A DNA stretch of 54,544 nt from a virus. Under the pieces are notes generated by a model. That model worked only from the letters and a program-made list of their open reading frames with translations, searched no databases and was not told where the DNA came from. The stretch spans positions 1 through 54,544 of the IMG/VR virus record IMGVR_UViG_3300045996_001382. One strand, given 5' to 3'. Below, one piece after another: positions 1 through 54,544 of the stretch (position 1 is its first letter; every line of letters starts with the position of its first letter). The position numbers and the translations under genes are program-made.

Positions 1-127
1 GCCATAAGCCCCGAAATATCCAGATAGCCCACCTTTTTCCAAATTGGCTTTCATTTCTACATTGGTGCCTTGCTTAATTTGCTCAATCATATTGAACACT
101 TCTCCCAATGGACCAAGCATTGTAGTA
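1..127. repeat. Terminal direct repeat, copy 1 (identical to 54418..54544); marks circular closure of the contig
   Basis: Read directly: the first 127 nt (gccataagccccgaaatatcc...caagcattgtagta) are repeated exactly as the last 127 nt of the window. Confidence 0.95.
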
Positions 128-1605
128 ATAGATGCACCCCAACTTTTCCAGTTCTTATCAATTTCATATACGGCTACCGCGGCTAACGCCAAAATGCCTG
201 TTGCTCCAAATATACCAGTCGCTGTCAAGCTACCAGACACTGCGGCAATTGAACTATTCCATAGCCAAGTAGCTGCAGTCGATGCCATAGTGGCCACACG
301 ATAGGCTGTAAGCGCCACTGTGCTTTGGCCAATAGCTATACTTGCTGCTCCGGTAACTGCTCCGGTTACCCCCATTACAACATTGTAAGCAAACAAAGCA
401 ACTTGTACCGCCCAGATAGTACCCTTTAATATCAAAAACCACTTAACAAATGTTATTGCTCGGTCTACTATTTTATCAAGATTATTAGTAACGTACACTA
501 AAATATCCTTCAACCTGTTCATTCCCTTTTGGGCAGAGCTATTACTGATCAGCCAAGTTGCCATTACACCTTTCAATTGCTCCCATTTTGAAGCAAAGGT
601 TTCAGTAGTGATTGCAGCCTGTTTAAGGGCTTCGTTTGTGCCGGTAACGTTATTGGACAGGTCTTTCATTAATTGTGCGCTACGGCCAAGCAAACGACCC
701 TGAGTAACCGCCCTGATTCCGAATAATGAGTTTAAGAACGAATCCCGTTGCTTATCATTTTTTAGGCTCGCCAATTTCGCCCGCATTTCATCAAGCGCAT
801 CATTCAAGCTGAATATTCCGCTTTTATATCCTGCACCGGCGTTCTGTAGGTGGATGATAGCACTTCTTAATGCAGTGCCGGCTTCCGAGCCTTTTAACTG
901 ATACCTGGCCAATGTTTGCGTTAGAGCGATGGATTGCTCCATGGTAACATTCGCTTCTTTTGCAACCGTACCAAAACCACGATAGGATTCAATCTGATCT
1001 TCAATAGATGCTGAACCGTATTTAAACCCTGCTGCTAAAGCGTTGGCCAATCTGTCAGCATCCTTGGCCGGCAATTCAAATTGCGACATGATAGCAATTA
1101 AGCCTTCTGTGGCCGGTGTTAATTCTAATCGGGCTGCCCTGGCTAATGTTATTGCTGAGGTAGTTACCCTGGCAAGCCCTTCCGGTGTTTTAGCCAAATC
1201 GTAGTTTAATTCAGCTATTTTTTCAAATGAAGCAGCAACCACATCCGCACCCATACGGGTAGCTTTGGCAACATTGATCATCTGCCTTTTGTATGGTTCA
1301 AACTGCTGGTCGGTTAGGTCGTTTAATACAACCCGTAAGCCCGCAACGTTCTTTTCAAAATCTATAAGGGTATCACCTGCAGCCCGAAAGCCGCTGAATA
1401 TAGCATAGCTGGCACCAAGTCCAACTGCTTGTTTAGCTAATTTACCAAAAGAAGGTATAAGGGAGTTTATGCCACTGTTTAAAGCATTGATACCAATAGA
1501 TGCTTTTCCGGCAAAACCACCTACCGAGCGTTGCATCCTCTGCACCACACCAGATAGGCGGTCAACTGCTGTAAAGACGGTAGGTACTACTAATGGTGCT
1601 GGCAT
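1..1605 (-). CDS. Tail tape measure protein, N-terminal 535 codons (ORF exits the window at base 1 and continues at 54417)
   Basis: Hand translation from ATG at 1605 is stop-free down to base 1 (MPAPLVVPTVFTAVDRLSG...GSEAGTALRSAIIHLQN...). It has a hydrophobic Gly/Ala-rich C-proximal segment and sits directly after the chaperone pair. It is in frame with the 54130..54537 ORF across the repeat. It is absent from the ORF track only because it is open at the window edge. Confidence 0.85.
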   Translation of the reverse strand, partial: MPAPLVVPTVFTAVDRLSGVVQRMQRSVGGFAGKASIGINALNSGINSLIPSFGKLAKQAVGLGASYAIFSGFRAAGDTLIDFEKNVAGLRVVLNDLTDQQFEPYKRQMINVAKATRMGADVVAASFEKIAELNYDLAKTPEGLARVTTSAITLARAARLELTPATEGLIAIMSQFELPAKDADRLANALAAGFKYGSASIEDQIESYRGFGTVAKEANVTMEQSIALTQTLARYQLKGSEAGTALRSAIIHLQNAGAGYKSGIFSLNDALDEMRAKLASLKNDKQRDSFLNSLFGIRAVTQGRLLGRSAQLMKDLSNNVTGTNEALKQAAITTETFASKWEQLKGVMATWLISNSSAQKGMNRLKDILVYVTNNLDKIVDRAITFVKWFLILKGTIWAVQVALFAYNVVMGVTGAVTGAASIAIGQSTVALTAYRVATMASTAATWLWNSSIAAVSGSLTATGIFGATGILALAAVAVYEIDKNWKSWGASITTMLGPLGEVFNMIEQIKQGTNVEMKANLEKGGLSGYFGAYG

Positions 1606-1606
1606 C

Positions 1607-1801
1607 TTATGGTTTTTCTGGCTTTTGTTGCTCTAATATATCCCCGTACCAAAAAAACAAACCATGATGATCTTTAGCATCCACGTACATCCGATCAATT
1701 TGTTCTGGCGATGCCCAAAAGTAGTTACGGCATATTGATTTTATAACGTTATTTAATTTTGCCGTGGCTTCCGGGCCTATTGAAAAAGTCCTACAAGCTG
1801 A
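1607..1801 (-). CDS. -1 frame extension of the tail assembly chaperone (G/GT or P2 E/E'-type fusion product)
   Basis: The -1 frame is open from 1801 to a TAA at 1607-1609, 1 nt before the tape-measure ATG. It overlaps the last 8 codons of the 1777..2199 ORF. A T5 run (minus strand, 1783-1787) lies inside the 24-nt overlap window. Confidence 0.6.
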   Translation of the reverse strand, partial: SACRTFSIGPEATAKLNNVIKSICRNYFWASPEQIDRMYVDAKDHHGLFFWYGDILEQQKPEKP

Positions 1802-2199
1802 TCAATAATTTTCATATCATGCTTGCCATATTTATCCAACATCGGCACGGATGGCTGCTGTATAAAATAAGCGGTCATCCGGTTTGCAAACGTCAATGTG
1901 TCCTTTTGTAAATCCATTCCTTTTGCCAAAGAAGCCAAGTGTGACTTTGCGATACGGGTTAAGAATTTTACTTCTCCAACCTCAACGCCACCACCTTCCC
2001 TGTTGATTGGCTTTTGCAGGGTAAGCACCGGTGAATCTTTATCTTCTAATATAAGATTTCCACGCATCACTGCTTTTACGCAATCCCAATAATCGCGGGT
2101 GATATCTTCTTCTGTTTTAGGTTCATCAAGATGATACTCGATAAATTCTTTTAGTTCCTTAACGGCAACATCTTCGGCAACATTAAATTCCTGCAGCAT
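1777..2199 (-). CDS. Tail assembly chaperone (P2 gpE / family E-41-14-like)
   Basis: 140-aa ORF between tube and tape measure. The segment LTLQKPINREGGGVEVGEVKFL resembles the conserved core of contractile-tail chaperones. It has a downstream overlapping -1 frame. Confidence 0.7.
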   Translation of the reverse strand: MLQEFNVAEDVAVKELKEFIEYHLDEPKTEEDITRDYWDCVKAVMRGNLILEDKDSPVLTLQKPINREGGGVEVGEVKFLTRIAKSHLASLAKGMDLQKDTLTFANRMTAYFIQQPSVPMLDKYGKHDMKIIDQLVGLFQ

Positions 2200-2215
2200 G
2201 ATTTGTTTTTTACGG

Positions 2216-2626
2216 TTAAATTAATGATATTAATTGACCACCACCTTGTATCTTGATAGTGCTTTGTGCTGTGTTAGTATCAAATGGCAGCTCGCCTACA
2301 AAACGGCCGGTACCTTTTAATATTTGTCCTGATACCAGAGTTATGGTAAAGGTAGTGTCCTGTTGGGCAGAAGCCAAAACGGTTAAGTCCTGTATTCCGT
2401 TACCCGAAAGGAAGTCAACAGATACCGGACCTTCAAAGCTCCACCTGGTTCTGTTTACTTGCCAAATGGCTTGACCATTTCCGGTCACACCATTGGTATC
2501 ATCGTTATTTCTGAAACCACCGGTTGAACCGGTATATGATTCTGCTGCCTTTGGCGAGAATCTAAAGGATCCCGCGGTCGGGTTTTGTGCTACTATCTCC
2601 AGTACGTCACCACCTATAAAGCTCAT
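2216..2626 (-). CDS. Tail tube protein (by position and size)
   Basis: 136-aa ORF immediately downstream of the sheath gene and upstream of the chaperone pair. Confidence 0.6.
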   Translation of the reverse strand: MSFIGGDVLEIVAQNPTAGSFRFSPKAAESYTGSTGGFRNNDDTNGVTGNGQAIWQVNRTRWSFEGPVSVDFLSGNGIQDLTVLASAQQDTTFTITLVSGQILKGTGRFVGELPFDTNTAQSTIKIQGGGQLISLI

Positions 2627-2648
2627 ATTTCTTTAGTTTAATGTTATG

Positions 2649-4163
2649 TTAAAACCCTACGGTTACAGTTGTTGATTCTATTTCGGTTGTACCAGTACGT
2701 TTGTAACTGAATGTAGTGTTAAAACGATTCGGGTTAGTTGGGTCAATTTCTATCACCACCGAATCTCTGCTAAATTCAGGGTCATTGATCAATCCCAATT
2801 CGGCCAGTGCATCAAAATAGGTAAACAAAACAGACTTCCAGTCTGCCGGTTTAATCACATCTTGAACCGATGTATATTGACCGTCAGCAACTATGGTTTT
2901 GTCTTTAAGATATAAATCTTCTAAACGACCATAGCCATATTTCACATTCCAGTCAATAACCAGGTAACGTGCTTCGCTGAATATCAAAGGTATTTCGCCG
3001 TCAGGGTGATAGGTTGTAACCAGGTCCTGAACTTTGTATGCACCGTCTTTTAATGTAACTGTGCTACATCCCGCTTTTCTAAGTGCGTCTCGGTTAGCAT
3101 ATATTGACATTTCGCCAATAGTATTGCTTTCCGGAATAGGCATATCAGGATATGATTGACCAGCTACGGTTAAATGTGGTTTGCTTTGGGCGACGTTAGC
3201 AAATAAAAGTACCATGTTAGCTGCCGCTTCATAAGGCATGCCTGCACTTCCAGGTGCAGGGCAAAGAACGTTAGTAACATTCTGAACACGAGCATCCGCG
3301 TCTGTAATAGCTATCAGGGCGGATGTTGTTGCCAACGTACTGCCGAAGAATGCTAATATAGGCTTCCACACCATAGGTGCATAACGGCCGGTTGGGTTGT
3401 CGTTATCCGGAATGCCATTGAAATCTTCCAGGTCAGTAAGTGTTACTGTACCATAACTGTTGATCACCAATGTGTTCCACTCATCTTCAAACAAAGCCAA
3501 AGCTGCTGCAATTGATGGGCTTCCGGTACCTGCCGTGTTTGATGTAACTACATACGTTACACCTGCAGTGTTTCCGTCAACATCTGGAATACCAGTTAGC
3601 CCAGCGCCTGTTGCACCCTTCCATTTTGCTGTCAATGTTAACACCCCCAACGCACTAGATGCGGTAACCGGTGCGCCCAATACGGCATTGATAGCCGTTA
3701 CATATTTTGCTGCAATAACAGTAGGGGTATCGCCAGTTACAATATTTACAGCATAAGTAGAAAAATCTAACGATTCTCTACCAGCTATGTTTATATAATG
3801 CGTTTTATTGGCAGTAGCTGTTCCTGTAATGGTTATTACTATAACCGTAGCGGTAGCACCACCGGGCTCATCTTGTGCCATAACATATACCGGCACACTG
3901 ATTCCAGTTCCACTTACGGGGAATAAAATACGAGCGATTTGATGTATCGGGCTACCATAACCATATTTCTGACCAGCTTGCGCGGCAGTGGTTATTTGAA
4001 CCGAATCATTGACCAATGTTGATTGATTTGCGGTGTTAGCTTCACCTAAGATAACTACCTTTTGGGGCAAATACGGCGTACCGGTGCTAAAGTTACCCTT
4101 GTTTAGTTGATAACCGGAGGTACGGCTTATGCTGCCTGCCGGTACTGCTGTTGAGATTGCCAT
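2649..4163 (-). CDS. Contractile tail sheath protein
   Basis: 504-aa ORF preceding the tube, chaperone and tape-measure genes. Size and order are typical of Mu/P2-type sheaths. Confidence 0.7.
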   Translation of the reverse strand: MAISTAVPAGSISRTSGYQLNKGNFSTGTPYLPQKVVILGEANTANQSTLVNDSVQITTAAQAGQKYGYGSPIHQIARILFPVSGTGISVPVYVMAQDEPGGATATVIVITITGTATANKTHYINIAGRESLDFSTYAVNIVTGDTPTVIAAKYVTAINAVLGAPVTASSALGVLTLTAKWKGATGAGLTGIPDVDGNTAGVTYVVTSNTAGTGSPSIAAALALFEDEWNTLVINSYGTVTLTDLEDFNGIPDNDNPTGRYAPMVWKPILAFFGSTLATTSALIAITDADARVQNVTNVLCPAPGSAGMPYEAAANMVLLFANVAQSKPHLTVAGQSYPDMPIPESNTIGEMSIYANRDALRKAGCSTVTLKDGAYKVQDLVTTYHPDGEIPLIFSEARYLVIDWNVKYGYGRLEDLYLKDKTIVADGQYTSVQDVIKPADWKSVLFTYFDALAELGLINDPEFSRDSVVIEIDPTNPNRFNTTFSYKRTGTTEIESTTVTVGF

Positions 4164-4180
4164 TTTTTAATTTTTTGTTG

Positions 4181-4825
4181 TTAGTTATCGAAAACGAATA
4201 TATATCCTTTTTCTGTATTTTCCAATTTAACTTTTGTGTTGTTTATTTCCAATGCTACCCCTTCCCAAACATCCGCTATTTCCTGCGCCCTAACCATAAC
4301 ATGAATACGGGCGAAGCTGGTATAATCTGAATCTTTCCTTTTATGCGGATCCTGTACCATGAACTTTTCTACATACACACCACCAATGATACCCGATTGC
4401 AGTGGCAAACCCAATTGCCTGTATTGTGCAGACCTGAATATATACATGCACATACGCATAAATTTATCCCTTCTGGTCGCGCTGTCGGTGCTTGATATAC
4501 CTGAACTATGGATATCAATAAAATAACGGTACATACCTGTTGCCTGGCTTTGGCTTTGCTCAACATATTCACCGGTGTCGGGCAAAATGTTAATAGTAAT
4601 TTCATTCACAGCATCAGTAGGTATCATGCTTTCCAATAATATCTGCCCTTCGATTTCTTCTGGAAATGCGTTTACTTCTAATTCCGGGTCCTCGTTTAGT
4701 GTCTTTTGATTAGTAAGTTCTATCAATAAGATAGCGCCCAAAGCATCACGACAAATTTCGTATGAAGAAGGTGGAATGATATGGGTGATAATAGCCGGCA
4801 TTACTGATCTCTGCTGATTATGCAA
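4181..4825 (-). CDS. Hypothetical virion protein (neck / tail-terminator position)
   Basis: 214-aa ORF between the head-completion ORFs and the sheath. No motif recognised. Confidence 0.5.
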   Translation of the reverse strand: MHNQQRSVMPAIITHIIPPSSYEICRDALGAILLIELTNQKTLNEDPELEVNAFPEEIEGQILLESMIPTDAVNEITINILPDTGEYVEQSQSQATGMYRYFIDIHSSGISSTDSATRRDKFMRMCMYIFRSAQYRQLGLPLQSGIIGGVYVEKFMVQDPHKRKDSDYTSFARIHVMVRAQEIADVWEGVALEINNTKVKLENTEKGYIFVFDN

Positions 4826-5184
4826 ACCATCAGTCCTAGGGTGGCATTTGGATGCTGTTCTGAAATTTTATAAGTTCCGTCAGTACCAGTTGAATTAGCC
4901 AACACTACTTTGTGGCCAATAAGGTTAGGTCTACCATTTTTGGTGTAAGGATAAGCGGCGGCAATTAATTGGGTTTCTGGTATAGTAATAGAGTTCGATG
5001 AACTGTTAACAATCTTTCCAGAATTAAGGTCATCGAAAGTAACCCACGTACCTGTGCCCAATCCTGTCACGGTTAGCGAAACGGAATTATCAGGTGTAGA
5101 AATAACGGCAGTGACTTGGAAGCCGCCTGCCGTTACTATCTTTGCTGCGTCCTGTCGCGCTAATTGGTACAGGTTGCCAGTCAT
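4801..5184 (-). CDS. Hypothetical head-tail adaptor/closure-like protein
   Basis: 127-aa ORF downstream of the capsid gene. Assignment is by position only. Confidence 0.45.
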   Translation of the reverse strand: MTGNLYQLARQDAAKIVTAGGFQVTAVISTPDNSVSLTVTGLGTGTWVTFDDLNSGKIVNSSSNSITIPETQLIAAAYPYTKNGRPNLIGHKVVLANSTGTDGTYKISEQHPNATLGLMVCIISRDQ

Positions 5185-5501
5185 TATTTTATCAGTTTTT
5201 TCACTGGTTGGTTGCCGGTGTTTTTACTGTCATGAGCAGCTTCGCCGTCTTTTTTATCATCAATTTCATCTTCCAGGTCGGCAATGATTTCAATTTTTTT
5301 CACGCCATCGTTTTCAGCTTCTTTTTTTTCTTCGATATCGTTTTCTTTATCGAAATCAGATTTGAATTTGATATAGCCTTCATCATGGCGGGTTTCAGGG
5401 TTATCAATTTGATCTGCTCTTACTTCCTGGCCGTATTTAGCCATTTTTCCGTTTTTTAACAATATTGCAGGTACTGCTACTTTGTACACTTTTACTGACA
5501 T
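5184..5501 (-). CDS. Hypothetical acidic protein
   Basis: 105-aa ORF with ATGA-type coupling to its neighbours. The C-terminal half is rich in D/E/K. Confidence 0.5.
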   Translation of the reverse strand: MSVKVYKVAVPAILLKNGKMAKYGQEVRADQIDNPETRHDEGYIKFKSDFDKENDIEEKKEAENDGVKKIEIIADLEDEIDDKKDGEAAHDSKNTGNQPVKKLIK

Positions 5502-5503
5502 AA

Positions 5504-6574
5504 TTAATCTACTTGATATGTGAATATTCTATCAACAGAGCGTGGGATAACCAACGGTGCTGATTCTACAATAAACTCCCATGACTTCTTAACCTGGTCA
5601 ATAACGTCATGCACCAGATATTCGGCTTCAACCGGCGCAACGTATTGGCCAGAGAATTGGTCACCGAATACAAACGGAATACCCGCGTAAACAGTTACAC
5701 CATCAAAATCATCTGGTAACATGATCACCATGTCATCGCCGATATATTTTGATTTAGTGCCGTTAGCATTCTCGTAAACATCATTATATGTCCAGATGTT
5801 AAACAAGTAATCAGTACCACCAATTTGGCCTTGGAAGTTCATACCTGTTTTATTGTTGATCTGAGGCATATCAATGTTAACACGACGTATCTGGTTAAAG
5901 ATAGCTGCCACTGATAATACTTTGGCACTTGTCATAAACTCGCTGAATGCTGTTGCACCCATGATTACGTTGATAGTGCCGCCTGCAGATAGCCCTTCAT
6001 CACGCAAGAAAGTTGCGCCTGCTGAAAGGTCAGCTACCGGATCAGAAGTTGAAGTTTGTGACCAACGTCTTGTGCCGGTTAAAACTTCCATTGATTCCGC
6101 TTTTCTGCGGTAGTCAATGCTATCGCCATTAATCATGGTAACGGTACCGTATTGTAATACAGAAGCACGTTGCAAGTTAACGGCACGGTCAATTTTATTT
6201 TTTAACTCTGCCAGGTACCTGTTGGCACTTGATATCAACGTATCAACGTTAACGCTGTTTGGCGCTACACCCATACCGAAGGTTACATCGTAAGCCTGGC
6301 ATGCAGTGAAGTCAAAGCTCTCACTAAAGAACGGCGGTTCAAAAATCTTTTCAGTTGATTTACTGAAAGTATTACGGTTAGGGTCTGTACAACGTTGTAC
6401 ATCAACAGCTACAAGCTGTCTGTTCCTCATTACCTCAAATGAAACTTGCTTGGCCCTTGTGGTGATAGAAGGGAAAAACGCTGCTAAACCTGGTAGTGGT
6501 GCGCGGCTGTCGGTAAAACCTTTGATTACCGCCTGGGTTACACCGAAACGGTGTTGATTTAAAGATATTGCCAT
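5504..6574 (-). CDS. Major capsid protein, lambda gpE family
   Basis: 356-aa ORF that follows the protease and decoration-like genes as in lambda (C-D-E order). Length and overall pattern resemble gpE-type capsid proteins. Confidence 0.8.
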   Translation of the reverse strand: MAISLNQHRFGVTQAVIKGFTDSRAPLPGLAAFFPSITTRAKQVSFEVMRNRQLVAVDVQRCTDPNRNTFSKSTEKIFEPPFFSESFDFTACQAYDVTFGMGVAPNSVNVDTLISSANRYLAELKNKIDRAVNLQRASVLQYGTVTMINGDSIDYRRKAESMEVLTGTRRWSQTSTSDPVADLSAGATFLRDEGLSAGGTINVIMGATAFSEFMTSAKVLSVAAIFNQIRRVNIDMPQINNKTGMNFQGQIGGTDYLFNIWTYNDVYENANGTKSKYIGDDMVIMLPDDFDGVTVYAGIPFVFGDQFSGQYVAPVEAEYLVHDVIDQVKKSWEFIVESAPLVIPRSVDRIFTYQVD

Positions 6575-6578
6575 GGTC

Positions 6579-7340
6579 TTAGTTGTCGAATTTTGTGTTT
6601 TCTACCGTAGATGTATCAACGTGTAAGCCTAAGCTTTCTAATACATCCCTTAATTCCTTGTTACCTACAACGGTTTCAAGCGTAACACCAGAAGGCAACG
6701 TCAACAGGTTTCCATCTATGGTGCCTTTGGTACAAATGTTACATGCAATGCTATCGCCTGAGCCAAGAGCATTCACACCTTCTATTGCTACAACGCCGAT
6801 AACGTCTGCTAAGTTAGAAGATGTAACTGGTATGAAACCGGAACCTGTGGTTGCAGCACCCTGAGTATATACCCAAGTTGGTGAATCGCCGGTACCTGTA
6901 GCTACTAAATCGGTTTTACTACCACTGGTTAGTGCAGTGAAAGTCACTGATGCGCCAGTAGAATCTCCGGTTGAGTAATTTGCTAACGTGCCTGAATAAG
7001 CGCCTGTTGCGGTTCCCGCACCTGTAGTAGCTCCTGCATCCAAATTAGCGAAAGCTGCGGCAAGTTCTGCTGCGGTAGTCGCTCCTGTTGAAGTATAAGT
7101 TAAACCAGCAATAATCATTGTTTCACCAGCGGTTAGCGGAGCGAAAGTTGCGGTTGCGGTTTCATAGGTGCCTGCCGCTCGGGCGGCCAGATAACCTGAT
7201 TTTAAATTAATAGTGGTGGCCCCGTTGTTTTTATATGTTCCTGGAACAAAACGGTTGTCAAAAATGAATATGCGGTCAACGCTAAAGTCTGCTGTAGACT
7301 GATTGCGGGTTGCGCCTCTTACTGTTACATCTACGCCCAT
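6579..7340 (-). CDS. Head decoration-like protein with Ala/Gly/Thr-rich insertion
   Basis: 253-aa ORF in the gpD position, between protease and capsid. The central ~110 aa are low-complexity A/G/T/S (TATATFAPLTAGE...GAATTGSG). Confidence 0.5.
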   Translation of the reverse strand: MGVDVTVRGATRNQSTADFSVDRIFIFDNRFVPGTYKNNGATTINLKSGYLAARAAGTYETATATFAPLTAGETMIIAGLTYTSTGATTAAELAAAFANLDAGATTGAGTATGAYSGTLANYSTGDSTGASVTFTALTSGSKTDLVATGTGDSPTWVYTQGAATTGSGFIPVTSSNLADVIGVVAIEGVNALGSGDSIACNICTKGTIDGNLLTLPSGVTLETVVGNKELRDVLESLGLHVDTSTVENTKFDN

Positions 7341-7342
7341 GA

Positions 7343-8605
7343 TTAGTTAAGTGAAGGGTTAGCGTTAAGGGTCACAGAATGTTTCCCGTAAATTGATTCA
7401 AACTCTTTTTCATCCTCAGTAGACACTTTTGCACCAGCGGCGGCTGCCTGCTCAGTTACTACTGCTCCCGGGCTTCCGTCCGCAAGGTCAGCAAGTTTTT
7501 GGCTTGATGCCGCTTTTAGTAGGAATGCGCTTCTTTCCGATTCAGTAATAGGTAAACCACTGGCAATACCTTTGTTTACTGCTTCTTGGTCTACTCCGGC
7601 AAACACTTGCCAGGTCTTAACCCTTTCGCGTTCTGAATTTGCACCAGCATTAAATATCTCGGTGTAAGATTCAGGATGCTGACTTTTGATTTCGTCTGCC
7701 TTCATAGCTTTTTTATTTTTGTTATTTAAAGTTAATTTATTACTTGTTTTTTCATTCTCAACCTTGATGTAAGCAACCGCTTCTGCCAATCCACCTATTT
7801 CATCAACCAAAACACCCATGGTATCTTTGGCTTTATAAACAGATCCGTTTAGTTGCGCGTCGGTAACTCCTGGACGCTTACTTCTCATATCTTCGCGGAA
7901 GTCGTTAGCATGTGGGTTTAAGATTTGCTCTTTGGCTAGTTTATAATCATCATTATTAACCGCCTCTATAAACCATTTATTTTTTTCAGTGCTGGCGTCC
8001 GCATAAATAGTTACTTGTTTTTCACCGTGCACATTGATGCTTTTGTCCGGTTGGGCCTTAAATGAAATTAAAGTTCCAATTGAACCAACTTCAACCTTTT
8101 CGGTTTCCGCGAATATTCTACCGGTATGAGCTGCTATTCCATACATGGCCGAACCTGCCATACCACCACGAGTAACAACAGTAGCGGTGGGCTTGGTAGC
8201 ACTATCAAGTGCATGTTGCATGATTTCCATGCCCGCTGCTGAACCGCCACCGCTGTCTGCCATTATCACATGGCCGATAATGTTATCGTCTTTATCCAAC
8301 AGCATGAGCATGGCCGATATTTCATCCATGCCCCTGCTGCTCATGCCGCCGTTTTTAATGATAGGGCCGTTGATTGTAATTACAGAAACCATTGGTTCCT
8401 TTTTTACATCTGTCGCTGAATCTGCCGTAACAGTAGAATTTGAAAGAACATTGAATCGTGCTATGCTGTTAAGTTTTTCGGAAACGTTGTCGGATTGAAC
8501 GCCACTTCTGAAATCTTTTAGCATCGCTGATAGGGTTGTGAAGCTCATTTGGTCAACCATCCAAACACCACCACCGTAAATTTCTCGTGCTAAAGCATAA
8601 TTCAT
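7343..8605 (-). CDS. Head maturation protease, S49 (SppA/ClpP-like) family, with C-terminal scaffold-like region
   Basis: Motifs MADSGGGSAAG and GGMAGSAMYGIAAH...VEVGSIGT match the S49 peptidase signature. It sits in the lambda gpC position after the portal. Confidence 0.85.
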   Translation of the reverse strand: MNYALAREIYGGGVWMVDQMSFTTLSAMLKDFRSGVQSDNVSEKLNSIARFNVLSNSTVTADSATDVKKEPMVSVITINGPIIKNGGMSSRGMDEISAMLMLLDKDDNIIGHVIMADSGGGSAAGMEIMQHALDSATKPTATVVTRGGMAGSAMYGIAAHTGRIFAETEKVEVGSIGTLISFKAQPDKSINVHGEKQVTIYADASTEKNKWFIEAVNNDDYKLAKEQILNPHANDFREDMRSKRPGVTDAQLNGSVYKAKDTMGVLVDEIGGLAEAVAYIKVENEKTSNKLTLNNKNKKAMKADEIKSQHPESYTEIFNAGANSERERVKTWQVFAGVDQEAVNKGIASGLPITESERSAFLLKAASSQKLADLADGSPGAVVTEQAAAAGAKVSTEDEKEFESIYGKHSVTLNANPSLN

Positions 8606-8650
8606 GTTGATAAAAGTATGTCGAATTTTAACAACTTTAAAAAAAATCGT

Positions 8651-8690
8651 TTCACAGTATTGTGAATTTCAATGCGCATAGCTATATTTG
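8651..8690 (+). promoter_or_regulatory. Perfect palindrome TTCACAgtatTGTGAA overlapping a promoter-like ATTG-N20-TATATTTG
   Basis: Palindrome at 8651-8666; TAnnTTTG-type box TATATTTG at 8683-8690 on the plus strand. Confidence 0.3.
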
Positions 8691-8796
8691 AGCGTGTCAG
8701 AACAGGAACTTTTTAACGAAATCACATCAAAACCCAAGTGGTATGCTGGCTATACTACAGCGTCCAACGCGTCAAATATTAAAAAGAGATATAAAG

Positions 8797-8834
8797 AAAA
8801 AAGCCTGCAGCATACTACGCTGATCAGGCTTTTT
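8797..8834. terminator. Bidirectional rho-independent terminator-like hairpin between portal and protease genes
   Basis: A6-GCCTGCAGC-atactac-GCTGatCAGGC-T5: a 9-bp stem with a 2-nt bulge, flanked by an A-run and a T-run. Confidence 0.6.
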
Positions 8835-8881
8835 AATTATTTTGGGTTTAAGTTTACTGGATCCTGGGAGAAGTATAATTA

Positions 8882-10594
8882 TTAACTTTTCTTTTTGGGC
8901 GCCGTTGTGCCAGATGTTTGCTCGGGTTCTGGTTCGGGAACTATACCTAGCGAATCAACTGTCTTTTGTTCCTCAGCTAACTTTTTAACGTTAGACGCCC
9001 AATCACCAAAACCAGCCGCCTCAGTAGCTTGCTCATGACTGATCAGCGGAACATTTGCCGCGTCGGTACCCATCGCCAGGCGAATGGCATTCATTTCTTT
9101 AACAGGGTCAATATGTGGCATATTAATTCCGGTGAACTTGGCATTGCTGTAGGCTTCAACCACATCCATGTTTCCTTTTTCTTTGGCTTCAATATACCCG
9201 TTGGCCTCAACTTTATTTTTCAAGATGTGTACATACAGCCAAACGTTATAAACCGGTTGATAAAAATCTTCGACCAACCTTTTGCGATGGATGTCAACAA
9301 TATATCCCCAAGCATTTATTGCGGCCCGGGATGCGGAGTAGTTTGAATTGTATTGTTGCATGGCAACTTCTGGTGGTATGTCCGCGGCAGCACAAAACTG
9401 CACAAACATCGACCGGAAGAACGGGTCATAATTGATTTCGCTATTGCTGGCAACAGTTTTAAGTTCGGAATCAACTGGCAAGTTATGAACCTGGATGTTT
9501 TCGGTTATGGCAATTTGTTTAGCCGCCGCCTCCCCAAGTAGTCCACCATCCAATCCGTCAATTCCATTTCTTTGCCTGATATTTGTAACCAGGTGACTTT
9601 CACCTGTAGAGGTTTTTCCATGTTGCAAAACATGGACCACGCTTGCCCTCTGCTCCGCGGTAGCCACAGTAGCGTTGGTGTATCTTTCCAAAACTGTAAC
9701 TGGTTCAAGAATAGCAGAAATTTCAGGAATACCCCTAACGTGATCAATTCGGTGTTTGATTCCGTAGGACATCCAGGCCATTAAGCAACCTGTTTTTGGC
9801 TCATAAGCTTCAATTCGTTCATACGATGGAATGTTACCGATCAATCCTGTAGTATCTTTGCTATTGATTGCACTTTTTTTAACGTAAAAGGCGATATGTT
9901 TGCCAGATTTATCAATTTCAACCCCATCGATAATCACATTTCCACGATCGGTAGCTCCCTGCATGAAGGAGTTTTCCAATGTAGGCGTATTGATATGTTG
10001 GCCATCGATAATCTGGGTGGTGACATTATAGGTTTTTTTATCAACCCGCACAATGGTCAGCACGTCCCCACCAATAAATTTGCCAGAAAAGTTATTTTGG
10101 GCATTTTGATGGGCGCTTCCCATTCCTGAGAAGTCCGATTGTTTGGATTTCACCCACCTGTCCCAATATTCTTCAACATTCTGTGTAAAATCAGTAAAGT
10201 TTTCTTTTACTTTTTCAAGATTCAAAAGCCGTTCAAGTGGTTCAGATTGCAGCTTTAGTCCGTTACCAACCACCCATTTGAAGAATTTGCTGGTAATGAT
10301 CTTGATGATCGGGTTCGTCAGACTGGCTTCGTAGGCACGGAATCGTAAAGCCCGATAATCTGGAAACAGGTTCATTGGGTTTCCCAAGGCACCGGCATTC
10401 TTTTCGCCGTTGTAAACGCCGTTGATTATCGGAACAGGCCCGGTATTTGAATAAACAGAACCATTACCGGCAAATCCACCATACCAATTTTTTGTTTCCC
10501 TGGACGGCTCTTGCTCTACTGGTTCATCTGTCTTAGTAACAAACTTTTCTTGAAGTTCTGCCCTGAATTTATCGTTGATTGTTAACATCCGCAA
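8882..10594 (-). CDS. Portal protein, lambda (gpB) family
   Basis: 570-aa ORF between the gpW-like gene and the S49 protease, downstream of GpA-type TerL. This is lambda-type order A-W-B-C. Confidence 0.75.
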   Translation of the reverse strand: MRMLTINDKFRAELQEKFVTKTDEPVEQEPSRETKNWYGGFAGNGSVYSNTGPVPIINGVYNGEKNAGALGNPMNLFPDYRALRFRAYEASLTNPIIKIITSKFFKWVVGNGLKLQSEPLERLLNLEKVKENFTDFTQNVEEYWDRWVKSKQSDFSGMGSAHQNAQNNFSGKFIGGDVLTIVRVDKKTYNVTTQIIDGQHINTPTLENSFMQGATDRGNVIIDGVEIDKSGKHIAFYVKKSAINSKDTTGLIGNIPSYERIEAYEPKTGCLMAWMSYGIKHRIDHVRGIPEISAILEPVTVLERYTNATVATAEQRASVVHVLQHGKTSTGESHLVTNIRQRNGIDGLDGGLLGEAAAKQIAITENIQVHNLPVDSELKTVASNSEINYDPFFRSMFVQFCAAADIPPEVAMQQYNSNYSASRAAINAWGYIVDIHRKRLVEDFYQPVYNVWLYVHILKNKVEANGYIEAKEKGNMDVVEAYSNAKFTGINMPHIDPVKEMNAIRLAMGTDAANVPLISHEQATEAAGFGDWASNVKKLAEEQKTVDSLGIVPEPEPEQTSGTTAPKKKS

Positions 10595-10941
10595 TACCCT
10601 CCATAGCCATAGCCGCCGCGTAACGTAGATTTCGATCTCAGAACAGTTGTACGGCCATTAAGCCTGTTGATGTACATTTGTTGCATCTTTTCCAACGCGG
10701 TATTAGCGGCAATTATTGAATTTGTCGTGTCGTAGCTTACTTTGATTCGCACCTGTCCATCATCCAACTCATACATGGCCGTTCCGGCGGTACTACCAGA
10801 TACTGCGTTGCCAATCAAAGCAATGTTATTCATGATGATCACATCTATTGCGGCTATCTTTTCGCGAAGGCTGCACTTACTGGCTATGTACTCATTTGGG
10901 GTGTATTCAGTAAATCCACACATGGTAATTCGTTTTAACAA
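10582..10941 (-). CDS. gpW-like head-tail joining protein with Gly/Tyr/Cys-rich tail
   Basis: 119-aa ORF directly upstream of the portal gene and overlapping it by 13 nt. The C-terminus is RGGYGYGGYCGC. Confidence 0.45.
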   Translation of the reverse strand: MLKRITMCGFTEYTPNEYIASKCSLREKIAAIDVIIMNNIALIGNAVSGSTAGTAMYELDDGQVRIKVSYDTTNSIIAANTALEKMQQMYINRLNGRTTVLRSKSTLRGGYGYGGYCGC

Positions 10942-10961
10942 ACGTAAATATTAATTTCCAC

Positions 10962-10995
10962 AAAAAAAAGCCTCACATTACTGCGAGACTTTTTT
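10962..10995. terminator. Bidirectional terminator-like hairpin
   Basis: A8-GCCTCACA-ttac-TGCGAGAC-T6. On the minus-strand RNA the stem is 8 bp including two G:U pairs, followed by U8. Confidence 0.55.
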
Positions 10996-11110
10996 ACACA
11001 TGGGTCGGGAAACGGAAATGATGGTTAAAGTTTCATAATTAAACAATTTCTGAGATTCGTTTTATTAGTGACTGCTAATGTAGAAATCAGTTTTGATATA
11101 TGCAAATAAA

Positions 11111-11136
11111 AAAGCCCGGAATATTTACCGGGCTTT
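11111..11136 (-). terminator. Rho-independent terminator downstream of the tRNA
   Basis: The minus strand reads AAAGCCCGG-taaatatt-CCGGGCTTT followed by TTTATTTG. Confidence 0.6.
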
Positions 11137-11286
11137 CATGCAAATTAATCGATATCGGATGTATTGTTACTAATTGGCTTTAAGTATCATTTCCTATAAG
11201 CTGCATTGGTAGAGAAATGACAAACCTACCTGCCCATTTAATCACGAAATAAAACCAATCATACATCCTGTCTTGGCTATGTGTTG

Positions 11287-11359
<73 letters not shown>

Positions 11360-11367
11360 ATGTTATG

Positions 11368-11398
11368 CAAGTATAAAAAACATTTTCTTAATTTCAAA
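11368..11398 (-). promoter_or_regulatory. Bacteroidota-type promoter (TTTG-N19-TATACTTG) for the tRNA
   Basis: The minus strand has TTTG (11398-11395), a 19-nt spacer, then TATACTTG (11375-11368). The -7 box ends 8 nt before the mature tRNA 5' end. Confidence 0.5.
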
Positions 11399-11409
11399 GT
11401 TATGATTTT

Positions 11410-11577
11410 ATGACAATAGAAAATATTTGGATAGTAGTGGCAACGATAGTTTTCACACTTTCGGCTTTTAGTTATCCGGTTTCTGCACCCTACTATTGGG
11501 GCTTTCGCGGATTTTCAATTATTCTGGCGATAGTTGGTTGGATTTTAATTATTCTTAATTTATTCCTGCGCCAATAA
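11410..11577 (+). CDS. Hypothetical 55-aa two-TM membrane peptide (opposite strand, inside the late region)
   Basis: ATG..TAA ORF found by hand (MTIENIWIVVATIVFTLSAF...ILAIVGWILIILNLFLRQ). Two hydrophobic helices. It is too short for the ORF track. Confidence 0.3.
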   Translation: MTIENIWIVVATIVFTLSAFSYPVSAPYYWGFRGFSIILAIVGWILIILNLFLRQ

Positions 11578-11609
11578 AAAAAAATGTGGCCTCCTTGCGA
11601 AAGCTACAT
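11575..11609 (-). terminator. Terminator-like hairpin plus U9 after the large terminase gene
   Basis: The minus strand reads ATGTAGC-tttcgcaaggag-GCCACAT followed by T9. The stem has one A-C mismatch. Confidence 0.45.
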
Positions 11610-11671
11610 CCCCTAATTTAATCAAAACATCTTGAAAGCACAAAAACTTGTAGCAAGCCAAATATATAAAT

Positions 11672-13744
11672 TTATTCTGTTACCAACAAAACAAATTCTT
11701 CCCAGGTTATATTTTTGTACTGTGGATGCTCCCTGCGAATTAAATCCAGATAGATGTGAACCGCGCATAAATTGTAAATCCTAACATCCCAAAAGTGATT
11801 TACTACGGTGCTATGCTTTTTATCCCAACGGAAACCGACAACCTGATCAGATTTATCCTTCACTTCCTTGCGGGCCTCACCTTCAAAATGGGAGAAGTAG
11901 CCTGGATAGCTGTATTTTCCTTCATTCTGCTGCGGGTAGTTCATGAAACCGGATGGTTGGCTACCGCCTTCGCCTTTTTGCAAATTCATGTTTGCGGCCA
12001 GGTCATCTTTCATCTGGTTTACTTCCACCGTGTAAAGTTGCTTTGGCTTTTCAACCGACCTTCTCACCGGCGCTGAATCCCTTTGCAATGGGCGGTACTT
12101 GATATCGGTACGGCCCTTAACGCCATAAACCTTGTAACCTTCTTCCTGCATATCAATCACAAATTGGGTAGCATGCTTTTCAAAAAACCCCGTATCTACA
12201 ACCGTCAAATCAATCGGAAAGTCGTGCCCATCCTCTGATTTATAAATCTTGTTTAATATTTCCCGGAAGTAAGGCCAAACAGAATCAGGATCCTTCATGC
12301 CCTTAGCGTAAGTAAATTTCTTGCGCTCCGCTTTATCGTAGGCTTTATCATTTTTTCGCTCAAAGGTTCTTTTGAAAGTACCGATACTTCCCTGATCGAC
12401 CGAGTAAGTTACACCTGTTGCAGCATGAGCAACAATCTCCCAATCTAAACGAACATCCTGATTTTCTCCATCCATCACGCCACCTAAATCGCATGCCAGC
12501 GTCACCAAAACTATTTTGCCATTGCCATCGTCGTCGCTGGTTCTGTCCGGAATTGTGCCATGGTGGTAGTTGCGGACATTTTGCATTAACGCGGTTGATT
12601 TTGGTGCGTCACCCTGATCTTCAAACGGAAGGCCCAAGCGAACGTTGTTGAAAGGAATCAGCAAACTGATATTTGCCCGCTGCCCTGCAGGGTTAGCCTT
12701 TAGCCATTCCTGGACCAACTTAACCCAACCGGTAAAACCTGGCGGCTGAGTAATTGCATTGGTAGAATAGCTTTCGTGTAAATCTTCCAGCGGTTCTTCC
12801 ACAGTAGATATCCACGTACCGTTCTGGTTCAATTCGTATTTATCTTTTTCCTGCGTAACCTCACCGCAATGCGGGCATCGGAAAGCAACTGATTCGTTGA
12901 TCAATCTGCCCTTACCATCGGTACGCCAGATGATGCCGGCCAGAGAATTATCTTCCAAAACAATTTTCCAATCCATTGGCATGTATGCACTGCAATTCCA
13001 ACATGGCCAGTTCCACTTCTTTTGGGTCCCGAGCTGGTATTGTTGCCAAATCTGCGATGTGTTGGTATCGGTTGGCGTGGATATAAAAAAGGTTTTCGCG
13101 CTATCACCGAATGAGTTTTGGCGGCCCTCTATCAACGACCTAACGGATCCCTCACCACCCAGATTGACGGGCGCGGTATCAAAATCATCTATCAGGCCAA
13201 GCTTTGCGGACCAGTAACGGAAGAAATCGGCACTACCTGTAGCACCTATGGTCAATGTACCACCTGGAAACTCTTTTGACTGAGCCGTATCGCCTGTTCG
13301 TTGGTTTCCCTTTTTTACAGCATGTGGGCGGATAAGGTGATCAAGTTTGCTCGATCTTAAAATCGTGTCAATACGTTCCTCAATGGTTTTTTTTGCAAGC
13401 AATAAGTTACCAGCGGTGAAGGCCATGTTATTCGGGTCAATCGCCATGGTGTATAACATTGCCGGTACCACCACACTTTGCGTACAACCGTTCTGAGCAG
13501 ATTTTAAAATTGACACATACCGGACCGGGCTTGTTTCGTGCAAGTGGTTTATTGGTTCGCGCCAATAGGGTGTAAGGTCGTAACTGAATTTACCTGAGTA
13601 TCTGGAAACGTTATCCGGGATGATCAGCGTTTTTTCTGCCCATTCGGAAGGCAATGGCTTAACCATCGAATAGCTGAAAATATCTTTGTTGATATCAATC
13701 AGGGTATTCTTCCATGCTTCGGCTACAACTTCATTTGCTATCAA
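11672..13744 (-). CDS. Terminase large subunit, GpA (lambda A) family
   Basis: 690-aa ORF. It has the N-terminal region YDLTPYWREPINHL...ILKSAQNGCTQ (P-loop-like KSAQxGxT) and the internal zinc-finger-like CWNC...CPHCGE typical of GpA-type terminases. Confidence 0.9.
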   Translation of the reverse strand: MIANEVVAEAWKNTLIDINKDIFSYSMVKPLPSEWAEKTLIIPDNVSRYSGKFSYDLTPYWREPINHLHETSPVRYVSILKSAQNGCTQSVVVPAMLYTMAIDPNNMAFTAGNLLLAKKTIEERIDTILRSSKLDHLIRPHAVKKGNQRTGDTAQSKEFPGGTLTIGATGSADFFRYWSAKLGLIDDFDTAPVNLGGEGSVRSLIEGRQNSFGDSAKTFFISTPTDTNTSQIWQQYQLGTQKKWNWPCWNCSAYMPMDWKIVLEDNSLAGIIWRTDGKGRLINESVAFRCPHCGEVTQEKDKYELNQNGTWISTVEEPLEDLHESYSTNAITQPPGFTGWVKLVQEWLKANPAGQRANISLLIPFNNVRLGLPFEDQGDAPKSTALMQNVRNYHHGTIPDRTSDDDGNGKIVLVTLACDLGGVMDGENQDVRLDWEIVAHAATGVTYSVDQGSIGTFKRTFERKNDKAYDKAERKKFTYAKGMKDPDSVWPYFREILNKIYKSEDGHDFPIDLTVVDTGFFEKHATQFVIDMQEEGYKVYGVKGRTDIKYRPLQRDSAPVRRSVEKPKQLYTVEVNQMKDDLAANMNLQKGEGGSQPSGFMNYPQQNEGKYSYPGYFSHFEGEARKEVKDKSDQVVGFRWDKKHSTVVNHFWDVRIYNLCAVHIYLDLIRREHPQYKNITWEEFVLLVTE

Positions 13745-13973
13745 CTTTTCGTTCCTCCATCAATTCGGTGATAAATTGAGATATCTCATTCAGGCAAGCT
13801 ACATCAAAAAGCGTCATAGCAAAAGGGAAGAACGCATAACGCCGCCAACCTGGATGCCACTTTATGTAGGCAAGTTTGCCACCTGAGTTGTTTCCTACGC
13901 CAATTAATTTTGTTTTACCCTTAGATGGCAAAAGAGTAAAGTTCAAAAACTTTGTTTGTTTCAAAAGTGTCAT
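13731..13973 (-). CDS. Hypothetical protein
   Basis: 80-aa ORF overlapping both neighbours by a few nt in the packaging operon. Confidence 0.45.
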   Translation of the reverse strand: MTLLKQTKFLNFTLLPSKGKTKLIGVGNNSGGKLAYIKWHPGWRRYAFFPFAMTLFDVACLNEISQFITELMEERKVDSK

Positions 13974-14659
13974 ACGCGTCTCTGTCCCCTGTTAAGTTGT
14001 TGTGAAAATTCGTCTACCAATATCGTAATTTCTTCCTCAGACATTTCGCCTGCCGCCACAATGCAATCACTCAACGTTTTTTTTGCCATACCCAAAAATT
14101 TACCATGAACCTTTGGGTCGCCACCAGATGTAGTTTGTACGATGATGGTGAGTAAGGTTTCAATGCCGCGCTCAAAGCTTTTAATGATGGAATCCGAATG
14201 CCGTTTAAGCACGCCCTTCACCAAATCAACCGGTATCAATTGACCGGCAGCTTTGTTCAGCGCCAATAGCTTTTGTTGCTTCGCCAGCTCCAAATTCTCT
14301 ATTTCAAGCGCTTTTTTTTGCATATCCTGGTCAACCCGGGCCTGGTTTTTCTGCAATTGCTCAACAATTTGCTTGTCTTTTTGCTGCACTTCTTTCGGCT
14401 GAACACCCGTTTTTGGCTTATTTACCCGCTTACTTTTGGGTATTACTGACACATCCTGAGTAGCTACCGCTTGCAATTTAGCGGCATTTTGAGCCTTTTT
14501 AGCCTCAATAAACAACGCATTTATCGGGTCATCGGTGTCCAGAAGCTTCTTATTATCGGGCAAATGCGATACATTTCGCCTGGAAATGAACACATTTAGC
14601 TGCATTGCGTCAGGAAAACCGCATAATTCGGCAAATTCTTTACGGGTTACGATTGGCAT
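13970..14659 (-). CDS. Putative DNA-binding protein / small terminase candidate
   Basis: 229-aa ORF upstream of TerL. It has an N-terminal HTH-like segment (TRKEFAELCGFPDAMQLNVFISRRN) and a central coiled-coil. Confidence 0.35.
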   Translation of the reverse strand: MPIVTRKEFAELCGFPDAMQLNVFISRRNVSHLPDNKKLLDTDDPINALFIEAKKAQNAAKLQAVATQDVSVIPKSKRVNKPKTGVQPKEVQQKDKQIVEQLQKNQARVDQDMQKKALEIENLELAKQQKLLALNKAAGQLIPVDLVKGVLKRHSDSIIKSFERGIETLLTIIVQTTSGGDPKVHGKFLGMAKKTLSDCIVAAGEMSEEEITILVDEFSQQLNRGQRRV

Positions 14660-14901
14660 TAAAATTCAGGTATTTCGGTAACGTAAATCTCAGGCATAAA
14701 CTCTCTGCCCTTATTTTCATCGAGATATTTCTTTCTTCCATCGGCATCATACTCAATTGCCCTTGAATGAACGACAAGTTTTAAAATCTTATACCGTTTG
14801 CCATTAAAATTAAAAACTTCGCCCTCTTTTAGTGGGCGGTAAAAAACTTCAATCATTGCAAATAATTCGGGATTTCCGAATAAAAATAGCTTGTATTCCA
14901 T
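14659..14901 (-). CDS. Hypothetical protein
   Basis: 80-aa ORF, start/stop-coupled to its neighbour. Confidence 0.5.
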   Translation of the reverse strand: MEYKLFLFGNPELFAMIEVFYRPLKEGEVFNFNGKRYKILKLVVHSRAIEYDADGRKKYLDENKGREFMPEIYVTEIPEF

Positions 14902-14903
14902 GG

Positions 14904-15347
14904 TTATTTCAATAAAAGTTGTTTAAAATCATCGTTTTTTAGCTTCTCGTAGTAGGTTTTTTTGCCATCACTCAGATATGGGAAGAACACTTCCAAAACC
15001 TCTGCCTGTTCCAATCTTATCATGGTAATCTGAATTTCTACCCATTCAGCCAGTATCTTCCACGCCGTTATTTCTGCCTGCTCTGACACAATTTGAAGTG
15101 ACCTTTCAGTTGGTTTTTGATACTCAGCAAGAAATAGTTTTTCCAATGGTTTTATTCTGGCCGGCAGTTGAAAGGTTAGCATTTTGCCGTCCATAGGCAA
15201 AATAAAAGCGATTGCTTCACAAGTACCGTTATCGGCAAATGTCTGCATGATGTTTTTGGCTCCGGCAGATACCAACAACTTTTGTATTTTTGCCAAAGAA
15301 GTTGCCGCGGGTATTTTGCTGGTGTAATTTTTTATGTTAACTGCCAT
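14904..15347 (-). CDS. Hypothetical protein
   Basis: 147-aa ORF in the co-directional string. No motif recognised. Confidence 0.55.
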
Positions 15348-15466
15348 TACCGATTGATTTTAGTAAAAGTTCCTGCAGGACAATCCCATCCTACACGCGC
15401 CCAAAGGCCATCCATGAATATGCGGCGAATGCCTCTGGTGATATTTCGTTTTTGTTGCGCGGTCAT
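15347..15466 (-). CDS. Hypothetical 39-aa peptide
   Basis: Hand-found ORF ([39 protein letters not shown]) that fills the gap. It has a TAATG overlap with the next gene. Confidence 0.3.
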
Positions 15467-15468
15467 GG

Positions 15469-15798
15469 CTAATCGTCGCTGGCTAAATCGTATTTGTGAA
15501 CAATATCAGATATCACCATCTTAGTGCGGCATTCCATCCACATACCTTCTGTCTTACCCGAAGTGTGGTAATGCGTTTCGCCTTTTTGGATGACGTACCT
15601 CTCTGCAACGTACTGTTCCAGAATTTTTATCTCGTCACCGGTGATGCCATATTTTTTTGCCTGTATTCGGTTGATTGAATCATGGCCGCCATTTAGACCT
15701 GGGGTGATGATATGGCAAAGTTGCAAATGATCTGCCCATTCGCAAGTATATTCCTTGCGGGCCTTTACGGTTTTGTTTTTGTAGAAATCCCAACTCAT
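15469..15798 (-). CDS. Hypothetical protein
   Basis: 109-aa ORF. A minus-strand TATATTTG box lies at 15819-15826 just upstream. Confidence 0.55.
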   Translation of the reverse strand: MSWDFYKNKTVKARKEYTCEWADHLQLCHIITPGLNGGHDSINRIQAKKYGITGDEIKILEQYVAERYVIQKGETHYHTSGKTEGMWMECRTKMVISDIVHKYDLASDD

Positions 15799-15847
15799 AA
15801 TTCAGAAGTTTAATTTATCAAATATAAAAATATAACATAACAAAGTG

Positions 15848-16759
15848 TTATAAACTTAAAAATAATTCTTTTTTAGCTTCTACTAAGTAGGCTAATTCCA
15901 ACTCATTTATCTCGACTTCCTGTAAAAAAGCCTTTAAAGTCAGGTACTTAGCTTTCGCCTTTACCATAACGGCAATGTCGCCTGGCAGCGGAGTTTCCTT
16001 CTCAACGCACTCGGTTATCACATCAATTATGCGTTTTAGTGGCTTACGGTGGTAATCTTCAACTATAACAGAAAGCTTTAACTGCTGATCACGGATGACA
16101 CACTGAGCTGCCTCGGCCAGAAATTCATACTTCTCATTGGTAGTAAAATTTATCAGTTTCAATTTATCACAAAAGTCATACAGACTTGGTGCGTTTACCT
16201 CAAAATTATGACCATTTTTTAGCTTATCCATCGCGCCCAGAAGATTGGTTTTGTAAAGATTAAATTCCGTTTCGGCCCCAGGTTTAACAGTGGGCGTGGA
16301 AACAGGTTTTAACAACTCTTTTGCAGTGTTAACCCGCTTTTCAGAATCCATGTACGACCGGCAAAACCTCACAAACTCAGCGACATTCAAGCCGTAATAT
16401 TCCCCATACTCCTTGCAGGTACCACGCTCAATAGCCAACGCAACTTCCTTCAATCGCATAGATGGGAACAGTCGTTTTAAACTTCCCGGAAGCCTGGATA
16501 AAATATATTCCACTTCCTCGTTTAAGCTTTCATCGGCCTTCCTGGATAAATCCGCAAAGGCAATCGAAACCGAGCCGCCGCAAATTTTAATTACATCGGC
16601 ATCCGAACAGTCAAATAATTTTGGCGAATCAAAAGCCGAAACAATTTCTTTATCAACTGGCGCTATTGTTTTTTGCTGCTGCGACTGCGAGGGCCTTGTC
16701 AACTGCTGATTGTCCTGCTTCGGCAATACTTCTAATTCTTGATTTTTTTGGTCCTTCAT
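15848..16759 (-). CDS. Hypothetical protein (replication-module position)
   Basis: 303-aa ORF following the initiator-like gene. Its first ~35 codons overlap the upstream gene, so the true start is uncertain. Confidence 0.5.
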   Translation of the reverse strand: MKDQKNQELEVLPKQDNQQLTRPSQSQQQKTIAPVDKEIVSAFDSPKLFDCSDADVIKICGGSVSIAFADLSRKADESLNEEVEYILSRLPGSLKRLFPSMRLKEVALAIERGTCKEYGEYYGLNVAEFVRFCRSYMDSEKRVNTAKELLKPVSTPTVKPGAETEFNLYKTNLLGAMDKLKNGHNFEVNAPSLYDFCDKLKLINFTTNEKYEFLAEAAQCVIRDQQLKLSVIVEDYHRKPLKRIIDVITECVEKETPLPGDIAVMVKAKAKYLTLKAFLQEVEINELELAYLVEAKKELFLSL

Positions 16760-17414
16760 TTTGCTTGTTATTTTTATCGACTAAAATTATTTTTGGCAAC
16801 CACATCGTAAAATGCTTTACAATTTCGCCGGCCGTTTTATTATTCAATTCACCGATGTCAATTTTTTCATTGTAAAAACGCTCGAAAAATTTTTCAATTG
16901 AAAAAGCGTCAATATGGTGCGTCTCACAAAGCACTCTTTTATTTCTACTTTCATTAAAAAAAATAATTGCTTGCGCGTATTCTACTACTACTATATTGTT
17001 TATGGTTTCTTTGTTTACTTGTTTTATTATGGCAACAGTGCCGGTACTTTGCTTTGTCACGTGCCCAATCAGTGCTTTGTCAAGTGCTTTGTCAAGTGCT
17101 TTGTCAAATTTTGATAGGGCAATTATGTTCGCCATGTACTGATTTTTGGACTGACTAATCACTTTTATAAAGCCCCAATCGACCAAATCATTGAAACATT
17201 TTTTGTAAGTATTGTAAGAACTTATACCTACGGCAGCCATGGTATGATCTCTGGGTGCCCCAAAAGTCTTTACCCAACCAAGCCTGTTATTAAGTTCCAC
17301 AAACCAGATGTACATGCACCCATGATTTCCGGTAACTTTACCTGGATTCTCAAAAGCAAAATCAAACCACCTTCTATGGTAATCGTACCCCGAGGGTGTT
17401 TTATCTGTCGCCAT
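16653..17414 (-). CDS. Putative replication initiator / replisome-organiser-like protein
   Basis: 253-aa ORF with a winged-helix-like N-terminus (WFDFAFENPGKV...GISSYNTYKKCFNDLVDWGFIKV). It contains an iteron array plus an AT-rich tract in its coding sequence, the arrangement seen in lambda O. Confidence 0.4.
   Translation of the reverse strand: MATDKTPSGYDYHRRWFDFAFENPGKVTGNHGCMYIWFVELNNRLGWVKTFGAPRDHTMAAVGISSYNTYKKCFNDLVDWGFIKVISQSKNQYMANIIALSKFDKALDKALDKALIGHVTKQSTGTVAIIKQVNKETINNIVVVEYAQAIIFFNESRNKRVLCETHHIDAFSIEKFFERFYNEKIDIGELNNKTAGEIVKHFTMWLPKIILVDKNNKQNEGPKKSRIRSIAEAGQSAVDKALAVAAAKNNSAS
17050..17106. repeat. Iteron-like array: TGCTTTGTCA x4 (three perfect tandem 12-mers AGTGCTTTGTCA)
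   Basis: Copies at 17050-17059, 17071-17082, 17083-17094 and 17095-17106, encoding DKALDKALDKAL. An AT-rich tract lies at about 16955-17040. Confidence 0.8.
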
Positions 17415-17481
17415 TAAATACTGAATTTGTTATCATAAATTTCCCATTGTGTGAAACGCACTTAGCCAAAAAAAGAGCAAA

Positions 17482-17640
17482 TTAAGTTTTAATAAATTGC
17501 TTCCCACCAATTTTAATTACTTCAAGTTTCTTCTCTTTATCGGCCATCCAATTGTAGACAGTTCTGCGATCAACACCCATCAGGGTAGCGTACTCAGATA
17601 CCGAAAGAAGCTTAGTTATGTCCTGTTTTACTGCGGTCAT
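17482..17640 (-). CDS. Excisionase-family (HTH_17/MerR-like) DNA-binding protein, 52 aa
   Basis: Hand-found ORF MTAVKQDITKLLSVSEYATLMGVDRRTVYNWMADKEKKLEVIKIGGKQFIKT. The pattern is typical of Xis/AlpA-type HTH proteins. Confidence 0.7.
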   Translation of the reverse strand: MTAVKQDITKLLSVSEYATLMGVDRRTVYNWMADKEKKLEVIKIGGKQFIKT

Positions 17641-17662
17641 TCTTTATGGTTTTAATACACAC

Positions 17663-17670
17663 CAAACTTA
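17663..17670 (-). promoter_or_regulatory. -7 box TAAGTTTG (TAnnTTTG) upstream of the HTH gene
   Basis: The minus-strand TAAGTTTG ends 22 nt before the ATG at 17640. Confidence 0.35.
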
Positions 17671-17738
17671 TAAAAAAAGTTTTGATATTTCACAACCTGG
17701 GAAAGAAAAAAAATATAACAGCGCCCAAATAGGTGGAA

Positions 17739-17847
17739 AGTGTATTTTTCACGGGAGGCGTAACGTATTGCTGCCTGATATACAGGGGTTTACAGTACCT
17801 TTTCAAAGTGTATAGTGTACACTATTGCATTCGGTTTCAATACACTA
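17739..17847. promoter_or_regulatory. Operator-like cluster of AGTGTA(T/C) half-sites including a perfect 14-bp palindrome
   Basis: AGTGTAT at 17739-17745 and 17808-17814; ATAGTGTACACTAT at 17812-17825; inverted ATACACT at 17841-17847. Confidence 0.5.
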
Positions 17848-18396
17848 AGTAAGAGACTGAATGATTTTATTAATGGTATCCGTGGTGAGTAATTGTGATG
17901 GCTGTACTCTTATTATACGCCAACCATTTGCGGCTGCGTGTGTTGACTTATCCATATCACGGGCGATACCCGTGCCTGAGCTGTGTGCAGATGCTCCCCT
18001 CATATAGATACCTCCCTCTACTTCAATAGCAAGGCGCGTATCATTACCATTATGTATGGGTATGGCATAATCAAATCGGTATTGTTTATCAATAGTAAAA
18101 TAGAATTCAGGCCATACGTCTATATGGTATACCTGTTTACATAGGGATATGAATTGATCTATTTGTCCGGCTTTATTCTTTATATTAAGTGAATCATCAA
18201 TCCACCCCGTTTTTAGGCGATTACAGGCACGTTTTTTCTTTTTAGGTGTGTAAGTACCGTTATTAATCATTTGTTGCACCTGATCAGGCCTATATAGGAC
18301 GTTGTTTATTTCCTGATAGCCTTTATCTATAAGAGACTTATAAAGTTTTTTATTCTCGGCTTGTTTATTCATTATAGCTAAATATAGCCATTTCAC
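17845..18396 (-). CDS. Restriction-endonuclease-fold (Vsr/DUF559-like) nuclease
   Basis: The C-terminal segment FDYAIP...LAIEVEGGIYMRGASAHSSGTGIARDMDKSTHAAANGWRIIRV fits the D...E-x-[DE]-G...D-x-K...GW-x-(I/V)-x-R pattern of this fold. Confidence 0.5.
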   Translation of the reverse strand: MKWLYLAIMNKQAENKKLYKSLIDKGYQEINNVLYRPDQVQQMINNGTYTPKKKKRACNRLKTGWIDDSLNIKNKAGQIDQFISLCKQVYHIDVWPEFYFTIDKQYRFDYAIPIHNGNDTRLAIEVEGGIYMRGASAHSSGTGIARDMDKSTHAAANGWRIIRVQPSQLLTTDTINKIIQSLT

Positions 18397-18436
18397 ACGT
18401 TGCGAAAAAAATAAATAAAAAAAAGTTTAAAATAAA

Positions 18437-18469
18437 TTTGGATATTAAATTCATTTGTATTTATATTTG
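18437..18469 (+). promoter_or_regulatory. Bacteroidota-type promoter TTTG-N21-TATATTTG for the plus-strand early block
   Basis: TTTG at 18437-18440 and TATATTTG at 18462-18469, within an AT-rich divergent intergenic region. Confidence 0.4.
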
Positions 18470-18506
18470 TATCAACAAACAGAAAATAAATTAAAACTTG
18501 CAAATC

Positions 18507-18650
18507 ATGAAAACTTTAATCTTAAAAACTCAAAAAATCAATCCATCAGCATTGGCAGTTTACGCATTGGCAACAATAGCAGGGGGCGCAATAGTATTAT
18601 TTATTGTTAACGCGCTGATACATGGTATAGCCTCAACAGTACATTTATAA
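18507..18650 (+). CDS. Hypothetical 47-aa membrane peptide
   Basis: Hand-found ORF MKTLILKTQKINPSALAVYALATIAGGAIVLFIVNALIHGIASTVHL. One TM helix. Confidence 0.4.
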   Translation: MKTLILKTQKINPSALAVYALATIAGGAIVLFIVNALIHGIASTVHL

Positions 18651-18730
18651 TGGATAGGTTATTTATCATCATCGCGGCAATAATAACCGCGATAACATTA
18701 GCATACATATTTTTAACACCAACTTATTAA
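18650..18730 (+). CDS. Hypothetical 26-aa membrane peptide
   Basis: TAATG-coupled ORF MDRLFIIIAAIITAITLAYIFLTPTY. Confidence 0.3.
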   Translation: MDRLFIIIAAIITAITLAYIFLTPTY

Positions 18731-18741
18731 AACTTGCAATT

Positions 18742-18978
18742 ATGAAAGATTTATTATTAAACGGCGAAATTATAGAATTTAACAACGCAGATCATTTATT
18801 AGAATTTCGTTTTAGCACATCAACTAAAAAATTTCATATCATTTTTAATGCTAAAAACATTTACAGCTCAAAAACATTTGGCCGGGCTGAAAATAAGCTT
18901 AACAATCTGATTGAAAAATATAAGCTAAGTAAATTAGAATGTATGGGATCGTTTGACGAAAATGGAGACACTATCTAA
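18742..18978 (+). CDS. Hypothetical protein
   Basis: 78-aa ORF preceded by the TTAAAACTTGCAA motif. Confidence 0.55.
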   Translation: MKDLLLNGEIIEFNNADHLLEFRFSTSTKKFHIIFNAKNIYSSKTFGRAENKLNNLIEKYKLSKLECMGSFDENGDTI

Positions 18979-19018
18979 ATAGACATTGTAAATTATTGCA
19001 AGTGGTTTGCAATCCCGG

Positions 19019-19054
19019 CCGCGCTGACTGTATTTATTTACGGAGCGCGGTTTT
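19019..19054 (+). terminator. Hairpin plus T4 (terminator/attenuator-like)
   Basis: CCGCGCT-(18 nt)-AGCGCGG followed by TTTTGAGG. Confidence 0.4.
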
Positions 19055-19094
19055 GAGGTGGGTAACAATACCGTTTCCCATAACTTGCAAAAAA

Positions 19095-19664
19095 ATGACT
19101 ACTCAAAAAAGAATTGAAAATTTAATTGCTGAATTAGCAAAAGCAGCCGGGTTGACAAACAATAAAAAATCGGCTATTGAAAAAAATCACGAATACTATT
19201 TAACGTACGAAAATGCGGCCGTTTACGGTGGTTACCGTTTAATAATGGTAAGTGTAAAAAATGGCAGTCACTCCGGCGCGTTTGGTTTTAGCTCAACAGA
19301 ACCACGCGTAAAAGGCCCGGTTTTTATAGTAAAATTAGAGGCTATTTTGGCCGGGATAAAAACCGAAATAAAAAGAGATAGTCTAACCATTACGGCGCGC
19401 GAATGGTTAGACAAAGTTAATGGTAACTCATATTTTGCCGCCCTTGTTACCTTTAATAATAAGCAAATAAAAGTACCGTTTCAATACGGTTATGAAGATC
19501 AATATTTGCAGGCCACCGCCGAGCAATTGCAAAAAGATGGCATATTGAATAATGATGTTACCATTTACAATTTGGGCCGGTATTGCCGCGAAAATAATAT
19601 AGAATTTAATGCAACCATTAAACGCGACTGTTTGAAACGCGATGTTAAAGCATTGGTTTCATAA
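19095..19664 (+). CDS. Hypothetical protein
   Basis: The ORF-track frame is 18996..19664. The ATG at 19095 (MTTQKRIENL...) is preferred because the upstream 99 nt hold a hairpin and the AACTTGCAA motif. Confidence 0.6.
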   Translation: MTTQKRIENLIAELAKAAGLTNNKKSAIEKNHEYYLTYENAAVYGGYRLIMVSVKNGSHSGAFGFSSTEPRVKGPVFIVKLEAILAGIKTEIKRDSLTITAREWLDKVNGNSYFAALVTFNNKQIKVPFQYGYEDQYLQATAEQLQKDGILNNDVTIYNLGRYCRENNIEFNATIKRDCLKRDVKALVS

Positions 19665-19682
19665 CTATAAAATCAAATAGTC

Positions 19683-19808
19683 ATGAAAACATATAAATTT
19701 TGTTTTGAAGGCCGCCAAGTTGGGGCAATCGGCAAAACCTACTATAATGTAAAAACATTTAGGGCAACATCCTTAAAAGGTGCAATTAAAAGCCTTTATA
19801 AAATTTAA
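19683..19808 (+). CDS. Hypothetical 41-aa protein
   Basis: Hand-found ORF MKTYKFCFEGRQVGAIGKTYYNVKTFRATSLKGAIKSLYKI that fills the gap. Confidence 0.4.
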   Translation: MKTYKFCFEGRQVGAIGKTYYNVKTFRATSLKGAIKSLYKI

Positions 19809-19812
19809 GATC

Positions 19813-20106
19813 ATGAATTTACAACCACATAACCCAAACTATAAATTAGTCGGTGTAATTATCAACAATAAAGAATTTGTTTTCGGCGTGGATAACAACG
19901 GAAACAATGAAGGCTTAGAAGTTTATTACAAAAAATCAAATGATCCCGCGCAACACTTTTATTATAGCCGCCGATTTACCGGACCGCGTAATATTCCTAT
20001 GGTTTATAATGAGCTTTTTATTAAGCTTAAAAAGATGGTAGCTGAATGTTTACCGGGATATAAACTGACCTTAGAATTAACCGACTTTAAAAACATAAGC
20101 TTTTAA
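19813..20106 (+). CDS. Hypothetical protein
   Basis: ORF-track frame 19780..20106. The ATG at 19813 (MNLQPHN...) is preferred over the GTG. Confidence 0.55.
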   Translation: MNLQPHNPNYKLVGVIINNKEFVFGVDNNGNNEGLEVYYKKSNDPAQHFYYSRRFTGPRNIPMVYNELFIKLKKMVAECLPGYKLTLELTDFKNISF

Positions 20107-20110
20107 CATC

Positions 20111-20608
20111 ATGAAAAAATTAACAGATAAAAAAGAAGTAACATATATAGTTTGTTGGGTAAAAGAGGGTAAACAAAAAGGCCATCTATTATCTACCCCC
20201 GATAAGGATAAATATGAAGTTTTTATTGATGACTACGATGGCGCAAAAGCTAAGTACGATAAATTATTAACTAAGGATCGTACCCACAGCGTTTCTATTT
20301 GTGAGGTCGTTGAAAGTAGCGATTACCCTGCAATTAAACCATATATAGAGCGCGAATATTCGCTATGCGAAGCGGTTGCAGATATTGCCGCCCAGGTTGC
20401 AGCCAGGCGTTTTATTTCAACAGATAGCCGGATGGTAATAAGTTTAATTATTCAATGGGCCAATGAGTTTGAAGCGGCAAACGAGGGCGCGGATTGGGGG
20501 GTAGATACCGAATTAGATTACATCGAAGCCATTGATCAATTCACTGATATTAAGATCCGGGACGCAATTGATAAAGAGTTTGGATATATAGATAGTGATA
20601 ACCATTAA
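20111..20608 (+). CDS. Hypothetical protein
   Basis: 165-aa ORF. No motif recognised. Confidence 0.6.
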   Translation: MKKLTDKKEVTYIVCWVKEGKQKGHLLSTPDKDKYEVFIDDYDGAKAKYDKLLTKDRTHSVSICEVVESSDYPAIKPYIEREYSLCEAVADIAAQVAARRFISTDSRMVISLIIQWANEFEAANEGADWGVDTELDYIEAIDQFTDIKIRDAIDKEFGYIDSDNH

Positions 20609-20618
20609 TTTAATCACC

Positions 20619-20873
20619 ATGAAACCGATACGCAAAACACACCCAGCAACATTAAAGCTAAAAAGGTTATTGAAGGCATATTCATTTGCCCGGTATGATA
20701 ACTATTTGGATAGAATTATAGAGCTATTCAAATTAGATGACATTAAATCAGCAAAATTAATGTTTAAAGATATCCCTAACGAATATAAAAAAGAGGGTTT
20801 TAAATATTTGGTATTTTCCGGGGACTTTTTATCTGAACTGCAGGTATTCGACTATTTTTTTGAATTAATATAA
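20619..20873 (+). CDS. Hypothetical protein
   Basis: ORF-track frame 20595..20873. The ATG at 20619 (MKPIRKTHP...) is preferred. Confidence 0.55.
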   Translation: MKPIRKTHPATLKLKRLLKAYSFARYDNYLDRIIELFKLDDIKSAKLMFKDIPNEYKKEGFKYLVFSGDFLSELQVFDYFFELI

Positions 20874-20901
20874 TCAATACACACTTTTAAAACTTCTGAA
20901 A

Positions 20902-21063
20902 ATGTTTAAAAATCTGTTCAAAATTACTCCTTTGTCGTTCAGGGAACGCCGGGAGCTGGTATTAAGAAAATGGGAGCGTTACGGCTATAAGCAAAAACCA
21001 CCACAACCAAAAGCGGCTATTTATTTAGCTGATAAAGTACATAGTTTAATGATGGCTTATTAA
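20902..21063 (+). CDS. Hypothetical 53-aa protein
   Basis: Hand-found ORF MFKNLFKITPLSFRERRELVLRKWERYGYKQKPPQPKAAIYLADKVHSLMMAY. Confidence 0.4.
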   Translation: MFKNLFKITPLSFRERRELVLRKWERYGYKQKPPQPKAAIYLADKVHSLMMAY

Positions 21064-21073
21064 CTTATTTATT

Positions 21074-21487
21074 ATGGTACAAACTTTTGAAACTGCAGTT
21101 GAAAAATCTGTAAATTTTTGGGTTGAAAAAACTTTCAATACTCCAAACAACCAAAACAACGGGGATGCCTTTCAGTCCGGTATGGCTAATATGTTAGCGG
21201 ACATATTGCGAAAAAAGGTAAAACCCGACATGGCTAATACTTTCAAAGAAAAGTTAACCAAAATTTTGTTAACGGATCCAGATTTTAAAAAATATGGTAT
21301 GCGATTAACGGTTGATTATGACCCGGGCAAATGGCTTCATGAAGCATGCGAACAATTTGGAGTTAACCCCGGATTATTGCCTATAAAATCAGCAACTTTT
21401 ATTAATCGCGAAACTTTAGAGGTTTTGGCCTATTATGGGTATGGATCGCACCCCGGTAATACTATAACCACCATTACCCATATTTAA
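21074..21487 (+). CDS. Hypothetical protein
   Basis: 137-aa ORF followed by a strong hairpin. Confidence 0.6.
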   Translation: MVQTFETAVEKSVNFWVEKTFNTPNNQNNGDAFQSGMANMLADILRKKVKPDMANTFKEKLTKILLTDPDFKKYGMRLTVDYDPGKWLHEACEQFGVNPGLLPIKSATFINRETLEVLAYYGYGSHPGNTITTITHI

Positions 21488-21488
21488 C

Positions 21489-21519
21489 AACCCCGGCTAT
21501 TACGATAGTCCGGGGTTTT
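21489..21519 (+). terminator. Strong hairpin (12-bp stem, TACG tetraloop) plus short T-run
   Basis: AACCCCGGCTAT-tacg-ATAGtCCGGGGTT followed by TT. Confidence 0.5.
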
Positions 21520-21542
21520 ACTGGTATAAAGCATTTAAGATT

Positions 21543-21806
21543 ATGGATACACCAACAAAAAATCATGTTATTGATCAGAAAAAGGTAATGAGCGAATTTT
21601 ATAGCGAAGTTGATGCGCAGCTAAACGAATTTAACCACCGTATTGATAAAGAGATACGGCGCGTATTAGATCGGGACGGTATATCTATTGATACGGCTTT
21701 AAAAGATTGGGTTTTGGTTTATACACCCGACGGCGCGGCGCGTCTATGTAAGGACGGTAAACCGATATCAAACGTTATTTACCCACCATATAATTATAAT
21801 TTATGA
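21543..21806 (+). CDS. Hypothetical protein
   Basis: 87-aa ORF. Confidence 0.55.
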   Translation: MDTPTKNHVIDQKKVMSEFYSEVDAQLNEFNHRIDKEIRRVLDRDGISIDTALKDWVLVYTPDGAARLCKDGKPISNVIYPPYNYNL

Positions 21807-21955
21807 AAAAAAGCTTTTTAAACGTCAGGCAGTTAAATAAAGAATTGGATTTTTTAGAATCTGAATTGTCGGACATTAAAACAATTGAGGCTAAACTAAA
21901 GGGACGTACTGGCCGGCCTAGTACAACCCCAAAAAAGAAAAAACGAAAAAAGTAA
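21803..21955 (+). CDS. Hypothetical 50-aa basic-tailed protein
   Basis: ATGA-coupled hand-found ORF ending in TTPKKKKRKK. Confidence 0.4.
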   Translation: MKKSFLNVRQLNKELDFLESELSDIKTIEAKLKGRTGRPSTTPKKKKRKK

Positions 21956-21959
21956 TATT

Positions 21960-22346
21960 ATGATAGATATAAAAGCAATTAGCGCGTTACTTACAGGCGA
22001 AGTAAGGCCGCCGCCCGAATCTGTTTATATGAATCCTATTGACTTTGATAAGCTTATACATGGATGGCTTATTGACTTCGCCGTATTCGATCCCGACCAT
22101 CCTGATAAATTGGCGGCCTCTTACAACGGGTTTACCATCTATTCAGACACGGACGTAACGCCGGGACGGTTTTATATAGCACCGCCCGAAGCGTGGGATA
22201 TTTTCAAACGGCTAAAAGCCCACCCCCTTTTACACGAAGGTTTGAGCGATGATGACCTGATGAAGATAGCAAACAGCATGTACATAAGCCGGCGGTCAAT
22301 GGATATGCTGTCGATATATCGATGTGAACCAAAAAAGCAAAAATAA
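21960..22346 (+). CDS. Hypothetical protein
   Basis: 128-aa ORF. Confidence 0.6.
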   Translation: MIDIKAISALLTGEVRPPPESVYMNPIDFDKLIHGWLIDFAVFDPDHPDKLAASYNGFTIYSDTDVTPGRFYIAPPEAWDIFKRLKAHPLLHEGLSDDDLMKIANSMYISRRSMDMLSIYRCEPKKQK

Positions 22347-22395
22347 ATTGGTCGTTCCAAGATAACTTGGTCACTCGGCCGAAAAATAAAAAAAT

Positions 22396-22677
22396 ATGAA
22401 AAAAAATATTGAGCAAAAAAGGCCAATAAGCCTGGACAAATTAAATGCAATTATAAAAAAGTGGAAGATAAACCTGGGCATTTTGTCTGCAGAGACAGGA
22501 ATTGCAAAAAGTACGCTGGCAAATATGTTGAACCCAAAATATCCACAATATTATATGGATGATCAGCAATATTTTGATGTGATATCAGCAATTGGCCGGA
22601 TAGGTATTTCACAGGTGGAGTTTTTCAAAAAAGCTAAAAAGAATCTAAATCCAGGTATATATAAGGTAAAAAAGTAA
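22396..22677 (+). CDS. Putative HTH DNA-binding protein
   Basis: The segment LSAETGIAKSTLANMLN looks like a Cro/C1-type helix-turn-helix. Confidence 0.45.
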   Translation: MKKNIEQKRPISLDKLNAIIKKWKINLGILSAETGIAKSTLANMLNPKYPQYYMDDQQYFDVISAIGRIGISQVEFFKKAKKNLNPGIYKVKK

Positions 22678-22685
22678 AATTTTAT

Positions 22686-22922
22686 TTGAAAATTTCGACC
22701 CCCACCGGTCGTTTTAAATTAGGAAATATGGAATATCAGATTAAAAAGATAATAGGCGATAACCCTTATGTGTTAAATAGCGAATACTTTTATTTTGACA
22801 TTTTAGATTTGTTAAAATCAACGTTTTCAATAATTAAGGTAAAAACCCATGACTTAACCTATGAGGTTTGGACATGGTCAGATATGCCCACAATTGATGA
22901 AATTAAAATCAAATTAGCATGA
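22686..22922 (+). CDS. Hypothetical protein (start uncertain)
   Basis: 78-aa ORF beginning at a TTG. An alternative ATG lies at 22728. Confidence 0.45.
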   Translation: MKISTPTGRFKLGNMEYQIKKIIGDNPYVLNSEYFYFDILDLLKSTFSIIKVKTHDLTYEVWTWSDMPTIDEIKIKLA

Positions 22923-23119
22923 AAGGACAATTTAAAATATACGGGCCGACAAGGAAGCGTGGTGCCAAGCAGAAACTTTCAGCCGCTGATAAAACGAATA
23001 TGCGTAACGATTTTATACGTGAACGAATGACCATATCTGATCTGATGAAGAAGTATAAAATGTCTCAGTCGATGGTGTACGCACATTTAAAAGCAACTAA
23101 ACCCTCGACATCAAGCTAA
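22919..23119 (+). CDS. Putative HTH DNA-binding protein
   Basis: The segment MTISDLMKKYKMSQSMVYAHLK resembles resolvase/Hin-type HTH. Confidence 0.45.
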   Translation: MKGQFKIYGPTRKRGAKQKLSAADKTNMRNDFIRERMTISDLMKKYKMSQSMVYAHLKATKPSTSS

Positions 23120-23369
23120 TAGTAACCGGCTTAGTAATCTTTTGCAACCCCAATACGTTGCTAATTAAATAAAAAGCGATATCAGGATCCAAGCCATATT
23201 TAACGGCAAGGAACCTGATATTGTTTCTACCACATTTATATTCTTCGCATAGGTCACATACCACCTGCGCCCCAACTACATCATATAGCTGAACATGCTG
23301 ATCACCGGCGAAGTAGTAGCGTTCATCCATCGGTGTCCCTATTATCTGGCGCTCTACCCAATAATACAT
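23097..23369 (-). CDS. Hypothetical protein
   Basis: 90-aa ORF. It converges with the plus block and overlaps it by 23 nt. Confidence 0.5.
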   Translation of the reverse strand: MYYWVERQIIGTPMDERYYFAGDQHVQLYDVVGAQVVCDLCEEYKCGRNNIRFLAVKYGLDPDIAFYLISNVLGLQKITKPVTISLMSRV

Positions 23370-23565
23370 CTACCTCAATTTCTGCACAGGCATCATCGAA
23401 AGAACTTTCTGGCATCTGCGATACTACCTGGTCCATAAAACTGTTCATGGCGGCAAGCAGTGTCACACACCTGTTATCGCCTTCAATATCGACTTTAAAT
23501 TCATTATGAAAGGATGCTAATATCAACGCATCCTTTGGGGTTAGTTCGATTTTAAGATTGCTCAT
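23323..23565 (-). CDS. Hypothetical acidic protein
   Basis: 80-aa ORF directly after the SNF2 gene. Confidence 0.5.
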   Translation of the reverse strand: MSNLKIELTPKDALILASFHNEFKVDIEGDNRCVTLLAAMNSFMDQVVSQMPESSFDDACAEIEVDVLLGRAPDNRDTDG

Positions 23566-23566
23566 A

Positions 23567-25312
23567 TTATTTCTGATTAAATAGATTTTTGGTTATGTCA
23601 GTTATGATGGTGCTGATATCAGTCGTTGTGCCGGTAATAGCGTCTGCCACGCCGCGCTTCGCCTCAATCAGTTTATAGATATATTCATCAATGGTATCTT
23701 TTCCCAAAAAGTAGCTTATCTGGGCGCTATTCTTTTGGCCTATACGGTGAATCCTATCTTCGCATTGTTCCACATCTGCCGCATGCCATGGTAGTTCAAG
23801 GAACATTAACCTGGATGAAGCAGTAAGGGTAATGCCCACGCCTGCAGCTTTTATACTACAGATGATAACCTGCACACTCGGGTCATTCTGAAACGCATCA
23901 ACGTTACGCTGGCGGGCCTCCCTGTCATCATCACCGCGCACCGTCACTGCTTCTGGAAACTCTTTCATCAAGGCCTCGGCCATAAACTTCTGATGTATAA
24001 ACACAACTATCTTTTCTCCAGCATCAACTACCTCCTGTATGTGCTCAATAGCTTCTGGCAGTTTGCCTCGGGCACTTATAGATTTAAGCACACCAATTTT
24101 TACCATGATCTCAGCATTCAGCGATTTGTTCACCTGCTTATCACTATAACCTGATTCTCTTAGGAATTTACCCAAGTCGCCTTTTGCCATATTGTATTCC
24201 GCCCTGGTGGTGATATCGCAGGTGAATACCTCACGCATTTTATCTGGCAAGTCCTTAAGTACATCCTGTTTTTCCCTACGGAAGAAGCAAATATTATTCA
24301 GCTTGCCGTTAAGTTCATTAAGGTTTGCCGCACCAGTACCACCTTGGCAATACCTATCCATGAAATATTTGTAACCACCGAAGTTTTGTAGCTGGCCAAT
24401 CATGGATAGCTGGCTATTCAGGTCCCGAGGTTTATTCACCACAGGCGTACCCGTCAGGCCAATAATAATAGGTTTACCTGTAGTAATACCCTTGGCCACC
24501 TTTGCTTGTCTGGTAGACGGGTCCTTAAGTTTGTGCAACTCGTCAATGATTACCGATTTGAACATGCCAATTAGCGGGTTAAACTGAATATCCTTAAGTC
24601 CAGGCTTAGTACCTTTTTTATTGGTGGTACCGATCACGAAGTATGACCACAGCGATTCATAATTAATGATGATAAAATCAGCCATGCCCATTCGGTGATA
24701 TTGATGCCAAGTATGACGGTTCTTGTCATGCAAGATGATGGCGCGGCGGTTACTGAATTTTTCCTCAATCTCCCTGCGCCAGTTTTCCTTTAGTGTGGCC
24801 GGGCAGATAACTAAGCAGGGATAAGGATAGTTTTTATTATATTCTTCCTGGTCACCTTTTAATTTTGCCTGAGCAGCTAGGGATTCAAAACCCAATATTG
24901 TTCCTATAGACTGCATGGATTTACCCAGGCCCGGTTGATCAGCATTAATAAACTTGCGCAACTGCAGTCCCCGGGCGATACCCTTCTCCTGATAATGAAA
25001 CGGCTTAGTACCTGCTTTCCATGGTATAGGAATAGTAAGCTCAGGCAGTTCTTCAATTTTAAATATTTTTTCTTCACCTATGGCGTCAGGATGGGTAACC
25101 ACATATTTGGCTTTAAACTTCTCGATAGCAGGCTTATTGTAAAACTGCGTTTTAGTTCCGTCAGCGTTTTTCCGTTCAGCAATATGTGGTATGAACCAAC
25201 CTTTTTCTTTGCCTTGGAATCTGTGGCCGGGGATTTCTTTTAACTCCTTTACGATGTGTGGCCGAAAATCAAATTGTGCGTATATGCCGCGGGCGTCTTC
25301 TGTAATAACCAT
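23567..25312 (-). CDS. SNF2-family DEAD/H helicase-like ATPase
   Basis: Motifs ADQPGLGKS (I), DELH (II), LTGTP (III), GVGITLT (V) and QCEDRIHRIGQ (VI). Confidence 0.9.
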   Translation of the reverse strand: MVITEDARGIYAQFDFRPHIVKELKEIPGHRFQGKEKGWFIPHIAERKNADGTKTQFYNKPAIEKFKAKYVVTHPDAIGEEKIFKIEELPELTIPIPWKAGTKPFHYQEKGIARGLQLRKFINADQPGLGKSMQSIGTILGFESLAAQAKLKGDQEEYNKNYPYPCLVICPATLKENWRREIEEKFSNRRAIILHDKNRHTWHQYHRMGMADFIIINYESLWSYFVIGTTNKKGTKPGLKDIQFNPLIGMFKSVIIDELHKLKDPSTRQAKVAKGITTGKPIIIGLTGTPVVNKPRDLNSQLSMIGQLQNFGGYKYFMDRYCQGGTGAANLNELNGKLNNICFFRREKQDVLKDLPDKMREVFTCDITTRAEYNMAKGDLGKFLRESGYSDKQVNKSLNAEIMVKIGVLKSISARGKLPEAIEHIQEVVDAGEKIVVFIHQKFMAEALMKEFPEAVTVRGDDDREARQRNVDAFQNDPSVQVIICSIKAAGVGITLTASSRLMFLELPWHAADVEQCEDRIHRIGQKNSAQISYFLGKDTIDEYIYKLIEAKRGVADAITGTTTDISTIITDITKNLFNQK

Positions 25313-25317
25313 GTTTT

Positions 25318-25860
25318 TTATATTTGAATTGAGTTAATTATATTAAGGTTAGCAAATTCGCCGTGATATTTTACAGCCATCCTATTATATGCAAGCGCGG
25401 CTTCTTCTTCTAACGAGTATGACCCTCCACTTATCTGTCTTTTTTTATGAGGGTGTATTTTTACATTAATGCTTGCGCACCATTTACCATATCTATTATC
25501 CTTATGAACTCCTAAATAAATTGAACTTGAACCTTTAGCAGATGTTCTATTTTTACTATTGCCACTATAATCGGCAGCCCGAAGATTCTCTATTTTATCA
25601 TTTAAAGGGTTCCTATCTTCATGGTCAACAATAGTAGGCAACCATCCAAGATGCCAAAGAAAAATCAAACGGGACAGGGCGTAAGGCTTCCTATTTATTG
25701 TGGTGTACCATCTTTTATAATTGGGCCTATTTTTATCAACACGGACGCCACCAACCCTTTTACCCTTAGTTTTATTGGCACGATTATCTACTTTCCAATA
25801 TAAAGCTCCATCGCGATAGTCAAAAAGTGTTTTTATGTAATCTTGTGTAAGAGTTGTCAT
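25318..25860 (-). CDS. HNH homing-type endonuclease with AP2 DNA-binding domain
   Basis: VDHEDRNPLNDKIENLR (HNH) plus YLGVHKD..GKWCASI...SLEEEAALAYNRMAVKYHGEFANLN (AP2). Confidence 0.8.
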   Translation of the reverse strand: MTTLTQDYIKTLFDYRDGALYWKVDNRANKTKGKRVGGVRVDKNRPNYKRWYTTINRKPYALSRLIFLWHLGWLPTIVDHEDRNPLNDKIENLRAADYSGNSKNRTSAKGSSSIYLGVHKDNRYGKWCASINVKIHPHKKRQISGGSYSLEEEAALAYNRMAVKYHGEFANLNIINSIQI

Positions 25861-26027
25861 AATGATAATGTTTGTTGAATGTTATTATAATTTTTTAATA
25901 TTCTTTTACGTTCATTTTTTTTAGCCTTCCTAGGCAAAGAAAACGTTGCCCTCCATTCGTCACGTAACCGATCTTTATGGCTGCATTCTACCGACATTGC
26001 TATTAAGTCATCTTCTGTATATTTCAT
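25857..26027 (-). CDS. Hypothetical 56-aa basic protein
   Basis: Hand-found ORF with ATGA overlaps at both ends (MKYTEDDLIAMSVECSHKDRLRDEW...). Confidence 0.4.
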   Translation of the reverse strand: MKYTEDDLIAMSVECSHKDRLRDEWRATFSLPRKAKKNERKRILKNYNNIQQTLSL

Positions 26028-26737
26028 AATTCCAAGGATTGTTGTACATTATTAAAGTGAGTATGGTAGTTGGTCCAGATAGCCTCGGTAGTACTATATA
26101 AACTGCCACGTTGTTTAATTATGGGGATAAAGTCCATCCAATCTGCTTTTGTGTTTTCGCATACAATTACTTGGCCCTCCCGTTCACGGCACCAATCACC
26201 TAAGTGGGTGAAATCTATTTTTTTATTACTCATTGGATAGGCCCCTCCCCCAAATTGATAAGGCGGGTCGATAAACCAAGTAGCTTTTTGGTTGGCAATA
26301 TTTATATAATCATCGCATATAAAATTCCAATGTCTTATTTTATATAAATTTGCCGCTATCTTTTTAAGGTTAAAATTAATGTGGTTGGGCCTGTCTATGG
26401 TTTTTCTTTTTGTAGCCGTCTTTAATGGGCGCTGAGAACCGCATCCGATAACGAACCCGTAAAAATGCTTTTGTGCCGCACAATCAAATTTCATATCATC
26501 AAGTTTGGCACCCAATTCCAAGTTCCTGGGTAGGCCAAGTATATCTTTTTCAGAACACACTTTAAGCCAGTTCCATATATCTATAATCAACGGGTATTTA
26601 TCAACAAGTATAATTTCTTTTTCAAAGTGCAATAACGAATATTTAGCGGCGCCGGCAAACGGTTCGATAATAGTATCGAATGCAGGCTTTGGATAAAAAG
26701 CAGCTAAATTGGTCTTGCTACCGTAGTAACTCCACAT
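26024..26737 (-). CDS. DNA N6-adenine methyltransferase, D12 (Dam-like) class
   Basis: YYGSK...EPFAGAA (AdoMet motif) and IDPPYQ (DPPY catalytic motif). Confidence 0.85.
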   Translation of the reverse strand: MWSYYGSKTNLAAFYPKPAFDTIIEPFAGAAKYSLLHFEKEIILVDKYPLIIDIWNWLKVCSEKDILGLPRNLELGAKLDDMKFDCAAQKHFYGFVIGCGSQRPLKTATKRKTIDRPNHINFNLKKIAANLYKIRHWNFICDDYINIANQKATWFIDPPYQFGGGAYPMSNKKIDFTHLGDWCREREGQVIVCENTKADWMDFIPIIKQRGSLYSTTEAIWTNYHTHFNNVQQSLEL

Positions 26738-26797
26738 AATTATTTTTCAGTAAAGCGAGAAGCCGAAGCCTCCCGCGTAAGTTAATAGATCAGTTAA

Positions 26798-27502
26798 TTA
26801 AGCATCTTCATTATCAGCGGCACGTGATGGACTAATGGTAAAATTGGATAAAGGGTTAATTTCTTCATTACCAATAACGGGACCATCGCCGAAGGGCAAT
26901 TCAGGGTCAGCAGGTGGCGCGTACTTATGATTAAGAATATACTCCTTAACCTCATACTTTAATATCTCCCCAAGTTGTAGCAAATCGCTAATGAATTTGT
27001 ATTCGCTGTCATTTTCTTTAACCGGAGGTGTTGGGCCTAAGCCAATCCACTTGTAAGTAGAAAGCCTTTTTTCACCAGTAAGCACGATGGATTCAATACC
27101 ATTGTTTTGTTTAAATTCAACAACTGATAAGCTAAACCGTTCCATGATATCTTCTGCCTTTTCCTCAGCACCATTAAGGTTAGGAATTTTTGGCGCACCT
27201 TTTTTGCTGCGGGCAGCTTTGATAGCCGGTACCAGTTCACCCATTTCCATGACCATATCTTCCGACCTTAAATCTTCTGGTATGCTATCAATGAACTGGT
27301 TGTTGGTAATTTCCTCACCAATCAGGGCCAGGTGTGGTTTAAAGTTAGCGAAGGCTGTGGCCAGGTCAATGTGAACAGGTGCGCTACAGCTTACGTTTGG
27401 GTGTGAACGTTCGTCAGAATCAGGTAGTAGCTCCTTGTACGAAACTTTTAAGAACATGCCACCATTGATGGCAACTTTGGTAATTACGATGTCTTTTTCC
27501 AT
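26798..27502 (-). CDS. Hypothetical protein
   Basis: 234-aa ORF with an acidic C-terminus. No motif recognised. Confidence 0.6.
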   Translation of the reverse strand: MEKDIVITKVAINGGMFLKVSYKELLPDSDERSHPNVSCSAPVHIDLATAFANFKPHLALIGEEITNNQFIDSIPEDLRSEDMVMEMGELVPAIKAARSKKGAPKIPNLNGAEEKAEDIMERFSLSVVEFKQNNGIESIVLTGEKRLSTYKWIGLGPTPPVKENDSEYKFISDLLQLGEILKYEVKEYILNHKYAPPADPELPFGDGPVIGNEEINPLSNFTISPSRAADNEDA

Positions 27503-27509
27503 TATATGT

Positions 27510-27758
27510 TTAATTAAAATAAAGTGAGTGAAGTGCTTTTGGCATTTTTCCCAAGCCTTTTTTAGTTGCTACCACCATTTCCCTTTCGTGTTCCGATTGA
27601 ATACGTGGTACTTTAATGCTACTCATAATACGGCCGTAACCGTTTCCATCAAGGGTAATGCCTCTTTGCTGTAACGTGTAATGCTTTGGGTATTCAAAGC
27701 GGATAATTCTTCTGCCGTTTTGTGAGAAGATGGTTTTTCTTTCAGGGTGATTGCTCAT
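27510..27758 (-). CDS. Hypothetical protein
   Basis: 82-aa ORF. Confidence 0.5.
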   Translation of the reverse strand: MSNHPERKTIFSQNGRRIIRFEYPKHYTLQQRGITLDGNGYGRIMSSIKVPRIQSEHEREMVVATKKGLGKMPKALHSLYFN

Positions 27759-27914
27759 AATTTTTAAATAAAAGTTTATAAAAAAGCCTCCGGCTGCTGT
27801 GCTTTACAAATCAAACCAAAGGGAGAGATTTCAGCAGCCATTGGCTATATTTTAAGAAGTAAATTTTGTGTGCATATTGTTTAATTTGTAAAGCGTGTTA
27901 AATATCGTTATTGG

Positions 27915-28583
27915 TTATAACAAAACCAAATTATTTTTACCGAATCCATCAAAAAGATACCAAAATTGAAATGCCAGCTCTGTAGCCTGTTGTTTACCAA
28001 TCTCCCAATACTTATCTCCGCGCGTAATTGGGATTTTAAAGATGCGCTTGTTAACCTTACTGATACCAATAAGCATATCCTTCTGGGTATTTTCCAAACT
28101 CATATAGATAAAGCGACTGCGAAAATAATTGAAGTGCGTGCAGGCATCTTCAAAGCCTTTTAATGTTGTGGCCGTGGTGGTTTTTATATCGGCACCTTGC
28201 TTTAAAAAAGGAACAAATATATCCCACCGGCAGCGCATCATTATCTCAAAAATAAAGTTATTCCAGTCAAACGATACCGGTCCGGAAGATGCCTTTTGGC
28301 AAACCGCAACTTTCATCATGGCCGCACAGGTAGGATCGGCATAAAATGCCCGTTTCATTTCACGCGCCAGATCAAATTCCGATTGAAGATAAACCTCACC
28401 TTCCAATGATCTTTTATACACGTTTACTTTTTCTGGTTCGGTTATAAAGGCATCCACTAAGCTGCCAAACCGCAAGGCTTCCGTATAGTCAGGGGTAAAT
28501 ATCCCAGGATTTAAAAGTTTATCAAGTTCAGACAGGTCGCTATTGCTGCACTCGGTTCTGGAATAATAGATGTCCTGGGCCAT
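27915..28583 (-). CDS. PD-(D/E)XK exonuclease (RecE/exonuclease VIII-like C-terminal domain family)
   Basis: GSLVDAFITEPEK early in the protein, then RCRWDIF...GADIKTT (D...D-x-K). Confidence 0.6.
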   Translation of the reverse strand: MAQDIYYSRTECSNSDLSELDKLLNPGIFTPDYTEALRFGSLVDAFITEPEKVNVYKRSLEGEVYLQSEFDLAREMKRAFYADPTCAAMMKVAVCQKASSGPVSFDWNNFIFEIMMRCRWDIFVPFLKQGADIKTTTATTLKGFEDACTHFNYFRSRFIYMSLENTQKDMLIGISKVNKRIFKIPITRGDKYWEIGKQQATELAFQFWYLFDGFGKNNLVLL

Positions 28584-28897
28584 TATTCAGCGCGTTTTAA
28601 GGCTTCATTCAAGCTGGTAACACCATTTAAAAACTCTCGTGGGTCTAACACCTCTACTTGAGACGTATTATCAACCGTTTTTTCAGATGTAATTAATACA
28701 GATGATATTACCTGAATTCCAGCATCTTTAAGCAATTGATGGCTTTCCATCATAGCTTCCAGTTCAGCGGGACCGCCACGCCATAATTCCCTATGAGTGG
28801 AAATTATTATGCTGTCTTTGTACCGGTTAATTTCTCCACGATCTTCAATCCTTATTTTAAGACCCCCCCAATAGATTTCTGAATAGTTCTGTAGCAT
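28583..28897 (-). CDS. Hypothetical protein
   Basis: 104-aa ORF with an ATGA overlap. Confidence 0.55.
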   Translation of the reverse strand: MLQNYSEIYWGGLKIRIEDRGEINRYKDSIIISTHRELWRGGPAELEAMMESHQLLKDAGIQVISSVLITSEKTVDNTSQVEVLDPREFLNGVTSLNEALKRAE

Positions 28898-28899
28898 AG

Positions 28900-29083
28900 C
28901 TATATTTCTAAAGTTGTTTGATTAGTCGGGCCCTGTCCATGTACAATTTCTTTAACCATATCATCGACCATTTTTTCAAGCATTTTGCTGTTTTGAAGAT
29001 CAGAAGGTTTACGGTCGCGGAAATAAGCCTTTTGTTTGTTACGCAAACATTTCTACCGTTTCGGCAAATGTTTTTATATCCAT
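28900..29083 (-). pseudogene. Small gene apparently split between two frames (or two mini-ORFs)
   Basis: The ATG at 29083 gives MDIKTFAETVEMFA-stop (TAA 29039-29041). The +1 frame continues from 29046 as (L)RNKQKAYFRDRKPSDLQNSKMLEKMVDDMVKEIVHGQGPTNQTTLEI to 28900. Confidence 0.3.
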
Positions 29084-29088
29084 GACTT

Positions 29089-29286
29089 TTATGAGTTTAT
29101 GCTTTCTAATAAGTAGTTCGCCAGCTTTTTAACATCTGACGCAGATAAATTGAACCTTGGGTTATTGCCCGATTTATTAGGTGAATCAATCTCTATTTGA
29201 ACTATGTTTGATGGTTTTCTCCTAACCTTTAAGGTGTCGCCATTTTCGGTGTGTTCAAGTGCGTGTAAATAAAAATCCAGAGGCAT
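29089..29286 (-). CDS. Hypothetical protein
   Basis: 65-aa ORF. Confidence 0.5.
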   Translation of the reverse strand: MPLDFYLHALEHTENGDTLKVRRKPSNIVQIEIDSPNKSGNNPRFNLSASDVKKLANYLLESINS

Positions 29287-29291
29287 AATTG

Positions 29292-30518
29292 TTATTTTTT
29301 GGTGATAGCTTTAACGTCAAGTTCATAAACCAGGTGGCCAGAATCAGCAATCTTTTCACCATTGTTATAAGCGACCGTTTCCAAATCTTTTTTCATGGCT
29401 TCCAGGCTTTTCTTGCCGATTTTATCAAGCGTAGTTTTTGCGCCAAATAATTTAAACCAAAGGTTAGCTATCTGCATCCATCCGGAAGAAGTCATTACCT
29501 TAATAACATAGAATTGTTTAACCGCCTGCGTAGTTTCCTGCATGATCTCGGCCGTAGCTATTTCATTATCAAAAAGGCTTTCAGCTTGGCCTACCTGGAT
29601 GTTATGCTCAACAGAACGGGAAGCCTTTAAAGACAATTCGTGTTCTTCCTGCTGTAATCTGGCTTTTTCCTGACGCTCACGTTCATCTGCCGCTTCCTGT
29701 AATCTTTTCTTCTCAGCTTTACCCGCCTTAGCCATTTCAACTAATTCCTGCTTACGTGCCGGTAGCTGCTCCAATAAATGATGCTTATGGTTCTCCATGT
29801 TGACTTTAAAATCAGCATTCAGTTCATCATAAAAAGACATTTTAGTGTCGTAAATAAGTGGTGCTAATTCTTCCGCTGCAACATACATTGGCGTAATAGC
29901 AACAGATATCAATTCAAATTTATCACGGGGATAAAAGGTAGGCATGGTGCTGATCTGAGTTTTAATGTCAGCTTCTTTGGCCACATCATCGAAAGTGTTA
30001 AAGATATCAATGTACTTTTGTTTAGCGCCTATTAGGGCCTGGTTATAACGTTCGCGCACTTTTGATTCTACCATGGCTTTAATCTGTATGGCTTCTTCGG
30101 AAGCTTTGCGTTTACGTTCCTCGGCACGTATTTTTTCCTGACGCTTGGCTTCTTCCTTACGGGCCAGTTCATTACGGTGTGCCTGTATTTTAAAAGGGAT
30201 GGTACCGGGAGTATCTTTATCAAGCGCATTCTCTAACCGGGTAAACTCTTTGGCCACTGCAGTAAGCATCTGGGTAATGGGCTTGCGCTTATCATTCATT
30301 ATTTTAACCGCGGCAGCACAGTTAGCCATGTACTTATTACAATCTTCGTCGATTTCGGGCGTCATTTCACCTTCACCTTCGATGGTATCAAGTAAGGTTT
30401 GGCCTTTATCAATGGCTTTTGCCAAAAGGCTGGTGTTCTTTTCCAATATGGCAGGCGCATTTGCCGCGATGGCCGGCAGCTCCTGGAACTGCACTAAACC
30501 GGTGTTTTCTTCTGACAT
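29292..30518 (-). CDS. Hypothetical coiled-coil protein
   Basis: 408-aa ORF with long K/E/R/A-rich heptad-like stretches. Confidence 0.65.
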   Translation of the reverse strand: MSEENTGLVQFQELPAIAANAPAILEKNTSLLAKAIDKGQTLLDTIEGEGEMTPEIDEDCNKYMANCAAAVKIMNDKRKPITQMLTAVAKEFTRLENALDKDTPGTIPFKIQAHRNELARKEEAKRQEKIRAEERKRKASEEAIQIKAMVESKVRERYNQALIGAKQKYIDIFNTFDDVAKEADIKTQISTMPTFYPRDKFELISVAITPMYVAAEELAPLIYDTKMSFYDELNADFKVNMENHKHHLLEQLPARKQELVEMAKAGKAEKKRLQEAADERERQEKARLQQEEHELSLKASRSVEHNIQVGQAESLFDNEIATAEIMQETTQAVKQFYVIKVMTSSGWMQIANLWFKLFGAKTTLDKIGKKSLEAMKKDLETVAYNNGEKIADSGHLVYELDVKAITKK

Positions 30519-30782
30519 TTATAACTCAGCAAATTGTTTTTCTAATTCATCGATCCTTTTATGTACGGAGTCAATGTACATTTCCAATGTTTTACGAATT
30601 GGAAGTAGCATGAATTCATCACGCAGGGTTACTTTAATTGCCTGACTAGAATTAAAAATCATCGGAACATAATTTTCTATCCCTGACTTGGGCTTGGAAT
30701 TAATTATTTCCATTTTATGAGCAATTAAGTCGTCAATTTCCTTCCTAATTGCTTTTGCGGTGTTTAGTTTATCGATATCCAT
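30519..30782 (-). CDS. Hypothetical protein
   Basis: 87-aa ORF abutting the next gene. Confidence 0.55.
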   Translation of the reverse strand: MDIDKLNTAKAIRKEIDDLIAHKMEIINSKPKSGIENYVPMIFNSSQAIKVTLRDEFMLLPIRKTLEMYIDSVHKRIDELEKQFAEL

Positions 30783-30787
30783 ATATC

Positions 30788-31759
30788 CTAATTATTAAAA
30801 AGGTCATTTTCATCATCTGTAGCATCAATCTGCACAGATTCTTTAACTTCTGGCGCTTCCTGTACCGCTTCGGTAAAACCATCTTTTACTTCCTCGGCCA
30901 CTTCCACATCTTCATGCTCGGTATCAATTACATCATCCATATAATCTGAATTGATAGTAACAGCAGCATCGTTATCCGGTACAAAACCGTTTGGTGATGA
31001 ATAGGCAAAGTCAACCCGTTTGTAACCCTTGAAGGAATGTAAAAGGGTTTTGGCTTTTAAGAAACCTTCGTCAATCTGTTTGTCCGGACCGGATGTGTAA
31101 AGAGCGTTCGCGCTGCCTTTATTCTTTTTGGCGCTGGCTGCTTGCCACCTGGCGATATCGGTCTGATCAAAAGTTTTAAACACTACAGTTCCATCGGGTT
31201 CAACCAGACGAACAAACGAACCGATAATTTTGGTAGATTTCTTTTCGGCTTCTTCCCACTTAACCTTTTTCTGGCCGGTATCGGTATCCATCCATACTTT
31301 ATACACATCGCCTTCATGCACGATATAGGGGTCGCCTACGGACTTTAATATGCCGCTGTTAATGCGGACTTCTTTTTCACCATAAGGCGTAGGTTGAGCC
31401 ACGCATTCTTTTATCCAATTATCCGGTTTGCCTTTACCGCCAATGTTGCGATTACCAGGTATAAGATAAATCTGAGCATCCTTACCATTGTCAAATGACA
31501 GGCGAAGTGCGCCAGCTTTCATGAAAGCAGTATAAATACTCATTGGTGTACATGAACTAAGCTCAGGCGATTGGCTAACTATCTTAGAGAAGTTATCTTT
31601 TTCGCGCTCATAGTAGCGATTGGCTTCCTGCTCAGGCATTTTATACATGAGCATCATTTTATTGATCACCTGGTTCTTCACGGCCGGGTCATGAGCGATA
31701 GCCACCGGTCGAAGTCCGTCAATGTGGCTTTTGGTTACTTGCATTGGTTTTTTTTCCAT
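30788..31759 (-). CDS. RecT-like single-strand annealing recombinase
   Basis: ORF-track frame 30788..31822. The ATG at 31759 (MEKKPMQV...) is preferred. The core SCTPMSIYTAFMKAGALRLSFDNGKDAQIYLIPG resembles the RecT family. Confidence 0.55.
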   Translation of the reverse strand: MEKKPMQVTKSHIDGLRPVAIAHDPAVKNQVINKMMLMYKMPEQEANRYYEREKDNFSKIVSQSPELSSCTPMSIYTAFMKAGALRLSFDNGKDAQIYLIPGNRNIGGKGKPDNWIKECVAQPTPYGEKEVRINSGILKSVGDPYIVHEGDVYKVWMDTDTGQKKVKWEEAEKKSTKIIGSFVRLVEPDGTVVFKTFDQTDIARWQAASAKKNKGSANALYTSGPDKQIDEGFLKAKTLLHSFKGYKRVDFAYSSPNGFVPDNDAAVTINSDYMDDVIDTEHEDVEVAEEVKDGFTEAVQEAPEVKESVQIDATDDENDLFNN

Positions 31760-31778
31760 GTTATTATATAATAAATTG

Positions 31779-32015
31779 TTAAGCAATTGGGTTACCATCG
31801 TAGTCCAATCCAAATAAACCATTGGTGGCCAATCTGGTGTCTACAATATCTCTAAGGTCAACCTCACCTTTTTTCTTTTCAACAACTTTAAAAAGTTGCA
31901 ATATTAGTTCGGTTGTAACAGAATCGGCTTTAATTCCAGCGCCGTTTAACACCATTTTATACCATCCAGCAGTGTCAATTTTTTCTACTTTCATTTCTTT
32001 TTTTCCTCCGTCCAA
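31779..32015 (-). CDS. Hypothetical protein
   Basis: 78-aa ORF. Confidence 0.5.
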   Translation of the reverse strand: MDGGKKEMKVEKIDTAGWYKMVLNGAGIKADSVTTELILQLFKVVEKKKGEVDLRDIVDTRLATNGLFGLDYDGNPIA

Positions 32016-32149
32016 ATTTTAATGGTGCCGGCAACGGTATATTCAGATTCAATTACACCCTCTAATGCTCTTGAAAATTCCTCAATATCTTCATATTGAA
32101 GATTTCGCTGCCCACCGATATATAAATATTCTATGTGGTAAACCTTCAT
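31991..32149 (-). CDS. Hypothetical protein
   Basis: ORF-track frame 31991..32200. The ATG at 32149 (MKVYHIEY...) makes an ATGA overlap with the upstream gene. Confidence 0.45.
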   Translation of the reverse strand: MKVYHIEYLYIGGQRNLQYEDIEEFSRALEGVIESEYTVAGTIKIWTEEKKK

Positions 32150-32337
32150 GAAATAATTAAAAGTAAAACACCTGCAAGAAATCCAACAAAGATTATCCAC
32201 TCAATTACATGGAAAGTCCTTTTAAACTTAGGTGGTTTACGGAATGTGTTTAGCGGCTTCTGATTAAACTTATTAGCTAATTGTACCTCACGTTCACGCC
32301 TGGCGTTATCGTTGGCTATGTATTGAAAGTATTGCAT
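32146..32337 (-). CDS. Hypothetical membrane protein
   Basis: 63-aa ORF with a C-terminal TM helix. Confidence 0.5.
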   Translation of the reverse strand: MQYFQYIANDNARREREVQLANKFNQKPLNTFRKPPKFKRTFHVIEWIIFVGFLAGVLLLIIS

Positions 32338-32338
32338 G

Positions 32339-32512
32339 TTAAACCTCGTCTCTTAAAAAGAATGAAAAGAATCCAATTAATAAAAATGTCAGGCTTAGAT
32401 TCAGCCATATTTCACCACCAAACCAAATTAGTATCAAGGCCGATACAATAAATCCAGCTATGCAGATTAATAACACTATGTTCATTAATCTTATAAAATC
32501 AAATTTATCCAT
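32339..32512 (-). CDS. Hypothetical 57-aa two-TM membrane peptide
   Basis: Hand-found ORF MDKFDFIRLMNIVLLICIAGFIVSALILIWFGGEIWLNLSLTFLLIGFFSFFLRDEV. Confidence 0.4.
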   Translation of the reverse strand: MDKFDFIRLMNIVLLICIAGFIVSALILIWFGGEIWLNLSLTFLLIGFFSFFLRDEV

Positions 32513-32759
32513 TTGCTATAGAATTAAGTTCGATTTGTTTCTTGATCAGGGCCGTCATTAACATAGTCACTGAATTGTAGTCATGAATATGACCAACTAT
32601 TTGATAAACTTCGCAATTTGAAAAGTCTAGCATATATTTATTACCATACCAAACGAATATTATAAAAGTTTCCAGGTTAGAATCTATCGATTTAACCGTT
32701 TCAAAATAAGGAATGCAATTGCTTAATATCTCAACTGCATGAGCGTGGTTTTTGATCAT
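32505..32759 (-). CDS. Hypothetical protein
   Basis: 84-aa ORF, the first gene of the minus-strand block. Confidence 0.5.
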   Translation of the reverse strand: MIKNHAHAVEILSNCIPYFETVKSIDSNLETFIIFVWYGNKYMLDFSNCEVYQIVGHIHDYNSVTMLMTALIKKQIELNSIANG

Positions 32760-32892
32760 ATTTTCAGAAGTTTTAATTTTTAATACTTTTTATATTCTGG
32801 GAGTATCGAAACCGCCAGCATTTCAAACGATACACCGCTTTTACAACGTTACTATTAAACGGCTGAGGCTTTACTCCCAGAATATATTAATG

Positions 32893-33206
32893 TGGAGGTG
32901 GAGGGGGTCGAACCCTCGTCCAGTTGTGTCAGTTAATTAATAATTTTGTTACAAGCTTCTATTCGCACTATTGGGGCTTCCGGTTACGGTAGCTGTTCCA
33001 CCAATCCATTTTACAGTTGGATAACTGCCAATGTATTAAGCTGCTAATTTAGCAGAAACATTGCGATTGAACATAGATACTACTTTAGCACCTAAAGTTC
33101 CAACTAAAGAGTTGTCGTTTGCTGTTTGATACACATTTACAAGTATAGTATCATCCTTGGCTTGTTATTAATCACTTTAATCACCCTGTCAATTCCATGC
33201 ACCCCC
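32893..33206 (-). ncRNA. ssrA: tmRNA (transfer-messenger RNA), 314 nt, with 28-codon tag ORF at 33122..33036
   Basis: The 5' GGGGGUG pairs with the 3' CACCUCC, including G3:U70, followed by discriminator A. T arm is GAGGG-UUCGACC-CCCUC. The 5' GGGGGTGCATGGAATTGACAGGG resembles the canonical tmRNA 5' end. The internal frame GCA AAC GAC ... TTA GCA GCT TAA TA encodes ANDNSLVGTLGAKVVSMFNRNVSAKLAA. Confidence 0.85.
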
Positions 33207-33226
33207 AAGTGTTTTTTAATTTTTAA

Positions 33227-33255
33227 AAAGTGGCCAACCTCGCGCCGGCCACTTT
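33227..33255 (-). other. GC-rich hairpin plus U-run 20 nt upstream of the tmRNA 5' end
   Basis: The minus strand reads AAAGTGGCC-ggcgcgaggtt-GGCCACTTT followed by TTAAAAATT. Confidence 0.5.
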
Positions 33256-33421
33256 CAACCTTAAACCTTATCACAATTTATGAACCAATTAATGTTGGTT
33301 GCATGTCTCAAAGTAAAGCAATAAATAAATAGCATCCAAATATTATTTTCATTTTTATTTCTTTTTTTATTTCAGTAATTGAAAAACATTTCTTAACATT
33401 GCTCATATTAAATATAAAAAC

Positions 33422-33640
33422 ATGATAAGATTATCGCAAAACGTACTTGACGAATTAAGAAAAAACTCAGCATTTAGGCTTAGGGTTCAGGGCACCATAT
33501 CGGCTTCTCATAATACTATGATGAAGTATATTGATGAAAATGATATAAGGTTAACCGCCCTGGACGCGGTTAATGTAATAACTGATCACATGCAGCTTCC
33601 GCTTAGTAAGGTTATTACCGGTGGTAAACTTAGCACGTAA
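33422..33640 (+). CDS. Hypothetical protein
   Basis: 72-aa ORF, the first gene of the plus-strand accessory block. Confidence 0.5.
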   Translation: MIRLSQNVLDELRKNSAFRLRVQGTISASHNTMMKYIDENDIRLTALDAVNVITDHMQLPLSKVITGGKLST

Positions 33641-33667
33641 GCTTGGAGGCTATTAAAATAAAAGAAG

Positions 33668-34183
33668 ATGAAAAATACACTAGAGAATAAAGCAAGGTTT
33701 TTTGCACAGTATTGGGGCATTGGATTGCTATGGCATACACAAATGGAAAATCAGTATGCTGATATAGCCGACTTGATCAAAAGACGGAATGAAGTTAATG
33801 AGGTGTTTCATGGCAATCCCGACCCCGAATTGACCTTTTGGCAACTACCATTACGCCCCCTATCATCAATAACAGATGAGGAAGCTATCGATTGCGCTTT
33901 TATAGCCGTAAACACTAGCGGATATCTATGTAAAAGCAGAAGTCAATATTTAAAAATTGAGCGAATAGAGCAGGTTATTAAAGTACACATTGAGGGCGTT
34001 ATTGTAGAAATATTAACAGGTATAGGCTTAATAGCGGTACTAAGAAATGATAATTCGTTTGTTGGATACTTACCTACCGCATTCGAGCCATATCAGCACT
34101 TACAGTCAATTGCAATAGCCCTGCCATACCACAATCTAAGCGTAGAACAACTAATAGAATACGGCTGGGTAAAGCTTAACTAA
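33668..34183 (+). CDS. Hypothetical protein
   Basis: 171-aa ORF. Confidence 0.6.
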   Translation: MKNTLENKARFFAQYWGIGLLWHTQMENQYADIADLIKRRNEVNEVFHGNPDPELTFWQLPLRPLSSITDEEAIDCAFIAVNTSGYLCKSRSQYLKIERIEQVIKVHIEGVIVEILTGIGLIAVLRNDNSFVGYLPTAFEPYQHLQSIAIALPYHNLSVEQLIEYGWVKLN

Positions 34184-34222
34184 ACCACCTTAAACAAATA
34201 GAGGGTAAATAAAAGTAAAATT

Positions 34223-34432
34223 ATGAAAGTTAAAGATTTGAGAAAAGCACTTAAGGGCGTAAATGGCAATATGGATGTTTATACCAAAGACCACGACCAT
34301 AGTGAATACGAAACCAACGGCCTTGCGGGATATGCGGAAGTTGTTAATCAGAAAAATATGGATGAATACGAAAAAGAAAGGCTTGACCCGTGCTTTAAAA
34401 TCAAGGGAAATTATTTCGTTGTATCGGTTTAA
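34223..34432 (+). CDS. Hypothetical protein
   Basis: 69-aa ORF, co-directional with the block. Preferred over the overlapping minus-strand and alternative-frame ORFs. Confidence 0.5.
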   Translation: MKVKDLRKALKGVNGNMDVYTKDHDHSEYETNGLAGYAEVVNQKNMDEYEKERLDPCFKIKGNYFVVSV

Positions 34433-34480
34433 CACCCCGAACTATTAACTCCAAAGTCATAACCATAACCAATAGGAGAT

Positions 34481-34705
34481 ATGAAAAATCTATACCACAC
34501 AAAAGACAAAGTATTTTCAATAGTTGATGTACAACACTTGGAATTACAATTTAATAAAGGACAGCCAAATGGTGCATTTTTAATAACTAAAAACACCAAC
34601 TACAATTTTGATAAAGATATGTGGGATAACCCGATTTACCTATATCAAGACGAGGTCGAAAACTTTATTACAGTTTGGGAAACATACAAATCACTTGCCC
34701 TCTAA
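34481..34705 (+). CDS. Hypothetical protein
   Basis: 74-aa ORF. Confidence 0.5.
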   Translation: MKNLYHTKDKVFSIVDVQHLELQFNKGQPNGAFLITKNTNYNFDKDMWDNPIYLYQDEVENFITVWETYKSLAL

Positions 34706-34734
34706 AGTAAAACCAGGGGAAAATACAAACGATT

Positions 34735-34893
34735 ATGAGCGAAGAACCACAATGCCCGAATTGTAATATTGATTTACAATGGACGAATATATCAGATGCG
34801 CCTAGCGGCGATGTTACAATGGATGTATCGTGTAACTACTGCCCACAATGCCTCTATGTTGGCGACCAAATAATAACGCTTAGTCACGCTTAA
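34735..34893 (+). CDS. Zinc-ribbon protein, 52 aa
   Basis: Hand-found ORF with CPNC...CNYCPQC (MSEEPQCPNCNIDLQWTNISDAPSGDVTMDVSCNYCPQCLYVGDQIITLSHA). Confidence 0.45.
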   Translation: MSEEPQCPNCNIDLQWTNISDAPSGDVTMDVSCNYCPQCLYVGDQIITLSHA

Positions 34894-34904
34894 CTCATTG
34901 GGTT

Positions 34905-35099
34905 ATGAAAAGTATTAGATGGATTTGCAAAAGCACCGATAGGCATACGTCTAAAGAAAGCTATAGTGAACACACACTAGCCTTTACAAGAAAGGGGAGT
35001 ATATCAGCCTGTTTGGGCGAAAGTTCATACAGTTGGGCGCAGGTTAAAAGGTTTGGATGGAAGTGTGTAAAAGTTGAAGTAACAATAACCGAAATATAA
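34905..35099 (+). CDS. Hypothetical protein
   Basis: 64-aa ORF. Confidence 0.45.
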   Translation: MKSIRWICKSTDRHTSKESYSEHTLAFTRKGSISACLGESSYSWAQVKRFGWKCVKVEVTITEI

Positions 35100-35132
35100 A
35101 TGACTAGGGGATAAATCCCTTAGTTTAATAAA

Positions 35133-35318
35133 ATGATAAAGATGAAAACAGCAGATAAAATAAAAATAGTGAATGCATTAGTTGAGATCAAGCTTGCATT
35201 GGGAGAGTATAATAGCATATTATTAAACGGGCCACAATGCAGAGACGAAGATTACAACCAACTAGAATTGGCATTTAATAGTGTAAAGGATATTACTGAA
35301 ATAATAAAATCAGCATGA
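35133..35318 (+). CDS. Hypothetical protein
   Basis: 61-aa ORF with an ATGA overlap to the next gene. Confidence 0.5.
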   Translation: MIKMKTADKIKIVNALVEIKLALGEYNSILLNGPQCRDEDYNQLELAFNSVKDITEIIKSA

Positions 35319-35821
35319 CAAAGCAAAGCGAATATTATTGCGAAACCTGCGGCCAAAACATAATAGACTGGAAATGCGGATGCATAAAGGAAGAAAAGGA
35401 AGTGCCGAAAGTGTGGAAAACTGCAAGGTGTTTTGATAGCACATTAGATATTGAAGCTAAACCATTAGAGGCTGTTGATGCTGAATTTGATTTATACAAA
35501 CGTCAAAAAGATAATATAGTGGCAAAGCAGAATAAATTACAGGCTGTTGATGCCAATAAAGAGCAAACAGTTGAGGAAGCGGCAGAACTGGCGTGGTATA
35601 ATAGGTTTCAGTCCGGCCATACACAGCCATCTTATGATGATGGATTTACCGATGGCGCACAATGGCAACAATCCAAAAAGCAAGCAGAGTTTATAAAGTT
35701 GATAGAGGGGGAGATAGCGACTTATTTCGATCCCGAAAAAGCAGGTTCATTACCAAGAGGTGTCAGCGTTGCAATTACAAATGCATTAACCGACCTACTA
35801 ACCAAATATCAAGCACTATAA
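35315..35821 (+). CDS. Hypothetical protein with N-terminal Cys cluster
   Basis: 168-aa ORF with CETCGQNIIDWKCGC at the N-terminus. Confidence 0.55.
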   Translation: MTKQSEYYCETCGQNIIDWKCGCIKEEKEVPKVWKTARCFDSTLDIEAKPLEAVDAEFDLYKRQKDNIVAKQNKLQAVDANKEQTVEEAAELAWYNRFQSGHTQPSYDDGFTDGAQWQQSKKQAEFIKLIEGEIATYFDPEKAGSLPRGVSVAITNALTDLLTKYQAL

Positions 35822-35831
35822 ACTAAGGGAT

Positions 35832-36320
35832 ATGAAAACCTTTACACATACTGATTTAGTAAACATAGCTTATCGCTGGGTGCTTAAATATGCTTCATGT
35901 GGCTGTGCTTTTAAAGAGTTAGTAGCCGGCAATGAAATAGCTGATGTTATCGGGTTTGGTAGCGGCAGACATTCGGTACTAGTTGAGGTCAAAGTTAGCA
36001 GGTCAGACTTTCTATGTGATAAGAAAAAGCCGTTCAGGGTAGACCCCGATAAAGGTATTGGCTTTAGGCGTTTTTATTGCTGCCCTGAAAACATGATACA
36101 AATATCAGAACTGCCCTACGGGTGGGGTTTAATTTACGTGAATGATAAAGGCAAAGCCAATGCTGTTTATAACCCAAACAATCAATTTATGCAGATACCG
36201 CCCTCAATTGACCGTGATAACACATTTAGAGGGTTTGTTTACAACTCAACTAACGAACGGTGTATCATGTATTCTGCATTGCGCAGATTGCACTTAAACG
36301 GCTCAACAAAGGCACTTTAA
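35832..36320 (+). CDS. PD-(D/E)XK nuclease-fold protein (MmcB-like)
   Basis: EIADVIGF...SVLVEVKVSRSDF gives a D...E-V-K motif in the expected spacing. Confidence 0.5.
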   Translation: MKTFTHTDLVNIAYRWVLKYASCGCAFKELVAGNEIADVIGFGSGRHSVLVEVKVSRSDFLCDKKKPFRVDPDKGIGFRRFYCCPENMIQISELPYGWGLIYVNDKGKANAVYNPNNQFMQIPPSIDRDNTFRGFVYNSTNERCIMYSALRRLHLNGSTKAL

Positions 36321-36337
36321 ACCCAAACAATAAGCAT

Positions 36338-36649
36338 ATGGAAAAGATAGATAAACAGGCAGTATTGGATTTGCTTGATAAATACAATTTAGATAGCGAA
36401 TACGGCCAATTTTGTTTAAAGCGAGAAATCAACGCATTACCAACAACCACCGATGAGTGGGTAAGTGTTGAGACGGCTTTGCCTAAAGATGAACAGGTCG
36501 TTTTAGTTTGGCAATTAGTCTTAGATAATGATACCGAAAGAGGAACCCGCAGGCTTGCTTATATTTTTGAAGGCAGGTGGTACACAGGAATTAAACAAAT
36601 TTTACGGGTCTCTGCATGGATGCCCTTACCTCAACCCCCAACTAAATAA
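36338..36649 (+). CDS. DUF551-like protein
   Basis: The C-terminal pattern WVSVETALPKDEQVVLVW...GRWYTG...VSAWMPLPQPP is typical of DUF551. The ATG at 36338 is preferred within ORF-track frame 36260..36649. Confidence 0.6.
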   Translation: MEKIDKQAVLDLLDKYNLDSEYGQFCLKREINALPTTTDEWVSVETALPKDEQVVLVWQLVLDNDTERGTRRLAYIFEGRWYTGIKQILRVSAWMPLPQPPTK

Positions 36650-36662
36650 AGCAAAAAAGATT

Positions 36663-37037
36663 ATGAACGCATTACAAAAAATAGGAATTAGCCTAATTAT
36701 AGCAGGTATAATAATAGTTATAATCGGGGCTTTTATAGGGTGTAAGGATAAGCCGAAATCCCCGCCAATAACTGAAACCTATCTCGGTGAATTGATGTAT
36801 CCCGATACTACAATATTTGATAGCGGTAGATTTTATCATTTTAGAGTAGATTTTGACACTGTTGTAATATTCAATGAATTTCCTGAAAAAATAACAAAGA
36901 CGGGAATTATTATATCCATAGAAAACATGACTGGTGAACTTCGGGGGTGCTTACTCTTTCCAGGCACTGAAACAATCAGGCAGTGTGAAAACAATGTTGG
37001 CATCTATTATCCATTTTCAAACCATAGCGAATTATGA
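36663..37037 (+). CDS. Putative lipoprotein / membrane-anchored protein
   Basis: The ATG at 36663 lies within ORF-track frame 36528..37037. The N-terminus MNALQKIGISLIIAGIIIVIIGAFIGC has a lipobox-like IGC. Confidence 0.5.
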   Translation: MNALQKIGISLIIAGIIIVIIGAFIGCKDKPKSPPITETYLGELMYPDTTIFDSGRFYHFRVDFDTVVIFNEFPEKITKTGIIISIENMTGELRGCLLFPGTETIRQCENNVGIYYPFSNHSEL

Positions 37038-37498
37038 AAAAACCAATTTTAAGCATCCTCTTATTAGCGTCTTTGGGCGTTATGGGGCAGAGTAAAGGCA
37101 AACCACATGTACTAATAGGCGGTGATCCATTTGGTAGCAACGGGGATGTAGCAACATATTCTATAGATGGTATCGCCATTAATTTGGATACACCTAAAAC
37201 TGAAAAGCCAAAAACATTAGTATACGATGAGAACTACGGATTTCTTACAGGCGGCCATAGCGAATACAACACGCCAAAACCCGACACAGTACAATCCTAT
37301 TTTAAAGAGATTACAGGCGTTAAAGATGGGGAATTGGTAACGCAATGGGTAAAGGGGTTTAAAGTTGTTAATGCTACCATTAGCAGCCAAAACTATTGGG
37401 TATATGGCAACGGGCAACCTGTCAATCCAATAATCACAAATACTTTCCTTTACCCTGACAAAACCAAAGTAAGTAACATTATTATTCAATCATATTAA
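37034..37498 (+). CDS. Putative secreted protein
   Basis: Signal-peptide-like MKKPILSILLLASLGVMGQSKG, with an ATGA overlap to the upstream gene. Confidence 0.55.
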   Translation: MKKPILSILLLASLGVMGQSKGKPHVLIGGDPFGSNGDVATYSIDGIAINLDTPKTEKPKTLVYDENYGFLTGGHSEYNTPKPDTVQSYFKEITGVKDGELVTQWVKGFKVVNATISSQNYWVYGNGQPVNPIITNTFLYPDKTKVSNIIIQSY

Positions 37499-37499
37499 G

Positions 37500-37739
37500 A
37501 TGAGCGACACAATTTCAGTTATAGTAATCATTGGCGTGTTTGTAAGTTTTATAGCCGTCATTATTCTAGTCATTAAAGAGGCAGATGATACCGGGTATAA
37601 GCATGGGCAAATAGATGCCCTTAATGGCATTCAAAAATATAAACTAATTGAATTTTCTGATGGCACAAGGGATTACTACAAAGATCCCAAGCCCGAAGAT
37701 TTCACGGACGAGTTTAGCAACTTTAAAATAATCAAATGA
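37500..37739 (+). CDS. Hypothetical single-TM membrane protein
   Basis: 79-aa ORF with an N-terminal TM helix (ISVIVIIGVFVSFIAVIILVI). Confidence 0.55.
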   Translation: MSDTISVIVIIGVFVSFIAVIILVIKEADDTGYKHGQIDALNGIQKYKLIEFSDGTRDYYKDPKPEDFTDEFSNFKIIK

Positions 37740-37867
37740 TCCGCTTACTCTACACCCTCACTCTTATCCTCTCCACTATAGCATCTATAGATGAGGATAG
37801 TGTGCCGAAATATTATAAATTTAATTACTTAACTTTATCTTATGAGAAACCAACTATTGGAGAATGA
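37736..37867 (+). CDS. Hypothetical 43-aa peptide
   Basis: ATGA-coupled hand-found ORF MIRLLYTLTLILSTIASIDEDSVPKYYKFNYLTLSYEKPTIGE. Confidence 0.3.
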   Translation: MIRLLYTLTLILSTIASIDEDSVPKYYKFNYLTLSYEKPTIGE

Positions 37868-37994
37868 CCGAACTATTAAATGGTCTTGGATAATGATAGC
37901 TATAGCAGCAATCTTATTGTATGCCGCAATATAATATACCTCACGGCCTGTACTTTTGGGGTAATTTAATAATAATAATTTTAACTTACATTTT

Positions 37995-38384
37995 ATGAAA
38001 CTAACATTCATCGAGAAAATCTTATCGTTCCTAAGCGTAACGTTTAGAGCCATTAAAAACGCCCTGAAAGACGGGCAAGAAATTGTTGACAAAATTAAGG
38101 CTGTTACAGATAGCCCTGTAGTAAAAGCAATAGTCAAAGCTAGCCCGACTAAATGGGATGATGCAGCTATAGCCGCGTTAGTGGCATTTGCTACAATTAT
38201 GGGGTGGGCAGATAAGCTAATTTCAGACTTTGAGGGCGACCCGGACGCAAAGGTGGTAGTTTATACTGCTTTAGCTGCAAAAGCTGCTGTAATAGAGGCG
38301 GAACAGCAAGGGCATAAGCTAACTATGCAACAAGCTATGGCAGCTATACCCGTTTCGTACGATCCGACTATTGTTAATGTGTAA
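37995..38384 (+). CDS. Hypothetical protein
   Basis: 129-aa ORF, the last gene of the plus block, followed by a terminator. Confidence 0.55.
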   Translation: MKLTFIEKILSFLSVTFRAIKNALKDGQEIVDKIKAVTDSPVVKAIVKASPTKWDDAAIAALVAFATIMGWADKLISDFEGDPDAKVVVYTALAAKAAVIEAEQQGHKLTMQQAMAAIPVSYDPTIVNV

Positions 38385-38434
38385 ACAATAGCCTATATTT
38401 GCTTTGTATCCGACGTTTTATAAACTATCCTTTA

Positions 38435-38464
38435 CCCAACATCATAACGGTGTTGGGTTTTTTA
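38435..38464. terminator. Rho-independent terminator between convergent blocks
   Basis: CCCAACA-tcataacgg-TGTTGGG followed by TTTTTTA. Confidence 0.7.
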
Positions 38465-38827
38465 TTTCCCGTCTGCCTTGTCTGTCTTTTCATCAATAAC
38501 ATCATTGATTTTTTTCTGTGCGCGGCCTAATATCTTAATTAAGATTGCTGACCCCGATATACCTACGAATACGAACCCTATTTTTAAAAACGGTAGTATT
38601 ATAGGTTTAATCGCCACAAGTTCGTCCAGGACTATTAAAAACACCAACACAGCAAGTAATGAACCTAATATACCAGCCAAATCGTCTTGGAAGTATTGCC
38701 TGTAACTGAATGGTAAATTTGCAACCTTAGAACTGGTTTTTACGCTCGGTATCTTGATTGCAAATAAGTGAAATAATAAGCCTAATAGCCCAGCTAAAAA
38801 GCACCATAAGTAAGTTTCAAATGTCAT
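38462..38827 (-). CDS. Multi-TM membrane protein (lysis-cluster member)
   Basis: 121-aa ORF with 3-4 hydrophobic helices, immediately downstream of the endolysin. Confidence 0.55.
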   Translation of the reverse strand: MTFETYLWCFLAGLLGLLFHLFAIKIPSVKTSSKVANLPFSYRQYFQDDLAGILGSLLAVLVFLIVLDELVAIKPIILPFLKIGFVFVGISGSAILIKILGRAQKKINDVIDEKTDKADGK

Positions 38828-38838
38828 AGTAGTTTTTT

Positions 38839-39531
38839 TTAAATTAATTTAACTCCTAAGTGAGCAGCCGTTTCTTTGCCAACTATACCGTCTACTGTAA
38901 GTCCGGTAATCTGTTTTTGAAACCTACGTACAGCGACATCGGTTTCTGCCCCAAAATATCCGTCCAATTTCACTTTATACCCTTTATCAATTAAGGCCTG
39001 TTGTATTCTTAATACGTTAGTATCTTTAATTAATGGGGCATTTAACTTATAAATTATCTTAGACGGCTTTGTAATGCGCTCTAATTCTATTTCTATAAGC
39101 CAATTTCTAACGTCAAATGCCGGGCATGATTTTATCCATTCCCAACGGTCAACAATACCGTTACCGTTCTGGTCTCTCGAAAAGTCCCGGTGTCCCAAAA
39201 CAACGGCGTTTGGAAATTGAGCCTTGTATTTTTTAATTAAAGATATTTGAGATTGAATTTGAGCCTCTGTTCGATTATCGACTGGCTTCCCATTATTATC
39301 AATACCACCTTTGTATGATATATGAATAGCATTTTTGTTATATCCAGCCACGCCGTTAGCTATTTTTTCAATAGGTTGGAGTTCTTCTATTGTACCATCT
39401 GCATTTATCTCAAAATGATAACCTGGACTTGTCCACCCGTTTACATTTTTCCAGTAAGCCTTAATTTCAGATGTTGGTTGATTTTGTGGCCCAGCAGTAC
39501 AATGAATAACAATGTATTTTATTTCTCTCAT
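38839..39531 (-). CDS. Endolysin: N-acetylmuramoyl-L-alanine amidase (Amidase_2/PGRP fold) plus PG_binding_1 domain
   Basis: YIVIHCTAG...GYHFEINADGTI...LGHRD...CPAF, with a C-terminal LRIQQALIDKGY...DGYFGAETDVAVRRFQ...DGIVGKET. Confidence 0.9.
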   Translation of the reverse strand: MREIKYIVIHCTAGPQNQPTSEIKAYWKNVNGWTSPGYHFEINADGTIEELQPIEKIANGVAGYNKNAIHISYKGGIDNNGKPVDNRTEAQIQSQISLIKKYKAQFPNAVVLGHRDFSRDQNGNGIVDRWEWIKSCPAFDVRNWLIEIELERITKPSKIIYKLNAPLIKDTNVLRIQQALIDKGYKVKLDGYFGAETDVAVRRFQKQITGLTVDGIVGKETAAHLGVKLI

Positions 39532-39605
39532 TTCTTATTTATCAGCCAAGTGAAAAACACTAAGACTATTATACAACCAATACCAAATTTAACAAATCCG
39601 TCCAT
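39528..39605 (-). CDS. Hypothetical 25-aa TM peptide
   Basis: ATGA-coupled to the endolysin start: MDGFVKFGIGCIIVLVFFTWLINKK. Confidence 0.3.
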   Translation of the reverse strand: MDGFVKFGIGCIIVLVFFTWLINKK

Positions 39606-39878
39606 CTACTTATTTCTCCTAATAAAACCCCAAAGTTTTAACATCACAAAAAACATAGGTAAATTTAAGCAAATTCTTACAATAGCCGTAGGGTGCGTAT
39701 CAATACACCAATACCAAAGAGCTGCACCGCCATATACAAATACCTTTGCTACAAATAACTCTATCATTAGCCGTCGCAACCGTCCGTTTTTAGACGTATA
39801 AAACTCGTAGGCTATTATAGCACTTAATATCGCAATAGTCCATAAAAATATCTGTAGTAAAATCTCGTAAAAGTTCAT
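39606..39878 (-). CDS. Three-TM membrane protein (holin candidate)
   Basis: 90-aa ORF with three hydrophobic helices and a basic C-terminus (FIRRNK). Confidence 0.5.
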   Translation of the reverse strand: MNFYEILLQIFLWTIAILSAIIAYEFYTSKNGRLRRLMIELFVAKVFVYGGAALWYWCIDTHPTAIVRICLNLPMFFVMLKLWGFIRRNK

Positions 39879-40084
39879 CGTTTCATGTTTTCTATTATAG
39901 TTTTTAACGATGATAACACGCCTGTATTCTCGCGCATCGTTTCGTTCTGTTTGTCAAATTGCCTGTCAATAGCCTGTTTCCATTCCGCACGTTCCTCTTT
40001 GTGGCGTTTCTCAATATGTAATATGTACCAGCACAATCCGGCTACAACTATTCCTAATATTCCATATTGGGCTAAGTCGCTCAT
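39875..40084 (-). CDS. Single-TM protein with charged C-terminal helix (holin/antiholin/spanin candidate)
   Basis: 69-aa ORF: AQYGILGIVVAGLCWYIL followed by a K/E/R-rich tail. Confidence 0.45.
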   Translation of the reverse strand: MSDLAQYGILGIVVAGLCWYILHIEKRHKEERAEWKQAIDRQFDKQNETMRENTGVLSSLKTIIENMKR

Positions 40085-40350
40085 TTGAAAAGCCTTTCAT
40101 AAACCAACTTAGTCAATTCATCAAGTTTTTGTTCTGTAGGTTCAAATTTACCGTTTAACTCCTCCCGTACAATACGCCTTATTCTTTCATCCCTGCTATC
40201 GGAAGCATATTTAAAAACACGGTCTATGCCCCTCCAAATCAACGCAAATAAACCAGCTTGTATGGTATTGTCTTTGATGAACTCCCAAAACTGCCACCAA
40301 AAACCGTAGTTACTGTTTTGCATCGATTTATTAATCTTTAAATATTCCAT
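40081..40350 (-). CDS. Hypothetical membrane-associated protein
   Basis: 89-aa ORF with one hydrophobic segment. Confidence 0.45.
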   Translation of the reverse strand: MEYLKINKSMQNSNYGFWWQFWEFIKDNTIQAGLFALIWRGIDRVFKYASDSRDERIRRIVREELNGKFEPTEQKLDELTKLVYERLFK

Positions 40351-40696
40351 GCCTACCTCCTGATATTAGTATCATAGAAGTTAGTGCAAAAATTAAGCCG
40401 TTAAAGCTATAAAACATATTGGGAGCGTCATAACCAAAAATACCAGTATAATTTAAAATATTAATTATAAAGTTAACAATTAGGCACATAAAAGCAACAT
40501 CAATAAATTGATTGTCTCTATTGTTAGGTATTTTAATATCAATAAATAGAGACAATACCATAAACAGGCTTAGAGCATACCCAAATACCCTGTTCTGAAC
40601 AAGGGTTAACTGGCCTGTAGATAGCTTATATATCCACAGGTTAACACATAGCAGGTAAATGCCAATATAACCTCCTGTTATTAATGATCTTACCAT
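40331..40696 (-). CDS. Four-TM membrane protein
   Basis: The ORF-track frame starts at a GTG at 40714. The ATG at 40696 gives a TAATG overlap with the upstream mini-ORF. Confidence 0.5.
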   Translation of the reverse strand: MVRSLITGGYIGIYLLCVNLWIYKLSTGQLTLVQNRVFGYALSLFMVLSLFIDIKIPNNRDNQFIDVAFMCLIVNFIINILNYTGIFGYDAPNMFYSFNGLIFALTSMILISGGRHGIFKD

Positions 40697-40869
40697 TACG
40701 AATTTAGTACGCACATACCGCCGCCGTTATCTGTCCACCCCTCCGGGCATCCACTAGGAGGTACAGGGAATGGCCTGCCACTTTGTGCTTCGCTTTTAGA
40801 TTTTTTTAATTTTTCGATTTCAGCTTCAAAAAACATTTCTGCAGCTTCGATTTCTTTTTGATTTTTCAT
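40696..40869 (-). CDS. Hypothetical 57-aa protein (coiled-coil N-terminus, Cys/Gly-rich C-terminus)
   Basis: Hand-found ORF MKNQKEIEAAEMFFEAEIEKLKKSKSEAQSGRPFPVPPSGCPEGWTDNGGGMCVLNS. Confidence 0.35.
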   Translation of the reverse strand: MKNQKEIEAAEMFFEAEIEKLKKSKSEAQSGRPFPVPPSGCPEGWTDNGGGMCVLNS

Positions 40870-40892
40870 TGTTGTTTATTTATAGTGTTCAA

Positions 40893-43800
40893 TTAATACC
40901 CCTCTAATGTTATCCACCCACCTGCGCCTGTACCAGTTATTGATATTTGAGTCGCGTTGCTAGTTGGTGACATGGTCCCAGTATAATAAATATCCATTTT
41001 GGGCACTTGTGTAAAAGCCACCGGATAAGTATAGGTTATGCTAGTACTTGTTAAGTTATTAAGATAAATCAATACCTTTTTGTAACTACTGCCCTGAAAT
41101 GGCATACTGCATATAATAGAACCCGATGATGTTCCACTAACTGTTGTTTGAGTCGCATTTGAATTGATAATTGGCTGTGTAGTTCCACTTGGTATCTCAG
41201 TAACCAAATCACCGTTACCCATTGTAAATTGTGATGCGGTTCCGCCGGTAGTAATGAATTTTAAAGCCTCCGTATTGCTTTGTATTAATACTTTTGTGGC
41301 CGCCTTTAAAAACACCTCTCCTGCATCATTTTGCAAGAAACCATAATTGGTTACTTCTCCACCTGTAGGGCTGTTGTACCCAAATCTGGCGTATGTATTA
41401 ACACCTGTCCATGTTCCTATTTTACCTACACCAAAAAAACCTGCGCCTGAAAAACTTAAAACACTACCTGTTGTAGTACCCGTAAAGGCGGTATTAGCCG
41501 TGTTGGCTTTGTTATTAAAAGTATTCCAATCGGTAGATGATAGGTAGCCATTAGTAGAGGTATTTGCCTGTGTTATAGACCATGTTCCTCCTGCGCCAGC
41601 TCCCGACTTCTGCAATGGAGCGGTGACCGAAACGGTAGCATTGTTCCATTTGGTTCCATCGTATTGCATTATATCCCCGCTTGACAACGCGCTTCCTAAA
41701 AATATCTGTGAATTCCACAGGGTTGAATTTCCTGACGTTAAATTGTTAACAGGGGTGGTAGATGTAACTGTAAATGGCGCTGTTCCGGTAGCTACTGTAG
41801 AAATAAAATTTGGAGCAGAAACCGGGCTTTCGCTTAAGAAATTACCCAACCCCTTGGCATAAATACTGCCGTCGGCCTTTTGCATAAAACCGTAGTTTGT
41901 GGCTTCCCCTCCACCTGGTACATTATATCCGAATCTAGCATAATCGGGGTCGGTAGACCATCTGCCCATTTTGGCAACATTAGCAGTCCATCCACCCGAT
42001 AAATTACCACTACCATTAACTTCAATACCTGTAGCTGTTACCCTAAATCTAGTAGTACCACCAATAACTGAACTTATTGGATTCGTACTATATAATACAG
42101 ATTCATAAGCCACGTTTGAACCGGGGAAAAAGTTATTAGCTGTTGAGCTTTCAATACCAAATTGAAAATCTACCCCGTTATTCGATAAATCAATGGTTTT
42201 AGCGTTGGTGGTTGCTGTAGTAGCTGTTAGTACCGCAGGGCTTGCCGTAGTTGCTATATAGTTACTTGCGGTAATTGGCGTGGTAGTTGTTGCACCCCTA
42301 TTCGTTACGCTTTGTAGGGTTTCGGTATTATTTTTTGATATAACATAAGTAGTCCCGTTGCTTTTATATTGTACAGGTGCTACCGATGTTGAATTGGCGT
42401 TACTTTGCTTTAACCTTTCATCAACATAGGTATTAACCGTTGATCCTGCATCTTTTGTAAAGGCCAGGTTATTATTGTCTTTAAAGTAAGCTCCGCTAAT
42501 GTACAGGCTATCTATTGTTGATGTAGTAATGTCATTACCAAGCGTACTGCTATAGTTTACATTGTCAGCTAATGATAGTTTTTTAATTGCTGAACCTGCT
42601 ATTTTTACTACATATCCCGAAGTATCAACAAGTGAGTTTTTAACACTTACATTTTCAGCCGTTACAGAAATAAGGTCAAGTAACTTAGATGATAGTTTTT
42701 TACCGCCCGATTTCTTATAGTTATTTATTTCTAAATTTTTCATGGTCACACCCGTTACTGAAATTTCAGCGTAGGATGTTGTATCGGGATTTATAGAGGT
42801 AAAATCGTTTATCTTAAACGCATCAAACGTGCTGCTATGGTTAAACCATATAGTAGGTATATTATAATGATTGCCGTCAACTATAATATTGTTAAAGTTT
42901 ATGTTGGAATAGTCGCCGGTATCAAACCTGAATGGAAACCTTGTGTCGTTTGAGGTTTGGTTTACTTTAACATTGACATTCGACACTTGCAGGTCCTTTA
43001 GTGTGCCCCCGGGGCCTAAACCGAAGTTACCAGTCTCTAATATATTTCCCGAGGTAACACCAGTTACGTTATTGATTACGGTGCCGGTAATGCTGTTTGT
43101 TGCCGATAATAGCCTTATGCCCTTATAGGTATTATTATAAACCACACCGTCAACAACTGTGTTTTTAATGTCACCTCCGTATTTCCCAGCAACGTTAACC
43201 AAATATGCAAGCGCTGCGTCATTGGCATTTATGGCAATTTGATCATCATCACCATTAACCACAAGGCCAGTAAGAAAAGCATTCTCACCAGGCCCGTTTA
43301 AATGCACTCCGTCTAGGTTCCTACCCATAACAGTAGTGCTGTTATCCAATCGTACTTTATCTATCCAAACGTCTTTATATGAACCTATGTGAATAGCAAA
43401 CGATCTGGAATCACGTACTGTTAAATCATTTACTCTTATGTTTTTAACGTTAAAAAAGCTTATGCCTGAAATAATAATTGATCCGGTTGTACTGCTCCAA
43501 AGGTTTTGTTTAAAGCCGTTGCCGTTCCAAGTACCGCCACTAACAATTATATTGCTATCTAATAACGCCGTTGATCCTGCTGCCACCGCGTTTTGATTCA
43601 TTATCATATTGCGATTAATGCTGTCTTTCAACATTATTGTTGTGTTGGTTTGTAGCAATAATTTGGTGTTACTTTTTATAACTAATGTGCTGTCTATGTA
43701 ATACAGGTTGTTTCTTAGATTTACCGTCTTGCCAACACCATAGTTTAATGCTGATTGGATGAATGATCGGCTATTGGTGTTGCTTGAACCCCACCATTCA

Positions 43801-44210
43801 GGATAAATAAAATCTATGTCCTGTCTCACCCAACTACCAGAACCTTTACCTGTTGCTGGCAAAACAATGCCACCATCTGCAGTTAGTCCCGTATTTACAT
43901 AATTAAACATACCACCCCTTGTTTCATCTGTAACAATTACCGTGGTATATGGCGAATTATACGCCTCTAATGCGGCAATTGTTCCAACAGTTGGTATGCC
44001 GGCATTTATTAAATCCCTGTACCTGGCCATTCTATCAGAGCGCCCGTTTCCATAATAGTTGTAAACACCTCTGTTAACCGTATCGGTTGGATCGGTTAGA
44101 TATGTTTGGTTCAATGAACTTGTTGCGGCAGGAGGTATATAATCTGAGTTTTGTTGCGCAAAGCTAATTGTTGTGATTAATAGTGATAAAGGTAAAAGTA
44201 ATCGTTTCAT
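40893..44210 (-). CDS. Tail spike / polysaccharide depolymerase-like protein (pectate-lyase-type beta-helix) with N-terminal signal-peptide-like sequence
   Basis: 1105-aa ORF. The N-terminus is MKRLLLPLSLLITTISFAQQ. The N-terminal half has N/G/I/V-rich repetitive rungs (IIVSGGTWNGNG..., VNGDDDQIAINAND) typical of right-handed beta-helices. The C-terminal half holds a diverged internal duplication (ARFGYNVPGGGEATNYGFMQ / ARFGYNSPTGGEVTNYGFLQ). Confidence 0.65.
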   Translation of the reverse strand: MKRLLLPLSLLITTISFAQQNSDYIPPAATSSLNQTYLTDPTDTVNRGVYNYYGNGRSDRMARYRDLINAGIPTVGTIAALEAYNSPYTTVIVTDETRGGMFNYVNTGLTADGGIVLPATGKGSGSWVRQDIDFIYPEWWGSSNTNSRSFIQSALNYGVGKTVNLRNNLYYIDSTLVIKSNTKLLLQTNTTIMLKDSINRNMIMNQNAVAAGSTALLDSNIIVSGGTWNGNGFKQNLWSSTTGSIIISGISFFNVKNIRVNDLTVRDSRSFAIHIGSYKDVWIDKVRLDNSTTVMGRNLDGVHLNGPGENAFLTGLVVNGDDDQIAINANDAALAYLVNVAGKYGGDIKNTVVDGVVYNNTYKGIRLLSATNSITGTVINNVTGVTSGNILETGNFGLGPGGTLKDLQVSNVNVKVNQTSNDTRFPFRFDTGDYSNINFNNIIVDGNHYNIPTIWFNHSSTFDAFKINDFTSINPDTTSYAEISVTGVTMKNLEINNYKKSGGKKLSSKLLDLISVTAENVSVKNSLVDTSGYVVKIAGSAIKKLSLADNVNYSSTLGNDITTSTIDSLYISGAYFKDNNNLAFTKDAGSTVNTYVDERLKQSNANSTSVAPVQYKSNGTTYVISKNNTETLQSVTNRGATTTTPITASNYIATTASPAVLTATTATTNAKTIDLSNNGVDFQFGIESSTANNFFPGSNVAYESVLYSTNPISSVIGGTTRFRVTATGIEVNGSGNLSGGWTANVAKMGRWSTDPDYARFGYNVPGGGEATNYGFMQKADGSIYAKGLGNFLSESPVSAPNFISTVATGTAPFTVTSTTPVNNLTSGNSTLWNSQIFLGSALSSGDIMQYDGTKWNNATVSVTAPLQKSGAGAGGTWSITQANTSTNGYLSSTDWNTFNNKANTANTAFTGTTTGSVLSFSGAGFFGVGKIGTWTGVNTYARFGYNSPTGGEVTNYGFLQNDAGEVFLKAATKVLIQSNTEALKFITTGGTASQFTMGNGDLVTEIPSGTTQPIINSNATQTTVSGTSSGSIICSMPFQGSSYKKVLIYLNNLTSTSITYTYPVAFTQVPKMDIYYTGTMSPTSNATQISITGTGAGGWITLEGY

Positions 44211-44213
44211 TGT

Positions 44214-45521
44214 TTAGTGAGTTAATAAAATATATCCATTGGGCACTATGCCCATATCAAATTGTATCGTATTTATGGTGGTTCCGGTCACATTAAATAC
44301 CGGTAATACATCCTCTCTTTTTCTATATACACCGGCTGAAACTAACTCGTAAAAAGAAGCTTTTGGGTTTATTCCGTATGTGGCCGCATACGAAGAATAG
44401 GTTATAGTTACTGGATTTGATGATCCTGCAGTAACTGGTATTCTAACCGAGGCCCGGGTTGAAACAACCGCCGAATCTATACCTATAGAATGGTTAGGTG
44501 TCGTATTTGGATTGGTTACCGTTGATATTATACCGAAATTATCATTTTTTGAAAAACTTGTTACCGTACCTAATGGAGTATTCACCACACCACCCAACGG
44601 AATAACAACTCCGTTTATTAATATAGAAGGGTTTACAAGCGCACTATTAGGTATGTTGCTTAAGGTATTGGTGGATCCGCTAATACTTTTATTGGTTACC
44701 GTATTCGTAGTTGCCGGCCCTATACCGCCGATATTACTTAATGCGGTAGCGTAGTTAGATACGTCTGATAGATTGTTTGTAGCGGTTAATTTAGTATTTA
44801 ACGCTGTATTGGTAGCTGTAGAGATAGGCTTATTTAAATCGGATGTGTTATTAGTCTGGTCGATGGATAAAGCCGCCCTTGCCGTAGGGATGGTTAAAAC
44901 CTCCACGACACCGCTATTTAAACTAACCCTACCTAAAAAAGCATCTGTTGATATTTGTTGTATTTTGTTTAATGTTATAGCCCCATCCCCGATATCAGTT
45001 ATGTTACCACTAGATGTTACTGGCCCGCTTAGATTCGGGATTGTCGTTACTGTAGTAGCATGCAAATTACCACTACCGTCCCTTTTAACTATTTGATTTG
45101 GACCTGATCCGCTATTTAATGTCAGTGTAGGCGTTGTTGTAGGGTTGGCAACAGAAATGTCAGAGTTTGCCGAGCTTACACTTAATACCGTTCCACCACC
45201 TGCAGCAGATATTGCATCTGAAACAGCTTTAGATGTCGGGAAAGTAGTATTGTTTGAACCGATTAACGTTGTTACTTTATTGGCCGTATTTTCGGGTGTA
45301 AAACCTAAAGAAGCCTGTTTCCCAGCCAATCCTATTCGCAATGTTCTTACAGAATCCCCAATGTCAAAAATATTAGAAGGTGTCCATATAGCCCTGATCT
45401 GTGGCGATCCTGATAAAATTCGACTTTGCCAGGTTAGGGCGGGTGTGGGCGACCACGAAGTTGTTTGAGAATAAGCAGAAATGCTAATCAGTAATAGTAG
45501 TGCCGTCCAAAGTTTTTTCAT
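44214..45521 (-). CDS. Tail fibre-like protein with N-terminal signal-peptide-like sequence
   Basis: The ATG at 45521 (MKKLWTALLLLISISAYSQTT) is preferred over the TTG at 45533. It has the fibre-type motif NQIVKRDGSGNLHATTVTT and Ser/Thr/Asn-rich repeats. Confidence 0.6.
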   Translation of the reverse strand: MKKLWTALLLLISISAYSQTTSWSPTPALTWQSRILSGSPQIRAIWTPSNIFDIGDSVRTLRIGLAGKQASLGFTPENTANKVTTLIGSNNTTFPTSKAVSDAISAAGGGTVLSVSSANSDISVANPTTTPTLTLNSGSGPNQIVKRDGSGNLHATTVTTIPNLSGPVTSSGNITDIGDGAITLNKIQQISTDAFLGRVSLNSGVVEVLTIPTARAALSIDQTNNTSDLNKPISTATNTALNTKLTATNNLSDVSNYATALSNIGGIGPATTNTVTNKSISGSTNTLSNIPNSALVNPSILINGVVIPLGGVVNTPLGTVTSFSKNDNFGIISTVTNPNTTPNHSIGIDSAVVSTRASVRIPVTAGSSNPVTITYSSYAATYGINPKASFYELVSAGVYRKREDVLPVFNVTGTTINTIQFDMGIVPNGYILLTH

Positions 45522-45681
45522 TTGATTGGTCAAAACTCTGCTGGTCGGCGCCTGTCTGGTTTCTCTTAACGGATGTAAATATATTTATTTTTTCACAATT
45601 CTGCTTGCTGCATTTAATTTTTACGATTCCTTCAAGATCGGTGGCTAATAATCTATTGCATTTTTCACACCTGCAGTCCAT
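45484..45681 (-). CDS. Com-like zinc-finger protein (phage Mu Com family)
   Basis: MDCRCEKCNRLLATDLEGIVKIKCSKQNCEKINI aligns by eye with Mu Com (IRCKNCNKLLFKAD...IEIRCPRCKRHI). Its 3' end overlaps the fibre gene start by 38 nt. Confidence 0.7.
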   Translation of the reverse strand: MDCRCEKCNRLLATDLEGIVKIKCSKQNCEKINIFTSVKRNQTGADQQSFDQSNEKTLDGTTITD

Positions 45682-46193
45682 TACAAAGTTTTTATTTCGT
45701 CTATTTTAGCTGCACTGATATCCATATCAACATTAGAGCGAAGATAGGTTCCACCCAATGAAGATATAGCCGTTTGTATCTTTACAAGTTCAGCATTAAT
45801 GTCATTTTTGGTTTCTATTAAGCCTAAATTTAAGTCCTCATACCTGACCATGTGCTTAGTATTACCACCTATCTCATAAGTTCCGTCATTCTTCAAGTGT
45901 GTATAAAAAGCAATCTGATAGGTTATTTTACCACCAACGGTTATTGCCTTTAAGCTAAACTGTCGTTTTTCGCCAGGTCCTGCTATTTGATTCGTATTGA
46001 TATAGCCAATGATGACCGGCTGTTCATCGCTATCGGTAGTGGCGTAAATAGCATCCATACCCTTTACCGGGCACGAATCTTCACCAAATGGCATAGCTAT
46101 GTCGGCAGTTACAGCACCGTAGCCAAAAGCCTTTACTATCCTATGGCCAGTCTGCTGAATTAAACTGCTATAATATTTTACTAAATTTATCAT
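45681..46193 (-). CDS. Baseplate central spike protein (Mu gp45 / P2 gpV-like)
   Basis: 170-aa ORF after the hub gene. It has the motif PFGEDSCPVKGMDAIYA...VIIGY. Confidence 0.6.
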   Translation of the reverse strand: MINLVKYYSSLIQQTGHRIVKAFGYGAVTADIAMPFGEDSCPVKGMDAIYATTDSDEQPVIIGYINTNQIAGPGEKRQFSLKAITVGGKITYQIAFYTHLKNDGTYEIGGNTKHMVRYEDLNLGLIETKNDINAELVKIQTAISSLGGTYLRSNVDMDISAAKIDEIKTL

Positions 46194-47287
46194 CCAAATA
46201 TGTTTTGGGGCTCATCCCCGGTAAATGTTTCTAATAATACCAAGCTGCCACTAAGTGTTTTGGTCTTGCTATTTTCCTGTATAGTGGTTGATTCCAATAT
46301 CATTTTAACTTTTTTATTGATAAATAGTTCTGGGTTTACATCAACTTCGATAATATCACCTATGCTCACTTTCTCCCAACGATCAAGTTCGAATGTTATC
46401 CTAACATTTTTAAGTTCGGCGCCGCGCATGTTTTTTGCCGCACGGTCGGTGTCCCAAAAAGACAACCTGGTTAATTTATCTACCATGGGCCGGTATGCGG
46501 TAACCAATTTGTTTTTAACTGTGTTAGAGCTGGATATTTTAAGGGTTTCCCCTTTATCAATAAAATCATCCAGGCTTCTTTCGGTGATGTTAATGTTGCC
46601 AAAAGCTTCGTCTGGGTTATCACCTTTTGATGGTTGACGCAACGTTGTTATTTCGCTATGTATTTCGCGGCCATTAACGTGCAAATTCATTTTAGTCGTG
46701 TTTTCTGGCGTAAGCGTCAGCTTGGGTTGCGATTTTACATCTGGCCTGAACATGATCAGATTACCGAAAATATCATGCGAGACGATGACATTTTTCTGAT
46801 TGGCGATGCTGCAGATGTAATTCTTAATCGTTTCTTCCGGCTTGGCAACTGTGCGAGCTATGATCTGGGCACATTCTTTTTTTACGATATCATAAACAAT
46901 CAGCTTTAAACCAAAAGGCTTTAATAAGCGATCGGTGATTTGTTGCAGGTTGCGATTATTTGATTCTAAAGGATAAAGGCTATAGGGTATCTGGCAATCT
47001 TCTAATACACCAGGCAGGCTATAGCCGGATAATTTCTTTAAAGTAGGGTCAGCCTCAGAAGCAAAATTCCAATCAACGATGGTGCCGGTAGACAGCGGCC
47101 GTGTAGAATTATCATCAAAAAACTCTATTTTGGCATAAGACAATGGCCGGAACAGTTCATTGTGGCCAGGTATGTCTGGGTCGTATCGCGCAACAAAGCT
47201 GAAAGTACTGGCAACAGCATCTAACGATGTGCTGATCACAACTTCATTAAAATACATGAAATACATTCCGTTTACCCGAGCCTTCAT
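46190..47287 (-). CDS. Baseplate hub protein (Mu gp44 / P2 gpD late-control-D family)
   Basis: 365-aa ORF. Position and overall pattern match gpD-family proteins. Confidence 0.65.
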   Translation of the reverse strand: MKARVNGMYFMYFNEVVISTSLDAVASTFSFVARYDPDIPGHNELFRPLSYAKIEFFDDNSTRPLSTGTIVDWNFASEADPTLKKLSGYSLPGVLEDCQIPYSLYPLESNNRNLQQITDRLLKPFGLKLIVYDIVKKECAQIIARTVAKPEETIKNYICSIANQKNVIVSHDIFGNLIMFRPDVKSQPKLTLTPENTTKMNLHVNGREIHSEITTLRQPSKGDNPDEAFGNINITERSLDDFIDKGETLKISSSNTVKNKLVTAYRPMVDKLTRLSFWDTDRAAKNMRGAELKNVRITFELDRWEKVSIGDIIEVDVNPELFINKKVKMILESTTIQENSKTKTLSGSLVLLETFTGDEPQNIFG

Positions 47288-48510
47288 GCGAAATAGGTTA
47301 TTTCAGTCCCCTTCTGAATAATGAACAGGGATTTGTTTTTAATATTATTTATGGTCCTGAATATCTCAATGTTGGCATCCAGGTTATCCAACCCCATATA
47401 TTTATGAACCAATGGTATCAATTGGGTGTCTCGCTCCAACATAATTATACGTTCCACCTTTGCGTTAAATGCTATTGTTTGAAGCGCCCTAAGCACGGTT
47501 AATACAATAGTCTGCAATGTTGCCTGGGTTTGTGGACCTGGTGAGTATGCTGTCCCAACGTTTGATATTGGGATATACGCATTGTTTAAAACGTTTTGAT
47601 AGTTATTATAAATACCGGCCAAATTGTTTGATGCTGTAATAACGGCATCCCGGGTAATATAGTCAGAGGCAAAAGGTATCAATAATGTGTTGGCAAAGCT
47701 TAAAACAGCAACGCCGGCGGCAGTTTCAAAATAAGCTTTATTATTAACTGTTGGGTTCTTTGTCAACATCAAGTCAATGGCATTGTATATGTCAATTATT
47801 AAATTGATTCGCGTATCTATGCCAATGGCAAACCGCGATGGTGCCATGATAACCTGGTGTATAGATTGAATGGCAGCTATCGGATCGTTTAATATGTTAT
47901 CAATATCGGTAAACATCTGCATCGACTGTTGCTGATAAGCCGCATAATCAATTTCGTCCAGCCTCTTTTTAACCGTCTCATTAATAAGTTCAGCATTGTT
48001 TTTTATTAACCCGAGATCAGCAGGCTTTAATTCAACCCTGGCTTCATATTCAATTGATGATATGGCCGTGTATTCTTTGAACAAACCATCAACCGTTTCC
48101 TGTGGTGAGAGTGTTGCTACGGGGCCTTTAGTGATTATGGTTTCCCAAAAGTCAACGTTAAACTGAGTAGCATTAAGGGTGGTATTACGTCGTATGTTAA
48201 TTGGTTGGCCGGTTATATCACCGTACACAGGATGACGAATAACCCATGCGCGGTTATCATTTGCTGATGTATCAAAAGCGTCAGCAATGTCAATATTATC
48301 CTCTCCGGTAAATATAAAAACTAACGGAAAGTTACGCGGGCCTACCTTTTTACGAGCGATCTCAGCACCAGGGAGGTTGATATAATCAAATTGAGCTGTG
48401 TGGAAATCCTTTTGAGTTTCGTAACCAATGGGTAGCATCGGCGTATATTCCCTACCATCACCGGTACGGATGGTAAATATGGTGTTTTCTACTCTATCTA
48501 TCCAGGTCAA
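47284..48510 (-). CDS. DNA circulation protein-like (Mu gp43/N family)
   Basis: 408-aa ORF. The N-terminal region (FTIRTGDGREYTPM...QFDYINLPGAEIARKKVGPRNFPLVFIFTGED) resembles the DNA-circulation N-terminal domain. It precedes the gp44/gp45 homologues as in Mu. Confidence 0.6.
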   Translation of the reverse strand: MTWIDRVENTIFTIRTGDGREYTPMLPIGYETQKDFHTAQFDYINLPGAEIARKKVGPRNFPLVFIFTGEDNIDIADAFDTSANDNRAWVIRHPVYGDITGQPINIRRNTTLNATQFNVDFWETIITKGPVATLSPQETVDGLFKEYTAISSIEYEARVELKPADLGLIKNNAELINETVKKRLDEIDYAAYQQQSMQMFTDIDNILNDPIAAIQSIHQVIMAPSRFAIGIDTRINLIIDIYNAIDLMLTKNPTVNNKAYFETAAGVAVLSFANTLLIPFASDYITRDAVITASNNLAGIYNNYQNVLNNAYIPISNVGTAYSPGPQTQATLQTIVLTVLRALQTIAFNAKVERIIMLERDTQLIPLVHKYMGLDNLDANIEIFRTINNIKNKSLFIIQKGTEITYFA

Positions 48511-48633
48511 AACTTTCTGTATTTATTTTAACAATATTACCGAATAAATTTTATCTTTGAAAGCAACACAGAGTTTTTCATTCAGAAGTTTAATTCGTGT
48601 AAAGCCCGATGCGCCCTGCAGCCGCGGGCTTTC

Positions 48634-49389
48634 TTATTTCCACACCTTTGCAATTTGCTTATTTCCTTCTGCTATAAAGAAGTTTGGTATCTTGGGCGTA
48701 GTCCTTTCAGCAGCTTCACGGGAGAAGTGGGTTGCCTTTACCGGTGCTACACTACCGTCACGAGAAACATACATTAATCGCGATCTGATATTAACACCGC
48801 CTCTTTTTAGGCTTCTTACACTTGATACTGATCTATAGAAATTCCTGTTACCTATCTTAACCTTTTGGTATTTACCTTCACGCATGGCCACATAAGCGGC
48901 GGCCACCTGTCTTGATTTGGTTGTACCTGTATGTTTAAATCTACCGCGAACCACATTATTTTTGGTGAAACGCTTTTTGGAAGTTACCTGTCTATCCAAA
49001 TCACCTGCGGTACGGGATGCTGCCAGGTAGTCAAGTCCTTCGGTGATTTTACCACCGTATTCCTGCTTGGCCATGTTATTAATGGCAGTTTCGGCCCGGG
49101 CGGCACCTGCGCCAGCTCCGGCAGTCATACCAACCTCTGCCCGCATGCTATTAACATCAAATCCCTGTGCCCGGTTAACGCCAGAGAATCTTTTAAAGAA
49201 TGTTTTTGAACGGCGTATAAAGTTTTGGGTGGCGCTGTCATCCAATGTCACCATCTTTACATCGAAGGCGGCGGCATTTAAAGTACCGCGTATGGCCAGG
49301 GGCAAAGCTGATTTGTGCATGGTTTTTAACTTCTCTACCATGGCCATCGAAGCATCTGTATTAACGTTAAAGTTTACATTGTTTGACAT
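48634..49389 (-). CDS. Hypothetical virion morphogenesis / tail-completion-like protein
   Basis: 251-aa basic ORF, the first gene after the terminator at 49488-49522. Function is a guess from position only. Confidence 0.35.
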   Translation of the reverse strand: MSNNVNFNVNTDASMAMVEKLKTMHKSALPLAIRGTLNAAAFDVKMVTLDDSATQNFIRRSKTFFKRFSGVNRAQGFDVNSMRAEVGMTAGAGAGAARAETAINNMAKQEYGGKITEGLDYLAASRTAGDLDRQVTSKKRFTKNNVVRGRFKHTGTTKSRQVAAAYVAMREGKYQKVKIGNRNFYRSVSSVRSLKRGGVNIRSRLMYVSRDGSVAPVKATHFSREAAERTTPKIPNFFIAEGNKQIAKVWK

Positions 49390-49487
49390 TGATGTAAATT
49401 TACATATATTTGAATCAACATAACTAATTCATGGCCATGAAAGTATAGAAATGAAAAAAGGGTCATTGGAATCCCCTTGAAAGCAAA

Positions 49488-49522
49488 TCCAAAAGCCGGA
49501 TGCCTATAAAATGGTTTCCGGC
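49488..49522 (-). terminator. Rho-independent terminator after the fibre-like gene pair
   Basis: The minus strand reads GCCGGA-aaccattttataggca-TCCGGC followed by TTTTGGATTTG, starting 5 nt after the stop at 49527. Confidence 0.55.
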
Positions 49523-49526
49523 CTTT

Positions 49527-50285
49527 TTATGCGAAGTTCAATATAATTTCCATGCTTGGCCAGTCAGTGGGACTTGGCATGCCTGTAATAATACGGGTAT
49601 CTGCTACATAAGCAGGACTGATCATCTTTGTCTGGTTATCACCGTCACCATTTTTAATATACATGGTTAAGTATTTTGGCAATACCGGCACCAAAGTTCC
49701 TGTAAGTGGCAAATAAAAGAATGGGTCAGAACCTAACAGATCGGCCGCCGTTTTAGTTACCTGACTTGTAGGCGAAACGGTTTGATTGATACTGAATGCC
49801 TGAACTGGATTTGTAGGGTGGTTAATGATCAACAATACCGTATCACCGGCATTAAATCCACCTGGCGATATAAAGTCATAAGTAAGGGCACCGGTTCCTT
49901 TAAAACTATAGGTGGCACCTGCGGTTCCAGCCGAGGTTGGTTTAACAATTAAAAAGTAACCGTCAGGTAATAGGTCAATGGCAATGGGCACAGAGAACAC
50001 ACCCAATGCCAAGGTCATGGTTTGCCTGATATCGTTCAGAACGTTTGGTAACTTTTGTAAAGCGCCTAATATCTGGTAGGTGGTGCTTTCACTATCAGCC
50101 ACACCATTGGATGTGTTTCCGGTAATACTTAATAGCTTATAAAGATTAACCAATACATCATTGTACACCTCATTAATTACGGCAGTACCCGCTTGCGATA
50201 CGGTCTCATTGATGATTGCACCGTCAGGATAGTCGGCGTCAACTAAAACGGATGTTAATAATTGAATGTCTTTTAAACTTCTCAT
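49527..50285 (-). CDS. Hypothetical tail fibre-associated protein
   Basis: 252-aa ORF with an ATGA overlap to the upstream fibre-like gene. Confidence 0.45.
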   Translation of the reverse strand: MRSLKDIQLLTSVLVDADYPDGAIINETVSQAGTAVINEVYNDVLVNLYKLLSITGNTSNGVADSESTTYQILGALQKLPNVLNDIRQTMTLALGVFSVPIAIDLLPDGYFLIVKPTSAGTAGATYSFKGTGALTYDFISPGGFNAGDTVLLIINHPTNPVQAFSINQTVSPTSQVTKTAADLLGSDPFFYLPLTGTLVPVLPKYLTMYIKNGDGDNQTKMISPAYVADTRIITGMPSPTDWPSMEIILNFA

Positions 50286-51373
50286 ATTTGTACAACTTCA
50301 CAATGTATTTTTAAGTTTTGTGCGGAGGCAACTCCCGTATTGGCTTCACTAATTGAAAAATCAAACGTAGTAGAATTTACAACCTTAAATACGGGTACAC
50401 ATACGTCATTGTCAAGCTCCAATGTACCCTCAGACTGAACCATCATCCTAACAAAATAACCTTTGCCAGCGCTCATATCCATGGCATTATCAACCACAAC
50501 CCGGTAGGTAGTTGAACCGCCAGAGCCTGGTGCTACCGCTGTTATTTGGGCAGAAAGGATATTCCCTGATCTGGTTGCAAACGCTCCTATAGTGCCGGCC
50601 CCTGGATCAACGCCGCTAAACCAGCCTACGTTTTTAACCGCGTTGGTAAAGTTAGCAATCTGGTTAAATAAAGCGATTGACAATATACCTGGTTGTGTAG
50701 CAGAAGCTTCGTATGGCGCTGATTCTATTTCAAGAGGGTCGCTTATTCTTTCCTGAAAAGCATATAACAGCGAAGCCGGTGTAACAGCAGCGGCAGTAGA
50801 TATTCCCGCCAACGTTGTTAAATTATTAGCCGCTTTTAAATAATTATTAGCCCCAACAATCAAATTTATATTATCGCCCGTAACTAATTGTTTTATCTCA
50901 ATACCGCCAGGTGTATTTACCAATAATAAATAATCTCCGGCCTTCCATTGTTGGGTAATTATTATAGTTTTTGTAACCAAGGGCGAATCGGTTCCTGTAA
51001 TATCGGTCTCAGCAGCATAGTCAGATGACGCTAAAGCCAAAAGCTTTTCGTTAGTCTGTAATATCCCCAATTTAGTATCAAGATTCAGAACGCCACCAGA
51101 TGTGGCTAGCGCCCGCACATAGTCACTTTTGGATGCCAGTGCAATAGCTGCCTGAACGTATTGATAACCGTTGACCTCATTGTCAAAATCGTTATTAAAC
51201 GAAATATCAGCCAACCGCATTAGTTTGTCGAAAAACTCCCAAATATCGCTTGATGTGACACAGTTGATAGGCGTACCGTCACCGATTCCACTATCATCTT
51301 TTATCTGCCCATTTGGATATGCGGCCAGATTTGATTTATCAATATTTGTTTGGGTTCCTATAGTTATTGCCAT
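50282..51373 (-). CDS. Tail fibre-like protein
   Basis: 363-aa ORF in the position following the gp48-like gene (Mu gp49/S position). Confidence 0.5.
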   Translation of the reverse strand: MAITIGTQTNIDKSNLAAYPNGQIKDDSGIGDGTPINCVTSSDIWEFFDKLMRLADISFNNDFDNEVNGYQYVQAAIALASKSDYVRALATSGGVLNLDTKLGILQTNEKLLALASSDYAAETDITGTDSPLVTKTIIITQQWKAGDYLLLVNTPGGIEIKQLVTGDNINLIVGANNYLKAANNLTTLAGISTAAAVTPASLLYAFQERISDPLEIESAPYEASATQPGILSIALFNQIANFTNAVKNVGWFSGVDPGAGTIGAFATRSGNILSAQITAVAPGSGGSTTYRVVVDNAMDMSAGKGYFVRMMVQSEGTLELDNDVCVPVFKVVNSTTFDFSISEANTGVASAQNLKIHCEVVQI

Positions 51374-51382
51374 GACATAAAA

Positions 51383-52168
51383 TTAAATAAAATTTACGAT
51401 TAAAAAAGCTACCGTATGAGCTGGTTTCAATTTTAGCACTAGCCGCCTAAATTCCCGCTCCCTGAACTTAGAAACGTCAGCGGGTGTACTTATGGTTGCC
51501 CCTGAAATAAAGAATGTTGGCCACAATATACCGCCAGGGTTATAGCTTTCTGCGGTTTCATTGTTGGCAATCACTGAAAAGTTACCACCACCAAATTGTG
51601 TTTGACCCCCGAACTGTGTACCACCACCGAATTGTGTAATGGTTGTAACGGTTCCTAACACCTGCTGAGGTGTTTTTTGATATAATGTACTTCCCGAGAA
51701 AAATATATTTTCATATATGTGTACATCAAATCCCGCTTCCCGTAAAGATGCCTCAATGTAACTAGGCGATTGTCGTCCAAGTACATTTTGTGGGAAAGCC
51801 ATGGCTGCGTAAATATTTTGCCTTCTTTGGGCCAGTGTTAGCGCCGCATTGTATTCGATTCCGTATCGGTATTCCCACAAACTTGCATCGTTAGCATCAA
51901 AATTATTATTATCCGGAAACGAGGCGTCCAACAACCCGTTAGCATCAACAGCCGTTTCAACCAACGATAGGTTAATACCATCGTGGAGTTTCTTAAATTG
52001 GCTATTCTCAGGCAAATTCCAACTGGTGCCTGTAGGATATAGCAATTCAACCATCTTAAAGAAATCAACCGGTGTGGTTGTATCAATAGATGGTAACCGG
52101 TGTGGCGTATTGCTTCCGTGGGGGGTATTTAAACCATGTTGGGTGCTTGATGGCGTTACCTGGTACAT
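51383..52168 (-). CDS. Baseplate protein, Mu gp48 (DUF2313)-like
   Basis: The pattern LLYPTGTSWNLPENS...LLDASFPDNN...LWEYRYGI...LAQRRQNIYAAM matches the gp48 family hallmark (YPxG..W ... WE...G ... RR). Confidence 0.7.
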   Translation of the reverse strand: MYQVTPSSTQHGLNTPHGSNTPHRLPSIDTTTPVDFFKMVELLYPTGTSWNLPENSQFKKLHDGINLSLVETAVDANGLLDASFPDNNNFDANDASLWEYRYGIEYNAALTLAQRRQNIYAAMAFPQNVLGRQSPSYIEASLREAGFDVHIYENIFFSGSTLYQKTPQQVLGTVTTITQFGGGTQFGGQTQFGGGNFSVIANNETAESYNPGGILWPTFFISGATISTPADVSKFREREFRRLVLKLKPAHTVAFLIVNFI

Positions 52169-52476
52169 TATTCAACATCTATTAATTCAACAGTTTGTCC
52201 CCGTAGATCATGGAAGCAATCGCTTAAAAATTTGATTTTCCCGTCAGTTATAAAAGAATGACACCTCTCATTTGGAACGTCCGCCTGGCAAAGAAGCGAT
52301 GGCGAAAAAGTGGGTTTTTCAACATCGCCATTAAAAGCCCAAGCTATTGGGGAGAATCGTAAGTCTGTGTTAATAAAATGATTTCTTTCGCATCCAGGGC
52401 AGTAAATAGCATAACCCACTATTACGTTCGGTGCAATGGTGTTGTTTTCTCCGCTTTCAATTGGCTGCGCTTTCAT
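52168..52476 (-). CDS. Cys/His-rich conserved phage protein (DUF6527-like)
   Basis: 102-aa ORF: YCPGCERNH...WAFNGDVEKPTFSPSL...CHSFITDGKIKFLSDCFH. Confidence 0.5.
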   Translation of the reverse strand: MKAQPIESGENNTIAPNVIVGYAIYCPGCERNHFINTDLRFSPIAWAFNGDVEKPTFSPSLLCQADVPNERCHSFITDGKIKFLSDCFHDLRGQTVELIDVE

Positions 52477-53654
52477 TAGTTATAAGTTACGTTTCTCAAA
52501 TAAGGGATATTGCCCAATGTGAATGGATAAGTATTAACAGACACACCATTTACAGACATGGTAAAGCTTAAAAATGTATTACTGGTACCAATAGTATCAT
52601 TCACTACACCTTGCAATTTAACTGCAGATAGTTGATCGTTCCTTTCTCGTGGAAGATCAGATCCAGCTATATATGGCCTAACATCATAAAGATAGGTTTC
52701 AACATTAGTTCTTATGCTATTTTGTATGGCTGCAGTATTGGTTTGTAGCCCTGTAATGATCATATCAACAGGTATAGGCGTAATGGCCAATACTTCTATA
52801 TTAGCCTGGATAGGTCGCCTGCCACGCTTTTCAATGGGCAATGTCGTGTCAGGATTCATTTCAATTACATCAATCACATCTAAAATTAATCCCGATGTAG
52901 GAACTCCATGTTGGCCAGGGTTGCTTGATTCTAGTGCCTCTACATAAACCTGCACGGTACCTGCTTCCCCATTTTTCACATAGGGATAAACCAAGCGAAC
53001 ACCATTGGCATCACTCGACCATACCCGGTAATCTGTTTTTGAACCGCCCTGTGGTTGCAATCTCATTGAGTTTAATACAGCCAGTCTGTAAACCGCTTCT
53101 GGTTCAGCGTCGGTAGGCGTTTGAGTAATAGCCGCTATAGTTACTACGTTATTAACGCCCAATATTGGTGCTGTTGGCGTAAGGGTATCGGTAATGTTAA
53201 GCAAATAACTTGCCCCTGTCTGCACCGATCTTATAGGCAATGTTCCGGTTGCGCCTGGCAGATAATAATCATTATCATTGGTGTAAAGTTCTCCCGGCGA
53301 TGTACTGCCTGCATTCGAAAGAAATTGCGAACCCTTTGGTATAAAGGCCCCGGTAGTTCCGGTAACCGTAGCGTTATACGTGCCATCGGTGCCGGAAAAT
53401 GGCATGCGTCCCAGGTACATCATTCCCAATCTTTCCAATGTACCCCCATTTGCAGCGGTGTCGGCCTTGTCAGGGAACTGATTGTTTTGAATGTCTACCT
53501 GGTACAGATAAAGCAATTTTATCTGAGCAGCTAAAACAGCAGACAATGCGTTGATAACAAACTTGACCAACACGGAAGCGATACCAAGTTTATTCTTGAT
53601 ATCAGTAACAAATTTGGTATATATCGTACTTAATGAAGGTGTTGGCTTGCTCAT
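52476..53654 (-). CDS. Baseplate J-like protein (Mu gp47 / P2 gpJ family)
   Basis: 392-aa ORF: GGTLERLG...TGAFIPKGSQF...EPEAVYRLAVLNSMRLQPQGGSKTDYRVWSSDANGVRLVYPY. Confidence 0.8.
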   Translation of the reverse strand: MSKPTPSLSTIYTKFVTDIKNKLGIASVLVKFVINALSAVLAAQIKLLYLYQVDIQNNQFPDKADTAANGGTLERLGMMYLGRMPFSGTDGTYNATVTGTTGAFIPKGSQFLSNAGSTSPGELYTNDNDYYLPGATGTLPIRSVQTGASYLLNITDTLTPTAPILGVNNVVTIAAITQTPTDAEPEAVYRLAVLNSMRLQPQGGSKTDYRVWSSDANGVRLVYPYVKNGEAGTVQVYVEALESSNPGQHGVPTSGLILDVIDVIEMNPDTTLPIEKRGRRPIQANIEVLAITPIPVDMIITGLQTNTAAIQNSIRTNVETYLYDVRPYIAGSDLPRERNDQLSAVKLQGVVNDTIGTSNTFLSFTMSVNGVSVNTYPFTLGNIPYLRNVTYN

Positions 53655-54133
53655 ATATATCGACTGCTTATCAATTCTTTTTTAGCGTTATCCCAAATGA
53701 ATACAAACTGCTTATTTTGCTGACTAGACGGTTCTTGCAATGTAACAGATATCTGTAAACTATTGGTGCTTAAAATTACAACATTTGTTGATATGTTAGC
53801 TATCGTTTTTAAATATTGAAGGTCGGCATCAACTGCGCGTAGTATATTTATGCGGCCAGAGCTGTTAAGAACGTTATCCAAAAGCGCCTTTTCAGTAAGT
53901 GAATTAAATTGCGTCTCGGGTTCGTTGGGATAAAAAAGAGCGTTCGCCCAATAATCTTCTCTAACGGATCCTGGGGGTTCGTTACCTGTAGTAACGGCTT
54001 CAACATTGCCGCCAAACAAAGCTAACAGCACCTGGTTATATAGCACATTGGTTAATTCAATATCATCGTTCTGGGTTGATATCTCACCGCCATCGCCATT
54101 TAGATAAAGTAATATGTCGTTAACGTTTATCAT
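53651..54133 (-). CDS. Baseplate protein, Mu gp46-like
   Basis: 160-aa ORF: DILLYLNGDGGEI...LYNQVLLALFGGN...YWANALF...GRINILRAVDADLQYL, consistent with the GP46 family. Confidence 0.6.
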   Translation of the reverse strand: MINVNDILLYLNGDGGEISTQNDDIELTNVLYNQVLLALFGGNVEAVTTGNEPPGSVREDYWANALFYPNEPETQFNSLTEKALLDNVLNSSGRINILRAVDADLQYLKTIANISTNVVILSTNSLQISVTLQEPSSQQNKQFVFIWDNAKKELISSRYI

Positions 54134-54544
54134 TTTTGGCCGGTTGTTGAGGTGACAGTAATAGGTATTTTTGCAGAACCAGTGGTTTTAACATCTTTCA
54201 CATTATTACCATTGTCTTTTATTTGAATTTCCAACAACGACTTTTCAGTACTGGTAGTTGTCGTGTTATTTGTTTCTACCGGCAATCTTTTCAATGCGGG
54301 CTTCGCTTCGTTTTTTAGTGGGTTCCCGACCTGGTTCATACCTAATGATTTTAATACACCATTCATCGGGCTTGCGCCAAATTCATTTATTGAACCTGCA
54401 TACCCTTTTAATACATCGCCATAAGCCCCGAAATATCCAGATAGCCCACCTTTTTCCAAATTGGCTTTCATTTCTACATTGGTGCCTTGCTTAATTTGCT
54501 CAATCATATTGAACACTTCTCCCAATGGACCAAGCATTGTAGTA
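54130..54544 (-). CDS. Tail tape measure protein, C-terminal part (unique portion 54130..54417; 54418..54544 duplicates bases 1..127)
   Basis: Same frame as the 1..1605 ORF across the repeat. The joined length is 630 aa. It has an ATGA overlap with the gp46-like gene. Confidence 0.85.
   Translation of the reverse strand, partial: TTMLGPLGEVFNMIEQIKQGTNVEMKANLEKGGLSGYFGAYGDVLKGYAGSINEFGASPMNGVLKSLGMNQVGNPLKNEAKPALKRLPVETNNTTTTSTEKSLLEIQIKDNGNNVKDVKTTGSAKIPITVTSTTGQK
54418..54544. repeat. Terminal direct repeat, copy 2 (identical to 1..127)
   Basis: Read directly. Confidence 0.95.

Follow-up and report, generated by a model that had tools for sequence, protein, structure and literature searches.

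A probable one-piece tmRNA gene with an extended tag reading frame as accessory cargo of a Bacteroidota phage

Introduction

Phage-encoded tmRNAs have been catalogued but are functionally almost unstudied. A census of 2014 knew them from only a few large phages (PMC4131195), a view repeated in the initial annotation of the locus described here and since outdated by a survey of 2022, which, among 18,146 genomes of phages, reports 402 with tmRNA genes (about 2.3%), including genomes of 34–60 kb and several Bacteroidota phages (PMC9004378, Table S1). Full-length one-piece tmRNAs are found in lytic phages such as Bxz1 and other cluster C mycobacteriophages, Wildcat and Bacillus phage G, which infect Actinobacteria or Firmicutes, mostly have genomes of 78–500 kb and carry many tRNA genes. 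The tmRNA of Wildcat is very highly expressed in infection (PMC4131195, PMC7474061). Among phages of Bacteroidota (Flavobacteriia), the isolated 73-kb Cellulophaga podoviruses Calle_1-3, phi38:1 and phi40:1 carry a one-piece tmRNA of 360 nt, which adjoins 20 tRNA genes in a phage family different from that of the present phage (PMC8776804). Circularly permuted two-piece tmRNAs are present in the phages Melnitz (Methylophilales), Mosig (Pelagibacter) and MA9V-3 (Chryseobacterium) in the crAss-like phages cr10_1 and cr50_1, and at the loci L001 and L002; several of these tmRNAs are from phages of Bacteroidota.

The DNA analysed here, called the window, is the whole 54,544-nt stretch of IMG/VR record IMGVR_UViG_3300045996_001382. 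With a probability of roughly 0.8, it is a circular myovirus of Bacteroidota, 54.4 kb in size and virulent-looking, in which a genuine one-piece tmRNA (ssrA) gene under selection occupies a small-RNA slot between genes as an optional cargo. Such phage-carried tmRNA cargo is of a kind already known, and current understanding is not overturned by it. The gene has no sequence relationship to those of the mycobacteriophages and phage G. It shares with the Cellulophaga phage tmRNA a near-identical T arm, the same 3'-domain motif of a hairpin followed by UUGGUGGA and a long tag, which has 22 residues in the Cellulophaga phages (AQIEANMEAVNAILNLEVAVGV, as given by ARAGORN), although the tag sequences are unrelated, the Cellulophaga tag ends in GV, no blastn similarity extends beyond the T arm, and the Cellulophaga gene is detected by ARAGORN whereas the window gene is not. 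The T arm and acceptor stem of the two-piece phage tmRNAs are almost identical to those of the window gene and their tags of 14–17 residues also exceed the host length, but the window gene is unpermuted.

With standard bacterial tmRNAs (E. coli SsrA and those of Bacteroidota hosts), the window gene shares the acceptor stem with G3·U, the T arm, a D-loop-like GGAAUUGAC, P2, PK1, a spacer of about 11 nt with A at −4, a resume codon beginning with G, an alanine tag end and UAA. Its 5' 22-nt motif and 3' CACCUCCA are the same as in host-type tmRNAs of Bacteroidota, represented here by Lewinellaceae (L011 and L013) and Cytophagales (L014 and L015). On the other hand, these host tmRNAs have 375–399 nt, four pseudoknots and tags of 9–10 residues (GEDYSYAMAA, GEGNYAMAA), whereas the window tmRNA has 314 nt, two supported pseudoknots and a tag of 26 residues that starts from GAC (Asp) and has two hairpins in its template; unlike the bacterial genes, it is located in a phage.

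Identification of the gene and its relatives

The minus strand at this locus had been read in the initial annotation as a complete tmRNA, to be checked with the Rfam covariance model, with ARAGORN and by a search of other phage genomes for homologues. The Rfam tmRNA model RF00023 significantly matches window positions 32890-33206 on the minus strand over its full length (model 1-374) with 78.1 bits (E = 1.1e-28), against a gathering score of 47, and all the tRNA-like features that had been listed are present, in agreement with that reading. The mature one-piece gene spans 32893..33206 (-), so that RNA position i lies at 33207 − i of the window. The window is without a match to the permuted tmRNA model RF04321 at its gathering score. 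A permuted two-piece tmRNA was considered and rejected, since the gene order is standard and RF00023 is matched in full length. The gene is a genuine tmRNA and is probably functional.

ARAGORN does not call this gene even with relaxed thresholds, and returns only spurious "permuted" calls. Genuine host tmRNAs of Lewinellaceae are likewise missed, and therefore the failure on the window gene is a limitation of the tool. ARAGORN underlies the surveys of phage tmRNAs (PMC9004378, PMC7162821); because it misses the family of the window tmRNA, which is found by covariance models, phage tmRNA frequencies based on it are underestimates.

The search of other phage genomes yielded at least ten phage-borne relatives from viromes and metagenomes, in which the helices are kept through compensatory changes. 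Column identity averages 85–87% for the homologues in L004, L006, L008 and L171. In IMG/VR, a scan with the gapped motif UGGUGGA...AAGCUUGUAA gave mostly chance matches, and the listed matches that remained after filtering by nhmmer added L171, L223, L193, L207 and L201; a scan with a motif from the tag hairpins also gave mostly chance matches, none of those listed being new after nhmmer. L019 also matches the family profile by nhmmer. Further members certainly exist beyond those retrieved. The homologous genes sit in otherwise unrelated phage neighbourhoods, and when 185,579 species-representative genomes were scanned for the 5' motif, the hits were ordinary host tmRNAs only, none of them of the window family.

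tRNA-like domain and pseudoknots

The acceptor stem is formed by GGGGGUG at 33200..33206 (-) (RNA 1-7), which includes G3 of the G3·U alanine identity pair, and CACCUCC at 32894-32900 (RNA 307-313), the 3' element ending with the discriminator A (RNA 314; 32893..32900 (-) in all, with A at window 32893). CAT follows this A, and thus CCA is not encoded. On reading the sequence, each of these points is as the initial annotation had described it. G3·U is unchanged in all eight relatives compared, while changes elsewhere in the stem are compensated in L171 and L201 and other stem pairs covary. The T arm GAGGG-UUCGACC-CCCUC, also recognized earlier, lies at 32901..32917 (-) (RNA 290-306), and its stem occurs in six different versions among the relatives, every one of which pairs. 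Both the T arm and the D-loop-like element UGGAAUUGAC are aligned to the RF00023 consensus with maximal posterior probability, and an anticodon arm is absent. Apart from two positions that the search pattern did not specify, the 22-nt motif at the 5' end is the same as in the host tmRNAs of Lewinellaceae and Cytophagales; the initial annotation had noted a canonical bacterial-type start here.

The long helix P2 is composed of a 5' strand at 33160..33188 (-) (RNA 19-47; CAG and GUG of P2a, UGAUUAAUAA of P2b and CAAGC of P2d) and a 3' strand at 32921..32956 (-) (RNA 251-286; GCUUG, UUAUUAAUUA, CAC and CUG). RNAalifold recovers P2a, P2b and P2d, with compensatory pairs in P2a and P2d, and P2b of L018, L019 and L201 consists of entirely different sequences that are still complementary.

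Pseudoknot PK1 occupies 33127..33159 (-) (RNA 48-80), with CAAG/CUUG as stem 1 and UGAUAC/GUAUCA as stem 2. One pair of stem 1 is C-G, A-U or G-C within the close family, and in nine relatives stem 1 occurs in six versions and stem 2 in four, all complementary. PK2 lies at 33004..33027 (-) (RNA 180-203; CAGUU-AUCC-AACUG-UAAAAU-GGAU); it is invariant in four copies, both its stems are retained in L171 via double changes, and L223 has at the same place an H-type pseudoknot built from unrelated sequence. A guessed PK2 for L019 did not hold and was discarded. The place of PK3 and PK4 is taken by an imperfect hairpin at 32973..33002 (-) (RNA 205-234), in which 69–92% of cells pair, a moderate level of support, and which opens with the clade-conserved motif (U)GGUGGA, common to L018, L019, L223, L201 and Cellulophaga phage Calle_1. 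Of the canonical helix 5, which would enclose the stop codon, there is only a weak counterpart.

Among the four close homologues, 96.8% of cells in the proposed structure are standard pairs, compared with only 32–46% when the 3' partners are slid by 1–3 columns, and five pairs have compensatory changes, a signal far above chance. The central regions of L018 and L171 were misaligned by MAFFT, and the helices were therefore checked by explicit strand pairs: all eight main helices are retained in nine relatives, with complementary strands for P1, P2b, P2d, the T arm and both stems each of PK1 and PK2 (7–9 sequences per helix), most of them in several versions. Supported pseudoknots are thus PK1 and PK2 only, against the usual four, as had been suspected from the shortness of the RNA. 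The pseudoknots of E. coli tmRNA are replaceable, and so is its tag template (PMC2481249); hence a reduced set of PK2–PK4 does not disqualify the gene as a tmRNA.

Tag reading frame

An A-rich single-stranded spacer AAACAGCAAAC (33117..33126 (-), about 11 nt) leads from PK1 to the resume codon, with an A at −4 (window 33120). All ten relatives have a spacer of 10–12 nt, A at −4 and a resume codon with initial G, and this context in the window gene and its relatives agrees with the 11-nt spacer and the A86 rule of E. coli (PMC2481249). The tag very probably starts from GAC at 33116-33114, two codons downstream of GCA at 33122, from which the initial annotation had started the tag. The position of this GCA is ACA in L004 and ATA in L006 and L008, whereas every close relative has GAC or GGC at the GAC position, 11–12 nt behind PK1 and with A at −4, and for L018 ARAGORN independently chooses the codon homologous to it. 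Attention had been drawn to the agreement of GCA AAC GAC with the nucleotides of the E. coli tag, which is likewise not conserved in relatives. Resumption at GAC leaves the frame the same and gives a predicted tag of 26 codons instead of 28 (DNSLVGTLGAKVVSMFNRNVSAKLAA, 33039..33116 (-)), followed by UAA at 33036..33038 (-) within the motif GCUUAAUA, which is conserved in the close family. The rest of the earlier description, an open frame from 33122 to TAA at 33038-33036 and an unusually long tag with the ending AKLAA, still holds.

The commonest tag length in bacteria is 10 (PMC11915505), and throughout this clade of Bacteroidota-phage tmRNAs the tag has two to three times this length, with 21–34 residues in the ten relatives. 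The window frame ends with ...SAKLAA-UAA, and the tags of the relatives end with AVA, VAA, LAA, AAA or QAA. Compared with relatives of 23 codons, the window has a 9-nt in-frame insertion. At least 26 open codons occur in 13% of shuffles, so that the open frame alone is statistically unremarkable. Mollicutes tmRNAs, for example that of Mesoplasma florum, also have a tag much longer than that of E. coli, unrelated in sequence to that of the window, and some Mollicutes tags start with Asp, as does that of the window. The Mollicutes tag ends with NYAFA, and in these bacteria, which lack ClpXP, it is Lon that reads it (PMC9382460), whereas the window tag ends with KLAA, a ClpX-type ending.

Two hairpins are found within the tag frame. 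Hairpin 1, CAACU-CUUU-AGUUG at 33101..33114 (-) (RNA 93-106), is given by RNAalifold, and L171 has CGAU-AUA-AUCG in its place at the same position. Hairpin 2, at 33069..33100 (-) (RNA 107-138), consists of an outer stem GAAC/GUUC and an inner stem AGGUGCUA/UAGUAUCU; one of its pairs is double-changed, being U-A in most copies and A-U in L004, and the neighbouring pair is G·U, A-U or G-C. The two RNA hairpins mainly explain the conservation of the first two-thirds of the tag frame, and constraint at the peptide level looks confined to the alanine-rich C-terminus, where a basic residue is followed by small hydrophobic residues. As conservation of the tag is explicable by RNA structure, translation of the whole tag is only predicted, and tag alignments should be read as evidence of peptide selection with caution, since much of the apparent conservation of the peptide is RNA structure.

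These hairpins raise the possibility, which we consider doubtful though worth serious attention, that the RNA rescues ribosomes while its long "tag" is mainly a structural spacer, in which a hairpin-rich mRNA-like domain compensates for the lost pseudoknots and the peptide is irrelevant save for the last residues, or in which translation resumes further downstream. Consistent with this, the variable tag residues correspond to the hairpin loops and the conserved ones to the stems, L171 alters the first six residues (DNSLVG to GDIIVK) with the hairpin there retained, and tag sequences are unrelated between sub-lineages while the length holds at 21–26 codons; the replaceability of pseudoknots and tag template in E. 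coli noted above (PMC2481249) would also permit it, and ARAGORN at a low threshold suggests a shorter tag, AKVVSMF.... However, the frame is open from the canonical resume position in ten of ten relatives with the indel in frame, A at −4 and the 11-nt spacer indicate the upstream start, and a longer RNA is accompanied by no obvious shortening of the tag, L223 having 358 nt as extracted and 23 codons.

A reading of the window tmRNA as a decoy or an inhibitor appears improbable. It has a precedent in DS6A, a phage-borne tmRNA derivative also dependent on host SmpB, which has little beyond the tRNA-like domain and is without a tag template, a molecule similar to it being a strong inhibitor of tmRNA (PMC4131195, PMC11915505); the lack of an SmpB of its own in the present phage and the reduced set of pseudoknots would also suit such a role. 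A pure decoy, however, needs none of PK1, the resume context, the intact frame, the canonical C-terminus and the conserved stop codon, all of which are kept across divergent relatives.

Proposed role in ribosome rescue

For a functional tmRNA with a translated tag, which remains the preferred reading, we infer the following course of expression, charging and tagging. The tmRNA would be transcribed early from a divergent control region upstream of the RecT operon and trimmed by host enzymes; since CCA is not encoded, the host CCA-adding enzyme would be needed to finish the 3' end. Host AlaRS would charge it with alanine via G3·U. No SmpB is found among the phage genes, and thus host SmpB would be required to bring the tmRNA, together with EF-Tu, to ribosomes stalled on broken or stop-less mRNAs. 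Translation would then resume at GAC (33116) to add A-DNSLVGTLGAKVVSMFNRNVSAKLAA and terminate at UAA, whereby the ribosome would be freed and the product would bear a C-terminal degron of the ...LAA type for host proteases. Extra capacity of ribosome rescue in infection would be what the phage is likely to gain; the roles in anti-defence or protease re-routing put forward in the initial annotation are speculation.

It is also conceivable, although we regard this as rather unlikely, that the window gene represents a lineage of compact one-piece tmRNAs confined to phages and carried by those of Bacteroidota, with no more than two supported pseudoknots, a structured mRNA-like domain and 21–34 residues in the tag. 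In such a lineage the extended tag would be an adaptation of the phage and not drift, and the cassette would move between unrelated phages and compete with tRNA genes for the slot described below. If so, rescued proteins might meet a different fate from host-tagged ones, through another protease or adaptor or through a delay. Another possibility is that the length of the template makes up physically for the ring of pseudoknots that is missing. If a host is found, the system would permit tests of whether phages boost or redirect trans-translation.

Phage genome and cargo slot

A 127-nt terminal overlap closes the assembly into a circle of 54.4 kb, which encodes sheath, baseplate, capsid, portal, terminase, helicase, RecT and endolysin, and structural and replication genes flank the tmRNA on both sides, in support of the earlier placement of the gene within a phage genome. 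The phage is a contractile-tailed, virulent-looking myovirus, and no integrase is found among the scanned ORFs. TerL is 48% identical to that of the 54-kb Cellulophaga myoviruses of the phiSM group, and the host is probably a member of Bacteroidota. Exact-sequence look-ups of the TerL and RecT products of the window returned no record.

The gene of the RecT-family recombinase (Pfam RecT; 30788..31822 (-)), in the operon downstream of the slot, serves as an anchor of synteny. A search of IMG/VR with the RecT locus gave no relatives, but a protein search did, and RecT homologues 54–76% identical are found in six sister phages. The tmRNA is absent from these six syntenic phages and from phage phiSM; both borders of the slot are conserved in the sister phages, in which the same intergenic slot is empty or holds tRNA genes, and homology to the backbone of the sister phage L268 restarts exactly at the 3' end of the tmRNA. 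The tmRNA is an accessory phage cargo, variably present among relatives. How phages exchange small-RNA cargo is cleanly exemplified in nature by this defined intergenic slot, which can hold a tmRNA, hold tRNA genes or be empty.

The same evidence bears on two readings in which the gene is derived from a host chromosome. That a temperate phage inserts into the host tmRNA gene, its attP restoring that gene, is very unlikely here. Integration into tmRNA genes is common, and according to one suggestion phage copies offset disruption of the host gene (PMC11590407, PMC9004378); yet integrase and recombinase genes for integration are wanting among the scanned ORFs, the gene is of full length and not a 3' fragment, it is only distant kin of the host-type Bacteroidota tmRNAs, and sister phages have tRNA genes or nothing in the slot. 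That the gene is a chromosomal ssrA of a host, brought into the contig by misassembly, as the initial annotation had allowed, or with the flank of a prophage, has nothing in its favour beyond the general possibility in metagenome assemblies and is less credible still: the contig is closed with phage genes on both sides, the G+C content of the tmRNA gene (0.40) matches that of the genome, the L268 homology resumes exactly at the gene end, at least five further copies occur in other viral contigs, and the scanned species-representative genomes have no copy of this type. Both readings were rejected on the grounds of a circular phage contig without integrase, a full-length gene not of host type and the slot in the sister phages.

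Directly upstream of the tmRNA no clear promoter is seen, and the Bacteroidota promoter motif TAnnTTTG is absent within 290 nt; L006, L008 and L019 do have this motif. A sigma-70 scan (10 sites, 6.3 expected) and a terminator scan (none) are uninformative. A direct-repeat finder detects nothing around the slot; a 13-nt AT-rich repeat flanks the cargo, of low complexity and weak. About 20 nt before the 5' end of the tmRNA lies a small GC-rich, terminator-like hairpin, GUGGCC-GGCGCGAGGUU-GGCCAC followed by UUUUU (33230..33252 (-)), the loop of which (GCGAGGT) recurs in L268, L271 and L272 with different stems; it is part of the phage backbone, and the cargo slot has its upstream edge here. On its downstream side the tmRNA is directly followed by a very stable 96-nt hairpin (32791..32886 (-); −39.6 kcal/mol, z = −6.75), which is part of the backbone or the slot and not of the tmRNA. 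This hairpin is 83% identical in L268, a phage without the tmRNA, two pairs of the outer stem being compensatory, and L270 has an analogous hairpin.

Identity and architecture of the tmRNA

The Rfam covariance model for tmRNA (RF00023) matches the minus strand of the window end to end at 32890-33206, with a score of 78.1 bits (E = 1.1e-28) against a gathering score of 47. This significant match bears out the initial annotation, which had called a phage-borne tmRNA here from the sequence and was correct in both gene identity and phage setting. As it had described, the 5' GGGGGUG pairs with the 3' CACCUCC, including G3·U, the T arm is GAGGG-UUCGACC-CCCUC, and an open internal frame extends from 33122 to a UAA codon at 33038-33036. 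The discriminator A at 32893 stands before CAT, so the gene does not encode CCA, and UGGAAUUGAC forms the D-loop-like element. Judged by its sequence, the RNA lacks none of the sequence and structural determinants of a standard tmRNA, with a tRNA-like domain that matches that of Bacteroidota hosts. ARAGORN does not call this tmRNA in the window, even with relaxed thresholds, which gave spurious permuted calls; its one call at default is a tRNA-Met at 11286-11359. Genuine tmRNAs of Lewinellaceae hosts are likewise missed by ARAGORN, so the miss is a limitation of the tool. False negatives of ARAGORN for tmRNA are a methodological point to be kept in mind.

When RNA position 1 is set at window position 33206 (position i at 33207 - i), P1 is formed by 1-7 with 307-313, P2a by 19-21 with 284-286 and 23-25 with 279-281, P2b by 33-42 with 264-273, and P2d by 43-47 with 251-255. 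PK1 (48-51 with 64-67; 54-59 with 75-80) is followed by a spacer ending at 90, the tag frame (91-168) and its stop codon (169-171). Downstream of these lie PK2 (180-184 with 189-193; 185-188 with 200-203), an imperfect hairpin (205-234) and the T arm (290-294 with 302-306). Around the stop codon, the family shows only a weak version of the canonical helix 5. Only two pseudoknots are supported in the window tmRNA, four being usual in tmRNA (PMC11915505), and this accounts for its length of 314 nt versus 375-399 nt in the Bacteroidota host tmRNAs retrieved; the short length, with probably reduced pseudoknots, had been noted from the start.

Relatives and selection on the RNA

Relatives were collected by pattern scans of IMG/VR and JGI metagenomes and filtered by a family profile. 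Among the matches listed, close relatives of 309-314 nt are found on the contigs L004, L006 (the same contig as L025), L008 and L171, with a mean column identity of 85-87%, and more distant ones on L223, L193 and L019 as well as L018, L201, L027 and L022/L023/L026. The neighbouring genes of homologous tmRNAs are those of phages in every examinable case: a tail module in L004, a DnaB replication module in L006, an adjoining tail fibre gene in L008, portal and terminase on either side in L027, and a T4-like replication module in L021. No GenBank phage relative of the window tmRNA or of those of L223 and L201 is detectable by blastn beyond the T arm.

Run on the four closest copies, RNAalifold arrives independently at P1, the long P2 helix, stem 2 of PK1, the PK2 hairpin and the T arm. 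The manual structure including the pseudoknots has 96.8% standard pairs, compared with 32-46% when the 3' partners are slid. Both sides have changed in five pairs, which belong to P2a, P2d, stem 1 of PK1, the second tag hairpin and the T arm. In strand checks of nine relatives, P1, P2b, P2d, both stems of PK1 and of PK2, and the T arm are complementary in the relatives examined, most of these helices coming in several sequence versions, and G3·U is unchanged in all relatives checked. These patterns mark the window tmRNA as a real RNA gene on which purifying selection acts.

Start, length and conservation of the tag

The resume codon initially proposed, GCA at 33122, is replaced by ACA, ATA and ATA in L004, L006 and L008, respectively. 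It is rejected as not conserved, and a one-base difference in upstream length in L008 breaks the register before GAC. The next codon but one, GAC at 33116, is GAC or GGC in all close relatives. Over ten relatives the resume geometry is constant, with an A-rich spacer of 10-12 nt after PK1, A at position -4 and a resume codon beginning with G (GAC, GGC, GGU or GCA). This geometry agrees with the rules for E. coli, in which the spacer is 11 nt and A86 fixes the frame four nucleotides further downstream (PMC2481249). In L018, ARAGORN's independent choice of resume codon is the homologous GGC. Because of the conserved codon, the spacer and the A at -4, resumption is placed at GAC 33116 and the tag is predicted to be DNSLVGTLGAKVVSMFNRNVSAKLAA, of 26 codons, adding 27 residues including the alanine carried by the tmRNA. 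The frame of the proposed 28-codon tag thus stands, with its start moved two codons later. An open frame is unremarkable by itself, being matched by 13% of shuffles, and the case for the tag frame rests instead on its persistence across divergent relatives.

Most close relatives have tags of 23 codons, the window having a 9-nt in-frame insertion, and other members of the clade have 21, 23, 25 or 34 codons. Host tmRNAs sharing the 5' motif have tags of 9-10 residues, and the commonest tag length overall is 10 (PMC11915505). Long tags also occur in Mollicutes, where they are read by Lon (PMC9382460). The window tmRNA is a tidy, well-supported example that raises the question of why tags are long in its clade of Bacteroidota-phage tmRNAs.

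Two hairpins lie within the tag frame. At the site of the first (RNA 93-106; CAACU/AGUUG), L171 has a different hairpin (CGAU/AUCG), with the residues changed from DNSLVG to GDIIVK. In the second (RNA 107-138), one pair changes on both sides from U-A to A-U and a neighbouring pair is G·U, A-U or G-C; the seemingly synonymous valine codons GUA, GUU and GUG participate in these paired changes. Tag residues are variable in the loops and conserved (AKVVSMF) in the stems, and across sub-lineages the tags are unrelated save at the end, where small hydrophobic residues come after a basic one. We infer that the first two-thirds of the tag template is conserved chiefly for its RNA and that constraint on the peptide is confined to the C-terminal degron.

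Relation to known phage tmRNAs

The initial view that tmRNA genes are known from only a few large phages mirrors a census of 2014, which held eight mycobacteriophages, Bacillus phage G and DS6A (PMC4131195), and is superseded by a survey of 2022 that found them in 402 of 18,146 phage genomes (2.3%; PMC9004378). Its positives include genomes of 34-60 kb and, among Bacteroidota phages, Cellulophaga phi14:2, phi38:1 and phi4:1 and Salinibacter SRUTV-1 (PMC9004378, Table S1). The isolate Cellulophaga phage Calle_1 has an annotated one-piece tmRNA of 360 nt, with a tag of 22 residues by ARAGORN, and shares with the window tmRNA a 'hairpin + UUGGUGGA' motif; in the literature it is merely counted (PMC8776804). 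The window tmRNA is a further case of known phage tmRNAs and arguably represents a distinct compact sub-lineage.

The phage and its host

The first 127 bases of the window are repeated exactly at its end, so the window is a circular assembly of about 54.4 kb. Genes were identified with PHROGs and Pfam. Those for tail sheath, major head protein, head decoration protein, maturation protease, portal and large terminase lie at 2.6-13.7 kb; a baseplate and tail-spike module occupies 40.9-54.5 kb and runs on across the window ends; and between the structural modules are genes for a SNF2-type helicase, an HNH endonuclease, a methyltransferase, a PD-(D/E)XK exonuclease, RecT and an amidase endolysin. 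Neither an integrase nor a recombinase is found among the scanned ORFs, and SmpB is absent from the window by Pfam and tblastn. The sole tRNA gene, with a CAT anticodon (Met, or Ile after lysidine modification), is at 11286-11359 on the minus strand, between the terminase and the portal region. The terminase is 48% identical to those of 54-kb myoviruses of the Cellulophaga phiSM group and 38-40% identical to those of Flavobacterium myoviruses, the relatives of RecT include prophage copies in Sphingobacterium and Pedobacter, and the 5' motif of the tmRNA is also found in tmRNAs of Lewinellaceae and Cytophagales; the host is thus placed in Bacteroidota.

A cargo slot upstream of the RecT operon

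The tmRNA sits in a 909-nt gap separating divergent operons, the RecT operon running leftwards from 32759 and a plus-strand ORF starting at 33668. The conserved block of homologous tmRNAs extends from G1 to the 3' end of the RNA. By tblastx, the flanks in L004, L006 and L008 have practically nothing in common with the window, the one other match being a methyltransferase in L006. Six sister phages (L268-L273) share the module of RecT, a 410-residue protein, DUF3799 and SNF2 helicase at 64-79% nucleotide identity, and none of them has a tmRNA according to Rfam, the family profile and ARAGORN; nor does phiSM, the nearest isolate. The upstream border of the slot consists of a TTTACTTTG...TTGTGATAAGGTT region and, after it, a small hairpin; its downstream border is the conserved leader of the RecT operon. 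The slot holds the tmRNA in the window, tRNA-Met in L270, an unusual tRNA and other material in L271 and L273, and tRNA-like sequences in L268, and it is empty in L272 and L269. Homology between the window and L268 restarts exactly at the 3' end of the tmRNA. This comparison indicates that the tmRNA is accessory cargo in a defined slot with conserved borders and variable contents, and the slot offers a clear comparison of cargo across related phages.

The small hairpin at the upstream border (33230-33252, minus strand) has a conserved GCGAGGT loop, GC-rich covarying stems and a T-run; it recurs in L268 (~8558-8584), L271 (~8004-8032) and the slot of L272, and resembles a terminator or attenuator placed where the early operon begins. 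Immediately downstream of the tmRNA, a very stable imperfect hairpin of 96 nt (32791-32886, minus strand; -39.6 kcal/mol, z = -6.75) has no Rfam match. In the tmRNA-less L268 its counterpart is 83% identical and the outer stem shows two compensatory pairs, so the hairpin belongs to the phage backbone or slot rather than to the tmRNA; for the RecT operon it could serve as a leader, terminator or small RNA. An analogous hairpin whose ends are likewise ATATATTC...GAATAT is found in L270. The tmRNA and the large hairpin are bracketed by an AT-rich direct repeat of 13 nt, which reads TTAAAAATTAAAA on the minus strand, at 33214-33226 and 32771-32783; of low complexity and unreported by the repeat finder, it may be a scar of insertion or recombination.

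The slot tRNA of L271 (8045-8121) and L273 (7919-7995) scores 37.9 bits with the Rfam tRNA model and is given a four-base 'ttca' anticodon by ARAGORN; it could be opal-suppressor or frameshift-suppressor-like cargo. The two tRNA-like sequences of L268 (~8600-8920), the closest of the sister phages, have good T arms (GGGTTCGAGTCCC, GGGTTCGAATCCC). They are not called by Rfam or by ARAGORN at default, being called by ARAGORN only at a low threshold or in intron mode, and may be degenerate or intron-containing tRNA genes. Elsewhere in the sister phages, the SNF2 helicase of ~930 residues has LAGLIDADG or Hom_end matches in L268, L271, L272 and L273, which suggests an intein or a homing endonuclease insertion. 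At 23567-25860 the window has a 581-residue SNF2 helicase followed by a separate gene for a 180-residue HNH endonuclease.

Proposed working and benefit

Host enzymes would process the RNA and add CCA, and host AlaRS would charge it via G3·U. Host SmpB and EF-Tu would then bring it to stalled ribosomes, where translation would resume at GAC, add the 26 encoded residues and stop at UAA, leaving the ribosome free and the product with an ...LAA-type degron. The benefit to the phage is likely to be a greater capacity for ribosome rescue in the infected cell, the role usually suggested for phage tmRNAs (PMC9004378; PMC7162821). Such a benefit is plausible because the tmRNA of phage Wildcat is the most abundant lytic transcript (PMC7474061). 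As regards a promoter, upstream of the window tmRNA there is a terminator-like hairpin at a distance of ~20 nt and no TAnnTTTG motif within 290 nt. Unlike the window, L006, L008 and L019 have TATATTTG just upstream of the tmRNA.

Other tmRNA-like loci

A lone tmRNA fragment of the 3' tRNA-like domain (tggacgagggttcgaccccctccacctccacca), with CCA encoded, lies inside a large phage tRNA array on L003 (3670-3702, minus strand), and no tmRNA is detectable around it. Four IMG/VR contigs of 46-107 kb (L005, L007, L009 and L010) have the same 5' tRNA-like motif, a PK1-like region, a tag (AGRNVAMAA in L007, AEPSFALAA in the other three) and a terminator, and a 3' tRNA-like half is missing from their vicinity; unseen by Rfam at the gathering score and by ARAGORN, these loci resemble the coding half of a two-piece tmRNA. 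A possible DS6A-type mini-tmRNA lies on the 171-kb IMG/VR contig L207 at ~10530-10711, where a tmRNA-like 5' acceptor is combined with a UGGUGGA 3' domain, a T arm and a 3' acceptor, and PK1 and a tag template are apparently lacking. A related long-tag tmRNA (tag GEKSTFSFEDAMSFVGADLAVAA), with the TATATTTG promoter motif upstream, is found in L019 (contig Ga0208644_1129098) at 33-586 on the minus strand. Its T loop is interrupted after GGGUU by a group I intron (RF00028, 84 bits), and the contig ends before the 3' exon. We take the intron site to be T-loop position 3. This subsite has been reported only from the class Bacteroidia (PMC11915505).
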